Notes under the pieces: generated by a model | The model's database searches: none | Told to the model about the DNA's origin: nothing | What the model saw: the letters and a program-made list of their open reading frames with translations, nothing else | Part shown: positions 1 to 64,000 of the stretch, piece by piece | How positions within the stretch are numbered: position 1 is the stretch's first letter | Layout of the letters: the number at the start of each line of letters is the position of its first letter | Position numbers and translations under genes: made by a program | IMG/VR virus record: IMGVR_UViG_3300046740_000391 | Span: 4,640-68,639 of that record | Reading direction: 5' to 3' (one strand) | DNA from: a virus | Length of the DNA: 64,000 bases

Positions 1-2
1 AC

Positions 3-3000
3 GACCTCCGTTTCGACCTGTTCGGCGACAACACGATCGACATGGTCGCGGGCGGCGCGGGCGGGCACTCGCTCGGGGCCATCAGCGCGAATACGTGGTA
101 CACGGTCCAGTTCTGGATCGACGGCACGGCCCACACCGGAGGCTGGAGCCTCGACGGCGTCACGCAGGGTGCGCCGCCAGTCAGCGTCAGCAGCTCCACG
201 TTCAGCACCCTCGTCCTGGGCCACACCTCGGCGGTGTCGGTCGGTGCATACAGCCTCTACTTCGACGACATCCTCGTCACCCTCAACACCGGCGACTACC
301 CGTTCGCCCAGGGCTACGACGGCCCCTCGGACACATGGGTTCTGGGTGCCTACCGGACCGCCGACGACACGCTGACCATTACGACCGCCCCGGTTGGTGC
401 CAGGAGCCTCGTTCGCACTGCCTCCGACACTGTCACGCTCGCCTACGCACCTACCGTTCTAGCCGACTCTCCGTCCGCCTATTACCGGATGGGCGACGCG
501 AGCGGCCCGACGGTCACGGCCACCGTCGGCAACAACCTGACGGCCACCGGGTCTCCGACCTTCGGAGCCCCGGGCCTGCTGACGGGCGACGCCAACAAGG
601 CCATGACGTTCGTCGCGGCGTCCACGCAGGAGGTGACTGGCAGCGACTCCGGGTTGCCTACGGGGAACAATCCGTGGACGGTTGAGACGTGGATCAAGAC
701 CAGCTCGGCGACTGAGCAAGGGCTGGTCATCTGGGGCGTTCAAGACGGTGGCGGTCACGAAGGTGGTGGCCTTGGCCTCTATCTCGGCGCGATCGTACTC
801 AACAACTCGACCAACTTCAACTTCTTCGGCAGCACCCACACGATCGACGACAACGTCCGCCATCACGTCGTCCTGACATGGGACGGCACGACGATGCTGG
901 CCTACAAGGACGGGGCGCAGATCGGTAGCGGTTATGCCCCCGGCGCGCTGAACGTCACCCTCAATGGGACGCTGTGGCTCGCCTTTAGAAACTCCCTCTA
1001 CCTCGACGGCACGATGGACGAGGTCGCGATCTACCCGTCGTGCCTGACGCCGACGCGGATCGCCCAGCACTACACCATGGGCAGCAACGGTGTTGCTGAC
1101 ACCCAGAACCTCGTCCGCACCGCCTCCGATGCCGTCGCCGTTCACACTGGGCGTCTAGGGGCCCCGCCGACCGCTGTTCTCGACTGCGGCGGCGAGGCGG
1201 CGAGCGAGCCCGGTACGCCGTCGCACTGGTCGTCCACATCGGGCACGGTCACGAAGGACACGACCCACGTTCGGTCGGGCACCAGTGCGCTCAAGATGCT
1301 GGCGGTGGGTGACTCCAAAGTCACCCACACACTATCGGCTGGCCAGCGTCATCTCGTCGGCAGGTTCTCGGTCTGGCTGCCATCGACTCCAGCAGGCAAC
1401 GCCACCATCGTTCAGTGGAACGATGGCGTCGCCACGCGCTTCCTCTACCGCGACCCGGACACCTTCCTCTACATGGACTTCGGACAGTCCACGCTGCCCT
1501 TCCCGCTCGACCAGTGGGTCACCATCGACTTCCACCTCGACACGACGGCGAACCCGCACGTCTGGGACTGGAAGATCAACGGCGTCGCGCAGACGCAGAA
1601 GACCCGTGCCGCCGCCGCATCCGACATCGTCAGCGTCGCGTTCCAAGCAGAGAACACCGGGCTCGATACCTGGTTCGACGACATCGCGCTCAGCTACACC
1701 GCCGGGGACTATCCGATCCCTAATGGTGAGGCTCTCGGGACTGCGCCTGAGTCATGGCTGACCTACGAGCAGACCCAGACCACCAAGAACCTCGTCAGGA
1801 CTGCCTCCGACACGCTGACGGTCGCCACTTCGGTCGCGCGGACCGGCACGTTCCTGCGGACCACGGGAACGTACCGACCCACCGTCCTGGCCGACAGCCC
1901 GGTCGCCTACTGGCAGTTGGGCGAGGCGAGCGGTAACCCGCAGGACTCGTCGGGCAACGGCCATAACGTCACAGTCGTCGGCGGCACGCCGACCTACGGG
2001 CAGACGGGACCGATCGTCGGTACGACCGCGATCGCGTTCAACGGCACGACCGACTACTTCACGGCTCCGAACGATCCGGGCTTCGACGTCGGCGATGTGT
2101 TCACGGAGGAGGCGTGGATCATCCCCGGGGCGACCGGCGCGAGTCGCGGCGTTATCGGCATGGGCGGCGCTCAGTATCTGCGCGTTCTGAACACGGGCGA
2201 ACTGACACTCTCGGCCGAGAACTCGGGGATCATCGTCAGATCGACGGTCAACCCGACGGCGTCAGCCTGGAACCACGTCGTCGCCACAAAGAACGGCGCG
2301 ACGGTCAAGCTCTACATCAACGGCGCGGACGTGACCGGCACCGTCACGAACCAGACATTCGCGCCCTTCGCTGGCATCCTCCACATCGGTCAGGGGAACA
2401 GCGGGACCGAGTTCTTCAACGGTTCCATCGGACAGGTCGCCGTCTACAACTACGCCCTGACGGCTGCGCAAGTGCGCGCTCACTACACCGCTGGCGGCGA
2501 CGCACTGGCGGCCAGCGACGCGGCTGTTGGGGTCGTAACAGCGTCCGGCGCCAGTCGCACAGCGGCTGACGCGGTTACCACATCGGATGCCGTCACCCGG
2601 ACCGGGACGTTCAATCGGACGGCGTCCGACACCCTGACGACGGCTACCTCTGTCGGTCGGACTGGCACGTTCAATCGAACGGCCAGCGATGCCGTTACCA
2701 CGTCGGACGCGGTCACCAGGACCCAGACCCTCAACCGGACGGCGTCGGACACCCTGACGATCGCCACCTCCGTTGCCCGGACTGGATCGTTCCATCCGAC
2801 AGCGGCCGATGCCCTGACCACCAGCGACGCGGTTGCACGAACGGGCTCGTTCAATCGCACTGCTTCCGACACGCTCACGATCGCCACCTCGGCGACCGCA
2901 CTCGGCCCTCGCACTGCCTCGGACGCGGTCACGACGTCGGATGCGGTTAGTCGGACCGGTACGTTCACAAGGACCGAGTCCGACACCCTGACGGTCGCCA

Positions 3001-4025
3001 CTTCGGTGGCCAGGACCGGCACGTTCACCAGAACCGCCAGTGACACGGTCACGATCGCCACTTCGGTGGCCAGGACCGGCACGTTTATCAGGACCGCCAG
3101 TGATGCGGTTACGACGTCGGATGCGATCGTTGGAGTCAAGTCCCTCAATCGCACGGCGTCGGATGCTGTCGCAACGTCCGATTCCGTCGCGCGAACGGGT
3201 ACGTTCAATCGCACTGCCTCCGACACGCTCACGGTCGCCACGAGCGATACGGCGATCAAGGGCCGATCGGTCACTGTCAGCGACACGCTCACCACAGCTG
3301 ACTCGGTTGCACGAACGGGCTCGTTCAACCGCACAGCGTCCGATGCGGTCACCACATCCGACTCGGCCACTGAGTCCACCAGCCGTTCGCGGACTGCATC
3401 AGACGCTGTCGTTACAAGTAGTGCGGTCGCGCGGACGGGCAGCTTCCAACGCACAGAAACGGACGCTGTCAGCACAGCCGACGCCGTTACTCGCACGGGG
3501 TCGTTCCATCGAACGGCTGCGGATAGTGTTTCCACTGCCGACGCGATTGTCGCCGTGGTGGCGAACTACTCATTTACCGCACAGGCCATTGTCAAGCGCA
3601 CAGTAACCGCTACACTGTCCGCTGACGCCGTCCTGTTGCAGGCGCCGACCGCCAGCTTCACAGCTGACGCCGTACAACTGAAGACCGCTCTCACTTCATT
3701 CACCGCCGACGCGGTGTTTGGAACAACCCGAACGGCCGGGGTGACGATTGATGCGGTCCTTCTTTCCCCTCAGACGGGTTCGTTTACCGCCGATGCGCTC
3801 ATCCTCGGCGGGTCGGGCAGCTTCACAGCTGACGCGTTCATCAACCTCAATATTTCGAGAAGCTTCGTTGCCGCGGCCTTCATTCTCGCCGCGCCCACCC
3901 AGTTCGAGCCGATCGATGGACTCAACACGGCGGACATGATCGCGGGTCCGTTGGTGGCGGATCTGATCTCGGGTCCCCTCACCGCCGACGTGATCGTTGG
4001 TCCGCTGGCGGCCGACCGGCCATGA
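3..4025 (+). CDS. Large Thr/Ser-rich fibre or head-appendage protein with LamG/ConA-like domains, 20-aa RTASD repeats and C-terminal FTADA repeats; 5' truncated
   Basis: Frame is open from nt 3. Two LamG-like units (PTVLADSP.AY..HVV.T..G...Y..G..G....VA.Y..LT...HY). Repeats of type RTASDTLTxATSVARTGTF. Confidence 0.75.
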   Translation, partial: DLRFDLFGDNTIDMVAGGAGGHSLGAISANTWYTVQFWIDGTAHTGGWSLDGVTQGAPPVSVSSSTFSTLVLGHTSAVSVGAYSLYFDDILVTLNTGDYPFAQGYDGPSDTWVLGAYRTADDTLTITTAPVGARSLVRTASDTVTLAYAPTVLADSPSAYYRMGDASGPTVTATVGNNLTATGSPTFGAPGLLTGDANKAMTFVAASTQEVTGSDSGLPTGNNPWTVETWIKTSSATEQGLVIWGVQDGGGHEGGGLGLYLGAIVLNNSTNFNFFGSTHTIDDNVRHHVVLTWDGTTMLAYKDGAQIGSGYAPGALNVTLNGTLWLAFRNSLYLDGTMDEVAIYPSCLTPTRIAQHYTMGSNGVADTQNLVRTASDAVAVHTGRLGAPPTAVLDCGGEAASEPGTPSHWSSTSGTVTKDTTHVRSGTSALKMLAVGDSKVTHTLSAGQRHLVGRFSVWLPSTPAGNATIVQWNDGVATRFLYRDPDTFLYMDFGQSTLPFPLDQWVTIDFHLDTTANPHVWDWKINGVAQTQKTRAAAASDIVSVAFQAENTGLDTWFDDIALSYTAGDYPIPNGEALGTAPESWLTYEQTQTTKNLVRTASDTLTVATSVARTGTFLRTTGTYRPTVLADSPVAYWQLGEASGNPQDSSGNGHNVTVVGGTPTYGQTGPIVGTTAIAFNGTTDYFTAPNDPGFDVGDVFTEEAWIIPGATGASRGVIGMGGAQYLRVLNTGELTLSAENSGIIVRSTVNPTASAWNHVVATKNGATVKLYINGADVTGTVTNQTFAPFAGILHIGQGNSGTEFFNGSIGQVAVYNYALTAAQVRAHYTAGGDALAASDAAVGVVTASGASRTAADAVTTSDAVTRTGTFNRTASDTLTTATSVGRTGTFNRTASDAVTTSDAVTRTQTLNRTASDTLTIATSVARTGSFHPTAADALTTSDAVARTGSFNRTASDTLTIATSATALGPRTASDAVTTSDAVSRTGTFTRTESDTLTVATSVARTGTFTRTASDTVTIATSVARTGTFIRTASDAVTTSDAIVGVKSLNRTASDAVATSDSVARTGTFNRTASDTLTVATSDTAIKGRSVTVSDTLTTADSVARTGSFNRTASDAVTTSDSATESTSRSRTASDAVVTSSAVARTGSFQRTETDAVSTADAVTRTGSFHRTAADSVSTADAIVAVVANYSFTAQAIVKRTVTATLSADAVLLQAPTASFTADAVQLKTALTSFTADAVFGTTRTAGVTIDAVLLSPQTGSFTADALILGGSGSFTADAFINLNISRSFVAAAFILAAPTQFEPIDGLNTADMIAGPLVADLISGPLTADVIVGPLAADRP
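2557..3560 (+). repeat. Coding tandem repeat, about 60 bp / 20 aa (RTASD(T/A)(L/V)TxxxSVARTG(T/S)F)
   Basis: Near-identical 60-bp units around 2981-3110; more diverged copies on both sides. Confidence 0.9.
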
Positions 4026-4059
4026 GACTGAACGTTCTTGAGCAGATTGAGGTCGACCT

Positions 4060-4371
4060 GTGACCCTAGTTTTAGTTCAGGGCGATACGGCTCCGGCGAT
4101 CAACACCACGATCGTCAAGCAGTTGGATCAGTCCGTCGTTGATCTCACAGGCTCTGCCGTGCGCTTCCAGATGCGAAAGCCCGACGACAGGCGGTTCACC
4201 GTCAACGCAATGGCCACGATCGTCAACCCAGCAGCCGGAACGGTGACCTACTCCTGGGCGACGAACGATCTCTCGGTGCCCGGTGAATACGTTGTGCAGT
4301 GGGAGGTCACCTACCCCGACACCCGGATCCAGACGACGTCACAGGAAACAGTGACCGTCCGACGGCAGTAG
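4060..4371 (+). CDS. BppU-N-like / Ig-like virion adaptor protein
   Basis: QGDT.P...VDLTG..V.F.M...G.V.Y.W...DL...G.Y...EVT pattern. Confidence 0.65.
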   Translation: MTLVLVQGDTAPAINTTIVKQLDQSVVDLTGSAVRFQMRKPDDRRFTVNAMATIVNPAAGTVTYSWATNDLSVPGEYVVQWEVTYPDTRIQTTSQETVTVRRQ

Positions 4372-4379
4372 GAGGGATC

Positions 4380-5456
4380 ATGGCGACGACACAGACCGAT
4401 CCCAATAGTGGGACTCACCACAGGCACGGCCTGACGGCGACAGACACACAGATCAAGGGGCTCGCCTCCACAACCTCGCTCGCCACCGAGGTCTCGGCTC
4501 GTGCTCTTGCCGACGGGAAGCTTCAGGCGGCGATCGATGCCCTCACCGCTCGGGTCGCAATTCTTGAGGGTGACGCGGTTCCGCCACCGGTCATCGTCCC
4601 GCCCGACCCAGGGATCCCCGGTCCCATCCCGGTGGGCACGACACCGCCCAAGGCGATGCGAGACATCATCGCGACGGGCGGAGACGCGACAGCAGCAACG
4701 ATCAGTTGGCTCCGCAGCGCGCCGACCCTGGACCTCGACGGGCTCAAGCCGAAGGTCAAGCAGCTCGACATGCTGGGCTGGAAGGACGCGTCCCTGACCT
4801 CGGCAGCTCCTGGCGCACAGATCATTCAGACGACGGCAAGCCTGCCCACGGGCCCCGGTCTCGCCGCCAACCTGTGGTGGCTCCACGGCGGCTGCGCCAA
4901 CCTCTCCTTCAGCAAGATCGGCTTCGTGGGCGCGAGCGACGGCAAGCCCGTCACCCACGAGTACAACCACTGCTTCGCTGCCGCGGTCCATGGCCTGACG
5001 ATCACCGACTGCACCATCGACCACTTCGGCGGCGACGGCATCTACTGCGATGGCGACACTCAGTGGACGACGGACGCGAAGATCCTCCGCAACGTCATCA
5101 CCTATTGCGGGCGCATGGGCCTCGGTGTCGCGAACGGACTCGAACGGGCAGTCGTCAGCGGCAACACGTTCGATGTGTTCGGCTGGTACGCGACGATGGA
5201 TATCGAGCCCAACTGCGCGCCGGTCGGCGGCAAGGCTCCCCTCTTCGCCAACATTGAGTTCTCGGGCAACAAGATCGGGCGCGGCAATGCCTCCAAGTGG
5301 ACCTGGGTGGACACGAAGGCGAGTTGCAACGCCGGTGCCTATGGCGCGGTCCTGTCCAACGTCGTGGTCAAGGACAACGTGACCATGTACGCGGACACGC
5401 CGTGGAACGTGGTCAACAGCTACGGCTCGGTCGTGTCGTTCAGCAACAACCATTGA
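4380..5456 (+). CDS. Fibre or spike with short coiled coil and right-handed beta-helix (pectate-lyase-like)
   Basis: AGGAGGGATC RBS; GGDGIY, CGRMG and DIEPN beta-helix motifs; Pro-rich linker. Confidence 0.7.
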   Translation: MATTQTDPNSGTHHRHGLTATDTQIKGLASTTSLATEVSARALADGKLQAAIDALTARVAILEGDAVPPPVIVPPDPGIPGPIPVGTTPPKAMRDIIATGGDATAATISWLRSAPTLDLDGLKPKVKQLDMLGWKDASLTSAAPGAQIIQTTASLPTGPGLAANLWWLHGGCANLSFSKIGFVGASDGKPVTHEYNHCFAAAVHGLTITDCTIDHFGGDGIYCDGDTQWTTDAKILRNVITYCGRMGLGVANGLERAVVSGNTFDVFGWYATMDIEPNCAPVGGKAPLFANIEFSGNKIGRGNASKWTWVDTKASCNAGAYGAVLSNVVVKDNVTMYADTPWNVVNSYGSVVSFSNNH

Positions 5457-5477
5457 CCCAACCCTCGGAGGGATCGA

Positions 5478-6722
5478 GTGGCGAAGGTTCTTTGGCTCGG
5501 CGACGCCGGTTGTCATACCGGTTTCGCTCGGGTCACTCATTCGATTGGCGAGCGTCTCGTCCGTGATTACGGTCACGAGATCCACGTTCTCGCCTACAAC
5601 TTTCGCGGTGACGCATGGCCGTCGCTGCTCTATCCGGACCAGCAGTCCTCGCTGAGGCTGTATCGGCCCAATGCGATCAACGCGACCGACGTGTGGGGAA
5701 AGAGCCGCCACATCGAGATGCTCGCGAAGATCGAACCGGACGTTGTGGTCATGCTCCACGACGCCCAGTTGCTGTTGAACTTGTTGTTCGAGAACCAGTT
5801 CGACAAGGACAACATCTTCATCAAGTACCGGCCGATCATCACCTACATCCCGATCGACAGCTACAACCGGCCTCCGGGCTGGAGCACGCTGCTGACGAAG
5901 ACCACCAACGCCGTGGCCATGAGCAAGTTCGGTCAGGAGTCGATGCCTGGCTCACAGCTTGTCTACCACGGCGTGGACACCGATCGCTTCTATCGAGTCA
6001 GCAAGGACCGGCCGATCACCACCAGCTCGGGCATCGTCTGCACGTCCAAGACGGACTGCAAACGGGCGTTCGGCTGGGACCCTGACGACTTCTGGATCCT
6101 GCGCGTGGACAAGAACTCGGGGCGCAAGGATTTTGGCGCAACGATCCGCGCGGTCTGGCCCGTGATGAAGCGGCACAAGAACGTGCACATGCATCTGCAC
6201 ACGACGTCAGGCCGGAGCCAAGAGGACGCACTGCTAATCACGGACATGCTCACTCGTGAGCCTGACGTACACGATCGGTTCAGTCTCCCCGGGCTGCACA
6301 ACAGCTTCGAGGGCTGGCCCGAGGAGGATCTGGTCGCGCTGTACAACGCAGCCGACCTGTTCGTTTCCACCTCGCGCGGCGAGGGCTATGGGTTGACGCT
6401 GGCCGAGGCCGCAGCGTGCGGTCTCCCCATCGTGGCCCAGAACGTGTCGGCCATCCCCGAGGTTGTGGGACCCGGCGGGATCTTGGTCGAGCCGCAACGC
6501 TTGATCACCACCCCGAACGGCTCGGATCTCTGGCTCGCCGACGTCGATGCCTTCACCGACGCCATCGAGAGGATCTACGGCTCCAGGGGCGCTCAGCGCG
6601 ACCTGGGCGAGGCAGCTCGGGCCCACGTTGCTCAGTTCAGCTGGGACGACGCGACCACGTCGTTCAACACCTACATCAACTCTCTCGCGACCTGGGAAGA
6701 ACCCGCGGTCGCAGCCGTATAG
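5478..6722 (+). CDS. Glycosyltransferase, GT4 (GT-B fold)
   Basis: TGFARVT, YHGVDT, RKD, LYNAADLFVSTSRGEGYGLTLAEAAACGLPIV, FSWD. Confidence 0.92.
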   Translation: MAKVLWLGDAGCHTGFARVTHSIGERLVRDYGHEIHVLAYNFRGDAWPSLLYPDQQSSLRLYRPNAINATDVWGKSRHIEMLAKIEPDVVVMLHDAQLLLNLLFENQFDKDNIFIKYRPIITYIPIDSYNRPPGWSTLLTKTTNAVAMSKFGQESMPGSQLVYHGVDTDRFYRVSKDRPITTSSGIVCTSKTDCKRAFGWDPDDFWILRVDKNSGRKDFGATIRAVWPVMKRHKNVHMHLHTTSGRSQEDALLITDMLTREPDVHDRFSLPGLHNSFEGWPEEDLVALYNAADLFVSTSRGEGYGLTLAEAAACGLPIVAQNVSAIPEVVGPGGILVEPQRLITTPNGSDLWLADVDAFTDAIERIYGSRGAQRDLGEAARAHVAQFSWDDATTSFNTYINSLATWEEPAVAAV

Positions 6723-6766
6723 GGCGCTGGAGGCGAAGGCCGACCCAGCTACCCCGAGGAGACCAC

Positions 6767-8080
6767 ATGGACCTCATCCAGACATCAGTTGATGACGTGC
6801 TGGGCGGCAGCACCTTCCAGATCTTCTCGGGGATCTTGAAGTCCAGCCGCAGCTCGGACGGCAAGATGAGGCTCCACGGTGTCGCGTCATCGACGACCAA
6901 GGACCTCCACGGCGACACGATGGAGCAGTCCGCGCTCGAAGACATGGAGCGCGCCGCCAACAACAACCTCACCATCTTCCTCAACCACAGCTACGAGGTC
7001 CCCGAGGACGTCGCTGGCTCAGTCGAGAGCGCCCGTCTCACCACCCGTGGTGCAGATCATGTGGGCAATCCGAACTACGACCTCGACTTCGACATCCTCA
7101 TCAATGACGCCAACCCGCGTGCGGTGAAGGCGTTCGAGGCCATCGAGAAGGGCACGAAGCTCGGTCTCTCGATCGGTGCACTCATCCCCGACGGCGGAGC
7201 GATCCGCGAGAAGAAGTCGGGCAGCTACCTCATTCAGCACGTCGAGTTGCTGGAGACCAGCCTGGTCGGCATCCCGGCCAACCCGCGCAGCTGGGTGGAG
7301 TACGCAGCCAAGAGCCTCCGGGCCACCGAGAAGGACGCCACCACGGTGCCGATCGGTCAGCCCACGCTCACGCTGGACGGTCCCAACTACACGATCCATG
7401 GCACGCTCGACACCAACACCTTCACTCCCTCGACCACAGCGAGCACCACGACCACCTGGGTCGACCAGTGGCCGGACGGTCGCCCCGATCATCCGATCGA
7501 CGACGTGGTCGCTGGGGTCGACGCTGATGTCACCAAGATGCCGGACGCATGTCCGACCTGCGGCAAGGGCCGTGACGGTGGCGGGGACTGCTCGGACGGT
7601 TACCACTCCAACTGGAGCAAGGACGCCGAGCCCGACGTGACCGATGCCCAGGTCACCATCATTCAGATCGATACGGGGGACGGGGACTCAGCGAGTGATC
7701 CCGCTCCTGTCGATAAGCCGCAGGAAGGTCAGTCGACCGATCCCGACGGCGATTACGTCGCCTCCGGTGGCGATGCTGTGACGGCTTCGGCCGATCCCAC
7801 GAGCCAGATCCTTGACCTCCTGCGTTCGACCACTGGCGAGTTGGTCGACGCTCGGGCCAAGGTCGCTGAGCTTGGGGTCCAGCTTTCCGCCCTCCAGAGC
7901 GAACGTGACACCGCTCTCAGTGAGCGCGACGCCGTGCTCAAGGGGACGAAGGAGATCCTCGACCAAGTCGCCAATTCACCCCTCGTTCGGCGAGCGGTAG
8001 TTGAAGGCGCCCAACACGAACTGCACACGCGGTTCTCGGGCTACCTGAGCGACGACCTCATCAAAATGTTGGAGAGATAG
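6767..8080 (+). CDS. HK97-type prohead protease with C-terminal scaffold-like coiled coil
   Basis: GVASSTTKDLHGD, FLNH, GLSIG, LLETSLVGIPANPRS; directly upstream of the capsid gene; RBS before ATG 6767. Confidence 0.88.
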   Translation: MDLIQTSVDDVLGGSTFQIFSGILKSSRSSDGKMRLHGVASSTTKDLHGDTMEQSALEDMERAANNNLTIFLNHSYEVPEDVAGSVESARLTTRGADHVGNPNYDLDFDILINDANPRAVKAFEAIEKGTKLGLSIGALIPDGGAIREKKSGSYLIQHVELLETSLVGIPANPRSWVEYAAKSLRATEKDATTVPIGQPTLTLDGPNYTIHGTLDTNTFTPSTTASTTTTWVDQWPDGRPDHPIDDVVAGVDADVTKMPDACPTCGKGRDGGGDCSDGYHSNWSKDAEPDVTDAQVTIIQIDTGDGDSASDPAPVDKPQEGQSTDPDGDYVASGGDAVTASADPTSQILDLLRSTTGELVDARAKVAELGVQLSALQSERDTALSERDAVLKGTKEILDQVANSPLVRRAVVEGAQHELHTRFSGYLSDDLIKMLER

Positions 8081-8083
8081 GCA

Positions 8084-9409
8084 ATGACCGAGCCGATGGA
8101 TATGACCAGCGTCCAAGAGACGCTGGAGGAGATCCGGAAGTCGCTCGCGGCCCTCAACGCCACCCCGTCATCCGCGCCGGTCGCTCCGGTGACCCGCGGC
8201 ATCGACGACACGGCGACCCCGGCCCCGGGCAGCAACCGGCAGTTCCTGTCGCGTGGCGACATTGGCGCGCTGCGCCAGAACGTCCGCTACAAGGCCAACG
8301 GCGAGCTTCGCACGATCCCCGAGATCCACGCGATGCTGGCCTCGCAGTCCGAAGAGCGCAATACCGGTGTGCCGGTCGACCAGTGGCTCAACGCGGGCGG
8401 CTATGCCACCCAGCAGGCCGCGATGTCGAACCAGCTCATCCAGAAGGCTGTCGACAGCTCGGGCGTGTCCGCGCTGATCCGGCAGGACCTGGAGCCGATG
8501 CTCTACGAGCTGTACGTTCGTGAGTTCCCGGCCTTCGAGCGCTTCGCGCGCGAACCAGCCAATGGTCTCGTGCACGCGTTCAACCAGATCACCAGCTTCG
8601 GTTCGGCCAAGTTCATGGCCGAGCTGGGTACCGTGACTGACGACCAGTCGACCTACGTCCGCCAGACGACCAACGTGGCCGTGCTTGCGACCCGGCGTGG
8701 CGTCTCGCTGAAGTCCCAGTTCGCGGTCCTGGCCGGTGGCGCCGGGTACAACCCGGAGTCTCTGGAGCTTCAGGGCGGCCTCCGTGCCATGGCCCACGAG
8801 CTGCAGAAGGCCATCTTCCAGGGCAACTCGGCCAACTCTGGCGGCACCGCGTCGAGCGACTTCGGTCTCTACGACGCCAACGCTTTCCAGGGTCTCCGTT
8901 GGACGCTCACCACGAGCCGCGTGCAGAACGCCGACCCGACCGCCGGTACCCCCGACGACATGCGGACGGCAATCGATCGCGCCTCCGAGCAGATCATGGA
9001 GCAGGGCGGCCGCGCCAACATCATCTGGTGCCACCCGCACGAGAAGGTCAGCTTCGACCTGCAGCAGGACAAGAACGTCCGGTACATGAACTCGTTCGTC
9101 GACGTCGCTCCTGGCGTCGTGACGAACGCGGTCAACACCGTGTTCGGCCCCCTGCCGCTCGCGATCGTGCCGGGCGACTCGATCGGCACCTACAACGCGG
9201 CGAACTACTCCAGCAACCTCGTTCGGGACATGTATGTCCTCGACGAGTCGGCCATCTCGCTTCCGTACCTCGGTTCGGAAGGCCCGACGGTCCTGGAGAT
9301 CCCCGTGGGTATCTCGGGTCAGCTGACCCGGCTGTACATCGTGTTCGGGATGTGGGGCCTCGCCGTCAAGGCGATCCCGTTCTCGAACAAGGTGCGCATC
9401 AAGCAGTAA
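8084..9409 (+). CDS. Major capsid protein (HK97 fold)
   Basis: Position after protease, 441 aa, ALIRQDLEP and AIFQGN...FQGL motifs, strong codon bias, terminator behind it. Confidence 0.88.
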   Translation: MTEPMDMTSVQETLEEIRKSLAALNATPSSAPVAPVTRGIDDTATPAPGSNRQFLSRGDIGALRQNVRYKANGELRTIPEIHAMLASQSEERNTGVPVDQWLNAGGYATQQAAMSNQLIQKAVDSSGVSALIRQDLEPMLYELYVREFPAFERFAREPANGLVHAFNQITSFGSAKFMAELGTVTDDQSTYVRQTTNVAVLATRRGVSLKSQFAVLAGGAGYNPESLELQGGLRAMAHELQKAIFQGNSANSGGTASSDFGLYDANAFQGLRWTLTTSRVQNADPTAGTPDDMRTAIDRASEQIMEQGGRANIIWCHPHEKVSFDLQQDKNVRYMNSFVDVAPGVVTNAVNTVFGPLPLAIVPGDSIGTYNAANYSSNLVRDMYVLDESAISLPYLGSEGPTVLEIPVGISGQLTRLYIVFGMWGLAVKAIPFSNKVRIKQ

Positions 9410-9416
9410 CCACCTC

Positions 9417-9455
9417 AGGAGGGCCTGCGGTGGCACCCGTGGGCCCTCCTCTTTT
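9417..9455 (+). terminator. Intrinsic terminator after the capsid gene
   Basis: AGGAGGGCCTGCGG / CCGTGGGCCCTCCT stem followed by CTTTT. Confidence 0.8.
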
Positions 9456-9470
9456 CCGCGGAAGGCTGCG

Positions 9471-10367
9471 ATGTACCTGACGCCCGAACGTTTTCGTACG
9501 ATGGGCTTCGGGATCGACCTGTCGGATCCCGAGAGTCCCAACGACATCGAGATCCGCTCCGTGATCCAGCGCGCCACAGCGGCTGTCAATACGTACTGCT
9601 GTGTGCCCATGGTTCCGCAGCAGTTCGACTTCCGCGGCGGCACGATCGTTGGCGAGGCCCATGAGTGGTCCGTCAGCGCGTATGACCTGCCGCGACCGTA
9701 CCGCTACTGGCCGATCTGCCAGCCGGTCAAGACGGTGGACCAGTTCAGGATCTATGCGACCCCGAACATCTACACCGAGATCGCGACCGCGGACATGTTC
9801 ATCAACAACAACCAGAGCTACATCGAGGTCAGCTCCCTGGTGCTCACCCAGTACGGCATCTTCGGTGCTGGGGTGGTCCAGACCCTGATCGGGATGTACA
9901 ACCCGGTGGCCAAGGCCAACTACACCTACGGCTGGGAGTTCCCGGTCACGGGCGAGATCCTTGAGCCGACGGACGCTTGGACCTATCGAGCGCAGAACCA
10001 ATTCTGGATCGGCGTTCCGGAAGTCCGCCTCAACGGCATCGTTCAGACAGTGGGCTTCACCGTGGACTCCACTGAGGGGACGGTGATTTTCGCCACGCCG
10101 CTCGCTCCGAGCGACCTCGTCACGTGCAGCTATACCTATCCCCTGCCGCCCGCTGTTGCGCAGGCCACGGGGATGATCGCTGCGGACATCCTGGGCGAAC
10201 GCCTCTTGGCCGCCAAGGAGATGATCGGCGTGGCGGAAATCACCGCAGGCGAGATCACGATCAGGCGACAGCGCCTGGGCGGATCCTCGACCACCGCTTC
10301 GATCCCGGCCATCTCGACGTCGAGTCAGCTGCTGCTCTCGCCGTTCATCTTCCAGACAGGACGGTGA
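9471..10367 (+). CDS. Head-to-tail adaptor with an inserted small beta domain
   Basis: MYLTPE..., IQRATAAVNTYC, YTYG, LPPAVAQAT; position after capsid. Confidence 0.72.
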   Translation: MYLTPERFRTMGFGIDLSDPESPNDIEIRSVIQRATAAVNTYCCVPMVPQQFDFRGGTIVGEAHEWSVSAYDLPRPYRYWPICQPVKTVDQFRIYATPNIYTEIATADMFINNNQSYIEVSSLVLTQYGIFGAGVVQTLIGMYNPVAKANYTYGWEFPVTGEILEPTDAWTYRAQNQFWIGVPEVRLNGIVQTVGFTVDSTEGTVIFATPLAPSDLVTCSYTYPLPPAVAQATGMIAADILGERLLAAKEMIGVAEITAGEITIRRQRLGGSSTTASIPAISTSSQLLLSPFIFQTGR

Positions 10368-10747
10368 GCCTGCTGGGGCCGTTGGCAATGACGGCCATTC
10401 AGAGGATCGGCATCTCCGGGATGATCGACACGGTTCAGATCTTCCGGTTCGTCGAGGACATCGGACTCGACGACTCGGGTGAACCGTACGGCTCCACGGC
10501 CAGCTACCCGACCACACCCACGTCGACCGTCAAGGGATGGCTCGTGGGCACATGGGCCCGCGATCGAAGTCCGGACGTTGGTGACCTCAACGCCATCACC
10601 GTCTATCGACTCCGGGTCCCGGTTGGAACGGACATCGAGTCTGCCGACCAGGTGGTCATCAAGGGCAACACCTACCTGGTCATCGACGCGGGCACGGATC
10701 AGACCTGGCCCGAGTGGATCACCTGCATCGTTCGGCGGGCCAAGTGA
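10364..10747 (+). CDS. Head closure / stopper protein
   Basis: GTGA overlap with upstream gene; VPVGTDIESADQVVIKGNTYLV motif. Confidence 0.7.
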   Translation: MSLLGPLAMTAIQRIGISGMIDTVQIFRFVEDIGLDDSGEPYGSTASYPTTPTSTVKGWLVGTWARDRSPDVGDLNAITVYRLRVPVGTDIESADQVVIKGNTYLVIDAGTDQTWPEWITCIVRRAK

Positions 10748-11571
10748 AGTCGGTCAGGACGGTCAACGTCGGCATCATCTACGACCAGCTGATCAGGGCC
10801 CTCACGGCCGGTGTCAATGAGGTCGCCGAGGTAGCCGAGGAACAGGCGATCAAGGACGCTCCGATTCGCAAAGTCTTCCGGTATGGCCGCACACCGCGCA
10901 GTGGTCTGCGGATCCAGGGTCGCCAGGAAACCAGAACCCTGAGCGCGTCAGAGGGAAATGCCGAGGCCAGCATTCGACGCAAGCTGGGCCTTCCGAGCGC
11001 ATTCCCGACCAAGAGCGTGAACGGCATCGATACGGGCGAGCGCGTCCGTGGCAGTTCGCCTGATCTCAGGACAGCGTTGTTTCCTGGCAACTATCGCTCT
11101 CGCGATCGGGCAAACGACTATCGCTCGATGAGCCGCCGGACAGCGGGGTTCACACAGGGCGGGATGCACCTGGTCGACATTCACCAGACATACGTCAAGG
11201 CCGCTTCCGGGAAGCTGGAGCCCGTTTCCACGCCCGTTCCGAACGCGCGAAATGAGTCGGATCTCTCGGCTCGTGGCCTGTATGAACTCAAGCGTCGCAA
11301 GGGCGGCGCGGCCTTCAGTGGCAAGGGCGACGACAAGACCCTTGGTGGCGGTCTCCGCAAATCGATCACGCTGCTTCGCGCAGAACCGGGGGGCAGGCGT
11401 ATCAAGGCGATCATCAGCGCCGGTGACGAGGAAGTCGATTACGCGAAATACGTGGAGTTCGGGACCCGTCGTTCCCGTGCTCAGCCGTTTCTGAGGCCCG
11501 CTCTCGCGACTGCGAGGGAGAACCTCATGCCGACCCTGTTGCTTCACCTGAACAACCTCGGCCGGAGGTAG
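10744..11571 (+). CDS. HK97 gp10-like neck protein with a long basic insertion
   Basis: GGLRKSI...YAKYVEFGTRRSRAQPFLRPA. Confidence 0.8.
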   Translation: MKSVRTVNVGIIYDQLIRALTAGVNEVAEVAEEQAIKDAPIRKVFRYGRTPRSGLRIQGRQETRTLSASEGNAEASIRRKLGLPSAFPTKSVNGIDTGERVRGSSPDLRTALFPGNYRSRDRANDYRSMSRRTAGFTQGGMHLVDIHQTYVKAASGKLEPVSTPVPNARNESDLSARGLYELKRRKGGAAFSGKGDDKTLGGGLRKSITLLRAEPGGRRIKAIISAGDEEVDYAKYVEFGTRRSRAQPFLRPALATARENLMPTLLLHLNNLGRR

Positions 11572-11575
11572 CCGT

Positions 11576-12031
11576 ATGCCGACTGGGACATTCTCAGTTG
11601 GGGCATATGTCGTCGTCGGCATTACCTCAACAGCAGCGATCCGACGGTCGCTCGTTCAATACCTTCGACTCAGCGCAGCTCTGAAGGCAGCGCTGACAGG
11701 GGGCATCCATGAGGGGTTCGCCCCCACCCAAGCTAACTACCCGTTCCTGACCTATGACCTTATCTACTCGCCGATCCGTCGGCAGTGGGGAAGTCAGCAG
11801 TATCTGAGCGGGTTTGACATCCGGGTTTTCTCGGATGACAGCGTCGTTGCCAGTAACATCGACGCGCTCTTGCTCACCGTGTTGGACGACGCTCCACTGG
11901 TTGTAGCTGGGCAATCCACCCTGCTCTGCCAACGCATTGCTGACCTCGCAGGTCCAGATGTGGATGGCGAAGGGAGAAAGGTCTATGTGGTCGGTGGCAC
12001 TTATGAAGTGTGGACCGATCAGCCCGACTAA
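11576..12031 (+). CDS. Tail terminator (DUF3168-like)
   Basis: LKAALTGGIHEGFAP...YPFLTY; position before tail tube. Confidence 0.7.
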   Translation: MPTGTFSVGAYVVVGITSTAAIRRSLVQYLRLSAALKAALTGGIHEGFAPTQANYPFLTYDLIYSPIRRQWGSQQYLSGFDIRVFSDDSVVASNIDALLLTVLDDAPLVVAGQSTLLCQRIADLAGPDVDGEGRKVYVVGGTYEVWTDQPD

Positions 12032-12049
12032 TCCGGAGGGTCTTTCTAA

Positions 12050-12481
12050 ATGTCGAATGCAGGCACCAAGCTTCACGGCAAGAACGGTGCCATCTATCTC
12101 TACGCGAAGAAGGGCGGGGCGGGCACCCTCAAGGTTGCCGCGAAGGCCGAATGGACCCTGAACCTCGGTCGTGACTACGTCGATGCCACCACCTTCGGTG
12201 ACACCAACAAGACGTACCTCACGGGCCTCAAGGACATCCAGGGCACCTACGCCGGTCTGCTCGACGTGTCGGGCGACGAGCTGGTGAACACCGCCAGCTC
12301 GGATGCGATCGCGATCTACCTGTACGCGGACGACCGCACCTCGCAGGAGATCCTGATCGCCTACGGCACCGGGTTCATCGATGCGTCGATCAACGCGTCG
12401 AACACGGACGCAATCCGCACCACCGGAAACTTCCGAGCGGCTGCTTCGTGGACCGTCTTCTCGAACGGCTCGCTGCCGTGA
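12050..12481 (+). CDS. Major tail tube protein
   Basis: HGKNGAIY...EWTL...DYVDATTFGDTNKTYLTGLKD; strong RBS and codon bias; position. Confidence 0.85.
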   Translation: MSNAGTKLHGKNGAIYLYAKKGGAGTLKVAAKAEWTLNLGRDYVDATTFGDTNKTYLTGLKDIQGTYAGLLDVSGDELVNTASSDAIAIYLYADDRTSQEILIAYGTGFIDASINASNTDAIRTTGNFRAAASWTVFSNGSLP

Positions 12482-12485
12482 TCTA

Positions 12486-12552
12486 GGAGCCCAGGATCGA
12501 GTGCTCCTGGGGTTCATTGGGATGGCGCACTGATCCCTCCTTGCGCCATCCC
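12486..12552 (+). terminator. Two tandem hairpins after the tail tube gene (terminator or stability element)
   Basis: GAGCCCAGGA / TCCTGGGGTTC and GGGATGGCGCA / TGCGCCATCCC stems; no U-tract. Confidence 0.55.
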
Positions 12553-12584
12553 ACCTACCTCGCCTCCGTCTCGGAGAAGGTTTT

Positions 12585-12920
12585 GTGGGCATCTTTCAAC
12601 GCTGGGAAGGGCGCTACGGCGACGTAGACGCACCTTCAATTGGGCTGAAGATTGGGCTGATCGAGTATTGGTCCCTGTCGCGGCGCGAAGACACCCCCTC
12701 GGGAGTCGAGGAATGGGATCTTCGCGCCGTCTTTTCTTACGTGAACCAGTTCGCATTCGAGCGCCCTGGGATCAACCGTGTCGTGACCATCTGGTTGGGA
12801 AACCCCCGCCACGGTGGCAAACAGTTCAGGCTCGAAGAAACCGGCGGGAGAACGGACCTCGACGGTAGGAGCCTTCTGATAGAAAGAGTGAAATTGTGCC
12901 TGCCCGAAAAACCGCGCTGA
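12585..12920 (+). CDS. Hypothetical tail-region protein
   Basis: ORF with GGAGAAGG RBS between tail tube and chaperone. Confidence 0.6.
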   Translation: MGIFQRWEGRYGDVDAPSIGLKIGLIEYWSLSRREDTPSGVEEWDLRAVFSYVNQFAFERPGINRVVTIWLGNPRHGGKQFRLEETGGRTDLDGRSLLIERVKLCLPEKPR

Positions 12921-13258
12921 ACGAAGAGTTCTACGAGGAAACCGTCACGCTTCGCGGCACCACCTACCGCTTCAGGGAGCTGACCGGTGCCCAGTACGAG
13001 GACTTCGTCAAGATCTGCGAGGGCCCGGATGGGACCTCAGACCTGGGTGCCGTGCTGAAGCTGATGATCCCAGCGTCGATGCTGGAGCCCAAGCTGACGG
13101 CGGACCAGATCATGGCCAAGCCACTGCCCATCTACAACGCCCTCGCCGGGGTCGTGAACCGGATGCACTTTCGCACCGAGCCGGTCGAAGGGGAGCCGGA
13201 GGCTACTGAGGGCGGTGAGACGAAACCGGGAAACGACTCCGAGCCGCAGACCTCCTAG
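12896..13258 (+). CDS. Tail assembly chaperone (gpG-like)
   Basis: VTLRGTTYRFRELT; position before tape measure; slippery site near its end. Confidence 0.8.
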   Translation: MPARKTALNEEFYEETVTLRGTTYRFRELTGAQYEDFVKICEGPDGTSDLGAVLKLMIPASMLEPKLTADQIMAKPLPIYNALAGVVNRMHFRTEPVEGEPEATEGGETKPGNDSEPQTS

Positions 13259-13488
13259 CTCTTGAGATCTGTCGGCTCCTCCCGGCGTTCAAACCCCACG
13301 AACTGACCGCGCTGCCCAAGCATTATTGGAACGCGCTGGTTGACTACTACTACTTCGTCAACACCCCCCGTGAGAGTGAAGACGACTCCGATGGCGCCGT
13401 CATCGACTTCGACAAGATGTCGGTCGGTCGACGGGCAACCATGAAGGAGAAATGGGGTCAGGAAGCTTTCAAGGGCGACCCGACCTGA
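13228..13488 (+). CDS. -1 frameshift extension of the tail chaperone (gpGT-like)
   Basis: In-frame G GGA AAC at 13228-13234; the -1 frame is open (RLRAADLLALEICRLL...KGDPT) to TGA 13486-13488. Confidence 0.82.
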   Translation, partial: GKRLRAADLLALEICRLLPAFKPHELTALPKHYWNALVDYYYFVNTPRESEDDSDGAVIDFDKMSVGRRATMKEKWGQEAFKGDPT

Positions 13489-13497
13489 GGACACCCG

Positions 13498-16400
13498 ATG
13501 GCGCAGGAAATCGGCGCAATCGAGATCGGCGTTGGCGTCAATGTCAGCAAGCTCACAGCTGAGCTGCAGGCTGTTCAGAAGTCCGTCGACAACGCCAAGT
13601 TCAAAGAACGTGAGATCACCGTCCGCGTCAAGTTGCAGTCGCCAACTGACGCCGCTATTAAGCGTGTCCAGGAACGGGTTGTCGCGGCTCTGAACAAGGC
13701 GGGCAAGGGGGGTGAGGTCACGCTCACCCCCACGCTCGTCGTGTCCGACATCACGGCCGACAAGTTCATCTCGAACCTCCAGCACAAGATCGGCGAGAAG
13801 GAAGTCGCCGTTCCGATCGTTGCCGAGATCAACGAGACCGCGATCCGGACCCAGATCCGAGAAGCCATCGGAACGGTCGACATCGGGCTCACCTGGCACT
13901 GGGAGGGCGACGCGCCCCCAGGTGGTGCTGGTCCCGGTGGGCATGGCAGTGGGCCTGGTCCCACCGGTGGCAACAAGGGTGGCGGTGGTGGTGGTGGGAC
14001 CGGTGGCGGCAGCGCTCCCCACACGGGCGGAGGCGGCGCTGGTGCGGGTTCCAAGGCTGGTGCCAAGAGCGCATTCGCGGCATCGACCAGGATCTGGACC
14101 GAGGCCGAGAAGAAGGCGTGGCGCGAGGAATATTCCTGGGACGACTACCAGTCAGCCGAGGCTGCAGGCCTCACGCCTCCGTACACGATCGATGAGTTCA
14201 AGGACATCGTCGCCAAGCGCGGCTCAAAGATCCACCAGGCCGCGAGCCAGGGCAGCTCCGCGCCGCCGCCCGTTAGGCAGACGGCGCCGCGTGGTGCGAA
14301 GGGCAGGTTCGTCAAGGCGCCGCCTGTTCAGCAGGCGCCAGCAACCGGCGCTCCGGCTGAGGCCACCGCCGCCGGATCATTCGCAGGATCTGCCAAGGTT
14401 GAGACAGCGGCCACCGGCGGTGTGTTCGGCGCGGCGCGGAAGCTGCCGCTGGCGGACTCGCAGCGGCCCACACACGCTCCGGTCACTCGGCCGACCTCGG
14501 ACCCCACGATCGAGCGTGCGGCCTATCGGCTGTTGAACAGCGTGCCCGGCGGTCTGGAGGACCTGCTCAAGCTGGGCGGCGTCATCAAGAGCGGCGGCCT
14601 CAGCTTCAAGAAGCGGTCGGTCCTGGGCAAGGCGCCCCAGGAGCAGCAGGACCAGATCGTCAAGCTGTTCCAGCAGTATCAGGCGCGAGAGGGAACGGCT
14701 GAGGACACCCCTGATATCGGGCCTCGCCGCACTTCTACGGAGCCTCCGCGCAAGCTCGCGGATACGCCGCTGGGGATCTCCAAGGAAGAGCACGACCTCA
14801 ACAACTTCCTCAAGGCGTTGATGTCGCACAACGTCGCCAGTCGGAAGTCCCAGCGCTATCGCGAGTCCGGATCGGTCAAGGCCTTCAAGGCTGAGGTCGC
14901 CCGCCTGGGCGGCGGCGATTCGGGCTTCCTGGAGAAGGTGCTGGGCCCGGCCACCGGGCTGAAGCCGAACATCGGGACAAACCCGCACGGCATCCCCACG
15001 TTGCTGCCGTCTGGGTATCACCAGGAACACGCAGGCGACCCGGCTTACGGGTTGTATCCGTCGCTGCGCGATGCCATGACCTATATGGAGGACGGGCAAA
15101 CCGACGTCGCCCGTACCATCGCGCGCCACCACCTGGCCTCAGCCGCTACGACCGATCCGAAGCTCTTTGCCCGGCTGCTGTCGATCAAGAGGATGCGCGA
15201 GACGGACGTCAAGACCGGCGAAGACATCGCGCCGGATCCTCAAAGCGAGGCGTACGCCTCCGCGATGCAGGCGATCTTCGGCGAAGCCAACATCGCCGAG
15301 GCGCCTCGGCGCGAGCAGCGGGAAAAGATCGAGCGCACGGAGGCCGTCCAGCAGCGCAGCACGCGGCTGGAACCTATCGAACATGCGGCCCGCGAGGCCG
15401 AGATCAAGGCCAAGGAGAGGAGCGGCGGTCGGACTGGGTCCTCGCGCGGCGATCTCACTGAGGATCTGGACAAGGAAGGCCAGCGGAGGCTCCGCGCCGA
15501 GGAGAAGCGGCTCACACACAGAGTTTCACGGCGCGAACATCTGCAGGGCCTGGTCGGGAGGATCGCCAAGAAGCAGGCGCACCCGTTCGGCGAGATCAGC
15601 ATCATCCCCGCCCAGCGAGACAAGTTCGGGCAACTGCCCCCGTTTTCCAAGCGTGCCGAGGGGGGACCTCTTCCCTGGGATAAGCACCGACAGATCGAAC
15701 AACAGATCATCGACTTCGAGAAGTACCGAAAATACAACGACAGTAAGTACGGAAAAGGATTTACCGATGAGGCAATCCAGAAGCGTCGGGCCCAGCAGGA
15801 GCTGCTGAAGAGGGGACGCGCCGAAGGCGGCGAGCTGCGCCACACCGGCCTCCTGGGTCGGGCGGGCAACTCCGTCACCATGGTCGGTGAGCGTGGGCCG
15901 GAGCTGCTGGTGCAGGGACAGAACGGCGATGGTGAGGTCGTCCCGACCCACAAGATGAGTTCGTTCTGGAACCGAATGAAGCACGCCGCGGGCGGCATTG
16001 CCTTCCACGGCCCGGGTGGCCGCTATCAGGCTCAGGGCAGTGCTGCTGGGGCAGCTGTTCAGGCTGGGCTCGCGTCATCTCTGGCTGGGGCGATCCAGCG
16101 CGTCTTCGTGGTCAACTGGCCGCATGGCGGCGGCTTCGGGGCAGGCCAGGGGGCAGCCCAGGGGGCACCCGCGAGCGCAACAGCGGGCCAGGCGTTCACC
16201 GCCGCCCAGGCGGCTTCGCTGGGCCAATCGGCGCGCGCTGGTCTCAATCAGGCCGCAGCTTCGAAGAAGACCAAGCCCGAGGCGGATGTTCCGCTGACCC
16301 CGCTTCAGGCTGCGCAGCAGGCCGCCCGAACCCAGGATCTGGTCACAGCCGAACGCCTGAAGCAGAAGGGTCTCGCGGCTCAGATCCAGGCGTCCATCAA

Positions 16401-19101
16401 GGAAGCTCCGACCCGCGGTACGCCAACCAGCGTCGGCGAGATCTCGGCCGTCAGTCTCGGTGGCCTGCGAAACGTGATCGGTCGTCGGCGGCTCGCCGAT
16501 GAGGCGACCCAGCGCTCGTCAGCAGCCCTGAACTTGTACTCCAAGGCCCAGGAGAAGCTGGGCATCCTGGTCGAGAAGAGCACCAAGGCTCAGGATCCCA
16601 AGAAGATCGCCGAGTTCACCCAGCGGATCACCGAGCAGCACGAGGCTGTCGACTTTCTGGAAAAGCGGTACGAGAAGCTCTCGGGTGAGGCAGCCGAACT
16701 CGGTAAGAATGTCATCAGCGGTGCCGACAAGCTGAAGATCTTCGGTGCGAACACACTCGGTGTGATCACCGGTACGGTCCTATATTCCGCCGCCCTGGGG
16801 GCTGCTCAGGCTGGTATCACCGCCATGGGCGCAGCTCTCGGCCCCGTTGTCGAGCGGCTGGGTGGGTTCCAGAACGTTTCGGCCAAGATCACCGACAGCC
16901 TGGCTGATCAGACCCGGGCATCGGGGGGCAATACCAAGGCCACGATCGCGGCAGCCGAAGCTCAGACCGGTCTCTCTGCGGCCACGGCTGCTCAGATCTC
17001 TCCGGCATTGGAGCTGCGAGCCTCGACTGAGGCGGGTAACAAAGCACTCGCCGAGCAGATCGATCTGATCCATACGGCTCAGGCTGTTCAGAGCCAGAAC
17101 AAGGGGTTGCCTGGCGGTACGGACAAGGGTCTCTTTGCCACCACTGGTGGTCAATTCGGGACCGATTTTGGTGGTGTGGCGTCCACCTCCGAGCTGATCA
17201 CCAACGAATTGAACACGCTGCCCAATGCGGCGGAGCGAGCAGCTCCGCCTCCGGAACGGGCCGCCGGATCCGTCACTCTCGGAGGCAAGAGCGGAGTCAC
17301 GATTCCGAACGCCGGGGCTGTTGGCCATAACCCGGCGCTCGACGACTTCAACAAGGCCCTGAATAACGGAACCGATCTTCTCGAAGCCTTCAATGCGGAC
17401 GCGCAGAAGGGCGGCGAGTCCGTTCTGAAGCTGTCCGAGGTCTCTCAGGACCAGGCGAATGCGTCGGCGGCTATCGCTGCGCAGTCACCGGCGCTTCAGG
17501 GATTCGCCAAGACGCTGCGTGAGCGTTCGCTCGCTGTCACGGGTGCGGCGAAGCCAGAGGATTTCGCTCGGTTCCTGCAGTCGGTCAACCTGGGTTCCCA
17601 GACCCCCTCCGCGCAACTTCTCATCAATCAGGCGAGTTCACGGCAAATCCCGAATGCCGTTGCCGGGATCAACGCTGAAGAGCAGCAGATCACCCTTCCG
17701 ACTCAGAGCGCACAGCGGGCGCTGGACTTCCTGTCCAACCGTCCGCTGCCGTTCGGTGCTGGCATCGTGCCGGTGGGCAAGGGCGTCGAGGGTGAGCCTG
17801 CGATCGGGCCCGGTGGACCGAGTTCGATCGGCAAGTTCAAGGGTGTCGATCCGGCTGCTGCCCAGTCGTTCAACCAGTACAAGGACGTCGCCACCAGCGC
17901 CCTGAACGCGGTTATCGCGAAGGCCAAGGAGGGCGAGCAGGCACTTACCGAACTCGGCGTTCCTCCCGAGCTTGTAACCGAGATGACCAAACTCGGGAAG
18001 GAGGCCGCCGGGATCCAGCTGGGGGTGGCTGATCGCCAGGCCAAGCTGGAGGCGTCAGAGTACAGCCACGAGCTGTTCATCCTCAATCGGAACCTGGCCG
18101 ATGCTGAGGCCCTGACCGGCAAGCGTGTCGGTCGGGAGGGCGAGCTGGGTCGCCTGCAGCGCGAGAACTTCGACCTGGGCAAGAAGCAGCAGGCGCTGCA
18201 GTTCGAGTCCCAGGCGCTGTCGCTCGCGTTGAGCCAGAAGCAGATCAACTTCCAGCGGGCGCTGGCTGGCTTCCAGGCGCCGGGCGAGACCGGCCAGGAG
18301 CGAGCCGCGAGGATTGCGGAAGCCAAGGTCGAGGCTGACTACGCCCAGAAGCAGCTGAACATCCAGAAGCAGCTGTTCGCGTTGGGCAAGACCGGCTTCA
18401 AGGTCAGCGTGCGCCTGTTCGACGTCGAGGCTCAACGCCAGGTTCAGGATCTGAAGTTTGCGCTCGCGGACCTGGGCGCTCAGCACAAGCTCTCGCTCGA
18501 CATGAAGTCAGCCGACCAGGCGTTGGCGGCCATCCGCGCTCGCGAGGGCCAGGTGGCCACCGGCATCAGCAACGCGATCGACAAGTCGAACAAGTTCGCC
18601 TCGGCCCGGATCGCCCAGGCGGTCGACATCGCCAATCAGACCGGTGAGGCGTTCAGCACGATCCTGACGCAGACCGGCGTGACCTGGACCAAGTTCATCA
18701 AGCAGGGCACCACCGCGGCCAATGCCGTCATCAATGCCCTCACACCGCGTCCACAGGGTGAGCACAGCGCAGGCACAACGCAGTCCGGCAGCCAAAGCAG
18801 CGGTATCACCCACAACGGTGCGAACGCGCCGGGCTACTTCGGCACTGTCAGCTCCGCCACGTCGATGATCGTTGGCGAGGCTGGTACCGAGACCATCGCG
18901 GTTCTGCGCAACCCGCGCATCCACTCCCTCCAGAGCCCGACCGGCGGGGGTGGCGGGGGTGGCGCCACGATCGTGATCGACGTCCACGACAACAACATCT
19001 CGGGCGACAAGGACGAGGAGCGCATCGTCGCTCGCATCAGTCGGGCCGTGGAGCAGTCCATGAACCGCAAGGGCGCACTGCTCAGTCTGCGGACGGTATA
19101 G
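13498..19101 (+). CDS. Tape measure protein (atypical, 1867 aa)
   Basis: Follows the chaperone; Ala/Gly/Gln-rich helical sequence; VGERGPE and VGEAGTE motifs. Confidence 0.85.
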   Translation: MAQEIGAIEIGVGVNVSKLTAELQAVQKSVDNAKFKEREITVRVKLQSPTDAAIKRVQERVVAALNKAGKGGEVTLTPTLVVSDITADKFISNLQHKIGEKEVAVPIVAEINETAIRTQIREAIGTVDIGLTWHWEGDAPPGGAGPGGHGSGPGPTGGNKGGGGGGGTGGGSAPHTGGGGAGAGSKAGAKSAFAASTRIWTEAEKKAWREEYSWDDYQSAEAAGLTPPYTIDEFKDIVAKRGSKIHQAASQGSSAPPPVRQTAPRGAKGRFVKAPPVQQAPATGAPAEATAAGSFAGSAKVETAATGGVFGAARKLPLADSQRPTHAPVTRPTSDPTIERAAYRLLNSVPGGLEDLLKLGGVIKSGGLSFKKRSVLGKAPQEQQDQIVKLFQQYQAREGTAEDTPDIGPRRTSTEPPRKLADTPLGISKEEHDLNNFLKALMSHNVASRKSQRYRESGSVKAFKAEVARLGGGDSGFLEKVLGPATGLKPNIGTNPHGIPTLLPSGYHQEHAGDPAYGLYPSLRDAMTYMEDGQTDVARTIARHHLASAATTDPKLFARLLSIKRMRETDVKTGEDIAPDPQSEAYASAMQAIFGEANIAEAPRREQREKIERTEAVQQRSTRLEPIEHAAREAEIKAKERSGGRTGSSRGDLTEDLDKEGQRRLRAEEKRLTHRVSRREHLQGLVGRIAKKQAHPFGEISIIPAQRDKFGQLPPFSKRAEGGPLPWDKHRQIEQQIIDFEKYRKYNDSKYGKGFTDEAIQKRRAQQELLKRGRAEGGELRHTGLLGRAGNSVTMVGERGPELLVQGQNGDGEVVPTHKMSSFWNRMKHAAGGIAFHGPGGRYQAQGSAAGAAVQAGLASSLAGAIQRVFVVNWPHGGGFGAGQGAAQGAPASATAGQAFTAAQAASLGQSARAGLNQAAASKKTKPEADVPLTPLQAAQQAARTQDLVTAERLKQKGLAAQIQASIKEAPTRGTPTSVGEISAVSLGGLRNVIGRRRLADEATQRSSAALNLYSKAQEKLGILVEKSTKAQDPKKIAEFTQRITEQHEAVDFLEKRYEKLSGEAAELGKNVISGADKLKIFGANTLGVITGTVLYSAALGAAQAGITAMGAALGPVVERLGGFQNVSAKITDSLADQTRASGGNTKATIAAAEAQTGLSAATAAQISPALELRASTEAGNKALAEQIDLIHTAQAVQSQNKGLPGGTDKGLFATTGGQFGTDFGGVASTSELITNELNTLPNAAERAAPPPERAAGSVTLGGKSGVTIPNAGAVGHNPALDDFNKALNNGTDLLEAFNADAQKGGESVLKLSEVSQDQANASAAIAAQSPALQGFAKTLRERSLAVTGAAKPEDFARFLQSVNLGSQTPSAQLLINQASSRQIPNAVAGINAEEQQITLPTQSAQRALDFLSNRPLPFGAGIVPVGKGVEGEPAIGPGGPSSIGKFKGVDPAAAQSFNQYKDVATSALNAVIAKAKEGEQALTELGVPPELVTEMTKLGKEAAGIQLGVADRQAKLEASEYSHELFILNRNLADAEALTGKRVGREGELGRLQRENFDLGKKQQALQFESQALSLALSQKQINFQRALAGFQAPGETGQERAARIAEAKVEADYAQKQLNIQKQLFALGKTGFKVSVRLFDVEAQRQVQDLKFALADLGAQHKLSLDMKSADQALAAIRAREGQVATGISNAIDKSNKFASARIAQAVDIANQTGEAFSTILTQTGVTWTKFIKQGTTAANAVINALTPRPQGEHSAGTTQSGSQSSGITHNGANAPGYFGTVSSATSMIVGEAGTETIAVLRNPRIHSLQSPTGGGGGGGATIVIDVHDNNISGDKDEERIVARISRAVEQSMNRKGALLSLRTV

Positions 19102-19109
19102 GAGAGAAC

Positions 19110-19910
19110 ATGGCCTCGGTGACCCATGCGTTCACCAATCCGAAGAGCGACGGCGGGGACGCCACGATCGTGCGCCCCTCCGATTGGAATGCGGCCCACG
19201 TTGTCACCGGGCTGGGCAACTTCACTTCGACCATGTCTCGGTTCGAGGACGAGTGCTTCTTCGGCGCGACCGCCGATAAGCACGCAGGTCAGGTCACCCA
19301 GAACGCCTCGGGTACGAGTGCGGTTACGAGTTCCGGTGGCGGGACTTCGGTCGGCAACCATCCGGGCGTCATTCAGTTGAGTAGTGGGACCACGACCACT
19401 GGGCGCTGCGCCCTGTTCGGCGGTGAGTTCTACATCGCTGGCGGCGTGGTCACCTTTGAGACGGTCGTCGCGCTTCAGCAACTCTCCGACGGAACGAACA
19501 CGTTCACTGCTCGCGCCGGTCTCATGGACACAGCGAACGGTGATGCGGGCGATGGCGTGTACGTTCGGTATACCCACTCCGTCAACAGCGGCAAGTGGCA
19601 GGGTGTCACTCGGGCCTCATCCGTGGAGACGGCGATCGATCTTGGAGCGACGGCGACGTCCATCTCTGGATCGAGTTACTCCGCCGCCTTCATCCGCCTC
19701 GGCTTCGTGATCAACGCGGCGGCGACCTCGGTTCAGTTCTACGTCAACGGCAGCACTGCCGGGTCTCCGGTGACGACGCACATCCCGAGCAGCGCGCCGT
19801 TCCTCTCGATCAACGCGGCGGGTATTGGGAGTAGCGCGGGGACCTCGCCGCTTCGCAACATGCTGCTGGACTACTACTCGCTTCAGTTCGACTTCACGTC
19901 GTCCCGCTAG
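19110..19910 (+). CDS. Minor virion protein (beta-sandwich / lectin-like)
   Basis: N-terminal VRPSDWNAAH motif; Ser/Thr/Gly-rich; VQFYVNG. Confidence 0.6.
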   Translation: MASVTHAFTNPKSDGGDATIVRPSDWNAAHVVTGLGNFTSTMSRFEDECFFGATADKHAGQVTQNASGTSAVTSSGGGTSVGNHPGVIQLSSGTTTTGRCALFGGEFYIAGGVVTFETVVALQQLSDGTNTFTARAGLMDTANGDAGDGVYVRYTHSVNSGKWQGVTRASSVETAIDLGATATSISGSSYSAAFIRLGFVINAAATSVQFYVNGSTAGSPVTTHIPSSAPFLSINAAGIGSSAGTSPLRNMLLDYYSLQFDFTSSR

Positions 19911-19923
19911 GGGCTGATCGGCC

Positions 19924-22900
19924 ATGACGACGGCCTTCCAGGGCGACGCTTTTCAGGCCAACGCCTTCCAGATCGATGCCAACACCGTCAGCGGCTCGTT
20001 CACCGCCGACGCCATCTTGCGAGTCCCCGGATCGGGCTCATTCACCGTCAACGCGGTCATCGCTGGCCCCCCCACCACCCTCTGGTTCCGGCAGGGCCTC
20101 ACGACGGCTCCTGACCGCTACTGCTCGAATACCAACCGGGCCAACCTCGTCGGGACCAACGTCTCATGGTTCCCACGCAGTCTGCGGACGACTCGCATCG
20201 GTACCGGCGCCGCGACGTCGGCGAGTTCCAGCACGGTGAATGGGCCGACGGCTGGGGTCTTGGTCGTCGATGGATCATCGGGCAACTCCCTCGAATGGGT
20301 CAGCCCGCCCTTGGCGGCCGACGTGACCATTTCGGGGACGATCACCTTCAACCTCTGGGCGCGCGAGTCCAACGCCAGTGCCAACGTCGCCATCAACGCC
20401 CAGATCGAGCGCCTTGATAGCGTAGGCGCCGTTCAGGACTTGGTCGTCAAGACGGCCCAGACCGCCGAACTTGTCACGACCAGCCCGCCGACCACGCCTG
20501 ACAACTTCACCGCCACTCCGACTTCGACCAACTTCAACAAGGGCGACCGGATCAGGATATTGGTGTTCGGGGGTGACTCCACCTCGAACATGGCGAGCGG
20601 TTTCACGTTCAACTTCTTCTTCGACCGTTCGGTGGTTGGGACTAACGGAGAGTCGTTCGTCACTTTCACTGAGACGATCACTTTCCAGACGACGGACCCC
20701 GCCACGACCACCGTCTACTTGACCGACACGGCATCGACCGTGTCCACGGCATCGGTCGATCGAGAGGCATGGACGGCGCGTGGGGCTGGCGTCCAGACGG
20801 ATGTCACCAACACGGCAGCGGGGTGGGTAAGTCCCATTCAGGTTACTGATACTGCCGGTGGCACGGTGGTTGACTGGTTCACGAAGCCGTTGACCGCGTT
20901 CACTCTGTCCAGCGCCGTGCTGCTCAATATCCGGGGCACCATCAACAGCCCCAGCAACGCCTCGTGGCGGTTTGAGATCGCTCGGGTCGCGAACGACGGC
21001 TCCTCGCCTACCGTCTGGGGAGCCAACAGCATCATCAATAGTCCGATCGGGTCGGAGGCCGCCCAGCAGTTCTATATCTCGGGCGACGATCTCGCGATCA
21101 CCGCCGGGCAGCGGCTTCGGCTGCGGGCCTACATCGCGCCCAACCAAGACGTGATGGTCACCGGCAAAATCCTGACGTTGTTCTACGCGGGCACCTCGGG
21201 TGGCGCCTCCGGCGACACCTACTTGATCTTCGGTGAGACGCTGACGGAGAACGCCAATACTGTCAGTGGCTCATTCACCGCCGACGCGATCCTGCGGGTC
21301 CCCGGCGCGGCCTCGTTCACCGCCGACGCGGTTATCGCCGCCGTCACCCCGCCGGTCGTTGGCACCACCGTCGTCATCCGTCTCGGCGGGGTCGATGTCA
21401 CCAGCCACGTCATCTTCGCGGACGCGGAGTTCACGCAACAGGCCAATGGACAGCCCGGCTCGGCTCGGCTGCGCCTCCGTGACCTAGGCCACACGCTCAG
21501 CCCAACTGCAGGCCAGACGCTCACGGTGGATGTGAATGGGCTCCGGGTCTGGGGTGGTTGGGCGCTCCGCGTCTCGCCGGGCTATTTCTTCGCCGTCGAC
21601 GACACATCGAACCCGGCGCAGACCGAGCGCGTTTGGATCCTGGAGGGCGTCGACTACAACATCCTGTTCAGCAAGCGGTTCCTGATCAACCGGCTGAACC
21701 CGACCCAGATGCTGCCGATCTACCCGAAGGACACACCTGATTTCCAGGTCGTGCTCGATGTGGTCCAGCGGTTTCTCGAACTGAACAACGACGGGATCAG
21801 CACCAGCGGCGTGACCCACGTAGGCACGCCGAACCTCGATGGCGACTTCAGCGCCGGGAACCCGGGTGACTCCTGGGGTACCTCGATGAACCTCATCGCA
21901 GGGCCGACGGCGGCGGTGTTCTACATCGACCCGAACAAGGTGTTGCAGTTCGTCGACGTTGAGACTGCCACGGCGCCGTTCGCACTCAGCGACCACCCGG
22001 ACCACACGACGAGCTTCGGCTATCGCGACATGGAGATCACCAACGACGGGACGAAGCTCGTCAACGACATGATGGTCTGGGGCGCGGGGGCCCACTCGAC
22101 GCCGGACACCAGGTTCGTGCGGGTGCAGGACGCAACCTCGATTGCCACGCATGGTCGCTGGCAGCAGGGTGAGTTCACCTCGGCGCTGTTTACCACCTCG
22201 GGCGTCACGCAGCGAGCTGAGAGCTTCGTTTACGGCACCCCGCAGAGCAAGCGTGGTGGCAAGGACGACGCGATCCAGATCAGCTGTGTCACCTATCACC
22301 CTGGCCTGACCGCGGGCCAGATCATCAACTTCTCGTCCACGGTCTTCGGCTATTCGGACACGCTGCCGATCCGACGTCTGGGGATCCGTTTCCCGAACCC
22401 GACCAGCGTGGAGTTCCGAGTGTTCCTGTCCTACGACATCGACGCTCCGTGGAGCGACTACGAGTTCTGGTTCCCCAGGATCAACTTCCAGCCCCCGACG
22501 GGCGGCGGCATCGGCGGCATCGTCTGGCCGCCGATTGTGCTACCGCCTGTGACGGATTGCTCCGACGACGTCTGCGGGATCACCGACACGTTCACCCGCA
22601 CGGTCGCCGAGACCATCCATACGGGGTCGTCTGGCGCTACGGTGGCGGACATCGGGACGAGCGACGCTGGTCGGCACTGGGGTAATCCGACGGGGACATT
22701 GTTCGGTCTTGGCGCTCTCCTCGGTAACGGGAACATCGGCGTCAGCGTCAATGGCAGTTCGCTGCTGGTGCGGGGATGGGCTACCGCGCTCGGTGTGCCG
22801 CCGGGGTCGATGTCGATGGTGATCCCCGACACAGGATCGTTCACGCCCCTTGCCGTAGATCACACGGCGACCAAGTCCGTCACGTTTTCGATGGACTCAT

Positions 22901-24192
22901 TGCCCGGCCACGCTGGCAACAACACGGTCGCCGACATCTACTTCGACGTGGGCGGCGGGGTCCTCAACAACGATCCGTTCATCTGGATCAACGCGATGCC
23001 TACCTCGTATCCGATCGGGACGTTCTTCCAGTCCCAACTCTCCTTCGGACCGACGTCGGCCCCTATCGCACAGACGCTGATCCCGAACTCGTGGTGGCAG
23101 GCCGGGGTGACCTACACCTTCACCGTACGCGACAACGGGACGGACACGATCGCCACGATCTCCGATGGAACGACGACGTATACGTCAACGCACTCCGGGT
23201 TCACCAGCGACAACTTGCCTACGGCTGGCTTGGTGGTGAACTACGAGACCGGCCTCGGCGGAGTGTCTGCCGCCGAACAGGTCATCATGACGTTCGACAA
23301 CTTCAATGTTCCCGAGATCACCCGCTGCTCGCAGAACGAGTTCGACAACTTCAACCGCATCGTCGCGAGCGGCTGGGGGACGGCGACGCCATCGGGAGCT
23401 GTCTGGACGCTGTCGTCGCTGAACGTCAGTACCTCCGTGGGCGGGGCCTACGGCGTGGTGACGATGACCGGGGCAATCGGCGGCGACTTCGCCCGGTTCG
23501 AGACCACGGTTCCGACCGGGATGACCGGCTCATTCGAGGAGGTTGTCGGCTTCTTCGTGAGCCGGGTGTCTTCGGCAGCCGACTCCGATCAGAGTCTCAT
23601 CCTGAACCTCGGCTACGACCAGGAAGTGATCCTCCGGATCGGCAACTCGACCGGCGGCTTCGTCCCGGGCGGCATCGTCGTCGGCTCGACGTACGCGGCC
23701 AAGACCGACTGGACGACGGACCCGTACTTCCTGCGCATGTCGTGGAACGCCGACACGGGCGAGATCAAGGCTCGCGTGTGGTTGCAATCCGATCCCGAAC
23801 CGACCTCGTGGCTCGTTACGGCCATTACGTCACCGGGGTCGCTGGCGAGCGTCAAGGTTGAGGCAGACCCGCTCGCCGTTTCGGACTCGATCTTCTTGGA
23901 CTCCATCGACTTCGACTACGACGGCAAGCCCTGCTATCCAGCTGGTCCGCCTCCTGAGCCTGGTCCTGCTGTGGGCGGCGTCATTTGTCAGCAGTTTGTT
24001 GGCGGGGTTCATCAATACACCGTCAGCCAGGCGTACACACCGGGCACGACGAAGGTCTACGTCGACGGGACCTTCCAGGGGCTGAACGTCGAATACAGCG
24101 AGACCGACCCGACGAACGGGATCATCTACTTCGGAGTGGCCCCGGCGCCGCCTGCGACGGTGACGGTCTGCTTCACGGCCACGGTGGGGTGA
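19924..24192 (+). CDS. Tail tip / hub protein 1 with accessory domains
   Basis: GVDYNILF.KR, FYIDPNKVLQF and VND..VWG hub-like core, paralogous to 24194-26812. Confidence 0.7.
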   Translation: MTTAFQGDAFQANAFQIDANTVSGSFTADAILRVPGSGSFTVNAVIAGPPTTLWFRQGLTTAPDRYCSNTNRANLVGTNVSWFPRSLRTTRIGTGAATSASSSTVNGPTAGVLVVDGSSGNSLEWVSPPLAADVTISGTITFNLWARESNASANVAINAQIERLDSVGAVQDLVVKTAQTAELVTTSPPTTPDNFTATPTSTNFNKGDRIRILVFGGDSTSNMASGFTFNFFFDRSVVGTNGESFVTFTETITFQTTDPATTTVYLTDTASTVSTASVDREAWTARGAGVQTDVTNTAAGWVSPIQVTDTAGGTVVDWFTKPLTAFTLSSAVLLNIRGTINSPSNASWRFEIARVANDGSSPTVWGANSIINSPIGSEAAQQFYISGDDLAITAGQRLRLRAYIAPNQDVMVTGKILTLFYAGTSGGASGDTYLIFGETLTENANTVSGSFTADAILRVPGAASFTADAVIAAVTPPVVGTTVVIRLGGVDVTSHVIFADAEFTQQANGQPGSARLRLRDLGHTLSPTAGQTLTVDVNGLRVWGGWALRVSPGYFFAVDDTSNPAQTERVWILEGVDYNILFSKRFLINRLNPTQMLPIYPKDTPDFQVVLDVVQRFLELNNDGISTSGVTHVGTPNLDGDFSAGNPGDSWGTSMNLIAGPTAAVFYIDPNKVLQFVDVETATAPFALSDHPDHTTSFGYRDMEITNDGTKLVNDMMVWGAGAHSTPDTRFVRVQDATSIATHGRWQQGEFTSALFTTSGVTQRAESFVYGTPQSKRGGKDDAIQISCVTYHPGLTAGQIINFSSTVFGYSDTLPIRRLGIRFPNPTSVEFRVFLSYDIDAPWSDYEFWFPRINFQPPTGGGIGGIVWPPIVLPPVTDCSDDVCGITDTFTRTVAETIHTGSSGATVADIGTSDAGRHWGNPTGTLFGLGALLGNGNIGVSVNGSSLLVRGWATALGVPPGSMSMVIPDTGSFTPLAVDHTATKSVTFSMDSLPGHAGNNTVADIYFDVGGGVLNNDPFIWINAMPTSYPIGTFFQSQLSFGPTSAPIAQTLIPNSWWQAGVTYTFTVRDNGTDTIATISDGTTTYTSTHSGFTSDNLPTAGLVVNYETGLGGVSAAEQVIMTFDNFNVPEITRCSQNEFDNFNRIVASGWGTATPSGAVWTLSSLNVSTSVGGAYGVVTMTGAIGGDFARFETTVPTGMTGSFEEVVGFFVSRVSSAADSDQSLILNLGYDQEVILRIGNSTGGFVPGGIVVGSTYAAKTDWTTDPYFLRMSWNADTGEIKARVWLQSDPEPTSWLVTAITSPGSLASVKVEADPLAVSDSIFLDSIDFDYDGKPCYPAGPPPEPGPAVGGVICQQFVGGVHQYTVSQAYTPGTTKVYVDGTFQGLNVEYSETDPTNGIIYFGVAPAPPATVTVCFTATVG

Positions 24193-24193
24193 T

Positions 24194-26812
24194 ATGGGAT
24201 CCCAGATCATCATCAAGATCGATGGCACCGATATCACCCACCTCGTGTTGTTCGAGTCATGCTCGTTCGACTCGCAGATGGGCGCGTTGCCGGGAACGTT
24301 CGAGTTCACCGTCAAGGACCGCTTCCAGGCGGTCTCGTTCCACACGGGCTCGGAAATCACCCTTGATGTTGATGGCACCCGGCTCTACGGCGGGTTCGTG
24401 ACCCAGGTTTCGGAGAAGTTCGCAATCCCGGCTGACCTCACCGCCGTCCCGGCCAGCGTCCAGACGCGACAGTGGGTGCTCCGCGGTGTCGACTACAACA
24501 TCCTGTTCGACAAGCGGGTCATGCGGAACACCAGCGACTTCACCCACCACCTGGGAACCTATCCGGCCGGGTCTCACATCGGGGATCTGGTCAAGGACCC
24601 GTTGTGTGCCCACTTCCTCGACATCCCCGCCGGGTTCGACACCACGAGCCTTGTGGACGCAGCGGTAATCGACACGCCGGGTACGGCCTCGGCGGCGTGG
24701 ATGGAGCAGGGCACCTTGTGGCGTCAGCAGATGGAGTATTTCGCCCGCTGGGGTGTCGTGTACTACATCAACGCCCAGAAGAAGCTCTACGTCAGGGAGG
24801 TGGAGGACAGCCTGGCGAGGTGGATGTTCTCCGACAAGCCCAACCGCCTGCCGATCCCGGTGGGATACGGCTACACGCCGCAGATCGGCTTCCGAGAGGG
24901 CGAGTTCACCGAAGACGGCACCCTGATCATCAACGACGCGTTCGTTTGGGGTGGCTCGGAGTGGTCGAACGGCATCGTATTCGCCCGTCGCGAGAACGCT
25001 GCGTCGATCGCCGCTGTTGGGCGCTGGGAGACGGCTGAGACCTACTTTGGTCAGCTCAAGAGCCAGGGTCAGGTCAACGCGCGGGCGAACGTGATCGTGG
25101 ACGGCACGGTGTCGGGTACCAGCGGCTCGACCACACGCGGCTACGTCAACCCGCAGAAGATGGCCAAGGTCACCTGGTTCTCTCATATCGTCCCCAGGGA
25201 CCCGAACCTGAGCAACGCACGATCGCATCTGCGCCCGGGCGACATCACCACATTCGTCATGTACACCCTCGGGGCTGACACGGCCCACCCGCTGGTCATG
25301 GATCTGCCGCTGCGGTCGGTGACGATCACGTTCCCGAGTCTGGACACCGATGGGTCTGCCTGGGTCCAGTTCGAGGGCACGTTCGGTCTGCAGCTCTCTG
25401 ATCCCTGGTGGCTGTGGAAGTACCTGCGGGACCGGAACCCCCAGATCCCGGCGGCGCCGATTGCTGTCAGCACGACCCCGAGCGACCCGAACCCGTACGG
25501 CACCACCGGCCAATACAACCTGGTCCCAGCGCCCGATGGGTCGAACAAGGTCTTCTACCTGGAGAACGGACTTGCCTACCTCAACGGCTCGACCGAGATC
25601 TACGTCAACGGTCTCCGGTATTTTCAGCCGAGCAACTACACCGAGTCCGACCCAACCAACGGCCAGATCACGTTCGTCGTTGCCCCGGCGAACACCGACG
25701 TCCTCCGAGCCGTCGCCATCCTGGCTGGCAGTAGCGGCACGCCGCCGACCGGGAGTAGTGGCGGCAGCGATCCGGTCTCGGGCGGGCCGGGGGCATCTGT
25801 CCCGCCGCCGGTGACGCATGAGTACAGCGGAACCGGCTCAGGGTTGCAGGCGTTCCTCAACGGTGTCCCAGATGGCGCCGTGGTTGGTCTGGTCGCGAAC
25901 ACCACATACAACCTGGGCACCAACGGGCAGATCGTGCTCGACACGCGCCGGATCAGCATGAACATGCGCGAGGCCACGATCTTCCGTCCGAACCGTGGCA
26001 ACACGCCGATTATTCAGCTTCAGGCTGGATGCCATGACTTTGCGTGGTACAACGGCACGATCCTGGGCGTGAAGCCGAACGATCACAAATGGGACTCGAC
26101 CTACGAGCACGAGCACGGCATCAGCCTGGGCGGCGTCTACAACTTCGAGTTCAGCAACATCAAGATCCGGAACGTCGGCGGTGACGGGCTGTACATGGGC
26201 GGCAGCACGTTCAGCAACAAGTGGACCTCTGACGGTCGATTCCATTCCGGCTCTGTGACCAACTGCGGGCGAAATCTCTGGTCACTCACGGATGGTGTCG
26301 AACGAGTGGTTGTCGATTACAACAACATCACCGACTCCTGCTACTACGTGGTCGACTTCGAGCCCAACGGATACTTCATCGACGGGCGTCCAGCTGGCGC
26401 CAACAACTGCCGGTTCAGCGACAACGTTCTGACTGGACACGTATACGGTGATCACGTTTCTGACAACTCTCAGACGGCAGGATATGCATTCGCCTGCACC
26501 GGATCCTCGATCTCCGGACCGTACGGTGGCCCAATCCCGTTGAATGGATTTGTCTTCGCTCGCAACACGCTCACGACTGCCCCGATGAAGTGCGGCTCGT
26601 TCAACAACAACATCACCGTGTCGAACATCCAGATCATCAACAACACGTCGGGTGGCGGGTTTGTTGACGACGCGGATTTCGACAACTGCGTCTCACTTTC
26701 GGGCGTGACCAACGTCACCATCACGGGGAACACGCAGCCCATTCTCTCCGGTCACTTCATCAACCTGTCCGGTTGCTCTGGGACCCTCGTCACCTCGCCG
26801 AACACGAACTAG
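24194..26812 (+). CDS. Tail tip / hub protein 2 with C-terminal beta-helix (depolymerase-like)
   Basis: Same hub core; C-terminal GGDGLY, NCGRN and DFEPN motifs. Confidence 0.7.
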   Translation: MGSQIIIKIDGTDITHLVLFESCSFDSQMGALPGTFEFTVKDRFQAVSFHTGSEITLDVDGTRLYGGFVTQVSEKFAIPADLTAVPASVQTRQWVLRGVDYNILFDKRVMRNTSDFTHHLGTYPAGSHIGDLVKDPLCAHFLDIPAGFDTTSLVDAAVIDTPGTASAAWMEQGTLWRQQMEYFARWGVVYYINAQKKLYVREVEDSLARWMFSDKPNRLPIPVGYGYTPQIGFREGEFTEDGTLIINDAFVWGGSEWSNGIVFARRENAASIAAVGRWETAETYFGQLKSQGQVNARANVIVDGTVSGTSGSTTRGYVNPQKMAKVTWFSHIVPRDPNLSNARSHLRPGDITTFVMYTLGADTAHPLVMDLPLRSVTITFPSLDTDGSAWVQFEGTFGLQLSDPWWLWKYLRDRNPQIPAAPIAVSTTPSDPNPYGTTGQYNLVPAPDGSNKVFYLENGLAYLNGSTEIYVNGLRYFQPSNYTESDPTNGQITFVVAPANTDVLRAVAILAGSSGTPPTGSSGGSDPVSGGPGASVPPPVTHEYSGTGSGLQAFLNGVPDGAVVGLVANTTYNLGTNGQIVLDTRRISMNMREATIFRPNRGNTPIIQLQAGCHDFAWYNGTILGVKPNDHKWDSTYEHEHGISLGGVYNFEFSNIKIRNVGGDGLYMGGSTFSNKWTSDGRFHSGSVTNCGRNLWSLTDGVERVVVDYNNITDSCYYVVDFEPNGYFIDGRPAGANNCRFSDNVLTGHVYGDHVSDNSQTAGYAFACTGSSISGPYGGPIPLNGFVFARNTLTTAPMKCGSFNNNITVSNIQIINNTSGGGFVDDADFDNCVSLSGVTNVTITGNTQPILSGHFINLSGCSGTLVTSPNTN

Positions 26813-26821
26813 GGGCGCGTC

Positions 26822-27244
26822 ATGCCCTCCAGCACCTTCGCCATAGATGCTGTTCTTGCCAGCAGGGGGTTCACCGCCGACGCGGTGATCCTGGGCAACC
26901 GGCTGCGTCACGACAGGACGCTGGATCACAACGGCGTCCAGCCCTCCAGTTCGGTGACGCTATCGACGGCCATCGGACCGTATCCGGCCGGGACCACGGT
27001 TGAGGCGGTGCTGATTGACTTCGCTGCTCGACTGACCATTCTGGACTCGGCAAATCGATCGTTCGGTGTGTTCACGGCCAGCGCCCTGATTGCTGCCCAC
27101 TTCTCGGCAGACGCCATCATCAAGGGTGTCCCGACCGGGTCGTTCACCGTCGACGCGATCCTGGGTCGTGCGTTCACTGCCAACGCGGTGATCAAAGACG
27201 GCGGCATCGCCAACAGCCTCACCGCGGATGCGTTCATCGTATGA
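26822..27244 (+). CDS. Small virion protein built largely of FTADA repeats
   Basis: About seven F(T/S/A)xDAxI-type units in 140 aa. Confidence 0.65.
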   Translation: MPSSTFAIDAVLASRGFTADAVILGNRLRHDRTLDHNGVQPSSSVTLSTAIGPYPAGTTVEAVLIDFAARLTILDSANRSFGVFTASALIAAHFSADAIIKGVPTGSFTVDAILGRAFTANAVIKDGGIANSLTADAFIV

Positions 27245-28188
27245 GCCGACCCACGCACGATCGGACCGATCTGCATTACGGAACTGAGGACGATCTCGTT
27301 CAGCTGCTGTCCGCTGCCGTCGGATCGATCTCAGCAGGCTCTAGCTTGCACTCGGCGCTGGAGTACATCCACAACGAGATCTTGTTCTTCGAGAACCCGC
27401 CGCCGCCAGGTCCCGCCAACCAGATCTTCTTCGACGACTTCAACCGAGTCGTGACCCGGGGCCTCGGTGGCCAGTGGTCACTGAACCCATACGATTTCCA
27501 CGGAAGTTTCACTGAGGACATCAAGACGTCGGTCAATGGCTTCAACGTCGTTGTGCCCGCTGCGAACTTCTGGGAGGCGTGGACCGGGTTCCCTCTTCCG
27601 GCCACCGGTGAGCTGTACTTCGATTTCTACGTGCCGTCGTCATGGACGAATCCCAGCGGTCGACCAACGTATGGGATCGCGCTGGATAGGTCGGATTACG
27701 TCGGCTTCTATGCCATTGCGCGACCGGATGGCGTGAGTTTCTGGGTGTACCAGTTCGAGAGCGACACCCCATACGTTCTGACGCCCACCCCATCAACCTG
27801 GTATCGAGTCCATGGTCGGTGGGATGGCTCGTTCGTCAACCTGAATGTCTGGAGACGGATCGATCCAGAGCCAGCTGGCTGGCAATACACCGATACACAG
27901 CGGTTTCTGCCATACAACCCAGCCACTGACGATGCCCCGTTCCTGGATCTCTACTACTTCCCCGCCGTCGATATCGGTGGTGTGGACAACATCCGGATCA
28001 TCACGACCGAGTCTCACTGGGTCGGTTTCGGGGGCTTCCAGGTCAACTCCGTCATCAAGAAGACCGCCTCCGGATCGCTGAGCGCGAACTCGATCCTCAG
28101 AGGCAACATCTCCGGCTCGAAGACCGCTGACGCGGTGATCAAGCGGAACACCACAGGTTCGTTTACCGCCGACGCGGTCATCGCATAG
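27241..28188 (+). CDS. Minor tail protein with DDFNR lectin-like domain and FTADA repeats
   Basis: FFDDFNR; N-terminus resembles the middle of 26822-27244 (HDRT..H.G). Confidence 0.65.
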   Translation: MSRPTHDRTDLHYGTEDDLVQLLSAAVGSISAGSSLHSALEYIHNEILFFENPPPPGPANQIFFDDFNRVVTRGLGGQWSLNPYDFHGSFTEDIKTSVNGFNVVVPAANFWEAWTGFPLPATGELYFDFYVPSSWTNPSGRPTYGIALDRSDYVGFYAIARPDGVSFWVYQFESDTPYVLTPTPSTWYRVHGRWDGSFVNLNVWRRIDPEPAGWQYTDTQRFLPYNPATDDAPFLDLYYFPAVDIGGVDNIRIITTESHWVGFGGFQVNSVIKKTASGSLSANSILRGNISGSKTADAVIKRNTTGSFTADAVIA

Positions 28189-28200
28189 GAGGGTAGGGAA

Positions 28201-29022
28201 ATGACGTATCGACCGAAGTTCGTCAAGCAGTTCAATGATCCAACGACCACCCTCGATTGGTTCAACTGCACGATGGCGTCGGGGGCGATGGGGCTTGACT
28301 TCGACACCCTGGGTCACATCCGGGTGCTCGGTGGTCAGCTGCGGGCGGTGTCCGGAGACTACAAGGGCGGCACGGGCCTCGGTGATCCGGGCCTGACGCG
28401 GGCCTGGGATCACTACCACCAGGTGCTCCATGTTGGGAGCGGTGGCCACTGGGACGACGTGATGCACGCCCTCAAGGCACACCGCGGTGTGATCCTCCAG
28501 GGTCTGTATGGGGCGTTGCCCAAGGCGTACCACAGCCCCCTCAACAGCGGGACCTTCGAAGGCCCGCACGCGGTCTACCTGAACCCGGAGTTCAAGAGCA
28601 CCGAGCTGCTGATGGGGGATCCCCTGAACGACAAGTTCATCTGGGTCCCCCAGATCGCCCTGGAGCGATACGCCAACGCCCTGGGCTCACGCGAATACGG
28701 TGCGTCGCATCCGCAGAAGGTCTTCTACGCGGCATCCGATGCACACGTCCCGGTTGTCCCGCCCGTCACCGACCCGGTGCCGTACAAGCACAAGGTCAAG
28801 GTCACCGCGTCACCGACGCTGAACGTCCGCAGTGGCCCGTCGGCTGGGACTCCGACGGTATCGCCCGACCTGAAGAACGGGACGATCGTGACGACCACGC
28901 AGCTCCGCCGCAGCGGCGGCCGCTACGTGATCAACGGGACAGTTCGCACGGACTGGCTCGGGTTCATTCGTGACGGGAAGACCGTCTGGATCGCTCGTGG
29001 GTACACGGTCCTCGTGTCCTAG
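28201..29022 (+). CDS. Putative endolysin: C39-like Cys peptidase plus SH3b
   Basis: NCTMASGAM (Cys), HAV (His), DPL (Asp); LNVRSGP...W...G.WIA SH3-like end. Confidence 0.72.
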   Translation: MTYRPKFVKQFNDPTTTLDWFNCTMASGAMGLDFDTLGHIRVLGGQLRAVSGDYKGGTGLGDPGLTRAWDHYHQVLHVGSGGHWDDVMHALKAHRGVILQGLYGALPKAYHSPLNSGTFEGPHAVYLNPEFKSTELLMGDPLNDKFIWVPQIALERYANALGSREYGASHPQKVFYAASDAHVPVVPPVTDPVPYKHKVKVTASPTLNVRSGPSAGTPTVSPDLKNGTIVTTTQLRRSGGRYVINGTVRTDWLGFIRDGKTVWIARGYTVLVS

Positions 29023-29041
29023 AGCACGCAGGGAGGTAGAA

Positions 29042-29311
29042 ATGATCCTGGGAAGGCCCGCAAACCTCATCCTCGGCGCGTTCACTGCTGTGTTCAATGT
29101 GATCGTTTTGGGTGCTGCGACCCAGGGCGTTCTGCTTGAGCCTGGTCTGGTGGCGGCGATCAACCTTGCCGCTGCTGCTGTGATCACAGCGATCGCTAAC
29201 CAGCCACCCACCATTGCGGAGGGATCGAACTACACGGTCGTGACGTCGGACGCAACGCCCAACGTCAAGAAGGTGGCGAACCGGACCCCGTCGCCCGCCC
29301 CGAAGCCGTGA
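29042..29311 (+). CDS. Putative holin
   Basis: Two hydrophobic helices; follows the endolysin. Confidence 0.6.
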   Translation: MILGRPANLILGAFTAVFNVIVLGAATQGVLLEPGLVAAINLAAAAVITAIANQPPTIAEGSNYTVVTSDATPNVKKVANRTPSPAPKP

Positions 29312-29496
29312 CATCTGGGGTGCGACCGAAGGCTCGGCGCACAGCTGAGACATTTGGTGGCCCACTGCGCTGTCCGAAGTGTCCCGAGAAGGACTACTAC
29401 GGCTGGTTGTGGCTACCCAACCTGAAGTCGCACCCCTGTCCCAACTGCGGGACCAGACTAATCTCTGTTCCAAAACGTAGAAAAGGAGCTGCTTGA
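29308..29496 (+). CDS. Small zinc-ribbon protein
   Basis: CPKC...CPNCG. Confidence 0.55.
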   Translation: MTSGVRPKARRTAETFGGPLRCPKCPEKDYYGWLWLPNLKSHPCPNCGTRLISVPKRRKGAA

Positions 29497-29517
29497 GGGA
29501 GGCAGGGGGAGCGCGAT

Positions 29518-29739
29518 GTGCCTCGGCAGACTGCAGACCTGATCGCTCTGATCCTGGCCGTCGTTGTGGCAATTGTTGTGATCGCGACGTCGTTCGCCAC
29601 GTTGTTCGTGGTGATCACGCAGCCCACCCAGGATGTGACCCGCGCTGCGAACGCGGTTGGCCGCATCATCAGCGTGATCATCGCGGTGCTCGTCGGATAT
29701 ATGGCAGGGCGACATGAAGGGGGACACGGTGGTGAGTGA
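29518..29739 (+). CDS. Two-TM membrane protein (lysis region)
   Basis: Two hydrophobic helices. Confidence 0.55.
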   Translation: MPRQTADLIALILAVVVAIVVIATSFATLFVVITQPTQDVTRAANAVGRIISVIIAVLVGYMAGRHEGGHGGE

Positions 29740-30181
29740 TCACATTCTTGCCGAGAAACTGGGTGCCTTCATCAAGCTGGAGGCCGAGCGATGGCGGGCC
29801 CACAAGCACGCGCACGAATCGCTTGCCCAGTCGCTCGCCGAATACAAGTCCGCCGCGAACGAATGGCGGAGCACACTCAATGACATCCGCTTGGCCGGTG
29901 TCACCCGTCCCGAGTACATCGCCGAGCACAAGGCACTGGAGGCTCGTGTCACGGCCCTGATGGACCGCATGGAGGCCAACGATCAGGCGGGTGAGGCCAA
30001 GGGTGAGGCGGTACATCGGGCACTGGAGCAGCGCATCAACACAACTGACAATGCGTTGAGCACCGCAGCCACCGAGCGACAGGCGACGTATCGCCTGTTC
30101 GGACAGGCGCGCAACCTCATCCTCGTCATCTTCACCGTGATGGCCGGGATTATCGGTTTGCTGGTGTATTTGCGGGCCTAG
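29732..30181 (+). CDS. Coiled-coil protein with C-terminal membrane anchor
   Basis: Helical heptads and terminal TM segment. Confidence 0.6.
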   Translation: MSDHILAEKLGAFIKLEAERWRAHKHAHESLAQSLAEYKSAANEWRSTLNDIRLAGVTRPEYIAEHKALEARVTALMDRMEANDQAGEAKGEAVHRALEQRINTTDNALSTAATERQATYRLFGQARNLILVIFTVMAGIIGLLVYLRA

Positions 30182-30793
30182 CTACCAGGTGATGGTCACA
30201 TGGGACTGGTTGGGTATCGAAGTCCACGTCGAGTGATACACGTCGATCACATGGTCGCCGCCACACGCGCACCAATCGATCAGGCGGACCCGGACCCCGT
30301 TGACGAACACGTACCGGCCCCGCCAGTGGCCCAGGGCCCGCCTGAGCTCCGGGCCCGCCGCCGCGTACTTCCCGCCCGCCGGGTAGCCGCTCGCGCACCG
30401 GCTCGGGTACGCTGGCCAGCAGTACCAGGTCGCAACACCGGTTACCCGTCCGTCACCGGAGCGACCGCGAGGAGGGATCAACCGTGGAGAGTGCTGTGTC
30501 TCAGTACGTGGTCTTGGTTGGGCTATTCGGGGTGGGCGTTGGGTTGGCGCTCGGCGCGGTGGCAGTGGCCATGGCTGATCGATGGCGATCAGGGGGCGAG
30601 CTGTTGGTGTCGCAGGATCAGCCGACCGAACTTCCACAGACTGATCCATACGTGACAGAACAGCAGTAAAATCGGCCGCTGGGATGGCTCGGTAGGTCGT
30701 CGGGGGGTCGGCTTTCGAGACCCCAACCAGCAACCAGAGCGCTCCTATCGCCAGCAGAAATGCCCGGCGGTAGGGGCGTTTTTTGGTCCCCAT
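30182..30793 (-). CDS. Secreted or anchored RlpA-like double-psi beta-barrel protein
   Basis: N-terminal signal; GVATWY...YAAAGP...VRLIDWC...VID. Confidence 0.7.
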   Translation of the reverse strand: MGTKKRPYRRAFLLAIGALWLLVGVSKADPPTTYRAIPAADFTAVLSRMDQSVEVRSADPATPTARPLIAIDQPWPLPPRRAPTQRPPRIAQPRPRTETQHSPRLIPPRGRSGDGRVTGVATWYCWPAYPSRCASGYPAGGKYAAAGPELRRALGHWRGRYVFVNGVRVRLIDWCACGGDHVIDVYHSTWTSIPNQSHVTITW

Positions 30794-30799
30794 GGACCA

Positions 30800-30829
30800 A
30801 CCCTAGCCGCTAGTCCACCCATATGTCAA
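30800..30829 (-). promoter_or_regulatory. Sigma70-like promoter, probably giving a leaderless transcript
   Basis: TTGACA-N18-TAGGGT ending 6 nt before ATG 30793; no SD. Confidence 0.65.
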
Positions 30830-31266
30830 ATGCTGAACCAGTGAGCCGCCTTGTCTACGCCGCCGATCAGGAGCATCAGCGCGGCGTCGGTGTCGTATCG
30901 CTCGGGCTTGTTATTCCTGATCGCGCGCATGTTCAGCCAGTCGATGGTCTCGGGGAAAGGAATACCGAGGATCGCGGTGCGGTACACAACTTCGTACTCA
31001 CGCGGTGCGAACTTTCGGAGTTTACGGAATGCGCGGGTGGCTTTGACTCTGGGTTCGCGGTGTTCCGCCCACCGCCGGTCGTTGGTCTGATTGGAGGCCC
31101 CGTCGAGCCAGCGGGCGAAATCCTGATGCCATTGCGGGGCTCCGCCGCCATCAGTATCCCTGGAGTGGATCCTCAGTGGGACCTCTTCGTTCCAGTAGCC
31201 CGCTAGCTCGCGCATGGTCTTGAACGTCTCCGTCAAGACCTCCGAGGGGATGGAAACGGTCGCCAC
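30826..31266 (-). CDS. Hypothetical protein, possibly a sigma-region-4-like or late regulator
   Basis: GGGAGG RBS; AFRKL...PREYEVVY...G...ETI; distal end of the early arm. Confidence 0.45.
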   Translation of the reverse strand: MATVSIPSEVLTETFKTMRELAGYWNEEVPLRIHSRDTDGGGAPQWHQDFARWLDGASNQTNDRRWAEHREPRVKATRAFRKLRKFAPREYEVVYRTAILGIPFPETIDWLNMRAIRNNKPERYDTDAALMLLIGGVDKAAHWFSI

Positions 31267-31433
31267 TCAGACCTCCCATCCCGCGGGCGGCCTGAGTATG
31301 CCAGATCAGAACTTTGCGTATAGCAGCGCGGCGCAGATCAAGATGGCAGCCCAGCACGCGAGGTCTCGTCCTCGGCCTTGGACTTCGCCGACGATGGCAA
31401 CCACGAGACCGGCGATCACGAGAGCCTGGTAGA

Positions 31434-31949
31434 TCATTCGTCATCCTCCCACTCACCGATACGTTCGAACTCGCCGTATCGGCGAACTTGCCAGGCGTAC
31501 ACCCTCCGCCTTCTGGCCAGTGCGGCGTCGACAACATGTCCGGTGCCGCCCGGCATCGACTCGTCCTCGAAGAAGGCCTCCACCTGATCAGCGGCGCTGA
31601 TCAGTTCGTAGTCGCGGTCGTACGTCGCGCCACGGCTGCCCGGCTCAGGCTGGAACCATTCAACTGTCAACCCACGCCGTTTGGCCAGTTCGGCGGCGGT
31701 CATGTCTATCGCAGATGTGTTTCGTTTGTCCATCGGTTGGCGCAACAGAATGATGACGTCCGCTGGCAGTTCAGTAAGCCGACGATCGAATGCCTGACCG
31801 AACGCGAGCGGGCTCAGTGAGTGTGAGGCGACGACAGCAACCCGTCGGGGTCCGAGATCTCCGACTCCGACGGCTGTTCGGCCACCTCTTCGATAGTCAC
31901 CACCACCATGGGTGGCTGTTTCGAGTTCACGGTCTTCGAAGTTACGCAT
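31434..31949 (-). CDS. SLOG-family (YspA/DUF2493-like) protein; start uncertain
   Basis: RVAVVAS...AAELA...RD..LI..AD.V.AF...GGTGHVV..A. Confidence 0.65.
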   Translation of the reverse strand: MRNFEDRELETATHGGGDYRRGGRTAVGVGDLGPRRVAVVASHSLSPLAFGQAFDRRLTELPADVIILLRQPMDKRNTSAIDMTAAELAKRRGLTVEWFQPEPGSRGATYDRDYELISAADQVEAFFEDESMPGGTGHVVDAALARRRRVYAWQVRRYGEFERIGEWEDDE

Positions 31950-32296
31950 GGCAGGAACCAGAAATCATCAACGTTCAGCGCCATGGCAAGGGCATCGTTG
32001 AGCGCCTTCATGGCGTTGTCGCAGTCCATCCGGCGGGTCAGGTAGAAACGGTAGGTCAGACGGATCCAGCCCCCATCGTGCTGCCAGCCGGATGGCTTCG
32101 CTGCCCTGGTGCGCCACACGGCCAGTTGTTGGTAGTCCGTCACGTTCTGTTTCTTCGCCAAGCCAATCCTGACCACCTGACGCCCCTCGGCTGAGAGGAT
32201 CGGCTGGCCGAACGAGTCCCGCATCGGCTTTTTGATCGGTCGATAGCTGTGGTTCATCGAGGGCGGTTGGCCCTCGATGGTCACCGAGAAGCGCAC
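31814..32296 (-). CDS. rusA: RusA-like Holliday junction resolvase
   Basis: PPSMNH.Y; DCDNAMKALNDAL...VDD catalytic Asp pattern. Confidence 0.8.
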   Translation of the reverse strand: MRFSVTIEGQPPSMNHSYRPIKKPMRDSFGQPILSAEGRQVVRIGLAKKQNVTDYQQLAVWRTRAAKPSGWQHDGGWIRLTYRFYLTRRMDCDNAMKALNDALAMALNVDDFWFLPCVTSKTVNSKQPPMVVVTIEEVAEQPSESEISDPDGLLSSPHTH

Positions 32297-32703
32297 GCGT
32301 GGCTTTTCCTGGCGGAACAACTACGAGAACAGAGACGGGCCCGTCCGGCTTGATACTCCGCCCACCGGGGCTTGAAGCGCTTACCGCAGATTTCACAGGC
32401 CACCTCCAGCGTTCGGCTCTGTTCGAGCTGCTCGGGGGTTTTTGTGTACTTTGAACGGTTGCACGTGAGGCACGATCTTACGATATTGAAGAACTGGTTC
32501 GGGCCTCCACGGTCGAATGGCACGACGTGATCGAAGGTGCCAACCTCCAAGGTGATACCGCAGTAGTGACAGGTCGAGCTGCTGCGCTCCACCATCCACA
32601 GGTCGTGGGCTCGGATCTTGCCGAAACTCCCAGCGCGCTCCGCCCGACGGTTCATTGAACTCGCCAATCGGACCAGCCGTCGCCATTCCGAGGTTTGGGT
32701 CAT
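32281..32703 (-). CDS. HNH endonuclease with C-terminal zinc finger
   Basis: CHYCG...DHVVP..RGG.N...NIV.SC..CN.SK. Confidence 0.88.
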   Translation of the reverse strand: MTQTSEWRRLVRLASSMNRRAERAGSFGKIRAHDLWMVERSSSTCHYCGITLEVGTFDHVVPFDRGGPNQFFNIVRSCLTCNRSKYTKTPEQLEQSRTLEVACEICGKRFKPRWAEYQAGRARLCSRSCSARKSHACASR

Positions 32704-33077
32704 CAGTTGCCCACCAGCCCTCGCTCCACGAGCGACCGTAGATACCAGCGGAGAAGCTGTCGATTGGCGGTGTTCCACTGGTGTCCGGCTCGGGCGCCGT
32801 CTTCGGTGTGGCCTTGGCAGAGCGAAACCAGATGTGCCGGGTCACTCGGTGCCCTCACGCCCATCCGCTGCTCGTCTTTGATGTGGTCCAAGGTCAAGCG
32901 ACCCCAGCACGGACCCGATGTGATGGGGGACAGAAATGACGCGACGCATCCCGCCGTCGTCGACACCGCCCGCAGCTTCCCTCCCCGCAGCTCCCACTGA
33001 TGCAGATCCCGACCGAGCACCAGTAGTCGCAGCTCCGGGGTGACCGGATCCTTGTGTCCGGGCGAGCGGTTTTTCAT
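32703..33077 (-). CDS. Divergent HNH-like protein
   Basis: VLGRD...C...C.GRLTLDHIK...LVSLC..H. Confidence 0.65.
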   Translation of the reverse strand: MKNRSPGHKDPVTPELRLLVLGRDLHQWELRGGKLRAVSTTAGCVASFLSPITSGPCWGRLTLDHIKDEQRMGVRAPSDPAHLVSLCQGHTEDGARAGHQWNTANRQLLRWYLRSLVERGLVGN

Positions 33078-33402
33078 CTGCCCTCACGACCGCCATGGAA
33101 TGGGCGGCTTTCCAGAAGTATCCCACGGGGTTCGTACGGGACATTTGCGCGGCCCGCTGAGCACAAACCAGGTATGCCATCGCGCAGTCGGATGGGTCGT
33201 AGGCACAGTGCTCGGAGCTGTACGGGTTGAGCGTTTTGCAGTGCCGCGTGCGCCAGATCTTGCGCAGGTCGCCGAACTTTGGCCGGAACCCGAACGATGC
33301 CCAGGTGGTCGCGATCCTGGGGTCGACCTGCTCACGGGCAAACTCCGTCGCAACGACGCACGGGTGGGATTTGGGGGGAGTAGACTTCGCTGGTCCAGTC
33401 AT
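32842..33402 (-). CDS. Hypothetical Cys/His protein, possibly replication-initiator-related
   Basis: GGGAG RBS before ATG 33402; NPVGYFW motif; next to DnaA-like boxes. Confidence 0.45.
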   Translation of the reverse strand: MTGPAKSTPPKSHPCVVATEFAREQVDPRIATTWASFGFRPKFGDLRKIWRTRHCKTLNPYSSEHCAYDPSDCAMAYLVCAQRAAQMSRTNPVGYFWKAAHSMAVVRADEKPLARTQGSGHPGAATTGARSGSASVGAAGREAAGGVDDGGMRRVISVPHHIGSVLGSLDLGPHQRRAADGREGTE

Positions 33403-33516
33403 TTGGACTCCCCAAAGAGGTGCGGTCGGGGCCCCGTCAAGAACCCCGACCAAACCGATGAACGAGCCGCTGACCCAGCTCGCTCAGACATAACTCTACC
33501 AGGATCCCGAGGACTT

Positions 33517-33547
33517 TTGTCCACAGGTGGTCCACAGCGGTGGAAAA
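33517..33547. promoter_or_regulatory. Three DnaA-box-like 9-mers at 11-bp spacing (candidate origin)
   Basis: TTGTCCACA 33517, TGGTCCACA 33528, reverse TTTTCCACC 33539. Confidence 0.6.
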
Positions 33548-33559
33548 CAGCCGTAAATC

Positions 33560-33850
33560 CCAGGCTAGGCAACGAGCCGAACGGGTGATTCGAGGGTCGA
33601 TCGAGCCGCACGAGAGGTGCGGGATCCCCTCGGAGAAACACCTACGAACCCCCGTCCTGTGCCCGGTAAGGGCAGCGGCAGCTGGTGTGGGGCGTCCACG
33701 ACGGCAGACCCGACCCTGAGTACCAGCTGAACACGTGCTGAGCGACGCCGAATGTCCGATGGCACGCACCGTCCCCCGCAAGGGGGCGGTGTGCCTCGCT
33801 TCTACCTCGTCCTCTGGCATATGGGAGTTGAGGACGCTGGGTCAAGGTAG
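33560..33850 (+). ncRNA. Putative large structured ncRNA of unknown family
   Basis: Six consecutive stems with GNRA-type loops and G-U pairs on +, in a ~440-nt gap without a credible ORF. Confidence 0.65.
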
Positions 33851-34181
33851 TAACCGGGCCAGCAGGAACGCGGTGTAGCCGAACCCGAAGATGGCCCACG
33901 GGGGACCACCGAGGAACCCGGTGATCAGGGAGATCGCCACGCCCATGATCAGGTTGGCGGCCAGGTCGACCTTTTCCTTGTGAGTCACCGCACCGACCAT
34001 CCGCAGTGCGGACACCGGTACCCCTCGTCCCAATCGAATAATTCCGCGCGCATCGCTCCGAGCGTGGCGATCGTGTTGTCGATCCAGTCCTGGGCCTCTT
34101 TGTGGGTCTGGCACCGACGATGGACGTGGTCAGGACGCTGAGCTGCGTATCGCTCGTCGCTGACGTAGATCGTCACGATCG

Positions 34182-34748
34182 TCATTTCTGGTCCGCGGGC
34201 ATGGTGATCGGGATCGGGCCCCTGTTGGGCACAATTCCCCAGCCGCCGCAGCCCTGGCACGGGCCCTTTTTGTTGTACGGGTCCTTGTGCAACGAGTGCT
34301 TGTTGGTGCCGAACCGCGCCTTGATCGTCCGCGATCGGCATCTCGGGCAGACTGCAACCGCCCCGAAGTCGATCTTGCTGGGCATCTCGGTGAACCGGTA
34401 CTCCGATGCCTCTGGCGTCTCCGGCTCGTTCTTGATGATCTCGGGCTCCGCGGGCGTGTAGTCCCAGCTGCCGTCAGCTCCCTGCTTCACCGCATCGTGG
34501 AGCGATCCGCGTGACGGGCTGACCGTCTGCTCGATGACGAGCCTGTACTGCCAGATGTCGCGGTCAGGGTTCGGGTGCCGCCGCTGCTGGATCCGGTGAC
34601 CTTCGCTGCGCAGCTCCCGCAGGCGCTTCAGGCCCTCGGAGCCGCCGACGCGCTCGTTGGCAAGATCGGGCCCGTCAACCCAGCTGTTCGCGTTCCGCCG
34701 CAGGACCCACAGCACCTGGTCCTTCCGGGTGAGGTTCTCCGTATTCAT
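34182..34748 (-). CDS. HTH DNA-binding protein with C-terminal zinc finger
   Basis: VL..LR...WV.G..L...RLRELR.EGH.I; CPRC...CQGCGG. Confidence 0.65.
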   Translation of the reverse strand: MNTENLTRKDQVLWVLRRNANSWVDGPDLANERVGGSEGLKRLRELRSEGHRIQQRRHPNPDRDIWQYRLVIEQTVSPSRGSLHDAVKQGADGSWDYTPAEPEIIKNEPETPEASEYRFTEMPSKIDFGAVAVCPRCRSRTIKARFGTNKHSLHKDPYNKKGPCQGCGGWGIVPNRGPIPITMPADQK

Positions 34749-34954
34749 GCAGCACCCATCCCATCTCCTCTGCCGTGCGCATCAGTTCGGCCTTGATGTG
34801 ATCGATCTGGGTGAGCTGCCGCTGGTAGTCGGTCAGCGGCAGGCCCTCCTGCTTGGCGAGATACCGTCGGTGGATCAGCTCTCCGTGGGCCCTCCAGGCC
34901 CAGTCCCAAACGAGACGGGCCTGGGGTTCCCTGAGCCTGATCCGGCCCGACGGT

Positions 34955-35872
34955 TCAGCCGTACCCGTTGCCTTCATTGCGCATCTGTACGTCAACTTCG
35001 GCGTGACGGAGATCCAGGTACTGGATCAGTTTGCTGGCGTCGTCGGGCTCGATCTCACGCAGCGCGGCGAGGATGGTCTCGGACTGCTTCGTCTCGTCGT
35101 CGGGGAGCACGATCTCGATACCCAGCTCGGAGTTGATCATCTCGACCACCTCCGTTCGGCTCATGTCCAGCTCCTTGCTGGCCTCAGCGATCTTTCGCAG
35201 CTGTACCGGCGATGCCTTCGTGGAGTGCGCACCGCGCGTGACGTTGCCGCGGGTGCCGGTTGAGACGCGCGGAGCCTGGCGGGGGCCCGACGATGCGGTG
35301 CGCTCATCGACCCGGGTGTCCGACTCGGGATCGTCGCCGGTCTCGATCTTGAACAGCTTCATCAGGGCGTACTTCTGGCTGCCGGTGATGGCCTTGTACA
35401 CGCCCTTGTCGCCCTTGTCCGCGCCGTGGCCCGGCATCCGGAACGAGAACGACTCCTTCCCGTCGGACACGGTGTACTTGATGATGACCTCGGTGATCGG
35501 GTTCTCCGTGTCCTGGCGGTAGAGCTTCACCTTCACCACGTCGGGGATGATCGCGATGCCCGCAGCGGACAGGTATTGGCGAACCGCCCCGACGAGGTCG
35601 CCCTCTGTCACGTAGTGGTACTTGTGGAAGGCGTTGTAGCCCTTCTTGGGGATTGTCCCGACGTGGCCGGTGATGCGGGCAATCTTCTGCTGGAGGGTGA
35701 GGCCCTCCCAATCCTCGTTGAAGATCTGCAGGCTGGCGGCGACGAGATCCGTCTCGTGGCTCATTCCCGCTGGTGCTTCGATGGTTTCGACCTCTTCCAG
35801 GTCAGCTCCGGGTGCTGGGCTCGGGTCTGGTCTGGTCGTCACTGGTGTCGAGGTCGTTCCGGCTCTGGTCAT
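34955..35872 (-). CDS. erf: ERF-family ssDNA annealing protein
   Basis: KKGYN.FHKYHYV...G.GAD.GDKGVYKAITG.QKYALMKLF.I.TGDDPE. Confidence 0.9.
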   Translation of the reverse strand: MTRAGTTSTPVTTRPDPSPAPGADLEEVETIEAPAGMSHETDLVAASLQIFNEDWEGLTLQQKIARITGHVGTIPKKGYNAFHKYHYVTEGDLVGAVRQYLSAAGIAIIPDVVKVKLYRQDTENPITEVIIKYTVSDGKESFSFRMPGHGADKGDKGVYKAITGSQKYALMKLFKIETGDDPESDTRVDERTASSGPRQAPRVSTGTRGNVTRGAHSTKASPVQLRKIAEASKELDMSRTEVVEMINSELGIEIVLPDDETKQSETILAALREIEPDDASKLIQYLDLRHAEVDVQMRNEGNGYG

Positions 35873-35885
35873 TGAGGCTCCTTTG

Positions 35886-37919
35886 TCACGCCAACGAGCA
35901 GTTGACGAAGGTCACGCCCGGAGGGTTCGCGCCCATGGCGCTGTAGAACCCGCCCGAGTTGGTTGACACGATGTCCTTGAACACGATGTTGCTCGCGCCG
36001 ACGGACTCGAAGCGGATGGCGAGACCGTTGGCGTTGGTGATCGTGGCGCCGTCAAACAGCCAGTCATGGACGGGCGGCACCCACAGGATGATCGCCTGCT
36101 GAACGGTCGGCTCTCCTCTTCCCCGGTTGCCGACGTACTTGAGGCGTCGGATGGTGACGTTGTAGGCGTTGACGAGGCCGTTGTCGGCGTGATCCATGTG
36201 GACGGCCGAGGCGAGGCCCATGGCCGCTGACGCATCCACGTCGAGGTCCTCGATCAGGATGTCGTGGCAGCCGCCGCGAGAATGGCTGAAGTAGGCGGCG
36301 TGCTCGGTGCTGTGGTCGATCGACGCTCGGAGGACAGACGACAGGACCTTCGGCTTGCGGATGGTGATGTGGTGCACGCCCGGCTCGTCCCAGCCGCCGA
36401 AGTCGATCACGCCCGCCTGCGTCATCGTCGCGTTGGCGAACGTGATCCCGCCCTGGAAGTCGAGGTCGTGCGCGCCGCCGTGGATGCTGAGACCGACTCC
36501 GTTCAGCTGGCCGTTGCCGGTGTTCACCACGCCATCGGTGTGGATGACGCCCGGAACGGTGCGAGCGGCGAACCTGGAGTCGATGTTGATCCTGCCCGAG
36601 TACGTGCCCGGGGCAAGCGTGATGTCCGGCGCGTTGTTGGCGAGCGCGGTGTACAGGTCGGCGATCGTCGTGACCGTCACGGTCGTCGCGGGCGGTGCCT
36701 GCTTCGCGCCAGCATCAGTGCCATCGGATGCTGCGCCTCGTCCCGTCTGTCCGGCGGCGAGGAAGTAGTTGGTGTCGAACGTCTGGCTGAAGAAGTTGTG
36801 GTCGGCCGTCGTGCTCGCCGCGTTGTACGGGTCGTAGATCGAAACGGCGCCCGTGTTCGGCCCGCTGAATGCGTTGTCGCGGACGAGCGCGGTCGAGTGG
36901 TGCCGGAGGTCAACTGCCGAGCCGTTGCCCTTGAAGGTGTTGTGCAGCACCTGAATGGTGATGACCGGCGTCGTCGCGCCATCCCACGTCTGGAGCGCGA
37001 TGGCCCAGCCGTCGAAGATGCACCGCTGCACGACCACGTTGAGCGGGGCGGGCTGACTGTAGATGTCGATGCAGTTGGCGGTGTTGGGACCAACGAAGGT
37101 GCAGTTCTCGATCGTCACCCCGTCCGCGCCGTGGATGATGCCGATGCTGTGATCGACGAGCGGGCTCCCGGCGACGAGGCCCATCGCGCAGTTGCGGATG
37201 GTGACGTGCTTGGTGAGGTAGCCCGTCGTGTCGAAGCCACCGATGACGAAGTTGGCCGCATCGGGTGCAGCTGCCGCGGGCACGTTGATGCCGTCGATGA
37301 TGACGTAGTCCGTCCCGACCCTGTGTGTCGTGTCGTTCGGCCCGAGCGAGATGATCGGCCCCGTCGCGCCGGTGATGTTCACCGTCTCGCTCTGGTAGTT
37401 GCGGATCGTGATGGGCTTCGAGGCTGTTCCGATCAGGCTCGGCCAGGTGTCTCGGGCGTTGCGGAAGCCCGGGTTCCGGTCGTTGACGTAGGGGTAGTTG
37501 CCGCCCCGGACGTACAGGGTCGCCCCGGCCGCGGGCGCGCTCTCGACGAACTTCTGCATCGTGGCCCACGGCTTGCCGATCGTGCCATCACCCGTCGTGT
37601 CGCTGCCGTTGGTCGCCATGTAGTAATCGACTGTGGTCGGCGGCGGCGGGACTGGAACGGCCACGACAACGGTCGCGCTGGCGACGATGACCGTGGTGCC
37701 GTTGTAGCGCGCCGTCACGGTCTGGGTCTTCGGCGTCGCGGAGCAGATCATCCCCCAGTGGAATGTCCCGTCGTTCGCTGAGCGGGCCACGTTCGTCGTC
37801 CACCCCACGCCGTCGAGGGCGAGTTGGACCTTCTTACGTGGATCGAACCCACTGCCGTCGATACGGATATTCGTCCCCGGCGCGGCCGGGTTGGGCGTGA
37901 TGACGAGTTTCGCGGTCAT
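35886..37919 (-). CDS. Ig-like domain plus two right-handed beta-helix domains (DUF1565-type start)
   Basis: YYMATNGSD..GDGT..KPWAT...GATLYVRGG.Y; repeated VTIRNC / VTIENC; GGAGA RBS. Confidence 0.75.
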   Translation of the reverse strand: MTAKLVITPNPAAPGTNIRIDGSGFDPRKKVQLALDGVGWTTNVARSANDGTFHWGMICSATPKTQTVTARYNGTTVIVASATVVVAVPVPPPPTTVDYYMATNGSDTTGDGTIGKPWATMQKFVESAPAAGATLYVRGGNYPYVNDRNPGFRNARDTWPSLIGTASKPITIRNYQSETVNITGATGPIISLGPNDTTHRVGTDYVIIDGINVPAAAAPDAANFVIGGFDTTGYLTKHVTIRNCAMGLVAGSPLVDHSIGIIHGADGVTIENCTFVGPNTANCIDIYSQPAPLNVVVQRCIFDGWAIALQTWDGATTPVITIQVLHNTFKGNGSAVDLRHHSTALVRDNAFSGPNTGAVSIYDPYNAASTTADHNFFSQTFDTNYFLAAGQTGRGAASDGTDAGAKQAPPATTVTVTTIADLYTALANNAPDITLAPGTYSGRINIDSRFAARTVPGVIHTDGVVNTGNGQLNGVGLSIHGGAHDLDFQGGITFANATMTQAGVIDFGGWDEPGVHHITIRKPKVLSSVLRASIDHSTEHAAYFSHSRGGCHDILIEDLDVDASAAMGLASAVHMDHADNGLVNAYNVTIRRLKYVGNRGRGEPTVQQAIILWVPPVHDWLFDGATITNANGLAIRFESVGASNIVFKDIVSTNSGGFYSAMGANPPGVTFVNCSLA

Positions 37920-37929
37920 CGGTTCTCCC

Positions 37930-38700
37930 TCATGCGTTGTACGCGTCGCAGATGTCGCGGTAGCCGCACCACCCGCAGGCGTGCCCCTGGAGACCGGTCG
38001 GCAGGAACGTCCCCTCAGAGACGGCGTGCCGGACCAATTCAAGGATGGACGCAAAGTTGCTGATGGCGTTGTCGCTGACGGGACCGGACGATGCGACCGG
38101 CCAGTGGTACGGCTTCTGGGTCCGGACCATGTAATCCAGGACGACGTCGGCTTCCTTGCGCCCGGTCTCGTTCCGGTAGGCCATGGCGTAGCCGATCATG
38201 TTCAGCTTGTAGTCGCGCGAGCCCTCCGACGGTCGCTTGCGCGTGTACTTGTAGTCCCGGACGCGCTCCTTGTCGTCGACCAGGTCAATCGAATACCCGT
38301 ACGGGATGTCGTTGACCATCATCAGGCCCTCGTGCTCCACCCACAGCGGCTGGATCCCCGGGGCCACACTCTCGTGGTACACCGACAGCGTCTTGATGCC
38401 GGAGTCCTTGGCCTGACCGACCGTCTCCTCTTTGTCCGGTTCGGCCTCTGGCGCCTGGCTGTCGAACGAGGTGCTGAACACGTCGAGCACGTCGTTCAGA
38501 GGTAGGTCGGCCTTGCTCTCGATCTTCTGCGCGTAGTTCGTCTCCTCAGCACTGTGAGCGCTGATGCCGATGATCGAGCGGACCGACGGCGGTCGCTTGA
38601 ACTCGTAGACGTACGCGTACTCCCACTGCTTCGCGCAGCGCAGGAACGTGTTGACGCTGCTCGCGCTGAACGGCTGCTCGCCGTCGACGTCGAAGCTCAC
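37930..38700 (-). CDS. PD-(D/E)xK (RecB/Cas4-like) exonuclease
   Basis: SASSVNTFLRC.KQW; IDLVD...DYK; C.WC.Y...C. Confidence 0.88.
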   Translation of the reverse strand: MSFDVDGEQPFSASSVNTFLRCAKQWEYAYVYEFKRPPSVRSIIGISAHSAEETNYAQKIESKADLPLNDVLDVFSTSFDSQAPEAEPDKEETVGQAKDSGIKTLSVYHESVAPGIQPLWVEHEGLMMVNDIPYGYSIDLVDDKERVRDYKYTRKRPSEGSRDYKLNMIGYAMAYRNETGRKEADVVLDYMVRTQKPYHWPVASSGPVSDNAISNFASILELVRHAVSEGTFLPTGLQGHACGWCGYRDICDAYNA

Positions 38701-39308
38701 CGGTCGGTCGGGATTTGACGGACGATCTCTACCTCAGCAGCGACACCGGTGCGTTCGGTATCGCGAGGCGTTTCCCACAGGGCCCGTTCGCCTTCGTAGC
38801 CACGAAACTTGCCCAGGCACTTGGCCTTGGTGCCGTCGTTGTATGTGATCTCGATCACGTAATACCGATCGGGTTCGGGTTCTTCGACGGTCATCATCGG
38901 ATCCAACAGTGACCCTCCTGCGTGGTTTATGCCAACGACGAACGATGCGTGCGTCGCACTGAAACGGCATCGCGCCCGCGCGCGCGGCCGGTCCTGTGCG
39001 CGTCGTCAATCGCGCGAACCAGCCGCGCGTGCCGACGCGCGCCGATGTTGTACACGACCTTCGTGCTGAAGGTCGAGGTGGGGTTGTTAGCCACGAGCGT
39101 GAGCAGCGTGGCGGTGTTGCGTGCACAGCGAGCGTGCGCGCAATCCTCGCAGGTGGCGTCGAGCAGCAACCTGATCTCGTCGATCAGTTGTCGCTGGCTC
39201 ATGGCTTCCTGCGGGCGTCTCATATGGGTGGAGTTTACCACGAACGCATTGTTGATCTGGAGGGTGGATGATGCGACCATCTCAGTGACCGCCTATACAG
39301 GGGACTGC

Positions 39309-39692
39309 ATGGCTGACGATCGGGACATCAACATCCACGTGAGTGTCGATGACGACGACGAGGACGAACTTCGCCGCGTCCGTCGTCAGCTGCACGGCAT
39401 CAGCGAATCTCTGGAGGAACTCATGGCAACAACCGACGCCCTCGTCGCCGCCGTCGCGACGCTCACGACCGAGGCCAACGATGCCGCGGCTCGTGATGCT
39501 GCCAACGCCCAGGCCGCAGCCGATGCCGCGACCGCTGCGGCTGCTGCAACGGCGACGCTGCAGGCGACCGTCGACGACCTCAACGCGCAGATCGCCCTGC
39601 TCACCGCCGACGCGGTGGACCCGGCGGTCATTACCCAGCTCGAAGCCGACGTGGCCGCGATCAGCGGCGTGGTCAACAGCATCGCTGTCTAA
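39309..39692 (+). CDS. Acidic Ala-rich coiled-coil protein, opposite to its neighbours
   Basis: AGGGG RBS, good codon bias, heptad pattern. Confidence 0.6.
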   Translation: MADDRDINIHVSVDDDDEDELRRVRRQLHGISESLEELMATTDALVAAVATLTTEANDAAARDAANAQAAADAATAAAAATATLQATVDDLNAQIALLTADAVDPAVITQLEADVAAISGVVNSIAV

Positions 39693-40356
39693 TCAAACGC
39701 CCGGACGACCAGCGGTTGTGGGTTCCGCTGGTCGTTCCGTGGTTTCATCACCTTCGTGGACCGGGCAGGTGCCACCTTGGTGGTTGGTTGGGTCGTCGCT
39801 GGTGCATATGCGTTTTCCTGTCGCGACCTCGGCCTCCTGTTCGGTCAGCCAGTTGTACGGGTGGGTGAGAGAGATGGCGTCTACGTCGTTCGCGTAGAGC
39901 GCACGAATGTGGGCCGGGTGATCGTACCCGCGCTCCAGCGCGCGGGTGATCGCCCATGCGGGGTAGTTGTCCGGGGTGCTCATGAGCGGGAGTCCCGGAA
40001 CAGGGCTTCGCAGGCGGGGCACCGATGATCGTGAGGGATAGTCCAGTCGTGCCCCTCCACGTCAGGGGCGCTGGACGGGGTGGCGAGGGCGGTACGGAGA
40101 GCGGCCTTCGCATCTCCCTCGGCATCCAGCGACCAGTCATCGCTCTGGTCGAGATCGAGCAGCGCCTGTGCCGCCGCTCGCAGCGCCTCGTCGCCGCTGG
40201 GGCGGGTGGCGTCGAGGGTGACACCCGCGTCGCGGAGGCGGGCGGCGAGCAGCGTGCATTGGTAGCCCGACTCAGATGGCGAGCCGGGTTCGTGTCCGTC
40301 GTCGCAGAGGTCCTTGTGCAGTAGCGCCGCCAGCGGGTCGCGGGGTGTGTCGGGCA

Positions 40357-41229
40357 TCAGTGCGTCGCCCCGATCTGGATCTTCTCGCCGATCAGGCGCT
40401 GGTTCTGCTCCGACAGCCTGCGGTTGGCCGTCTTCAGGGCGTCGTAGCCCTCCAGCTTGGTGCGCTGTTCGGCGATCGTCTCGCCCTGATGTGCGATGCG
40501 GTTCTCCAGTGAGGTGATGTACGGCAGCGCCAGGGCAACCGTCTCCAGCACGGGATCCGGCTCGAACGAGACGGCGCCCAGCATCTGGCTGGTGTCGATC
40601 GTCATGCCGAGCTGCGTGGCGATTTCCTCCAGCTCCTTGATCTTGTCCTTGATCGCGCCGCTGCGGCCTGCGTACTGACGAGCAGCCTCGACGAGCGCCG
40701 CCGACTCGTCAGGGACGGCTGCTGTTCGGCGGGCCTCCTTGAGTCGAGTTGCGAGCGACGAGATCGGCTCGTCTCCGGCGATGGCACGGACTTCCTCCTT
40801 GTCGTTGGTGGCGAGGACGGCGGCGGTGCTCATCAGCAGCTCATGGTTGGCCTGCTTGGCGCTCTGGGGCTTGCCGCGTCGGACGTCGCCGGACTTCTTG
40901 CCGCCATGGGCGTAGTTCTCGTACGACCCCTTGCGCCGCTCGTCGGTCGAGAGGGCGAGCACCTTCTGTGCCTCGTCCTTGCTCATCAGCAGCGTGTAGT
41001 AGAAGTGACGGCCCATGTCGGGCGTGTTGACCTGGCCGAACACCAGCCGCTTGGTGAAGATGCCCAGGGACTCGAAGTGCCGCATCGCCTTGGAGATGCT
41101 GGCGAGGTTGATGGTGTCGGTGATGTCGGCCTGGTTGAGGCGACGCTCCTCGCCGACAGGCCAGTCGGCGTAGAGGATGTCGAGGAGCTTCTGCTCCTTC
41201 TCGAAGTAGCCTTCGATCAGACGAGGCAC
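40357..41229 (-). CDS. Winged-HTH-like N-terminus plus coiled coil
   Basis: LNQADI...ASISKAMRHFESLGIF; AAGGAGGG RBS. Confidence 0.55.
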   Translation of the reverse strand: MPRLIEGYFEKEQKLLDILYADWPVGEERRLNQADITDTINLASISKAMRHFESLGIFTKRLVFGQVNTPDMGRHFYYTLLMSKDEAQKVLALSTDERRKGSYENYAHGGKKSGDVRRGKPQSAKQANHELLMSTAAVLATNDKEEVRAIAGDEPISSLATRLKEARRTAAVPDESAALVEAARQYAGRSGAIKDKIKELEEIATQLGMTIDTSQMLGAVSFEPDPVLETVALALPYITSLENRIAHQGETIAEQRTKLEGYDALKTANRRLSEQNQRLIGEKIQIGATH

Positions 41230-41232
41230 TGG

Positions 41233-41637
41233 TTAGCCCTCCTTGGGGGTGCGACTTGCCCACCGGCGCGCGGCGGGCGTGACAACTTGACCTTGGCTAA
41301 TGAGCCAACGAGCACGAGCCCGATCCCCGTCGGCATAGCGACGGGGGATGCGGATGCGCAGGTCGGCGGCGAGCATTACTGCTCGGGCGTTGGTGGCGTA
41401 CAAGCGCATGGCGGGGCTCATGTCGTTGTAGCCGTGGAGTTTGGTTGCTGCCACAAGCATCAGGAACTTGCGCAGCCCGGTCCGGGTGACCCGACGCTCG
41501 GGCCACCAATGCACCTGACGATCAGCGAACCCCCGAACATGATCGGGTTCAGGGGTTCCGACCTCGCCGTACCAGTTGCCCTGGCACAGCTTGACGCCGA
41601 GTTGCTCGGCGAGACCTCGATAGGTCAGTCCGTCCAA
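41233..41637 (-). CDS. Hypothetical protein
   Basis: ORF packed between neighbours in the operon. Confidence 0.5.
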   Translation of the reverse strand: MDGLTYRGLAEQLGVKLCQGNWYGEVGTPEPDHVRGFADRQVHWWPERRVTRTGLRKFLMLVAATKLHGYNDMSPAMRLYATNARAVMLAADLRIRIPRRYADGDRARARWLISQGQVVTPAARRWASRTPKEG

Positions 41638-41894
41638 GCCATCTCCACCGTGTAGGCGGTGAGTGGACGGTTGGGCCTTCCGTCAGTCCGGCGTGGCACC
41701 ACCGTCGATTGACGCTGCCAGTATTCGAGGGCGGTCTTGACGTCGTCAAACGCCATCGCGTCCTCCTTGTCCCCCGATGTCAACAGCATCCCCCGACCGT
41801 CCAGACCATCGACGTCGCAACTCACGACGTACTGCTCATCGAAGGTCGAGGGAACACCATCGGCACGGCCGATGATCTTGAGGTGCACCTTCAT
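41625..41894 (-). CDS. Hypothetical protein
   Basis: ATGA overlap with upstream gene; DGRPNRPLTAYTV. Confidence 0.55.
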   Translation of the reverse strand: MKVHLKIIGRADGVPSTFDEQYVVSCDVDGLDGRGMLLTSGDKEDAMAFDDVKTALEYWQRQSTVVPRRTDGRPNRPLTAYTVEMAWTD

Positions 41895-42382
41895 GCCCGA
41901 ACGATCTGGGCACGCTTGTGCCCAGCTCCTTGTGCCATTGCGGTGCTCTTGGCGGATGGGATCAGCAGCCCGTGCTCAGCAAGGCTGAACAGGCCGCCCT
42001 TGGGCCCGGTGATCAGGTGATCCTCGAACATCAACCCAGCCGCATTGGCCGCGGTCATTACGATCCGGGTCATCTCGACATCCATCGCCGTGGGCATGAT
42101 GTCGCCCGACGGATGATTGTGCGCGACCATGAACCGATCGGTGCCAGCCAGCAGCACGGCTGCGAGCAGAGCGGGGATCGGGATGTCCAGTTCATGGTAG
42201 CCGCCGACCGCGATCTCGTTCACGGTTCGGACCTGTTCGATGCTGTCGAAGGTGATGACCCACATCCGTTCCTGGGTGGAATCGGAGAGGCCCCACTGCT
42301 TCAGCAGGGTGGATAGCTCGGGAACGGACGGCTGCTCGCGTTCAACGACCAGCTCGGTTCGTACAAAGCGATCGACGTTCAT
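41891..42382 (-). CDS. RadC-like JAB domain protein
   Basis: QERMWV...AHNHPSGD..PT..D...T...G....DHLI. Confidence 0.88.
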   Translation of the reverse strand: MNVDRFVRTELVVEREQPSVPELSTLLKQWGLSDSTQERMWVITFDSIEQVRTVNEIAVGGYHELDIPIPALLAAVLLAGTDRFMVAHNHPSGDIMPTAMDVEMTRIVMTAANAAGLMFEDHLITGPKGGLFSLAEHGLLIPSAKSTAMAQGAGHKRAQIVRA

Positions 42383-42444
42383 CGCAACTCCTTGGTGGGC
42401 GACCTCATCGGTTCGTCAGGCTGATGTTCAGTCGCATGTTGGGT

Positions 42445-42807
42445 TTAGAACGGCAGGTCAGACAGGTCATCGTCCTTGACCGCCGATGGAGCAGCTTCCT
42501 CTCGCCGGTCGAGGAACTCGACGTTGCGAGCGTTCAGTTTCACTCCGTAGTGCTTGACGCTGTTCTTGTCGGTGTACGAGTCATCGAGCAGCGAGCCTGT
42601 GACCAAGACCTTGCTGCCCTTGCGGGTGTATTCAGCGACCACATCCGCCAGCTTCTCCCATGCCTCGCACGAGAGGAACAGCGTGGTGCGGCTCTCGCCC
42701 CGGCCATCATTGATGGCGATGCGGAACGAGGTGATGGCCTTCCCGCTGGCCGTGTATCGCATCTCCGGATCCTTGGTCAGGTTGCCGGTTGCGACGTACA
42801 GGTTCAT
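42445..42807 (-). CDS. ssb: Single-stranded DNA-binding protein
   Basis: GNLTKDPEMRYT.SG...KGSKV.V.G.L; acidic DLPF tail. Confidence 0.93.
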   Translation of the reverse strand: MNLYVATGNLTKDPEMRYTASGKAITSFRIAINDGRGESRTTLFLSCEAWEKLADVVAEYTRKGSKVLVTGSLLDDSYTDKNSVKHYGVKLNARNVEFLDRREEAAPSAVKDDDLSDLPF

Positions 42808-44041
42808 CTGGGCCTCACGTAGGTGATATGGGTGGAGGAATGGTACCACCGTCGGCTCGACGAGCGATGCCGTCGATGGTGACCAGGACGCCGCCCCGGT
42901 GAGCGTCCTCGTCCGGGCAGAAGAAGTTGTGACTCAGGAGCCACATCTTCCCGCCGCAGACGGGGCACTTGTCGGTCGAGTAACGAGTCGGCTCAGGATC
43001 GACGCCGCCCAACTCCGACCACTGCGCGACTCGAATCCGCATGGGTCCTCTTCTCGTGCTCGGCGATCGCTTTGGTGAGTTCCTCCCCCCGTAGCGTCCA
43101 GGGGAAGATGTAGCCGCAGGTGCGGCACTGGATGGTCATTCACGATCTCCGATCGAGTTGTGGATGAGACTGAACACGAACTGGGTGTCTTGGTTGCTGG
43201 GTTCGAGGCCCAGGGCCTCAGCGAATGCGACCTCGTTGCCGTCGACTTCGTCGTACAGCGACCAGAGCGCTTCCGGAATAGCTTCGTCGGGCAACATCAG
43301 CACCGACTCCAGCAACGACGATCGGCGCCGAGCCATGTCGAGCGCATCGGCCAGTGCCAGATCCTCTTCGACCTGCAGCTGGTTGCGTTCGTACGTCAGG
43401 ACCTCGATCTCAAAGTTGATGCGATCCATCGCCGCGAGGGCGACGTTGTCGGAGATGTTGGCGACGGCGAGACGATCACTCGCCTTGGTCAGGTGGGCGA
43501 TCGTCTTGGCGATCCGCTCAAGTCGATCTACGCGAGCCAGGTCACCCCACTGCGTTCGGACGTGCTCCGGAGAGCTTCCGGCCATCGCAGCAAAGACGCC
43601 CGGCGCTTGGGCGTGATCTCCCCCGGCTTCGCCGGGTCGAGTCTGAACCATTGGATTTCTCCCATGACGAGGGCTCGTGTGAGCACCTCAGTGAGTGCGT
43701 ATGCACCGCTGTACGGCACCTTCGCAAAGACCGTGACCTGCTTGCCTACGGCAGAGCGGAACATGATCCGGAAGATACGTACAGCGGGCCACTCGTTAGG
43801 CATGGCTCTCCTCCGGTGGCGTCAGCAGCGCCCGCTGGCGGACGGCCTCGGTCATCGCAAGGTTGATCTTGGCTCGGCTGTGCTCCATCTCGGACGCGGT
43901 GTGGCCCAGGAAGATGTTGACGACAGCGTCACCGTCATCGCCACGAATGACGATGCCGGACTGGGTGAGATTGGCCAGGATGTCGGACTCGTTGACCCAG
44001 ATATCGATGGTTGCGTGCATCAAGTGTACCTCATGTGATGA

Positions 44042-44614
44042 TCAGTTGCTGAAGTGGATTGGGCAGTACGATCCGGGCGAGTGGTAGATGTCCCCGGTCG
44101 ACCGGTTGAGCATCCCGTTGCAGAGCTGTGATTCTGCTTCCTGCTCGGCCTCGATTTCGCTGGCGTTCTCACGAGCCTCGTCCTCATTGGCTCGCTGTTC
44201 GTTGATCCATTCGAGCTGGGCTTCGAGGATCGTCTTCCCGCTCCAGGGACTCCTCTCCTCGCTGGGATAGTCGATCAGGTTGATCACGGCCGCCATGACA
44301 TCGACCATGAACATGTAGTCGTCGACCTGTTCGGTGGTCTCGCAGTCGAGTACCTCGGAGTAGTTCTCCTGGATGGGTGTGAGGTCGTTGTCGATGTCGA
44401 GCCGCTCGAACTTCCCGCCGATGGTGCCGATGCGGTCACCATCGTTGTCCACGATTTCGTACGACTGACCGGGCTTGATCAGGCTCTCGACGCGGCGATT
44501 GACGCGGACGATGCGTTCTGCATGGGCCGTTGGGACGATGCTGATTGTCGAAGTTGTGCTGTTGTTGAAGTTCATGGCCGACAGGTCGACCGTGAAACCG
44601 TTGGTGGTGTCCAA
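44042..44614 (-). CDS. Acidic hypothetical protein
   Basis: GGAGG RBS; C-terminal C..H..C..H. Confidence 0.55.
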   Translation of the reverse strand: MDTTNGFTVDLSAMNFNNSTTSTISIVPTAHAERIVRVNRRVESLIKPGQSYEIVDNDGDRIGTIGGKFERLDIDNDLTPIQENYSEVLDCETTEQVDDYMFMVDVMAAVINLIDYPSEERSPWSGKTILEAQLEWINEQRANEDEARENASEIEAEQEAESQLCNGMLNRSTGDIYHSPGSYCPIHFSN

Positions 44615-44642
44615 CGAACGATGCCTCCATTTGTGTTGCGTT

Positions 44643-44690
44643 GTGCAACGCGATCAAGCGGCAAACGCCGCGCGGTTTGGCCGCGCGGCG
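44643..44690 (-). promoter_or_regulatory. Hairpin plus TTGCCGCTT-N4-GCGTYGCAC motif
   Basis: Same motif and spacing at 47654-47675 and 51079-51100; degenerate at 38949-38970. Confidence 0.7.
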
Positions 44691-44707
44691 CTCCCGCTCA
44701 GTCGGTG

Positions 44708-45673
44708 CTAGGCGTCCAGACCGTCGAAGTTGAAGTCCGCGAGATCAGCGAGGATCCCGGCCGACAACTCCGGCAGCGTGGTGTCCGCCGTGGTCGTGTC
44801 CGCCACGGGCGGCTGGAAGCCCAGCGCCTTCGGCTTCACCGCGGGGCGGTGAGCCTGCACGCTGCCGATGGTCACGGGGCCGTTGGCCGCGTAGTCGGCC
44901 TGGAGCTGCTCCATGAAGTTCGACGGCGCCTCCTGCTTGGCCACGTCCAGTGCCATCTGGAGAGGCATCAGCTTCTGCATCCCGAACATGAGCATCTCGA
45001 ACGGGTCGTCGCTGTTGCCCCCGGCCACGAACTCTTCGAGCGCGGTGGCCAGGTTGTCCATCGCCTCCACCAGCGGGTGGACGTAGCCGAGGACGCGGGC
45101 GTAGCTCTCGGCGTAGATCCGAGCGGTGACCGCGTCGTACTTGGGACTGACGCCGTTGACGTCGTCCGACTGCATCGCGATGATCCCAGCCTTCTGGGTC
45201 ACGATGAACGACTGGAACTTGCGCGGCGCACCGAGGTGCGCTTCGTGCTGGAAGTCCGCCATGTTGATCACGCGGACCTTGTGGTTGTCGTTGTCGCTGG
45301 GCTGGCCCATGCCCTCGGGATGGATGTGGAACCAGGTCCACCGCTCCATGCCCTCGATGCTGTGGGCCCAGGCCGCGATCTCCTTGGTCCACTCGGGGAA
45401 CTCGACGGCGTCGCCCGAGCCGAAGATCTGGACCGGCTCGTCGTCGACGCTGACGCGGAGGACCATGTAGCCCACCACGATGTCGTTGAGGTCGGTGCAG
45501 ACCGCGATGTCTGCCTCGGCCCACTCGCCCTTCTCGCCCAGCGGCTCGATGGTGCGCTCGTAGAGCAGCTTGAGGAACTCGCGCATCGCGACGATGTGCA
45601 CCTTGACCTCTTCGGCGGTCGGCTCCTCGTCGGGCTGGACTGCGGGAAGCTTGTATCCGATCAACTCGCCCAT
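44708..45673 (-). CDS. JAB/MPN (JAMM-motif) metallopeptidase-like protein
   Basis: WFHIHPEGMGQPSDND matches HxH-x7-S-x2-D. Confidence 0.65.
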   Translation of the reverse strand: MGELIGYKLPAVQPDEEPTAEEVKVHIVAMREFLKLLYERTIEPLGEKGEWAEADIAVCTDLNDIVVGYMVLRVSVDDEPVQIFGSGDAVEFPEWTKEIAAWAHSIEGMERWTWFHIHPEGMGQPSDNDNHKVRVINMADFQHEAHLGAPRKFQSFIVTQKAGIIAMQSDDVNGVSPKYDAVTARIYAESYARVLGYVHPLVEAMDNLATALEEFVAGGNSDDPFEMLMFGMQKLMPLQMALDVAKQEAPSNFMEQLQADYAANGPVTIGSVQAHRPAVKPKALGFQPPVADTTTADTTLPELSAGILADLADFNFDGLDA

Positions 45674-45696
45674 CAGTGGGTTTCCCTTTCTCCGCT

Positions 45697-46155
45697 TTAC
45701 CAGCGGAACTCGACGTCGTCGATGCTGACGACGCCCGACTCCTTGTTGAACTCGGCTGTCGGCCCGATGGGCGCAGCCTCTTCGACCACCTTGGTCTTGG
45801 CCATCCCAACGGGACGGACCACGAACGTGCCTTCGACGACCACATCCATCAGGCAGTCAGGGCACAGATACTCCAGGTTGTACGGCATCTGCCCCGGGAT
45901 GAGCGCGACACGATCGCGCCCTTCCTCGCAGTGGTAGCACTGCCAGGCGCCGCTGTCGTTGACCGCGTCGAAGCCGGTGAACTTGTGGCCGTTGTAGTTG
46001 ACGTCGAGTTCGCCGTTCTCGACTGCGCTGAACAGACAGTCGGGGCACAGATATTGCAGGCTCTGCGGCCAGCCGTTCTCACCCTGATAGATGCGAGCGA
46101 CCGAGCCGTTGCTGCCGTTGCAGTAGTGGCAGATGAAGCCTCCTTGCTCGATCAC
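45697..46155 (-). CDS. Tandem zinc-finger protein
   Basis: Two units of C..C...YLCPDCL. Confidence 0.65.
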   Translation of the reverse strand: MIEQGGFICHYCNGSNGSVARIYQGENGWPQSLQYLCPDCLFSAVENGELDVNYNGHKFTGFDAVNDSGAWQCYHCEEGRDRVALIPGQMPYNLEYLCPDCLMDVVVEGTFVVRPVGMAKTKVVEEAAPIGPTAEFNKESGVVSIDDVEFRW

Positions 46156-46715
46156 GACCAGCTCACCTCCATTCCTTCGATGTTGTAGCTGTTGCCGTCC
46201 TCGGAGAAGACGGTGTCTGGGATGTTCAGCTTCGTGCTGTCGAAGCACACACGGCACACGACGCCTTCGCCGTTATCGCCGTCGCACTCCTCACACCTGC
46301 GGCAGGTACCGCACAACGAGCCAGAGATCCCGTCGCCGCAGTCGCTGCATCGAGTGTTGGCGTGATCCGAGCACCACTCCGCGGTGCTGTAGCACTCGTT
46401 GCACTCGTTGCTGTGAGACTCCTCGCACGCACCGCAGCTGCTGCAGTAAACGTCCTCGTCGTCGTCGCCACAGGACGAGCACCCGTGTGCTCGGTCGCAA
46501 TCGGTGCAGCTTTGGCAGTACAGGTCGTGCCCTGTCTCACCGCAGCCATTGCATTGCTCACCCGCGGAGCGGGAGTCGTAGACGCCATTACTGACGCGCT
46601 TGAACAAACAGGCCGAGCACATCCACTTGGGTTCGCCTTCGAAGGCGACCATCTGCTCGCCGGTCTTGTTGCAGTAGCCGCAGATGCCGCTACCGCTCAG
46701 TGATGTCATGACCAT
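46152..46715 (-). CDS. Very Cys-rich multi-CxxC protein
   Basis: About ten CxxC pairs in about 187 aa. Confidence 0.65.
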   Translation of the reverse strand: MVMTSLSGSGICGYCNKTGEQMVAFEGEPKWMCSACLFKRVSNGVYDSRSAGEQCNGCGETGHDLYCQSCTDCDRAHGCSSCGDDDEDVYCSSCGACEESHSNECNECYSTAEWCSDHANTRCSDCGDGISGSLCGTCRRCEECDGDNGEGVVCRVCFDSTKLNIPDTVFSEDGNSYNIEGMEVSWS

Positions 46716-46957
46716 CAGTGCACCTCTCCGTTGTCGTACGGATCGGGGTACTGACCACGTCGGCCGGTCCACATCCGACGAGCGGACTGGATCTTGCGGA
46801 CGCGATGTTGGTCGAGGGAGCGATCACGGACTCGCTTCCTGACGATTTTGACTGCCTGGTCACGGTTGTCTGCAGGCAGATCGAACGTGAATGGGATCAG
46901 GCCCGGGCGCCCGTCCGTGACGAGCACCCGGACCCGGTAGAGCTGTTCGCTCATGGC

Positions 46958-47494
46958 TCAGTCGTGGATGACCGTTGCCGGGAGGACCAGCGCGAGGTAG
47001 GACCCGTCGATGGGAACGATCCGAATGCCTTGGCTGACAATCGGCTCGCCGAACGGCTCTCCGACGCCAGCAACGGCGGGCTCGGACGCCGACTGCACGG
47101 CCGAGGCATACGCCTCGGCGTACAGCTCGCCCGTTTCGACCACCCCGGCGGCATAGCCACGCCGCCACGCATCGCCTTCCGGCGAAGCGTCGAACTCCTG
47201 CTCCAGCTCGACGAGGTCGGGCCGTCCGACGAGTTCGGCGATGTCCGAACCGCTGAAGCCGTTGGCTCGCAGCTGTCGGTACGCCTGGCGATCGTCGAGG
47301 ATGATCACCGCCTCGTCGGCGGCCTCATCCAGCGTGGACGCAGCCACGGTGTAGGTGTCGCCGGTGACGCGCTCGGTGAACGTGATGACGACCTCTTCGC
47401 TGTGATCCGCTTCGAGATCTAGCTCGATGTCGTCGATGTCGGCTCGCTCGAAGAGGCTTTCGAGTCGAGACTTCTCAGCAATCTGTTCCACCAT
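46958..47494 (-). CDS. Acidic hypothetical protein
   Basis: AAGGAG RBS; operon packing. Confidence 0.55.
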   Translation of the reverse strand: MVEQIAEKSRLESLFERADIDDIELDLEADHSEEVVITFTERVTGDTYTVAASTLDEAADEAVIILDDRQAYRQLRANGFSGSDIAELVGRPDLVELEQEFDASPEGDAWRRGYAAGVVETGELYAEAYASAVQSASEPAVAGVGEPFGEPIVSQGIRIVPIDGSYLALVLPATVIHD

Positions 47495-47653
47495 CGGTGT
47501 GGCTCCTTATGGTTGTATTTGGACAACGGATTGAACGTGTGCCAACCGTCGATTGACACTGGGTGGACATACCCGCAGAACCAACAGAAGTGGGATCCAC
47601 GGGCCATCCACCAATGACGTTTCACGAACGAACGAATGCGTGTACGCATTTTT

Positions 47654-47721
47654 GTGCAACGCAACTAAGCGGCAATCGGGGCCGCGCGGTGGGCATGGGT
47701 AGCCCATGACCGCGCGGCCCC
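47654..47721 (-). promoter_or_regulatory. Hairpin plus TTGCCGCTT-N4-GCGTYGCAC motif
   Basis: GGGGCCGCGCGGT / ACCGCGCGGCCCC stem after the ATPase stop, then the motif. Confidence 0.7.
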
Positions 47722-47731
47722 TGATGTGCGG

Positions 47732-49273
47732 CTAGGAGACGGTGGGAGCCGACTCGGGGTTGGCGCCATCGGAGACCGCGAAGAACGCCGGGGTGGTTCC
47801 CTCGGCCGAGTGGATGTCGACGATGTGGCGAGCCGGGAGCGGCAGGCTCACGGCCACGCCCTTCTCGATCGCCTCGCGGCCGACGGTCGCGATGATCTCC
47901 GCTGCCTTGACGGTCTCGGACCGCTTGTCCTCCTCGGCCGGAGTCAGCAGCCGAACGTGCTCGGCCATCTCCTCCGCTGCGAACACCAGCGCGGCATCGT
48001 CGACGAACAGCTCGTCGTCGTTGTCGTGCAAGCGGATCGCCGCCAGCTTGGACCGCTCGACCACCTCCCGGATCACGGCCGGGATGGTGCCCGCGAGCAG
48101 CTTCTTGCTCTCGGTGAGCGGCTCGCTCGCCGGGATCAGGCCACGACCGTACTGCCGAGCGAGGCGCTCGGCCGCATCCGCATCCGGCGGACCGACGTGG
48201 ATGATCGCGTCGAGGCGACCGGGCCGCAGCATCGCGGCGGTGATGTTCTCCAGCTCGTTGGTGGTCAGCACGATCATCATCGAGCTGCCCTTGGACTCGA
48301 CGCCGTCGACCACGTTCAGCACCTGGTCGATGCCGACGCTGCGATCGTCGCCGCGCATGATCCGGTCGATGTCCTCGCAGAACAGGACGACGCCAGCCTC
48401 ACGGGTGCCGTACATCCTGATCAGCTTGGCCACCTCGGCCAGCTCGAAGATCTGCTCGACCTCGACGTAGGTCCAGCCGTTGGCGACGGCCGTCTCCGCT
48501 GTGGCGCGAGCGATCATGGTCTTGCCGGTGCCGAACGGACCGGCGAGCAGGATGCCGCGCTTGAGCGGAATCCCGTGCCGGACGACGCGAGCCGTCTGCT
48601 CGATCGGCGTGAAGATGTTGGTGCGGACCGAGGCGTCGGTCTTCTCGGGCAACACCAGCTCCGGCAGGATGCTGACCGAGAGGTCGATGAACTTGGGCTC
48701 CGGCATCTCCAGCCGGACGCCGCGATCGTCGAAGAGCCGGACGCGGAACGCCTTGCCCTTGTAGATGGACTTGGTGTGGACGCGCTGCTTGACGGCCTCG
48801 ACAAGGCCGTTGACGGCCTTCTCGTACATCCGCTTGACCTTGCCGCTGATGACGAACCGGCTCACGCCGAGGTCGTCCTGCTCGATCCCGGACTGGAGGT
48901 AGCCCTCGATGTTGGGCAGCGCGAACCTGCCCCACGGAACCTGGACGGTCTCGTTGGGTCCGACCGGCACCGACAGCATCTGCGGCGGCGTGGCGCCGAA
49001 GAAGCCCGGCGTCGGGACGCCGTTGGCCCAGCCGAACTGCTCGGTGAGCACCTCGTACAAGGCGTACGCCGACTCGAACGGGAACGCGGCGTCGATCGGC
49101 GCGTGGATGCCGACCTCCTGGTTCTCGAACTCCATCCGGGCGTGGATGACCGCGTCGACACGCGGGAGGTCCATGCCCTCGGGGATGATCAGCGCGTCGC
49201 CGTGACGCTTGACCTCCACGACGTCACGGATGGACTTGGACTTGTCGCCAGCGGCCTGATTCAGGGTTGCCAT
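47732..49273 (-). CDS. AAA+ ATPase (classical clade)
   Basis: Walker A GPFGTGKT, Walker B VLFCEDID, SRH TTN...RPGRLD. Confidence 0.93.
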   Translation of the reverse strand: MATLNQAAGDKSKSIRDVVEVKRHGDALIIPEGMDLPRVDAVIHARMEFENQEVGIHAPIDAAFPFESAYALYEVLTEQFGWANGVPTPGFFGATPPQMLSVPVGPNETVQVPWGRFALPNIEGYLQSGIEQDDLGVSRFVISGKVKRMYEKAVNGLVEAVKQRVHTKSIYKGKAFRVRLFDDRGVRLEMPEPKFIDLSVSILPELVLPEKTDASVRTNIFTPIEQTARVVRHGIPLKRGILLAGPFGTGKTMIARATAETAVANGWTYVEVEQIFELAEVAKLIRMYGTREAGVVLFCEDIDRIMRGDDRSVGIDQVLNVVDGVESKGSSMMIVLTTNELENITAAMLRPGRLDAIIHVGPPDADAAERLARQYGRGLIPASEPLTESKKLLAGTIPAVIREVVERSKLAAIRLHDNDDELFVDDAALVFAAEEMAEHVRLLTPAEEDKRSETVKAAEIIATVGREAIEKGVAVSLPLPARHIVDIHSAEGTTPAFFAVSDGANPESAPTVS

Positions 49274-49274
49274 G

Positions 49275-49784
49275 TCAGTTGGACTCCTTGTTGCGGGAGG
49301 TGAGGATCAGCATGGAGGTGAACACCAGAGCGGCGAACACCAAGAGCAGCGAGTTGCTCGATGGACTCTCCTGTGCGGCTGGCTGAACGGTGTCAGTCGG
49401 CGGATTGGTGATGTGTTCGTGAGGCGGCGTGCTCGGCACGGAGTGTGTCGAGGGAACGCAGGTAACGCACGGTGTCGGCGTCGGCACGCCGTGGCTCGCG
49501 CCACAGTCGGGACACGGTGTCGGCGATGTCGACGGCACGGGCGATGTCGGTTGCGACGGCGTATCCGTGGGTGTGCTCGTGGGGATGTTGCTGGGCACGT
49601 CGCTGGGGCTTGTGGTGGACGTGGCCGTGGCTGTGGGTTCCTCGGAGGGAACCGAGTCGGTGTGTGTGGCGGTGGGCGTGGCGGAATCGCCCTCGGGATG
49701 GCTTGCCATCGTCGGCTGCACCGAAAGCAGCAGCAAGATCGTCAGCCCCAAGAGAGCCGTGATCGTGGATTTCCATGTCCTCAT
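49275..49784 (-). CDS. Pro/Thr-rich surface protein with signal peptide, PPTDT motif and C-terminal TM
   Basis: N-terminal hydrophobic signal, PT repeats, NPPTDT, TM helix, short RNK tail. Confidence 0.65.
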   Translation of the reverse strand: MRTWKSTITALLGLTILLLLSVQPTMASHPEGDSATPTATHTDSVPSEEPTATATSTTSPSDVPSNIPTSTPTDTPSQPTSPVPSTSPTPCPDCGASHGVPTPTPCVTCVPSTHSVPSTPPHEHITNPPTDTVQPAAQESPSSNSLLLVFAALVFTSMLILTSRNKESN

Positions 49785-50561
49785 TCCTGTGAGGCCTCCA
49801 TAGCAGGTTGTTGCATGGCCAACGAGACTCGATGGCATCTCCTGTGGGATGGGTGATCACGCCTCGGTGAAGTAGTAGTCGCCGAGCCTCGGAGCCTTGC
49901 CCTCGATGTCGAACGCGACAATGGCCTTGCGAACCGCCTCCGAGGACTCCAGCGTGAAGATCTGCGCTCGCTCGTCGTCGTGGGTGTCGAAGATCAGCGC
50001 GTTGGCCACAATCAGCGACACGCTGGCGTGAAACCGTCGAGCCAGGGCCAGTGCGAACGGACAACGGAACGGACTGAATGGGACGCCGTGGTCGATGTCC
50101 TCTTGGGTGAGGGTGACGCGGTATCGCTTGTTCATGATCGATGCCACCGTGCTGCAGCGTGTCGAGCACGCATCCGATGTGCCTGGGTGAAGACGAGGCG
50201 ATCGTCCTCGCGGCGATCGAGCCAATTGCGGAGTGGAACGGTTGCGACCACCGCCGCGATGAAGCCGACGATGGTGATGACGCCCAGCAGGTCAGCCATC
50301 GGTCGGCTCACCAACCGATGCCTCAGCCGGGATGGCACGAGGCTGAGGGAATGTTCGCTTGACGACGCCAAGCTCGACCAGCACGGCCAGGCCAACCAGC
50401 CGCTGGATCTGATCGGCCGTGAACTGCTGGCCGCGCCGCAGCATCTTGTTCCGAGCCGTCAGATCGTCCTCAGCGGCGACCCAGCGATCCGGTTCGTTCA
50501 GCGCCAACGCCTCTGCGTTCTTCGCTGTGATCCGGTACTTGGGAAACATCGACGGGAGCAT

Positions 50562-51038
50562 TCAGTCGCTCTCCTTCCTGCGCCTGGCACGGCGCGGCTT
50601 GGGGACCTCGGCGTCCGAGATGGTGATGCTGGGACTGAGTGCGGCGACGAGCGCGCAGTCGTCGGCGTGCGTCTCTTCGCTGTCCACGAAGTGGTTGCAG
50701 AACGGGCACGACGGCCGACCGTTGTACATCGGCTGATAGCCGTTGCGCAGCAGGTCTTCCAACTCCTCCCGCAGAACGTCGATGACGCTGAGCGTCTCGC
50801 GCTCGTAGGTGATGTTGGAGCGGTCAATCTCCAACTCGACGTTGTACGAGTTCAGCTCGTACTGCAGATCGACGAGTTCCTGTCGCAGCAGCCACAGGTC
50901 CTCGGCTTCGATGCGGAACAGGATCCGCTCCAACCCAGGAACGGCCCTGCCGATCCCGCGCAACGTCTCTTCGACGGATCGTGCTGTGCCCAGCGTCATC
51001 GTGTCGTCGAGCACGATGGCGCCGCTGTAGATGACCAT
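50562..51038 (-). CDS. Hypothetical protein with CPFC...H...C site
   Basis: AAGGAGGG RBS. Confidence 0.5.
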   Translation of the reverse strand: MVIYSGAIVLDDTMTLGTARSVEETLRGIGRAVPGLERILFRIEAEDLWLLRQELVDLQYELNSYNVELEIDRSNITYERETLSVIDVLREELEDLLRNGYQPMYNGRPSCPFCNHFVDSEETHADDCALVAALSPSITISDAEVPKPRRARRRKESD

Positions 51039-51078
51039 CAGTGGCCCTCCTTTCAAACGATGCGTTTGTGGCGTTTAC

Positions 51079-51150
51079 GTGCGACGCACACAAGCGGCAA
51101 ACCGAGACCCGCGAAGAACCCATGGGGGGTCCTAGACGCGGGTCTCGGTT
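51079..51150 (-). promoter_or_regulatory. Hairpin plus TTGCCGCTT-N4-GCGTYGCAC motif
   Basis: AACCGAGACCCGCG / CGCGGGTCTCGGTT stem abutting the motif. Confidence 0.7.
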
Positions 51151-52166
51151 GCGGGATTAGTACGTGGACAGTGCGATGATCGTGACCACCAGCGCGATCC
51201 ACGCGAAGAACAAGCACAGCGCGGAGAAGAACACGCGCTGCACCCACACCAACCATCCCTCGGGGACGAACAGCGTGGCCAGGCTTGCGCCCAGCATCGT
51301 TGCGATGCTCATCGTGAGCATGAACATGAACGGGTTGTCCATCACGCCGACCGCATGAAGCGATCGCCATAGCCGAACCCGAGGCGAGTCTCGATCGTGG
51401 CAATCGAGAGCCGATCGCCGATCTCGATCGCCTTGTCCAGCAGCTTGACCAGCCACATGATCTCCGCGCTGAGCGGCGCTGTTGCAGCTGCCTGCTCAGC
51501 ACGGGTGGGGTCCAGATGGGGTCGGAACACCGGGATGCCCTCAGGCGTGGTGGTCCACTGGCCGACACCGGCATCGCCCTGTGCCTCATCGGTGTATCCG
51601 TACATCGCCATAGCGAACCTCCTGTATGGGTGACGTGTGTGAGCCGAGCAACGAACGTTGCTCATGCAACACACCCTCAACGCAAACGAGCGCTGCTGGG
51701 TGAACACCAACGTGATGATGTCCACCCAGGAGCGCTCGTAGCAGCTCCTGTATTCAGTTAGGACTGGCCGCTAGGACTACCGCGAACGGCGGAACCGACG
51801 GGACCGCATCGGCCCATCGGAAGACTTCCGGTTCGGCGACGAGGTGCGGTACTCATCACCCGTGGACGCTTCTGCGGGCTCACTCACGATGCGACCCGCG
51901 CCGCTAGCGTCAGCGGTCAGGTCGACAGCGTGACGCTCCCGCATCAGTCGATCGATAGCGTGAACATCGTCGTAGAGACGAGACGACATGGTGGAACGAT
52001 GACCTCATGCACGATGGGGACGATGTGCGACGAGCGCAGCAACGCGACGGTGCGTGACCGTGGGGTCAAACACCGCCGCGTTGTAACGCACGATCGCACG
52101 AACGATCAGCGCGTTTGCCAGTACGGTGCGACCCCGGAACCCTTGCGGATTCCGGGGTCGCGCGGC

Positions 52167-52532
52167 CTAGCGGATCGTGCCGGTGCACCCCGCCTTGTCC
52201 AGCGTGGCGCAAGGCTCGCCGGACTTGCGGGGCGTCGCGAAACCGTGCGCGGCACCGTGCACCGTTTCCCCGCCATGCGACCAATCGGCGTCGACCGTGC
52301 ACGAGTAGCCGGGGACCGCGAAGATCGCAGCGGCCTTGCGCGTGTCCTGCATGGACAGCCCCTGTAGCACGGCGGGACGCCCGTCGACGGCAACACCGGC
52401 GACGCTCACGCGAGCCGATGCCGCGAACGGGGACGCAACCGGCGCAGCGGCCGGTGCACTGGTGGGAGTCTCGCCGGACTTGAGCGCGGCGACGACAGCG
52501 GCGACGATTGCCGCGAGATCCTGATCGGCCAT
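52167..52532 (-). CDS. First gene of the leftward arm, hypothetical
   Basis: GGGAGG RBS; followed by a GCAA-loop hairpin. Confidence 0.6.
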   Translation of the reverse strand: MADQDLAAIVAAVVAALKSGETPTSAPAAAPVASPFAASARVSVAGVAVDGRPAVLQGLSMQDTRKAAAIFAVPGYSCTVDADWSHGGETVHGAAHGFATPRKSGEPCATLDKAGCTGTIR

Positions 52533-52678
52533 GGTAGGCCTCCCGTGGGAAAGGCCGCGTGCGCGCCTGTGTGGCGGGCATGGTTCGGCCTAGGGACACC
52601 TTCTCACCCCCCCCGGTCGGCGCGGCCAAACGCCCCTGAACGGCTTTCGAGTGGCGTGGGAAAAAACCGGGCGCACAC

Positions 52679-52707
52679 TTGACAACCTAGGTGCAAAGTA
52701 GTATGCT
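52679..52707 (+). promoter_or_regulatory. Consensus sigma70-like promoter for the rightward arm
   Basis: TTGACA-N17-TATGCT in the divergent intergenic gap. Confidence 0.8.
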
Positions 52708-54150
52708 ACTGACACTAAGCAGTCAAGCTACTGCGAAATCGGCCCTGGACAAGCCGTTTGGCCCCAAATTGGACGAAATGGGCCATTTTCCTCGTACTAT
52801 GCTACGAAATATTCGTGCTCATAAGGTGGAACGGGTGTCAGAAAACACGGGCCAGTACAAATGACCAGCGCCACGGTCAAGGTCTGGTATTCGTTCGGGC
52901 AGGACGGGCGGCGTCGGAAGCTTGAGAGCCTGGCGCAGAGCACCGGGGTGAAGCTGTTGCTCACCAGCGTTAGCCGGGGTTGGTTCACCACCACCATCAA
53001 ATACGAGGTGAGTGGCGATGCTGAGCAGATGGGTGCATTCCAGGCTCGATTGGCGGAGATCGTATGAACATCCTCGCGAGGTTGCTGCGGACTGACAGCC
53101 TCTGGCAGATCCAGTCGCCGACCGGTAGCACAACAACGATCTGGAACAGCGGCAGCGAGCGTCTCGACCACCAACACGTCGTGGCGATCTATCCCGGGTC
53201 CCGGGTCAGCCGCGTGACTGGCTGGCGCTACTGGGCCGCGCAACTCACCCGTCCCCGACTCTCGTGGGTCGAGTTCCTGGTGATCGTCTGCCTCGTCCAG
53301 TTCATCTTCAGGATCCTGTGAGACCCCTGGCTGAGATCCGGAGCGATATCGCCTTCGAGATGATGTCCACCGGGTCGAGTTCGCTGCTCGAAGAGTTCGA
53401 GGAAGCCGTCCGAGCTGACGAGGTTCTGGACAAGTGGGACAAGTGGGACAAGTGGGCGACCACGGTCAGCCCAGCTGAGTACATCGGATTGCGCGAGGCG
53501 CTGAAGGAGGTGGTTCGAAGCTTGGTACCCAAGTACCACCCAGATCATCCAGAGGACCACGGGTTCTCATTCGAGACAGGCAGGATCCTGGCGGATCTGC
53601 TGAGAAGGGAATGATGGAGGAACAACTGGCCGATTTGATCCATGAGGCCCGATGCGGGCCCGAAGAGTGGAAGAGCAGCGAGCACATCCCCTGGACCGAT
53701 GATCACCGGGAATGGGATCTGGCGACAGCACGCGCACTGCTGATGCTGGGCGTTTGGCCACCGAAGCTGGTGGAACAGGTGAAAGCCTCGATCGAGGCTC
53801 TGCCATTGCTGCCGGTGCAGCGGATCAATCCAGAGGCCGATGCGTACGTCATCTGGGGATCTGCCGCGGTGACAACCAAGGGGCGCGCGGTCGAGATCAT
53901 CAACAGGAGCAAGGGGGATTCGTGACAGACGAGTTTCAAGTTGTCAGCGACGAGCTTCGATCGAAGCGGGTCGCGAACATCGGGATCAGTCCGGCGACCC
54001 AAGCGCTGATCGACGGCAAGACCATTCTGGTCCCGGGTGATTTCAAGTCCGGGCGCTATTTCAACACGCTGCGTCGAAACGGTATGCGGCTTCGGCAGCA
54101 CAGGACCGAAGAGGGCATGGTGCTGTGGGCCGAGAAGATCGAGCCCGCCG

Positions 54151-54363
54151 ATGCCGAATGACAAGGTGCAGCGAAGCTTCTACCTCTCAGAGGACCAAGC
54201 CCGCTGGCTGAAGGTTCGCGCAGCTGAGACAAACAAAAGTGCCAGTTCATTGATCGCAGAGTTGATTGACTCAGCCCGCGGCGGCCAATCGACCACACCT
54301 GAGCAAGTCGAGTCTCAGATGAAGAACGTACACAACGTTCTGTCCAAGATCGCGAAGCAATGA
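54151..54363 (+). CDS. Ribbon-helix-helix (CopG/Arc-like) regulator
   Basis: QRSFYLSEDQARWLKVRAAETNKSASSLIAELID. Confidence 0.7.
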   Translation: MPNDKVQRSFYLSEDQARWLKVRAAETNKSASSLIAELIDSARGGQSTTPEQVESQMKNVHNVLSKIAKQ

Positions 54364-54460
54364 AGCGACGCGAGTCTGAACTAGTTCTGGAAGTCCTGAT
54401 TGTGATTTCCGGACTGATCATCATCATGCTGGCGATCACATCGCCTGGAGGCACACTGAA

Positions 54461-55417
54461 GTGACCGAACAGAACTTGCAGCCCACCACGCACGCTGATG
54501 CGTCGGAGGATCTGCTCGTTGACCGCGCAATCAAGTTCGATACCAAGATCATCGCGTTCAAGGACATCGACCTCGAAGCGTCGGCACGCAATCAGGCGAG
54601 GTTCCTCGCCATCCACCCCGAGACGGTTGAGCTGTACACCGCCGCCATGAACGATGGGGCCGTGTTCCCCAGGATCGTGGTCTACGGATCCAAGCCGCCG
54701 TACTCCGCCCTCGATGGCAACCACCGCATTCGGTCGGCCATTGCCGTCGGTTTCACCGCTGCCGAGATGATCGTCGTCTCCAGCGCCACCCAAGCACAGC
54801 GCGAGCTGTTCACCTACGAGGCAAACGCGAAGCATGGACTGCCGACATCTCTCGAAGAGCGCATCGCCCAGGGCGTCTACTTGGTCGGTCTTGGCAACCA
54901 GGCCGTCGACGTGGCGTCTGCGCTCGGAGTTCCTGAGCGCAAACTGTGGGGCGCAGTGGCCGCAAAGCGTTCACGTCAGCGACTGGAACGACTCGGCGCG
55001 AAAATCAGCACGCGGTGGGGCGATGACACGTTCCGTCGTCTCGCGTCCATTCGCTCAGACACGGTCGTCGTTCCGTTTGCCAAGCTGATCACGTCCGCTG
55101 GTCTCTCGAATACGGAGGTCAGCGCGCTGATCGTCCAGGTCAACGCCTTCACCACTGAGGGCTCCCAGTTGGCCTTCATCGAACAGCGGGCAGCTCAGCT
55201 CGCGCCCATCATCCGAAGCACCGCCGGTGGCGCGGTGAACCTCCCCAAGGAGGTCACCACGCTGCGCCTGGGTCTGCGGATGTTCAAGAACATGGAGCCA
55301 GACAGGCTGGCTGCCGCTGTGGCCACGATTGACCCCGGGCTGCGCGACTCGCTGGGTCGGGAGACTCTTGAGTCGGTCAGCGTTCTGATCAATCTGGCGG
55401 GTGTGTTCAAGAAGTGA
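54461..55417 (+). CDS. ParB/Srx-like N-terminal domain protein with HTH
   Basis: V.LY..AM..G..FP.IVV...LDGNHR..A; N..HGLP.S. Confidence 0.75.
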   Translation: MTEQNLQPTTHADASEDLLVDRAIKFDTKIIAFKDIDLEASARNQARFLAIHPETVELYTAAMNDGAVFPRIVVYGSKPPYSALDGNHRIRSAIAVGFTAAEMIVVSSATQAQRELFTYEANAKHGLPTSLEERIAQGVYLVGLGNQAVDVASALGVPERKLWGAVAAKRSRQRLERLGAKISTRWGDDTFRRLASIRSDTVVVPFAKLITSAGLSNTEVSALIVQVNAFTTEGSQLAFIEQRAAQLAPIIRSTAGGAVNLPKEVTTLRLGLRMFKNMEPDRLAAAVATIDPGLRDSLGRETLESVSVLINLAGVFKK

Positions 55418-55998
55418 GCCCGGCCCGGGCTCGTCTGCAGACTTGGACCCGTGCTGCCGTCGACGTGATGGCTGACGGGCCCAGGCTCAGGACTGCCGTG
55501 GTGGCGGCGGCCGTGATGGCCGTCCCACCCGGGGTCGCTGTTCGGGCACACCGGCGTCGAGGAAAGCCATCGGAGCGGGTCTCGGTCGAACACGAGACCG
55601 CAGTTGGGGCGAGGTGGGTGGTGAGTCGGAACCTCTCGGCGATGATCCGATCCGGATCCATCGTCCAGTACACCACCGACGACGGAGAGGTCTTTCTCGA
55701 CCTTTCCGCCCGGTCCCGCCGCCTCTTGACCAAGTGAGCTATGCTGTGGATCAGGTGATGACCATCGAGGTGTCAACATGATGCCGCCGCAGGGTGGGGC
55801 TCGCGTACCGAACCCCACTCTGGTGTTCCGGCGGGCTGATGGGACACACCTCGCGACCCGGATCTGGTACCACGTTCCCCGCGTCGATGAGATCGTCGAG
55901 TTCGACGACGTCAGCTACACGGTGGACACGGTGACCTGGACCGACGACGAGGTGGTCATCATCCTGATCTAAGTTGGGTGCCACCAACAGGAGAGGGA

Positions 55999-56232
55999 AT
56001 GAAGCACATTCTGCGCATCCTCGACAAGACCGGAGACACGGCTGTCGAGTGGGCACCGACCGATGCTGCGGAGACGGCAGAGGCGGAAGCCAAGTTCAAC
56101 GAGCTGAAGGCGTCCTCGCAGTATCTGATGTTCGCGGTCCCCGCGAGCAAGCGCGAGAAGCCGACCCAGATCCGATCCTTCGAGCCCACCGCGACGGAGA
56201 TCATCGCGGTCCCCCGCTTCCAGGGTGGCTGA
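55999..56232 (+). CDS. Small protein ending in Gly-Gly (candidate ubiquitin-like / beta-grasp)
   Basis: 77 aa; C-terminus EIIAVPRFQGG-stop; AGGAGAGGG RBS. Confidence 0.6.
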   Translation: MKHILRILDKTGDTAVEWAPTDAAETAEAEAKFNELKASSQYLMFAVPASKREKPTQIRSFEPTATEIIAVPRFQGG

Positions 56233-57094
56233 GAGCGCGCTCTATTTCAACGGGACCCGGGTCGCGACAGCGACCGAATGGTCGCTGACCGCGAACCGGG
56301 ACTACGTTGATGCGACGGTTTTCGGCAATACCAACCGGACCTACCTCATTCCGATGCCGGGTTGGACGCTCACGTACACCGATGGGGATCAGGAAACCAC
56401 GATGAACCTGCCGATCGGCACCACGGCCGAGACGACTCGCAACGAAGGGACTGGTGACATCACGATCCGGTTCAACACCAGGGGCCTGTTCACCGGGGTC
56501 GTTACCACCAGCACCACCAACACGACCAACGGCGGCTTTGTCGTCCCGAATGCTGTCCAGGAGCGGATCGACACCTACGTCCGAGAAGCGGGCTTCCTCA
56601 ACGCCCGCTGGTTCACGTACCCAGCCGACGACGAGTACCGCACCGATCCGCTCTTTGGGCGCCCGTCGAAGCTCACTGAGGCTGACAAGCGGGCCACCGA
56701 GCTGCTCAAGTCCAAGCTGAACAAGAAGCAGCTGGAGATGCTGGAGACGAGCCGCAAGTTCCAGGTCAAGGGCAAGAACCTGACCTACCAGATCCACATC
56801 AACGGATCCGTGGAGACAGTCACGCCGCACGGCTGGTTCTGCGTCCACCCCATCGGTCCTGTCCGCTGGGAGCTGCCCCGGGCCGACGAGGCCATGGCGT
56901 ACAAGCTGCTGATCGAGTCGGACGAGAAGGAGTTCCTCCGGATTGCCAACTGGTCAGGCAGGGACGGAGACAACTGGATCGATCTCGGTCGCATGGACAT
57001 CTCGGGTCATGCCAAGCAGACCCGGATGAGCGAGAGGATCTACGGCGCACGGCAGACCCCTCGCCAGCGGATTGCAGCGGCGATCGGCGTTTGA
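56225..57094 (+). CDS. Protein with tail-tube-like N-terminal segment and C-terminal CxHP domain
   Basis: 19/30 identity to the tail tube segment; WFCVHP...LP..D.AM..KL.IE.DE..FLRIAN. Confidence 0.7.
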   Translation: MAESALYFNGTRVATATEWSLTANRDYVDATVFGNTNRTYLIPMPGWTLTYTDGDQETTMNLPIGTTAETTRNEGTGDITIRFNTRGLFTGVVTTSTTNTTNGGFVVPNAVQERIDTYVREAGFLNARWFTYPADDEYRTDPLFGRPSKLTEADKRATELLKSKLNKKQLEMLETSRKFQVKGKNLTYQIHINGSVETVTPHGWFCVHPIGPVRWELPRADEAMAYKLLIESDEKEFLRIANWSGRDGDNWIDLGRMDISGHAKQTRMSERIYGARQTPRQRIAAAIGV

Positions 57095-57118
57095 CATAAG
57101 GCATCAGGTGTGTACCAT
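57091..57118 (+). promoter_or_regulatory. Sigma70-like promoter overlapped by an inverted repeat
   Basis: TTGACA-N16-TACCAT; GGCATCAG...CTGATGCC dyad at 57100-57126. Confidence 0.6.
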
Positions 57119-57126
57119 CTGATGCC

Positions 57127-57238
57127 GAGGGACCCCAGCGGCTTTCCCCCAGGCCGTGGCTCCCCCGGGCCACGGGGTCCCTCTTCCTTTTGCCCACAAG
57201 GGGCCACCTCTCTTCCCGGAGAAGGTGGCCCCTTGTGG
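57127..57238 (+). terminator. Two strong stem-loops, the first followed by a U-rich tract
   Basis: GAGGGACCCC / GGGGTCCCTC then TTCCTTTT; CCACAAGGGGCCACCT / AGGTGGCCCCTTGTGG. Confidence 0.65.
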
Positions 57239-58081
57239 TACCTTGGAGTGGATCAGGTGATCTCAGGAGATAGCGATGGTTGAGAAGAGCAAAGAACCCC
57301 CCAAGCCGATCACCAAGTCGCCAGAACCGCCGCCCCTGCGGCCCGATCCTGAGTTCATTCGCGGCAAGATCGACCCGCCGACGAAGAAGTGATCACGTCG
57401 CTGCCGACACCGCTGGCGGCGTTTGTCGACTCGACCGTCTACGCCGGGCCCGTGCTGATCATGGCCTGGGTTTACGACGAAGACACCCACGGGAACAAGG
57501 GTTGCTACGGGCTGTGTGTTGACGACGAGGGTCGGCTGATGCAGTTCGCACAGGTCTATCTGCGCGTGGACATTCGATATGACTGGAGCGGACACAAGTG
57601 GGTCGATGTGAATGGAGTGACCGACGATGACGAGGAAGAGCCTGCCCCTGATGGGGGTACGGCGGTTCCGTGACCAATTCCCACAGCTCACGGAATCGGT
57701 GCGTGTGATCAGATCGACCAGGAAGGGCGATAAGCCGCAGGAGATCTTGGGTGTCTGGACACCAGAACGACGAGCCGAAATTGGGCAGCCTGCTCATGGG
57801 CCGAGTAACGGTAGCGAGTGACGGAACCAAGTCGATCGTCCCGCTGACGCACAGCGAGGAGGTCTTCTCCTACCAGAAGAAGGTCTCCGTCCTGATTGCC
57901 GCAGCGCTGGCGTTCAAAGAGAACCCGATCCCTGAAACTCAGAATGCGCTTATGGGGGCGGCTCTAGCGCTCGAATAGGGGACTTGTTCGCACACCTGTG
58001 CGTGATAGAGTCCGAGCCACAACTTCATACGAACCACTGTGTCGTTACGTTCCCGCGGGACGACGCAGTTCAACCCGAACG

Positions 58082-58116
58082 GACGGGTCGGCTGAGGCAT
58101 AGCCGACCCGTCTTTT
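58082..58116 (+). terminator. Intrinsic terminator in the leader of the queD-packaging operon
   Basis: GACGGGTCGGCT / AGCCGACCCGTC followed by TTTT. Confidence 0.8.
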
Positions 58117-58135
58117 CTGTTCACCGGAGGGATCG

Positions 58136-58498
58136 GTGAAGCACACCACAACGGTGACCGTGCCGTTCGAGGCCGGACATCAAATCGACTATCTCGATGG
58201 TTGCAAGTGGACGGGCCATGGGCATCGTTGGACGGTCACGGTTACGGTTGGGGGCACCCTTGATGCCCAGAAGGTCTATGTGGTGGACCACCACCGTCTA
58301 CTGGCAGCCGTCCGAGAAGTTGTCGACGAACTCCGAGATCACAACCTCAACGACATGCTCCCCGGAGTCCGGCCCACCCCCGAGGGTCTCGCCATCTACT
58401 TCCACGAGCGGCTCGCCCTGGGGGTCCCCCGGATCGTAGCCGTCGAAGTTGGCATGGGCGACGAGATCAAGACGAGGGTCGAATGGGATCTGCGGTGA
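58136..58498 (+). CDS. queD: QueD / 6-pyruvoyl-tetrahydropterin synthase-like protein
   Basis: FEAGH...C...HGH.W.V.V.V...DH.LND...PT.E.LA. Confidence 0.82.
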   Translation: MKHTTTVTVPFEAGHQIDYLDGCKWTGHGHRWTVTVTVGGTLDAQKVYVVDHHRLLAAVREVVDELRDHNLNDMLPGVRPTPEGLAIYFHERLALGVPRIVAVEVGMGDEIKTRVEWDLR

Positions 58499-59136
58499 AG
58501 CCGGAGTTCCTGTGGGTCCGCACGGCAGATGTCGAGCCCAACAGCTGGAACCCCAACGAGATGGACGACGACCAGTACCAGAAGGCCGTCACCTCCATCA
58601 GGGATTTCGGCTTCGTGGTCCCGATCGTGGTGCGTCCGTATCCGGGGGGTGAGGACAAGTACCAGATCATCGACGGCGAGAACCGCTGGCGAGCGGCTAT
58701 CGACGAAGGCCTGGACGAGGTCCCGGTCAGCCTGACGGCCTTCGACGACTCGGACAGCCAGCAGCTGACGATCATCCTCAACGAGGTCCACGGGCAGCCC
58801 AACCCGCAGAAGCTGGGCATGTTGCTGCGGCAGCTCTCGGCCATCGAGACCAAGGACACCTTGCTTTCGCGGCTTCCATTCTCCCGTGAAGCTCTGGACC
58901 GTTTGACGGGGTTGTCCACCCTGGATCTGGACCAGCTCACGCCGCTCCCCAGGCCGCAGGGTGGTGCGCGCCCTGCGGCCTGGGTTGAGCGAACCTACCG
59001 GATGCCCAAGGAGGCAGCCGAGGTTATTGACGGAGCGCTGGCCGCGTGGCGGGGGGAAGAGGGTGGGGAGACGCCGGACTGGAAGATCCTCGAATACATC
59101 TGTGCCGACTGGCTCGCGTCGAATCGATTGTCCTGA
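58495..59136 (+). CDS. ParB-like nuclease domain protein
   Basis: PN.WNPN.M...SI..FGF..PIVVR...YQIIDGENRWRAA. Confidence 0.88.
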   Translation: MKPEFLWVRTADVEPNSWNPNEMDDDQYQKAVTSIRDFGFVVPIVVRPYPGGEDKYQIIDGENRWRAAIDEGLDEVPVSLTAFDDSDSQQLTIILNEVHGQPNPQKLGMLLRQLSAIETKDTLLSRLPFSREALDRLTGLSTLDLDQLTPLPRPQGGARPAAWVERTYRMPKEAAEVIDGALAAWRGEEGGETPDWKILEYICADWLASNRLS

Positions 59137-59205
59137 GTGTGATCAGCCGGTGACGGTCGATCCCAAGAAGAAAGCCATCTGCCCCCACTGCGGAGCACGC
59201 CTGAT

Positions 59206-59748
59206 ATGAGCGCCCGGACCCATGACTACGACACGCTGAAGAAGGAGTTCTTCGCGGACCCGACGCTGTCGATCCGCGAGCTGTGCCGTCGCCATGGCAT
59301 CAAGGGCTACAGCTCGGTCGCGCAGTACGCGCGCGAGAACGGCTGGTACGACGACAAGGAGAAGATCAAGCTCCGCCGCGACGACAAGGTCATCGAGCGG
59401 GTGTCGGAGTCGCTGGCCAACGAGCTGGTGGCCAAGATCGACAAGATCTCCGAGGACTGGCTAACGGTCACCCAGGCAGCGCTCTACAAGTTCGGCGAGC
59501 AGCTGGCCAACCCTGACTTCCGCGTCGGCGTCGACGATCTGGTCAAGCTCATGGACAAGGGTCTGGTGCTGACGGGACAGCCGTCATCGCGCACCGAGGA
59601 GCGTCACCTTGCACTCACTGGAAACATTGACGGACTCCCCCCTGAGTTCATCCGAAGACTGGCTGAAGCAACTCGACCTCGGCTCGCTGAGCGAGCAGGA
59701 GTTGACGGAGTTGCACCGCCTAGCGGTGAAAAGTCTCGCAACAACTGA
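59206..59748 (+). CDS. terS: Terminase small subunit (putative)
   Basis: N-terminal HTH (SIRELCRRHGI...A.ENGW); directly before terL. Confidence 0.7.
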   Translation: MSARTHDYDTLKKEFFADPTLSIRELCRRHGIKGYSSVAQYARENGWYDDKEKIKLRRDDKVIERVSESLANELVAKIDKISEDWLTVTQAALYKFGEQLANPDFRVGVDDLVKLMDKGLVLTGQPSSRTEERHLALTGNIDGLPPEFIRRLAEATRPRLAERAGVDGVAPPSGEKSRNN

Positions 59749-61072
59749 CACCTTCGCGTTCGGCGAGTACGTCTTCAGCTACGAGGCGTACGAGCACCAC
59801 GTCGGCATGGTCGAGGCGATCGACGCTGCCATTGCTGAGCGGGCTCACACCGTCATCCTGGAGCCGCGCGGCGCCGCGAAGACGACCTGGGGCAACACGA
59901 TCTACCTGGCCAAGTACATCGCCGATCACCCGGATGTGCGGATTGGCCTGATCAGCAACACGGCCAAGCAGGCCAACGACTTCTCCCGAGCGATCCGCTG
60001 GACGTTCGAGTCCAACCCGAACTTCCGAGACCTGTACGGCCACCTGGTTTCGACCAGCAAATGGACCGACGTTGAATGGCTGCGAGCTGGCTCGCGCTGG
60101 CATGGCAGCAAGGACGTGACGCTGTACGCCGCGGGTGCGGGTGGCGCGATCATCAGCAAGCGGTTCGACATCATCCTGTGCGACGACATCCTGGATGAGG
60201 AGAACTGCGCCAACATCGAGCAGCGGGAGAAGATCGAGACCTGGTTCTTCAAGACCTTGCTCCCGTGTCTCGTCCCTGACGGAGTGGTCGTACTGCTCGG
60301 AACCCGCTGGGCCGAGGACGATCTGTACGAGCGCCTGACCACAGCGGTGGACGCTGGTGGCAAGGGTTGGCGACTGACGACAACCAAGGCGATCACCGAG
60401 GAACCGGACGGCACGATGGTCAGCTACTGGCCGGAGCACTGGCCGGTGGAGAAGCTGCTGGAGAAGCAGGTTCAGCTGGGCACCGCGCTGTTCAGCTGCG
60501 CCTACCAGAACGACATCAGCGGCCTGATGTCCGGCAACGTCTTCCGGCGGCCGTTCGACTACTTCGACACGCTCGACCCCGAGCAGAGCTACACCATCAG
60601 GATGGGCGTGGACCTGGCGTCCTCGGAGAAGGAGCGGGCGGACTACACCGCTCGTGTCACTACCGCCGAGGACGACAACGGCAACTTCTACGTGCTCTCG
60701 GTGGTACGCGATCGTCGCGAGAGCCACCACGCTGAGTTCGTGTACGACGGTTGGCTCGCCCATCCGGACATGAGCCTGGTGATCTGTGAGAGCCAGCAGT
60801 TCCAGTCGACGCTGATCCAGCAGGTGATGAACGACTACCCGCGGATCCCCATCGAGGGCAAGAAATCCGACACCGATAAGGTGACGCGCGCGCGAGCGGT
60901 GTCGGCGAAGTACGAAGCACACAGGATCAAGCACCACGTCTCGCTCCGGGAGTCGGACTTCGAGCGTGAGCTGTTGAGCTTCCCCAAGGGCCACGACGAC
61001 ATGGTCGATGCCCTGGGGTTCTCGCTGGACCTGGGTGGTGGTGGATTGATCTTCGGATCGGTGAGGAGATAA
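59609..61072 (+). CDS. terL: Terminase large subunit
   Basis: PRGAAKTT Walker A, IILCDD Walker B, GTRW..DD, GVDLA and FPKGHDDMVDA nuclease motifs. Confidence 0.95.
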   Translation: MHSLETLTDSPLSSSEDWLKQLDLGSLSEQELTELHRLAVKSLATTDTFAFGEYVFSYEAYEHHVGMVEAIDAAIAERAHTVILEPRGAAKTTWGNTIYLAKYIADHPDVRIGLISNTAKQANDFSRAIRWTFESNPNFRDLYGHLVSTSKWTDVEWLRAGSRWHGSKDVTLYAAGAGGAIISKRFDIILCDDILDEENCANIEQREKIETWFFKTLLPCLVPDGVVVLLGTRWAEDDLYERLTTAVDAGGKGWRLTTTKAITEEPDGTMVSYWPEHWPVEKLLEKQVQLGTALFSCAYQNDISGLMSGNVFRRPFDYFDTLDPEQSYTIRMGVDLASSEKERADYTARVTTAEDDNGNFYVLSVVRDRRESHHAEFVYDGWLAHPDMSLVICESQQFQSTLIQQVMNDYPRIPIEGKKSDTDKVTRARAVSAKYEAHRIKHHVSLRESDFERELLSFPKGHDDMVDALGFSLDLGGGGLIFGSVRR

Positions 61073-61252
61073 ATGCAGATCCTCTGGGTCAAGATCCAGT
61101 CCTGGCACGCGGTCAAGCTCACCCGTTCCCTTGAGGACCGCACCCTCTGTGGTCGCACCGCCGGTGCTGACGCAGAGACATCGGACCTGTTGCCCGCTGC
61201 CAAGTCGTGCGAGACGTGCTTGCGGATCGTCGCGCGGAGAGCTGATGGCTGA
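61073..61252 (+). CDS. Small zinc-binding protein (59 aa)
   Basis: WH...TLCG...CETC; below the ORF-track cutoff, translated by hand. Confidence 0.6.
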   Translation: MQILWVKIQSWHAVKLTRSLEDRTLCGRTAGADAETSDLLPAAKSCETCLRIVARRADG

Positions 61253-61436
61253 GCTTGATTTTCGCGACGGCAAGAGGGGCGTCCCCGAGCACGTTGAGAA
61301 GCTGCTCACCGGGGTGCCGACCTACAAGATGACCTACGAGGAGGCGCTGGAGTTCGTGAATAAGCGCCTGCAATACGACTACGTGGAGAACATCCACAGC
61401 AAGATCATCGCGAACTCGCTGCGGAATACGCCATGA
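61245..61436 (+). CDS. Small hypothetical protein
   Basis: GGAG RBS; overlaps both neighbours. Confidence 0.55.
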   Translation: MAELDFRDGKRGVPEHVEKLLTGVPTYKMTYEEALEFVNKRLQYDYVENIHSKIIANSLRNTP

Positions 61437-62770
61437 GTCTTATGGACAGCATCGCCACCTGGGCGTCACGGAAGACAGATCCCAAGAACCTCCCCAGCGC
61501 GTCGGTCACCTCGAACGAGCGCGGGCGCGTCTCCAAGTCCAACGTCCAGCTGTTCCGCCACTGGGCTGAGCACTCGGAGTGGATCCGGGCGGCGATCGGT
61601 GTCCGCAAGTCACAGGTCAGTGCGGCTGAGTGGGACATCGTCGCGTTCGATCCCGAGAAGCGGATGAGCGAGCCGCTCAAGGAGCAGGTCAAGGGCCTAT
61701 TCGATCGTCCGAACCCGGCCACCGACAGCTTCCGCAGCTTCGTCGAGCCGGTCATCGAGGACATCCTGGTGCTCGACGCCGGGGTGATTGAGAAGGTCAG
61801 GAACCTGCGCGGTCTACCGGCCGAGCTGTGGCCGGTCGATGGCGGCAAGATCCGAGTCAGCTCCAGCTGGTCAGGGGAGCGTGGGGAGCCGCGCTACTTC
61901 TGGTACCCCGACGGGTTCCTGCGCGCGTCGTTCAGCAACGACGACATGACGTACATCATGGAGAACCCGGCCACCTATCGTCCGACCGGCCTGTCCAAGC
62001 TCGAAACCCTCAAGCTCACGATCGAGTCGGAGCTGGTGGGCCACAGCTACAACCATCGCCAGGTCACCAACGCAGCCCCCGACGGGATGCTTGACCTCGG
62101 TGAGGGTGCTCGTCCCGAGCAGGTCGACTCGTTCAAGACCTACTGGCTGTCCGAGGTGGCAGGCCGGGGCGCGATGGCGTTCATCGGCGGCACCAAGAAC
62201 GCCAAGTTCATCCCGTTCCGGAACAGCAACCGTGACATGCAGTTCCTGGAGTGGCAGATCTATCTGGTCCGCAAGATCAGCGCCGTGTTCGGTCTGTCGC
62301 CGCAGGACCTGGGTCTGACCTTCGATGTGAACCGCTCGTCGAGCGAGGTCCAGCAGGAGAACACGGACGACCGTGGTATCCGCCCGTTGCTGTCGCTCAT
62401 CCAGGACTACTTCACGCGGGAGATCGTGTGGGACCCGGCGTTCGGCGGGCCCGACAACAACCTCGCCTTCCGCTTCACCAAGCTCAACCTCCGAGAGACC
62501 CTCAGTCAGGCCAAGGTCATGGAGATCCAGCTCGCCAAGATGCCATGGCGCGCCGTGAATGAGGTTCGCAAGGAGCAGGGTCTGGAGCCGTGGGGCCCAG
62601 AGTTCGATGAGCCAATGGTGGTGACACCCACCGGGGCGGTTCGCCTCTCCGAGGTGCCCACGGCTCAGGAGGTTTCGGAGAAGAGCAAGCCCGCCGGTCA
62701 GGCAGGGGCGCCGCAAGAGGGTCAAGCGGCCACCCCCGCGCCAGGCAGCAAGGGCAACAAGGAGAACTAA
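61433..62770 (+). CDS. Portal protein (HK97-like)
   Basis: LFDRPN, ELWPVDG, GLS.LE, DMQFLE...I..VFG..P..LG, NEVR...GL.P. Confidence 0.93.
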   Translation: MSLMDSIATWASRKTDPKNLPSASVTSNERGRVSKSNVQLFRHWAEHSEWIRAAIGVRKSQVSAAEWDIVAFDPEKRMSEPLKEQVKGLFDRPNPATDSFRSFVEPVIEDILVLDAGVIEKVRNLRGLPAELWPVDGGKIRVSSSWSGERGEPRYFWYPDGFLRASFSNDDMTYIMENPATYRPTGLSKLETLKLTIESELVGHSYNHRQVTNAAPDGMLDLGEGARPEQVDSFKTYWLSEVAGRGAMAFIGGTKNAKFIPFRNSNRDMQFLEWQIYLVRKISAVFGLSPQDLGLTFDVNRSSSEVQQENTDDRGIRPLLSLIQDYFTREIVWDPAFGGPDNNLAFRFTKLNLRETLSQAKVMEIQLAKMPWRAVNEVRKEQGLEPWGPEFDEPMVVTPTGAVRLSEVPTAQEVSEKSKPAGQAGAPQEGQAATPAPGSKGNKEN

Positions 62771-63255
62771 TGGCAGCCTCACTTTCCTTGCGCGTCTACA
62801 CCTCGACGGGTCCGACGGAGTCGAGTGCCGTGACCGGCATCGACCTGATCAGTGCCGACAACGCGACGAACTCGTTGGCCAATCGCCAGGCCAACCCGAT
62901 CACGGTCGCGACCAACAGCTACGAGAAGTGGATGAAGCTCAAGGTCGACACAGCCCCAGCCAACGCCGTGACCAACTTCAAGGTCTGGGGCGACGGTGCT
63001 GTTCAGACCTCGACCACGTTCAAGTTCACTGGTGCCTACGTGACGTATCAGCAGGGGTCCACGGTGACCTCTACGATCGCGAACACCACGTTCACCAACT
63101 TCACCGCCGGGAACAAGGCGACCTGGGACGCCACGACCTACACCACCACGAACGCGACGACCAAGTTCATCGTGTTCCAGCTGCAGGTAGACGCCACGGC
63201 CCCGGCCGGGAACTGGACCCAGGAGACCATCAGCTACAGCTATGACGAAACGTAA
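62770..63255 (+). CDS. Thr-rich virion protein (head decoration or fibre base, putative)
   Basis: TAATG coupling to portal; all-beta, Thr/Asn-rich; strong codon bias. Confidence 0.55.
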   Translation: MAASLSLRVYTSTGPTESSAVTGIDLISADNATNSLANRQANPITVATNSYEKWMKLKVDTAPANAVTNFKVWGDGAVQTSTTFKFTGAYVTYQQGSTVTSTIANTTFTNFTAGNKATWDATTYTTTNATTKFIVFQLQVDATAPAGNWTQETISYSYDET

Positions 63256-63343
63256 CTGTCGGTGTGCGGCTTGCAGCCACTGCAAGTCGCATCACCAGGA
63301 GAGGTGCAGGGTGAAGGGGTGCGAGTGCCCCTTCTTCTTCTGA
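63242..63343 (+). CDS. Tiny Cys/His-rich peptide (33 aa)
   Basis: MTKRNCRCAACSHCKSHHQERCRVKGCECPFFF fills the gap exactly. Confidence 0.5.
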   Translation: MTKRNCRCAACSHCKSHHQERCRVKGCECPFFF

Positions 63344-63352
63344 GGAGGGATC

Positions 63353-64000
63353 GTGAGCCTCGTTGTCCTGTGCCCGTCGCGGGGTCGCCCGCAACAGGCA
63401 AGGGAGTGTTACCAGGCGTTCCTGGACACTCGCCACCTGACCGACTCGGAGATGCTGTTCGTCATCGATGAGGACGATCCGAGCGTGTATGACGTCCCGG
63501 TGTTTCACGTGAAACGTGGCCGACCCGGGATGACGGACGCGCTCAACGCTGCCACGGCAGAGATGTGGGACCAGTACGAGGTCATGGGCTTCGTGGGTGA
63601 CGACCACAGGTTCAGGACATCCGGTTGGGACAGCCAGTTCACCAGCTTCCTGCGTCAGTCCGGGCCCGGCCTGGCTTACGGCAATGACCTGGTCCGAGAC
63701 GATATCCCGACCCAGATCTTCGGCAGCTCGGCGATCTGGAAGGCCCTGGGCTGGATGGCCAATCCGCTGTGCCGCCACCTGTACCTCGACAACACCTGGC
63801 GTGTGATCGGGGACTCGGTCGAGCGCCTGTTCTACTTCCCAGACGTGATCGTGGAGCACATGCACCCGACCGTCGGCAAAGCCGAATGGGATGAGGGCTA
63901 CCGGGCCGTCAACGCCCCGGAGGTCTACAGCGCAGACGGTCAGGGGTTTGCTGCGTGGCTCGCCAACACGGCAGAAGTCGACGTGGAGCGGGTGCGTGCA
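63353..64000 (+). CDS. Glycosyltransferase, GT-A fold; 3' truncated
   Basis: VLCPSRGRP...FVIDEDD...LN...FVGDDH...GWD...YGND...HLYLD...EHMHP; AGGAGGGATC RBS. Confidence 0.8.
   Translation, partial: MSLVVLCPSRGRPQQARECYQAFLDTRHLTDSEMLFVIDEDDPSVYDVPVFHVKRGRPGMTDALNAATAEMWDQYEVMGFVGDDHRFRTSGWDSQFTSFLRQSGPGLAYGNDLVRDDIPTQIFGSSAIWKALGWMANPLCRHLYLDNTWRVIGDSVERLFYFPDVIVEHMHPTVGKAEWDEGYRAVNAPEVYSADGQGFAAWLANTAEVDVERVRA

Follow-up and report, generated by a model that had tools for sequence, protein, structure and literature searches.

A probable compact and divergent EGFOA-class RNA gene in a gene-free gap of an uncultured soil phage

The window analyzed here is a 64,000-nucleotide stretch of virus record IMGVR_UViG_3300046740_000391, and the element under study lies in it between two minus-strand reading frames, a downstream gene of 186 aa (32842–33402) and an upstream ORF (33842–34114). 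Both show GC3 signal (at 33850–33960 in the upstream ORF, whose true start is probably further in) and neither matches Pfam or PHROGs; searches of these two frames and of ORFs 33985–34341 and 34182–34748 against the two collections gave no HNH or other family, and an Erf recombinase gene was recognized in the neighbourhood by the same means. Outside the RNA, two minus-strand features belong to gene 32842–33402, an extended −10 that resembles a promoter (33501–33493) and a leader hairpin (33451–33424); judged by eye, the hairpin has compensatory changes in the related loci L003 and L074, and TGn-TANNNT is kept in L003. A consensus promoter and terminator scan of 33200–34100 found no promoter and one terminator-like site, which is outside the element, and a tRNA/tmRNA scan of the window found none. 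The initial annotation had called the interval the largest gap in its densely coded arm, a ranking that could not be confirmed; a crude GC3-based caller (which misses genes) also leaves 51726–52860 and 38055–38921 empty.

GC3 periodicity is absent from 33403–33841 and reaches 0.8–0.95 in the flanking minus-strand genes. An ATG-started minus-strand ORF of 127 aa (33437–33820) covers the stretch and could be taken for a small protein gene, but third-position GC in its frame is only 0.50–0.77 (0.8–0.95 in real genes), a tblastn comparison with the closest relative, L003, splits it between two frames (35–51% identity, as against 73% for the DNA), and none of the ORFs of at least 60 aa from the other loci clusters with it. 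This overlapping ORF, the longest of the stretch and the one that the initial annotation had singled out for checking, thus changes frame in the closest relative, and the chance that it is a gene is negligible. Nucleotide identity between the window and L003, which belongs to a sister virus, is 73% over 277 nt, the flanking proteins of the two viruses are 40–42% identical, and 1-nt indels separate the two sequences. Contigs of four public DNA runs over 33380–33900 have the window sequence, and so offer no natural variants for a pairing test. The stretch is thus non-coding and conserved, and its helices covary (below). The initial annotation was right to propose a structured non-coding + strand RNA here, antisense to the surrounding minus-strand genes.

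Relatives were retrieved with two motifs taken from an alignment of the window, L003 and L002 and combined in the pattern CCCCCGTCCTG-N(25-55)-AMGGCAGACC; relatives made up 6 of the 9 viral, 3 of the 16 genome and about 27 of the 43 metagenome stretches so obtained, and the two motifs are invariant in this set because it was gathered by them. A scan with the 16-mer CGAMGGCAGACCCGAC returned 76 stretches with L007 as the sole relative, and one with GGTAAMGGCAGACCTGG returned 12, among them L013 (already in the set) and the new relatives L152, L153 and L162; L156, from the latter scan, passed the filter and was left out of the member count. Four retrieved loci (L009, L010, L012 and L014) were discarded by eye as chance matches, and L027, which had passed the regular-expression filter, was dropped since its flanks could not be aligned and it had no match to model R1 (below). 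Distant-mode blastn with the window stretch, with the low-GC type and with the L036 type as queries matched none of 50,697 deposited phage records, and hence no cultured carrier was found.

Plain MAFFT alignments of these sequences are not structural, and RNAalifold yielded almost nothing from them, so models were built from the two closest sequences, the window and L003 (R1, and R2 for the 5′ domain), and the rest were realigned by Infernal; alignment A11, of the members above cut-off, was too poorly aligned for a third model. In alignment A6 (15 sequences) 87.2% of the cells are paired against 66.1% in shuffles and 41–50% in slid controls, although alignments fitted to the model in this way inflate pairing and G-U counts; double changes occur in 26 of 36 pairs, and 0 of 500 shuffles came as high. 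R2 matched at full length in 8 of the 38 loci searched, and in the resulting 5′-domain alignment (A10, 8 sequences) 92.8% of the cells pair (76.9% in shuffles), and none of 500 shuffles attained its covariation score. The covariation among homologues that the initial annotation had proposed to look for is therefore present in both alignments.

The RNA is made of three domains, a three-hairpin 5′ domain, a core that corresponds to the Rfam family EGFOA (RF02955) and a long 3′ terminal hairpin. All coordinates that follow refer to the + strand. Just 5′ of the conserved 5′ domain the sequence itself shows a hairpin, P0 (CCAC-AGCG-GTGG, 33532–33543), which is probably the 5′ end region of the RNA; hairpins of different sequence are seen by eye at the P0 position in the alignments of L036, L065, L061, L015 and L002. 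P0 also overlaps two 9-mers that resemble DnaA boxes. The 5′ domain (33548–33635) has the invariant single-stranded sequence CCGYAAA-CCCAGGMUA, followed by hairpins Ha (33568–70/33576–78), whose counted pairs never vary, Pa (33589–93/33601–05) and Pb (33606–11/33617–22, loop GAGAG), both with double changes. The six stems first drawn in this region can all be drawn on the + strand where they were placed, and compensatory changes back four of them (P1, P2 + P4, the cap and the terminal hairpin). The cap, CCGCAC-GAGAG-GTGCGG, is Pb, and is 91.7% paired in 8 sequences. The stem at 33563–78 was off register by five bases, since relatives pair the second GGC (33568–70) with 33576–78, and below its cap the long stem drawn at 33583–33643 gives way in relatives to the local hairpin Pa, the 3′ strand of this lower portion being the family's pseudoknot strand (below).

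The core spans 33623–33727 and corresponds to RF02955 positions 1–108. The unpaired motif CCGUCCUG (33652–59) lies directly 5′ of P1 (33660–64/33670–74, loop GGUAA), which is the GCCC-GGTAA-GGGC hairpin seen at the outset and is 98% paired, with double changes in 4 of its 5 pairs (15 sequences, as for the other core helices). The long helix P2, CAGCTGGT/ACCAGCTG (33679–86/33722–29), is 85% paired with double changes in 8 of 8 pairs, and the sub-hairpin that it had been said to enclose is P4 (33689–92/33714–17), which is 96% paired and whose enlarged loop includes GGCAGACC at 33703–10. A variable linker (33730–33765) follows, with a small hairpin (33744–47/33753–56) and the motif GAYGGCA (33758–64), which is conserved in the R1 alignment; a candidate 3-bp helix, 33735–37/33763–65, is 77.5% paired in 15 sequences. 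A long-range helix that RNAalifold placed at 33652–56/33758–62 is 64% paired with zero double changes and gained no support. The terminal hairpin (33766–33792) has an outer helix 33766–71/33787–92, a bulged U33772, an inner helix 33773–77/33782–86 and a GCAA loop; it was correctly anticipated, is 95% paired with double changes in 7 of 11 pairs (15 sequences), and an equivalent C-run/G-run hairpin is seen in every sequence group. The nested tail stems at 33802–33850, which share bases with the stop codon of gene 33842–34114, are found in the window only; single-sequence folds of eight relatives show no common hairpin there, and judged by these folds the stems are not conserved. The alignments contain a short conserved motif, CCTCYGGCAKAT, at 33811–23 within this tail region.

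The + strand is the folded strand. In the supported helices G-U cells outnumber A-C cells by 47 to 8 (G-U counts being inflated by the fitting of the alignments to the model), and Rfam matches are confined to the + strand, both in agreement with the strand preference originally suggested. Folding energy, which was to be compared with shuffled controls, is unexceptional on this strand (z = −1.46, with 23 of 200 shuffles equally stable) and slightly better relative to shuffles on the minus strand (z = −2.11). This last value would suit a cis-acting part of the minus-strand transcript, a terminator or insulator before gene 32842–33402, in which case the + strand RNA would not be a separate molecule; also, in a minus-strand transcript the first structure past the stop codon at 33842 would be the strong G+C hairpin 33766–92, and just outside the element the next gene has its promoter-like −10 and conserved leader hairpin. 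However, the pairs preserved by G-U on the + strand would turn into A-C mismatches in a minus-strand RNA (47 vs. 8 cells), hairpin 33766–92 is followed by no T-run on either strand, half of the lineages have the element co-directional with its neighbours, and about 25 unpaired bases whose conservation extends from low-GC phages to Actinomycetota would be superfluous in a terminator. We consider such a cis element improbable.

Is the core a member of a known family? The initial annotation could assign none, and at gathering thresholds Rfam indeed has no match in the whole window. In a cmscan comparison, however, window 33623–33727 (+) aligns end to end with all 108 positions of RF02955. This match scores 14.1 bits, well under the 37.7-bit gathering score, with E values of 2.3 and 6.7 in local searches and 0.15 over the whole virus; comparable RF02955 scores appear in 3 of 14 control genomes (E ≤ 10), and RF02955 fails to detect the closest relatives (L074 and L007/L003) at E ≤ 10 or E ≤ 0.01. 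The proposed Infernal comparison with Rfam thus yielded a full-length alignment and a score that does not by itself confer membership. The relatives supply the homology: the pattern derived from the window lineage recovered loci that score 40–65 bits on RF02955 (L017 65.2, L075 63.8, L047 60.0, L034 58.1, L008 44.9 and L006 40.8), every one on the strand equivalent to the window's + strand, and this ties the window by sequence to accepted members. R1 finds intermediates at E values from 1e-21 to 1e-4 and gives Rfam-passing members (L075, L037, L070 and L039) only 13.6–17.1 bits (E 0.06–0.4). The direct link between the window and RF02955 is therefore weak in both directions, and membership rests on the intermediates (L053, L052, L066, L152, L065 and others) and the two common motifs. 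R1 also gave a match at window 51925–52059 (12.4 bits, E 0.78), where Rfam finds nothing and ORFs overlap, and this was set aside.

The window RNA resembles EGFOA in the order of its elements. A conserved leader is followed by CCGUCCU (CCGUCcU in the family) directly 5′ of P1, which has a GNRA-like loop, and these are represented in the window by CCGUCCUG and GGUAA; a long P2, which closes the core around the inner hairpins, encloses P4, and the large loop of P4 carries AGACC. The setting is alike as well, a gene-free gap, in phages and sporadically in bacteria. The window RNA differs in its P4 loop, which is 21 nt long, holds GGCAGACC, lacks EGFOA's GUAA and ends in CGA instead of UGG, the EGFOA loop being 17 nt with consensus GUAAAGCUAGACCUgGG in the cmscan alignment. 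It also lacks the optional P3, has 3 nt more between leader and core, and has a candidate pseudoknot reduced to 4 bp. Beyond the 108-position model it has the conserved three-hairpin 5′ domain and the long 3′ hairpin. In low-GC phages of 66–67 kb, EGFOA-assoc-1 (RF02970) directly precedes EGFOA and shares its strand (295.9 bits in L008), and the window 5′ domain holds this same position with 88 nt and three short hairpins, compared with a 250-position model for RF02970, which has no match at E ≤ 10 in the whole virus.

The pseudoknot just mentioned is best seen across the family, where a 5-bp complement between the leader and the P4 loop is perfect in 29 of 33 sequences and occurs in six covarying variants; controls gave 10% (shuffled upstream sequence) and 16% (cross-type pairs). 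In EGFOA it would join CCcAG in the leader to CUgGG in the 3′ half of the P4 loop. The candidate counterpart in the window pairs 33630–33633 (UCGG) with 33710–33713 (CCGA) in the P4 loop, and is suggested by homology to the rest of the family; in the window lineage 4 of 5 positions pair, and shuffles do so equally often.

From these observations we give a probability of a little under 0.8 to the reading that the + strand from 33532 or 33548 to about 33798 is a stand-alone structured non-coding RNA gene of about 250–270 nt and a compact, divergent member of EGFOA. We are somewhat more confident still that 33560–33850 of this uncultured soil phage holds a real EGFOA-class RNA gene on the + strand, and we read its centre as a divergent copy of the catalogued orphan family.

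The surroundings of the RNA vary widely among its carriers. In the window, L003, L002, L074 and L047 it runs antisense to the genes on either side, and in the low-GC 66–67 kb phages, L013, L036, L051, L053 and L065 it is co-directional with its neighbours; no flanking protein family is common across the sequence groups. In the low-GC phages it has an endolysin gene on one side and a DnaE-type polymerase gene on the other, and lies directly upstream of the latter; elsewhere it accompanies a terminase-like gene (L006), a sigma-70 gene (L018) or housekeeping genes (L163/L164). On Actinomycetota chromosomes it lies among EF-G-like, aldehyde dehydrogenase, HIT and phosphoglucomutase genes, two of the genomes (G001 and G003) have two copies each, and EGFOA above cut-off is present in 4 of 151 genomes from the class of G001 and G003. 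A tRNA gene is found 260–285 nt upstream on the same strand in two bacterial loci (L047 and L163).

This variety bears on the functions first suggested for the RNA. A replication element (a pre-primer or R-loop RNA, or a primosome DNA site, at a phage origin with DnaA-box-like repeats) would fit the three 9-mers resembling DnaA boxes just upstream (33517–33547), the nearby Erf gene and the position before the DnaE-type polymerase gene in low-GC phages. But the same core sits among bacterial housekeeping genes, twice over in G001 and G003, and other phages have it beside lysis genes or the terminase-like gene; contexts that differ so much between carriers indicate that the RNA has no fixed link with an origin. 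The two arms of P0, moreover, account for two of the DnaA-like "boxes", and relatives keep this hairpin with different sequence; the G-U pairs indicate a folded RNA of one strand and not a DNA site, so a replication role is very unlikely. It is just as hard to credit that the RNA is a guide or scaffold partner of a neighbouring nuclease or of the 186-aa protein, as had also been offered. The 186-aa gene does always adjoin the RNA in the window lineage (homologues flank it in L002 and L074); outside that lineage the neighbours are unrelated and orientations vary, the RNA is kept where the 186-aa gene is missing, Pfam and PHROGs show no HNH, IscB/TnpB or other family in the four nearest ORFs, and Rfam gives no match to HEARO or other nuclease-associated RNA families. 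The ribozyme idea gained no support and met no contrary evidence. Replication primer RNAs and HEARO/omega RNAs are structured, a few hundred nt long and found beside replication or recombination genes; the window RNA differs from them in having no Rfam match to them and no constant origin or nuclease neighbour. Taken together, the varying orientation and neighbours and the copies among bacterial housekeeping genes argue against an origin primer, an antisense regulator and a nuclease partner alike.

A parallel may be found in GOLLD and ROOL (Weinberg et al. 2017, PMC5737381): these too are ornate phage RNAs with sporadic bacterial copies, the tRNA gene upstream on the same strand in the two bacterial loci is a further likeness, and so is the formation of oligomers by RNAs of the class in vitro. 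The window RNA is much smaller than GOLLD and ROOL and matches neither their sequences nor their Rfam models. We take the same paper as the reference for RF02955; the word EGFOA does not occur in its main text. According to a preprint (bioRxiv 10.64898/2026.07.01.735769), EGFOA RNAs oligomerize in vitro, with a trimer and a dimer reported for two members and seen by cryo-EM.

How might such an RNA act? It would be made as a separate transcript that converges with those of the minus-strand genes upstream (the consensus scan found neither promoter nor terminator for it), and would work in trans as a folded molecule, not by pairing with a neighbour's message. Its core may be shaped by the leader-to-P4-loop pseudoknot and the roughly 25 near-invariant unpaired bases, and the latter could form a binding surface for a protein, a ligand or further copies of the RNA. 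We are evenly divided on whether a trans-acting scaffold or RNP role is to be preferred over a cis role. Since this core is also found amid housekeeping genes in some Actinomycetota, the most likely role of the phage copy is to replace an RNA of the host cell or to compete with it.

The window element represents a high-GC branch of EGFOA, carried by a soil phage and overlooked by the Rfam model. The covarying 5′ domain and the 3′ hairpin are evidence that the conserved unit is longer than the 108-nt model, and a family-wide covarying pseudoknot is proposed here. The mixture of phage copies (in either orientation, with different neighbours) and chromosomal copies among housekeeping genes speaks more for an RNA that acts in trans with a partner on the host side than for a primer, leader or guide RNA. 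The gain is incremental in that the window element does not reveal the function of EGFOA. A bolder reading, which we hold to be unlikely, is that the window lineage is a natural minimal EGFOA of about 260 nt and that a cellular RNA has been taken up and shortened by phages time and again, to be used during infection to mimic it or to titrate its host partner. Were it true, the 108-nt Rfam motif would be the mere core of a larger functional unit, whose 5′ domain would be modular, given that L015 and L016 join the same 5′ and 3′ domains to a different centre, and soil actinophages would carry as a stand-alone gene an RNA with counterparts among the housekeeping genes of Actinomycetota.

The source virus record (68.6 kb, rated 96% complete), of which the window covers 64 kb at a G+C content of about 63%, has long + strand ORFs in the left half of the window, including one of 1867 aa whose size alone suggests the tape-measure gene, and minus-strand genes from about 30 kb onward, among them one for an Erf-type annealing protein (34955-35872, minus). 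The structured RNA at 33560-33850 lies in a stretch bounded by the start codon (33402) of a 186-aa minus-strand gene and the stop codon (33842) of the next minus-strand ORF, and DNA almost identical to 33300-34300 is present in soil and rhizosphere metagenome runs, with no RNA run among those listed. The third-position G+C of the flanking genes is 0.8-0.95, and no frame in 33403-33841 has a comparable signal. The longest overlapping ORF (33437-33820, minus) matches the closest relative in two pieces and two different frames (35-51% identity) and has no clustering partner among ORFs from other loci, and the window and L003, a related locus, differ by single-base indels within the stretch; these features together argue against conservation of this ORF as a protein, the alternative to an RNA that the initial annotation had raised. 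Two other regions of the window, 51726-52860 and 38055-38921, are also without a confident ORF by a crude GC3-based caller, and Rfam at relaxed thresholds gave no match in 51726-52860.

Positions 33403-33530 of the gap are, by sequence, accounted for by the next gene (32842-33402). A separate promoter and a structured 5' leader are probable for this gene, since a leader hairpin at 33451-33424 (minus) is kept by compensatory changes (judged by eye) in L003 and L074, another related locus; an extended -10-like motif, TGn-TANNNT, was read by eye at 33501-33493 (minus) and is also found in L003.

Similarity of the flanking proteins recovered only three related viral loci (40-59% identity), and the gap DNA is 73% identical to L003 over 277 nt and matches L002 in blocks. 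Relatives were retrieved with a pattern of two conserved blocks, CCCCCGTCCTG, a gap and GGCAGACC, which found 9 stretches in viral contigs, 6 of them relatives by flanking similarity. The pattern plus two bases found 16 stretches in one-genome-per-species bacterial contigs and 43 in metagenomes (3 and about 27 relatives, respectively, by the same measure); the remaining stretches look like chance matches. Removal of duplicates left a working set of 33 sequences, 9 or 10 of which are near-identical low-GC phages, so that independent lineages are fewer than rows.

The window alone has no Rfam match at curated thresholds, and at relaxed thresholds it has a single weak one, to EGFOA (RF02955) on the + strand, which scores 14.1 bits against a gathering cut-off of 37.7 and aligns all 108 model positions to 33623-33727. 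Judged by sequence, it is the relatives that settle the assignment to EGFOA of the RNA's core, which the initial annotation could place in no known family, because they score up to 65.2 bits (L017 65.2, L075 63.8, L047 60.0, L034 58.1, L008 44.9 and L006 40.8), with L052, L066, L036, L061 and L053 below the cut-off at 33.3 to 26.2 bits, all on the strand equivalent to the window's +. In cmscan alignments EGFOA consists, in order, of a leader (CCcAG), the CCGUCcU motif, hairpin P1, the bases GGcag and a long P2; inside P2 lie P3, which is optional, and hairpin P4, whose 17-nt loop is conserved. Every element except P3 is present in the window. Two weaknesses attach to the assignment: the Rfam model detects the window and its closest relatives (L003/L007, L074) barely or not at all, and R1, a covariance model built from the window and L003, finds the members that pass the cut-off at E values of only 0.06-0.4. 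R1 reaches the intermediates L074, L002, L053, L052, L066, L069, L152, L065, L023, L055 and L162 at E values of 1e-21 to 1e-4.

Covariation among homologues, which the initial annotation had proposed as a check, was measured on 15 loci aligned by R1 (164 positions, 36 pairs set by hand). Standard pairs fill 87.2% of cells versus 66.1% in shuffles, both sides have changed in 26 of the 36 pairs, all 500 shuffles fall short on each of five measures, and pairing falls to 41-50% when the 3' partners are shifted by 1-3 columns; fitting the alignment to R1 favours pairing, so the shifted controls and double changes are the more telling values. P1, P2 and P4 are paired in 98, 85 and 96% of cells, with double changes in 4/5, 8/8 and 4/4 pairs, respectively, and the terminal hairpin (33766-92) in 95% (7/11). 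A candidate long-range helix (33652-56/33758-62) is paired in 64% of cells with double changes in 0/5 pairs, and a candidate 3-bp helix (33735-37/33763-65) in 77.5% with 3/3. Single-sequence folding of eight relatives revealed no shared equivalent of the tail stems proposed at 33802-33850, and a short motif, CCTCYGGCAKAT, is conserved within that region.

A candidate pseudoknot is also seen in the family: five bases ending about 12 nt before CCCCCGUCC complement the five next to GGCAGAC on its 3' side in the P4 loop, and the two sides co-vary between groups (CCUCG/CGAGG, CCCAG/CUGGG, UCCAG/CUGGA, CCCUG/CAGGG, CUCGG/CCGAG). Within an 18-nt search space the 5-bp match is perfect in 29 of 33 sequences, versus 10% of shuffled leaders and 16% (27/165) of cross-type pairings. 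Only four of the five pairs (UCGG/CCGA) are possible in the window, L003 and L074, which on its own is no better than chance.

The + strand had been favoured from the outset, and this call holds: the supported helices contain 47 G-U versus 8 A-C cells (the window's own G-U pairs are in P4, Pa and the terminal hairpin), the Rfam matches agree, and the loops GCAA, GGUAA and GAGAG are compatible with it. Neither strand has a remarkable minimum free energy (z = -1.46 on +, -2.11 on -), so that folding is formally no better than in shuffled controls, an outcome that the initial annotation had named as counting against the RNA; we give this little weight beside the covariation.

The 5' domain was modelled separately (R2; window and L003, 90 positions) and searched against 38 loci, a set that omits L016, whose RNA is the same as that of L015. 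Full-length matches were found in 8 of the 38 (the window, L003, L002, L074, L061, L065, L036 and L015), and 92.8% of cells in their alignment are paired versus 76.9% in shuffles. The relatives' first hairpin, Ha (33568-70/33576-78, +), lies five bases out of register with the stem first drawn at 33563-33578; its three counted pairs are invariant and its length and loop vary (GGC-GCAA-GCC in L002, a 6-bp GGAGCG/CGCUCC in L061). It is followed by Pa (33589-93/33601-05, +) and Pb (33606-11/33617-22, +). Of the long interrupted stem originally described, the cap survives as Pb, and the part below it is absent from the relatives. Ahead of the domain the window, and by eye most relatives, have a small hairpin (33532-43). 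DnaA-box-like sequences at 33517-33547 overlap both of its arms; rather than DnaA sites they may represent a hairpin or an operator palindrome, because the relatives keep the hairpin with other sequences. L015 (260-585, minus; 45.5 bits with R2) and L016 share one window-type 5'-domain sequence and have a similar 3' ACGGCAG and C-run/G-run hairpin, with a differing centre between them from which CCCCCGUCCUG and GGCAGACC are missing. The RNA's flanking domains may be modular.

The EGFOA family itself was already known; what is new is a compact, high-G+C branch of it below the Rfam threshold, and a covarying 5' domain and 3' hairpin that lie outside the Rfam model.

The settings of the RNA are varied. 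It is antisense to its flanking genes in the window, L003, L002, L074 and L047, and co-directional with them in the low-GC phages, L013, L036, L051, L053 and L065. Neighbours are shared only inside the window's own lineage, and no flanking protein family common to all groups was found. In low-GC phages of 66-67 kb, one of them with terminal repeats and a completeness rating of 100%, its neighbours are an endolysin-like gene on one side and a DnaE-type polymerase gene on the other, and EGFOA-assoc-1 (RF02970, 295.9 bits) stands directly 5' of low-GC phage EGFOA on the same strand; EGFOA-assoc-1 has no match in the window's virus. Three Actinomycetota MAGs carry one or two EGFOA copies each, and 4 of 151 sampled genomes of the class holding chromosomal copies have EGFOA above the cut-off. 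Two of the MAG copies occupy long gaps with few ORFs, and the genes around them are of EF-G-like, aldehyde dehydrogenase, diacylglycerol-kinase-like, HIT, phosphoglucomutase and RelA/SpoT types; another copy adjoins a principal sigma factor gene. The gaps that contain the chromosomal EGFOA copies (L163:7258-8556, 1.3 kb; L164:5099-8319, 3.2 kb) are without a confident ORF by the GC3 filter and may hold further RNA domains. In 2 of the 38 loci, both bacterial or metagenomic, EGFOA is preceded at 260-285 nt by a same-strand tRNA gene (tRNA-Met, L047:3596-3669, minus; tRNA-Gly, L163:7681-7754, +), an arrangement similar to the closeness to tRNAs reported for GOLLD and ROOL. In L074 a fragment resembling a tRNA 3' end (T-arm and acceptor; 5913-5960, +) precedes the RNA by about 130 nt on the same strand; ARAGORN called no tRNA there, and it could be an attachment-site remnant. 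L074 also has a sub-threshold manA RNA match (3633-3868, +; 27.1 bits, cut-off 55.2, E 0.0037).

The varied orientation and neighbours and the chromosomal copies argue against a role bound to a replication origin or to a single adjacent protein, as had been suggested, and against one bound to a single neighbouring message; they fit a self-contained, trans-acting folded RNA. A preprint describes EGFOA as putative small RNAs that come from gene-free regions of unusual size and, in its passages on the family, gives no function (bioRxiv 10.64898/2026.07.01.735769); we therefore hold at about even odds that the RNA would act in trans as a scaffold or ribonucleoprotein RNA with a host-side partner.

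What the first reader, a model, noticed from the sequence alone, without database searches (positions are those of the whole stretch)
56225..56347. Non-structural gene carries a conserved 30-aa copy of the phage's own tail-tube segment (possible decoy or targeting module)
Seen: residues 12-41 of 56225-57094 (RVATATEWSLTANRDYVDATVFGNTNRTYL) align without gaps to residues 28-57 of the tail tube at 12131-12220 (KVAAKAEWTLNLGRDYVDATTFGDTNKTYL), 19/30 identical. In RDYVDAT, 4 of 7 codons differ silently, which suggests protein-level selection rather than a recent duplication. The rest of the tube is absent, and the gene lies 44 kb from the tail module. Knowledge: tail tube proteins trigger some defences (e.g. 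DSR2), and an extended beta-hairpin drives tube polymerisation. Inference: the segment is a tube mimic that decoys a sensor, caps or poisons rival tails, or directs the C-terminal CxHP domain to tail tubes.
Basis: partly seen in the sequence, partly recalled or inferred. Interest (0 to 1): 0.85.

Follow-up and report, generated by a model that had tools for sequence, protein, structure and literature searches.

The report
Tail-tube loop copy on phage E2-like protein
An uncultivated phage carries a lysine-free copy of its tail tube's ring-stacking loop on a protein that looks like a ubiquitin-conjugating enzyme and sits beside a small ubiquitin-like gene, suggesting that phages may tag tail tubes with their own ubiquitin-like protein.

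Summary
Residues 12-51 of ORF 56225-57094 match residues 28-67 of the tail tube (21/40 identical, E 3e-11). Nine of the identical residues use different codons, and the frame has a coding GC3.

The segment is not a one-off. A HMMER search found 290 relatives of the C-terminal domain. Of the 147 examined, 26 carry the same hairpin (D-A-T-x-F-G-D-x-x-R-T-Y), either N- or C-terminal to the domain.

In the tube, the segment is strand beta2 plus the inter-ring "long loop". The tube's near-invariant Lys54 is never Lys in the copies (24 Arg, 2 Gln). The extension bearing the hairpin is a lysine desert: 0 Lys and 10 Arg in 144 residues here.

The conserved domain has an invariant Cys206 and Asp221, and its model most resembles UBC/RWD folds, though weakly (Z up to 4.7). 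In 10 loci it sits beside a ~77-aa protein ending in GG. The pair co-folds with ipSAE 0.83 against 0.02 for the best control, with the GG tail on the Cys loop. No E1 or JAB was found in 6 phage records.

Best reading: a phage Ubl/E2-like module whose lysine-free tube-loop copy docks it on tube protein. Binding to the tube and conjugation were not tested. The scan's only related note lies on this same window.

The parts
56258..56377 (+). Tube-like segment, residues 12-51 of the 289-aa protein. It copies tube strand beta2 plus the long loop. Arg38 (56336-56338) stands where the tube has Lys54.
   Evidence: BLASTP 21/40 identical, E 3e-11. hhalign 43 columns, E 8.6e-13. Codon table.
56225..56656 (+). 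Lysine-free N-terminal extension (residues 1-144; the first Lys is residue 149). It is T/N/R-rich and predicted to be beta-rich, but at low confidence.
   Evidence: 0 Lys and 10 Arg in 144 residues. A K-free run of 148 was reached by 43 of 20,000 shuffles. pLDDT is below 50 over most of residues 1-140.
56657..57010 (+). Conserved UBC/RWD-like domain (residues 145-262) with invariant Cys206 (56840-56842) and Asp221 (56885-56887).
   Evidence: 290 relatives at E<=1e-3. Invariant columns. pLDDT >90. VIA-align top hits are RWD, Ubc9, UEV and E2, Z up to 4.7. Predicted Ubl interface at residues 205-210 and 221-233.
56225..57094 (+). The whole gene for the E2-like protein (289 aa, GTG start). It overlaps the stop of the upstream gene by 8 nt.
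   Evidence: A 99-100% identical cluster of 4 sequences.
55999..56232 (+). Gene for a 77-aa ubiquitin-like protein ending ...AVPRFQGG-stop. An alternative GTG start at 55978 would give 84 aa.
   Evidence: 69 homologues, 57 of which end in GG. It lies beside the E2-like gene in 10 loci. Co-fold ipSAE 0.83 against 0.02 for the best control.
12050..12481 (+). Tail tube protein gene (143 aa). The matching segment is 12131-12250 (residues 28-67). The Lys54 codon is 12209-12211.
   Evidence: PHROG major tail protein, E 1.8e-5. Foldseek matches to solved tube proteins. The model has strands 31-38 and 64-70 with a low-confidence loop at 41-60 between them. 147 relatives in IMG/VR.

Best explanation
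The segment is a lysine-free copy of the tail tube's beta2 strand and inter-ring 'long loop'. It is a portable module on the variable, lysine-depleted extension of a protein whose conserved domain is a UBC/E2-like fold with an invariant cysteine. That protein forms a two-gene unit with a ~77-aa ubiquitin-like protein ending in Gly-Gly, encoded immediately upstream and translationally coupled to it.

Proposed mechanism:
1. The Ubl is activated, presumably by a host E1-type enzyme, because no E1 is found in the phage.
2. The Ubl is carried on Cys206.
3. The long-loop copy docks the enzyme on the face of tube protein that normally receives the long loop of the next ring.
4. The Ubl is then transferred to lysines of the tube or of something bound to it.
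5. The docking module and its whole extension lack lysine, so they cannot be modified themselves.

Shown here: the similarity, its conservation and portability, the K-to-R replacement, the lysine desert, the gene pairing, and the predicted Ubl/Cys-loop interface.

Inferred: thioester formation, the source of activation, docking on the tube, and the target.
For: 1. Similarity and selection. E 3e-11, with 9 synonymous codon differences among 21 identical residues.

2. Conservation. 26 of 147 examined relatives have [IV][DE][AVT]T.FGD..[RQ]T[YF] outside the domain, 15 N-terminal and 11 C-terminal. It is the most frequent motif outside the domain. 25 of the 26 lie in one 42-row group of the domain tree (support 85), where the N- and C-terminal placements are intermixed.

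3. Which part of the tube. The segment spans strand 31-38 and the low-confidence loop 41-60 of the tube model. A review states that the beta2-beta3 long loop makes most of the inter-ring contact, binding the N-terminus of the tube protein in the next ring (PMC9022992, passages read).

4. Lysine avoidance.
- The tube position is Lys in 65 of 68 motifs found in 80 loci, and in 54 against 5 IMG/VR stretches when the same DNA pattern is scanned for Lys and for Arg.
- The copies have 24 Arg, 2 Gln and 0 Lys.
- In the window, all four tube lysines of the segment are replaced.
- The sides carrying the hairpin hold 30 Lys and 286 Arg in 3,252 residues, and 16 of 26 have no Lys. Shuffling predicts 138 Lys, and 0 of 5,000 shuffles were as low as the observed 30.
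- The domains themselves have 8.7% Lys.

5. E2-like domain. Cys206 and Asp221 are invariant in 147 sequences. pLDDT exceeds 90. 21 of the 50 VIA-align rows shown, including 6 of the top 7, are RWD, E2 or UEV entries.

6. Ubl partner. 57 of 69 homologues end in GG. The Ubl gene lies beside the E2-like gene in the window and in L084, L085, L086, L087, L090, L091, L092, L093 and L155, which are high- and low-GC phages plus one probable prophage.

7. Co-fold. ipSAE 0.83 (runs 0.83, 0.84, 0.83), best of 3 controls 0.02, at least 91% contact agreement, partner pLDDT at least 89. That mark was reached by 58 of 80 solved complexes and 2 of 110 mismatched pairs. Ubl residues 71-77 touch residues 205-210, and the Ubl sheet lies on helix 224-232.
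Against: - No ThiF-type E1 and no JAB was found in 6 of 6 phage records that carry the pair. Four of them are at least 96% complete. How the Ubl would be activated is therefore unexplained.
- The fold match is weak: Z is at most 4.7, below the level the tool calls reliable, and Foldseek against PDB found nothing.
- No Pfam E2 or Ubl family matches, and there is no HPN motif.
- Profile searches against PDB sequences found no E2 or Ubl.
- The co-fold used my own alignments. A pass may reflect likeness to solved E2-Ub complexes.
- The N-terminal extension, including the hairpin, is modelled at pLDDT below 50.
- A related phage with a 79%-identical tube has an orthologue without the hairpin, so the hairpin is not needed for the module's basic role.
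- 121 of 147 relatives lack the hairpin.
- Arg-type tubes exist (5 IMG/VR stretches), so the Arg could be inherited rather than selected.
- Only one cognate tube/copy pair, the one in this window, could be examined.
- The domain tree is poorly resolved (113 columns).
Confidence: 0.4

Rival explanations
1. Non-modifiable decoy or pseudosubstrate. The host, or a competing element, has a system that recognises the tube's long loop. This could be a Bil-like Ubl conjugation system or a tube sensor such as DSR2. The lysine-free copy occupies that system, and the attached domain with its Ubl blocks or diverts it.
For: A systematic change from Lys to Arg or Gln, together with a lysine desert, is what a substrate mimic that must not be modified would show. 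The gene lies among early or DNA-metabolism genes and not in the tail module. Bacterial Bil systems conjugate a Ubl to phage tail proteins (bioRxiv 10.1101/2023.09.04.556158, abstract and one passage seen). DSR2 binds a tube protein, and a DSR2-tube complex is among the fold matches of this tube (8ygo).
Against: This does not explain why the phage's own GG-ended Ubl is so tightly linked to the domain (10 loci), nor why the Ubl tail is modelled on the invariant Cys. The host and its defences are unknown. 121 of 147 relatives lack the hairpin.
Confidence: 0.2
2. Assembly interference or timing. The free long-loop copy caps tube protein or tube rings and blocks stacking. It could hold the phage's own tube protein unpolymerised until late, or poison the tails of co-infecting relatives. 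Ubl transfer to the tube would not be required.
For: In siphophage tubes the long loop makes most of the inter-ring contact (PMC9022992), so a free copy should compete for that site. Tail-assembly interference is a known strategy of prophages and islands (PMC11364771, abstract and passages seen).
Against: Plain competition gives no reason for the lysine desert or for Arg in place of Lys. It also does not need an invariant Cys or a Ubl partner. The phage's own tube carries the same loop, so the phage would poison itself unless it is protected.
Confidence: 0.15
3. The domain is a non-catalytic UBC/RWD-like binder of the small GG protein, or has another chemistry such as sulfur transfer. The hairpin would be an ordinary beta-hairpin building block shared by descent, with no functional link to the tube.
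For: RWD and UEV domains, which are non-catalytic, score as well as the E2s. No E1 was found. ThiS/MoaD-type GG proteins carry sulfur (Iyer et al. 2006, PMC1779556, passages seen).
Against: The invariant Cys and Asp next to the modelled GG tail argue against a non-catalytic binder. The hairpin keeps 12-15 tube residues nearly unchanged in proteins whose domains are only 25-48% identical, and it moves between the two ends of the protein.
Confidence: 0.12
4. A neutral relic of an illegitimate recombination between the tube gene and this gene.
For: Phage genomes are mosaics. The hairpin is missing in the G003 orthologue.
Against: The hairpin is present in 26 diverged relatives. It shows synonymous divergence, a fixed non-Lys residue and a coding GC3.
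Confidence: 0.03

Closest known systems
Bacterial Ubl conjugation operons: Bil (Ubl, E1, E2, DUB), the related Bub-type operons, and CBASS Cap2/Cap3
   Same: A small protein ending in Gly-Gly sits next to a protein with a UBC-like fold and a conserved Cys. Phage tail proteins are the known targets of Bil (bioRxiv 10.1101/2023.09.04.556158, abstract and one passage seen). Bacterial E2 chains are among the fold matches (8hsb Z 2.8, 8tyz Z 2.6).
   Different: This module is encoded by phages and has only two genes. No ThiF-type E1 and no JAB deubiquitinase was found in 6 of 6 records. There is no sequence match to any Pfam E2 or Ubl family. The E2-like protein carries a long lysine-free extension, in some members with a copy of a virion protein loop. 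The name 'Bub' is recalled from memory and not from a call.
Eukaryotic E2 / RWD / UEV (UBC-like) domains
   Same: The predicted order is helix, four strands, a loop with the Cys, then a long helix. The best structural matches are RWD domains, Ubc9, E2S and UEV. The modelled Ubl sits on the helix after the Cys with its tail along the Cys loop. From memory, this resembles the closed E2~Ub arrangement.
   Different: Z is only 2.6-4.7. There is no HPN motif. An extra beta-hairpin lies at residues 242-257. No sequence similarity was detected.
Siphophage tail tube proteins (lambda gpV, SPP1 gp17.1, 80alpha gp53, monocin MttP) and their beta2-beta3 long loop
   Same: Residues 12-51 match the tube's beta2 strand and long loop with 53% identity. 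The motif RDYVDAT.FG..N.TYL is the most conserved stretch of this tube lineage.
   Different: Only 43 columns align. The beta-sandwich and the helix are missing. Every tube lysine in the segment is replaced. The gene lies outside the tail module.
Lysine deserts of ubiquitin-system proteins
   Same: A long conserved stretch without Lys but rich in Arg lies next to a Ubl-handling domain. In the papers listed (titles and abstracts seen: PMC10169902, PMC10665810), such deserts are said to prevent unwanted ubiquitylation or pupylation.
   Different: This is a phage protein, and no modification has been demonstrated. The formal length threshold for a 'desert' is not something I checked.
Lambda and T1 tail assembly protein I (Ubl domain) with the JAB/NlpC protein K
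   Same: It is a phage-encoded Ubl with a C-terminal Gly linked to tail biology (Iyer et al. 2006, PMC1779556, passages seen).
   Different: There the Ubl is part of the tail module, is fused to another domain, and is paired with peptidases rather than an E2-like Cys protein. No sequence relation to it was found here.

Membership tests
Tail tube protein (TTP fold), asked of the 289-aa ORF | A complete beta-sandwich with a flanking helix, homologous over the whole tube domain | tested here: not met
   hhalign aligns only 43 columns (tube 24-66). BLASTP similarity stops at residue 51. No Pfam or PHROG tube family matches.
Tail tube protein (TTP fold), asked of ORF 12050-12481 | The tube fold, and a position between the head-tail genes and the chaperone and tape-measure genes | tested here: met
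   Foldseek matches to monocin, R4C, 80alpha, lambda, GTA and SPP1 tubes, E 3e-5 to 8e-3. PHROG major tail protein, E 1.8e-5. An 1867-aa ORF follows at 13498-19101.
E2 / UBC-like superfamily | The UBC-like alpha/beta fold (helix, four-stranded sheet, long helix) | tested here: inconclusive
   The model has pLDDT >90 over residues 150-265. 21 of the 50 VIA-align rows shown are RWD, E2 or UEV, including 6 of the top 7, but Z is at most 4.7. Foldseek against PDB found nothing at E<=0.001.
E2 / UBC-like superfamily | A conserved catalytic Cys in the loop after the fourth strand | tested here: met
   Cys206 is invariant in 147 sequences. It lies at the end of strand 203-206, before helix 219-232.
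E2 / UBC-like superfamily | The HPN motif, and a sequence match to UQ_con or another Pfam E2 model | tested here: not met
   The Pfam scan of the protein at E<=1 returned only DUF7737 (E 0.12). UQ_con found nothing in the record at E<=10. The alignment has no conserved HPN. Some bacterial E2-like proteins also lack the His (PMC1779556, table text seen).
E2 / UBC-like superfamily | Forms a thioester with a Ubl | not testable with these tools
   Only a predicted interface is available: ipSAE 0.83 against 0.02 for the best control, with Ubl residues 71-77 on residues 205-210.
Ubiquitin-like modifier (the upstream 77-aa protein) | An exposed C-terminal Gly-Gly | tested here: met
   The protein ends ...RFQGG-stop. 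57 of 69 homologues end in GG and 4 more in GG plus 1-2 residues. 5 end in AG.
Ubiquitin-like modifier (the upstream 77-aa protein) | The beta-grasp fold | not tested
The partner pLDDT in the co-fold was at least 89. There was no Pfam hit and no PDB sequence hit to a Ubl.
Complete Bil / Bub / CBASS-type Ubl operon | An E1 (ThiF-type adenylating enzyme) and a JAB deubiquitinase encoded alongside | tested here: not met
   PF00899 and PF14464 each gave 0 of 6 phage records at E<=1. PF01398 gave 0 in the phage's own record. Only a RadC-like JAB lies at 41891-42382.

The most novel reading that the evidence does not exclude
Tailed phages encode their own minimal ubiquitin-like conjugation module, a GG-ended Ubl plus an E2-like Cys enzyme that uses a host activating enzyme. 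Its substrate-recognition arm is a lysine-free copy of a virion protein's own polymerisation loop. The phage would thereby covalently tag tail tube protein, its own or a competitor's, during assembly. The other family members, with Trp-rich lysine-poor arms, would aim the same enzyme at other targets.
Probability: 0.3. Interest if true: 0.9.

Novelty: new variant of a known kind. Interest (0 to 1): 0.8.

Why it matters
Ubiquitin-like conjugation in the phage-bacterium conflict is so far known as a bacterial weapon: Bil tags the phage tail fibre, and Cap2 primes CBASS. This finding points to a widespread phage-encoded Ubl/E2-like pair, with 290 domain relatives and 69 Ubl relatives, none of them named. 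It shows three unusual features: no E1 of its own, a lysine-desert arm, and in one subfamily a copy of the tube's ring-stacking loop with the tube's conserved lysine changed to arginine.

If the reading is right, it would give a natural example of substrate targeting by mimicry of an assembly interface. It would also add a new class of phage post-translational machinery, and it offers a directly testable target: the tube lysines.

My paper searches found no description of such a phage module. Subscription journals are mostly outside that library, and supplements were not consulted.

Tried and rejected
**Cultured phages.** There was no DNA or protein match for the ORF region and no tblastn match for the tube. 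The lineage is uncultivated.

**Word-based protein search of the ORF.** It found only the ORF's own 99-100% identical cluster of 4 sequences. No dN/dS could therefore be computed on close relatives. Codon comparison with the tube and conservation in distant relatives were used instead.

**Pfam and PHROG scans of the ORF and of 10 relatives.** No family matched. Weak DUF7737 hits (E 0.12 and 0.063) fall on the same part of the domain.

**ESM Atlas.** It returned only 'hypothetical protein' clusters with scores of 0.86-0.88, below the 0.9 level of trust.

**Fold and sequence searches of the ORF model.**
- Foldseek against PDB found nothing.
- BFVD gave three unnamed or uncharacterised phage proteins, one from Agrobacterium phage Atu_ph07. 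These were not followed up.
- Profile searches against PDB sequences for the domain family and for the Ubl family found nothing relevant.

**Context searches.**
- The single protein in viral contigs: none.
- Alignment A4 in viral contigs: 4 loci.
- A4 in metagenome contigs: 1 locus.
- A4 in genome contigs: none.
- Ubl alignment A7 in viral contigs: 4 loci.
- A10 in genome contigs: 1 locus.
- No contig of any hairpin-bearing homologue other than the window could be reached. Whether the copies match their own phage's tube is therefore untested beyond this window.

**Self-mimicry in other members.** The L086-type protein has no second match in its own 44%-complete record. The G003 orthologue has no significant match to any frame of its own genome.

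**Whole tube-like domain.** The idea that the N-terminus is a whole degenerate tube domain was rejected by hhalign, which aligned only 43 columns.

**Recent duplication.** Rejected by 58% nucleotide identity and 9 synonymous codon differences.

**Intramolecular docking.** The full-length model shows no confident docking of the hairpin on the domain (N-terminus pLDDT below 50). This says nothing either way.

**Tube-hairpin co-fold.** It was not run. The single complex job went to the Ubl/domain pair.

Pfam gave no JAB there at E<=0.01. It found only an AAA ATPase (47732-49273) and weak zinc-ribbon hits.
Full report
**1. The observation**

ORF 56225-57094 (+, GTG start, 289 aa) and the 143-aa ORF 12050-12481 are both present.
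- BLASTP aligns residues 12-51 of the first with residues 28-67 of the second without gaps: 21/40 identical, E 3e-11.
- Against all stop-to-stop frames of the window, the tube is the only hit apart from self (E 1.4e-8; the next hit has E 2.9).
- The 143-aa protein is a tail tube protein. Its model (pLDDT 77.8) matches solved tube proteins of monocin, R4C, 80alpha, lambda, GTA and SPP1. It also hits a PHROG major tail protein family.
- At the DNA level the two segments are 58% identical. Of the 21 identical residues, 9 use different synonymous codons.
- GC at codon positions 1/2/3 in the first 43 codons is 0.53/0.51/0.79, as in the rest of the gene.
- 56225 is the first possible start of the frame, and the next start lies behind the segment.

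The segment is therefore real, translated and old.

**2. Extent of the copy**

A profile of 37 tubes against a profile of 7 relatives of the ORF aligns only 43 columns (tube 24-66; probability 97.8%, E 8.6e-13). The copy is a piece of the tube and not a degenerate whole tube domain.

In the tube model the piece spans strand 31-38 and the following stretch 41-60. That stretch has no regular structure, has the lowest confidence in the monomer, and ends before strand 64-70.

A review of siphophage tails describes this element, the loop between beta2 and beta3, as the 'long loop'. It binds the N-terminus of the tube protein in the next ring and makes most of the inter-ring contact (PMC9022992, passages read).

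RDYVDAT.FG..NKTYL is also the most conserved stretch of this tube lineage.

**3. The gene's family**

Word-based searches found only a 99-100% identical cluster. The exhaustive HMMER search found 290 proteins at E<=1e-3, and the best 150 were listed. Three of those are tubes that hit only the segment. The remaining 147 were examined, and they share a ~115-residue domain (residues 145-262 here).
- In these 147 sequences Cys206 and Asp221 are invariant.
- A157, L161, Q169, Y188, P218, K227, L228, E231, E234, F237, A241 and N242 are nearly invariant.
- No Pfam or PHROG family matches.

**4. The hairpin is a portable, selected module**

The most frequent motifs outside the domain in these 147 proteins are pieces of the tube motif. 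Twenty-six proteins carry [IV][DE][AVT]T.FGD..[RQ]T[YF]:
- In 15 it lies N-terminal to the domain. In two of these (P0007, P0009), about 100 residues separate the TEWTL strand from the rest of the motif.
- In 11 it lies C-terminal to the domain.

On a tree of the domain alone, 25 of the 26 fall in one 42-row group (support 85). Within that group the N- and C-terminal placements are intermixed. For example, P0040 (N-terminal) is sister to P0119 (C-terminal) with support 92. The tree has few columns and many unresolved forks.

The hairpin is not universal. 121 of 147 relatives lack it. So does the orthologue in G003, a complete 72-kb phage whose tube is 79% identical to the window's.

**5. Lysine avoidance**

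The tube position corresponding to Lys54:
- It is Lys in 65 and Arg in 3 of the 68 motifs found in 80 tube loci. The other 12 loci did not match the search expression.
- Scanning all of IMG/VR with the same DNA pattern found 54 stretches with Lys and 5 with Arg. All lie in frames without the domain motif.
- In the 26 copies the residue is Arg 24 times, Gln twice and never Lys.

In the window all four tube lysines of the segment are replaced: K28R, K32A, K54R and K61P.

The avoidance extends over the whole extension.
- The window protein has 12 lysines, the first at residue 149. Only 43 of 20,000 shuffles give a lysine-free run that long.
- Over the 26 proteins, the side that carries the hairpin holds 30 Lys and 286 Arg in 3,252 residues. 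Sixteen sides have no Lys. Shuffling predicts 138 Lys, and 0 of 5,000 shuffles were as low as the observed 30.
- The domains have 8.7% Lys, and the long ORFs of the window have 3.2%.
- Relatives without the hairpin also have lysine-poor extensions (1.3% against 6.9% in their domains).

Caveats:
- The sequences are related.
- Arg-type tubes exist.
- Only one cognate tube/copy pair (this window) could be compared.

**6. What the domain is**

The AlphaFold model is confident over residues 150-265 (pLDDT >90). Its order is two helices, four strands (the last is 203-206 and ends in Cys206), a loop, helices 219-232 and 234-240, and a hairpin.
- Foldseek found nothing in PDB.
- The exhaustive VIA-align search gave only weak scores (best Z 4.7).
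- However, 6 of the top 7 rows and 21 of the 50 shown are RWD domains, E2 enzymes or UEV domains. They include Ubc9 (Z 4.5, rmsd 2.9 over 79 residues) and two bacterial E2 chains.
- There is no HPN motif and no sequence match to E2 models.

**7. The partner**

Both points are correct.

I tested whether the link is conserved. A homologous ~75-82-aa ORF ending in GG lies directly beside a family member in these loci:
- L084, L085 and L086 (low-GC phages; domain 31-34% identical)
- L087
- L090 (record G003)
- L091
- L092 and L093, where the gene order is reversed
- L155, in a Planctomycetaceae MAG with an integrase nearby

L083 is cut at the contig end and cannot be judged.

A profile search found 69 such small proteins. 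57 end exactly in GG, 4 in GG plus one or two residues, and 5 in AG.

Co-folding the Ubl with residues 140-289, each with its family alignment, gave:
- ipSAE 0.83, 0.84 and 0.83, against 0.02 for the best of three controls
- at least 91% agreement of contacts between runs
- partner pLDDT of at least 89

The mark was reached by 58 of 80 solved complexes and 2 of 110 mismatched pairs in the tool's calibration. That calibration holds only roughly here because my own alignments were used.

In the model, Ubl residues 71-77 touch residues 205-210 around the invariant Cys, and the Ubl sheet lies on helix 224-232. This supports binding but does not show it. It may also reflect likeness to solved E2-Ub complexes.

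**8. What is missing**
- No ThiF-type E1 and no Prok-JAB was found in any of the six phage records with the pair. Four of these are at least 96% complete.
- No JAB/MPN was found in the window's record.
- Pfam scans of 20 neighbouring ORFs gave only an AAA ATPase, a RadC-like JAB, PTPS (QueD-type) and weak hits.

Activation of the Ubl is therefore unexplained. A host E1-type enzyme is the simplest assumption. The ThiF control search hit all 14 reference genomes, which shows how common such enzymes are.

**9. Reading**

The best-supported picture is a phage Ubl/E2-like module whose variable arm must not carry lysine. In one subfamily that arm contains a copy of the tube's ring-stacking loop with the tube's conserved Lys replaced.

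A tethered copy of an assembly interface would bind the complementary face of tube protein. Whether it is tethered at the N- or the C-terminus would not matter, which agrees with the observed placements. Lysine avoidance is what one expects next to a Lys-directed transfer site (lysine-desert papers; titles and abstracts seen).

I put 0.4 on 'docks the enzyme on tube protein for Ubl transfer'. The rivals are:
- 0.2: a non-modifiable decoy or pseudosubstrate for a host system
- 0.15: capping or timing of tube assembly without Ubl transfer
- 0.12: a non-catalytic or otherwise different domain
- 0.03: a neutral relic

**10. Comparison and novelty**

The module works like a bacterial Ubl operon (Bil, CBASS Cap2), but it fails the membership features of having an E1 and a DUB and of matching E2 models by sequence. 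It is filed only as 'UBC-like, E2-like by inference'.

Four literature searches found no description of a phage-encoded Ubl/E2-like pair or of a tube-loop mimic. The library lacks most subscription journals, and supplements were closed.

Iyer et al. 2006 (PMC1779556, passages seen) describe a different phage Ubl, the lambda/T1 tail assembly protein I, which is paired with peptidases.

I rate this a new variant of a known kind, with interest 0.8.

Noticed in passing
Family proteins P0063, P0073, P0076, P0090, P0118, P0138, P0145; L084:4371-5333, L086:4332-5297, L087:5518-6138, L155:8198-8815: Family members without the tube hairpin have T/S/N-rich, lysine-poor extensions with repeated Trp motifs of the type [VT]W[GS]xW (for example VWGNWN, TWGTW, VWSIW...IWSAW...VWGYW). 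These may be a second kind of targeting arm. Their meaning is unknown.
   Followed up: partly
P0007, P0008, P0009, P0010, P0012, P0018, P0019, P0023, P0097; L083:51-335; L090:3215-4039: Nine of the 147 family proteins, plus two loci, end in a shared C-terminal motif T/F-Y/F-D/E-E/Q-T (TYDET, TFDET, TYEET). P0006 ends in HQWTET. No explanation was found.
   Followed up: no
window 12050-12481 and loci L003-L154: This tube lineage has at least 147 relatives in IMG/VR but no tblastn match (E<=1e-3) in 50,697 cultured phage records. The ORF region also has no DNA match there. The phage group appears to be entirely uncultivated.
   Followed up: partly
L084:5324-6436, L086:5288-6400, L085:3862-4545: In the low-GC phages the Ubl/E2-like pair is followed by a ~370-aa protein with a Walker-A-like GDSSSGKS motif, and preceded by a ~350-370-aa Cys-rich acidic protein. 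Neither was scanned against a family library.
   Followed up: no
window 58136-58498; 47732-49273 (-); 41891-42382 (-): Pfam hits among the neighbours: PTPS/QueD-type 6-pyruvoyl-tetrahydropterin synthase (E 1.6e-16), an AAA ATPase (E 2e-17) and a RadC-like JAB domain protein (E 7e-20).
   Followed up: partly
P0038 residues 240-262: One relative carries the FGD turn twice in a row (ITAFGDAFFDATVFGDTTRTYL), as if the hairpin had been partly duplicated.
   Followed up: no
G003 (L094, L095): In the complete 72-kb relative, the tube gene runs across the ends of the record (residues 2-106 at the end, 108-142 at the start). This fits a circularly permuted assembly.
   Followed up: no
BFVD hits A0A1P8DIP4, A0A1P8DIR1, A0A2L0UZL2 (Agrobacterium phage Atu_ph07): Three predicted viral structures match the model (E 5e-5 to 8e-3; one with rmsd 2.6 over 110 columns). 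If they are true homologues, a cultured jumbo phage may carry the domain.
   Followed up: no
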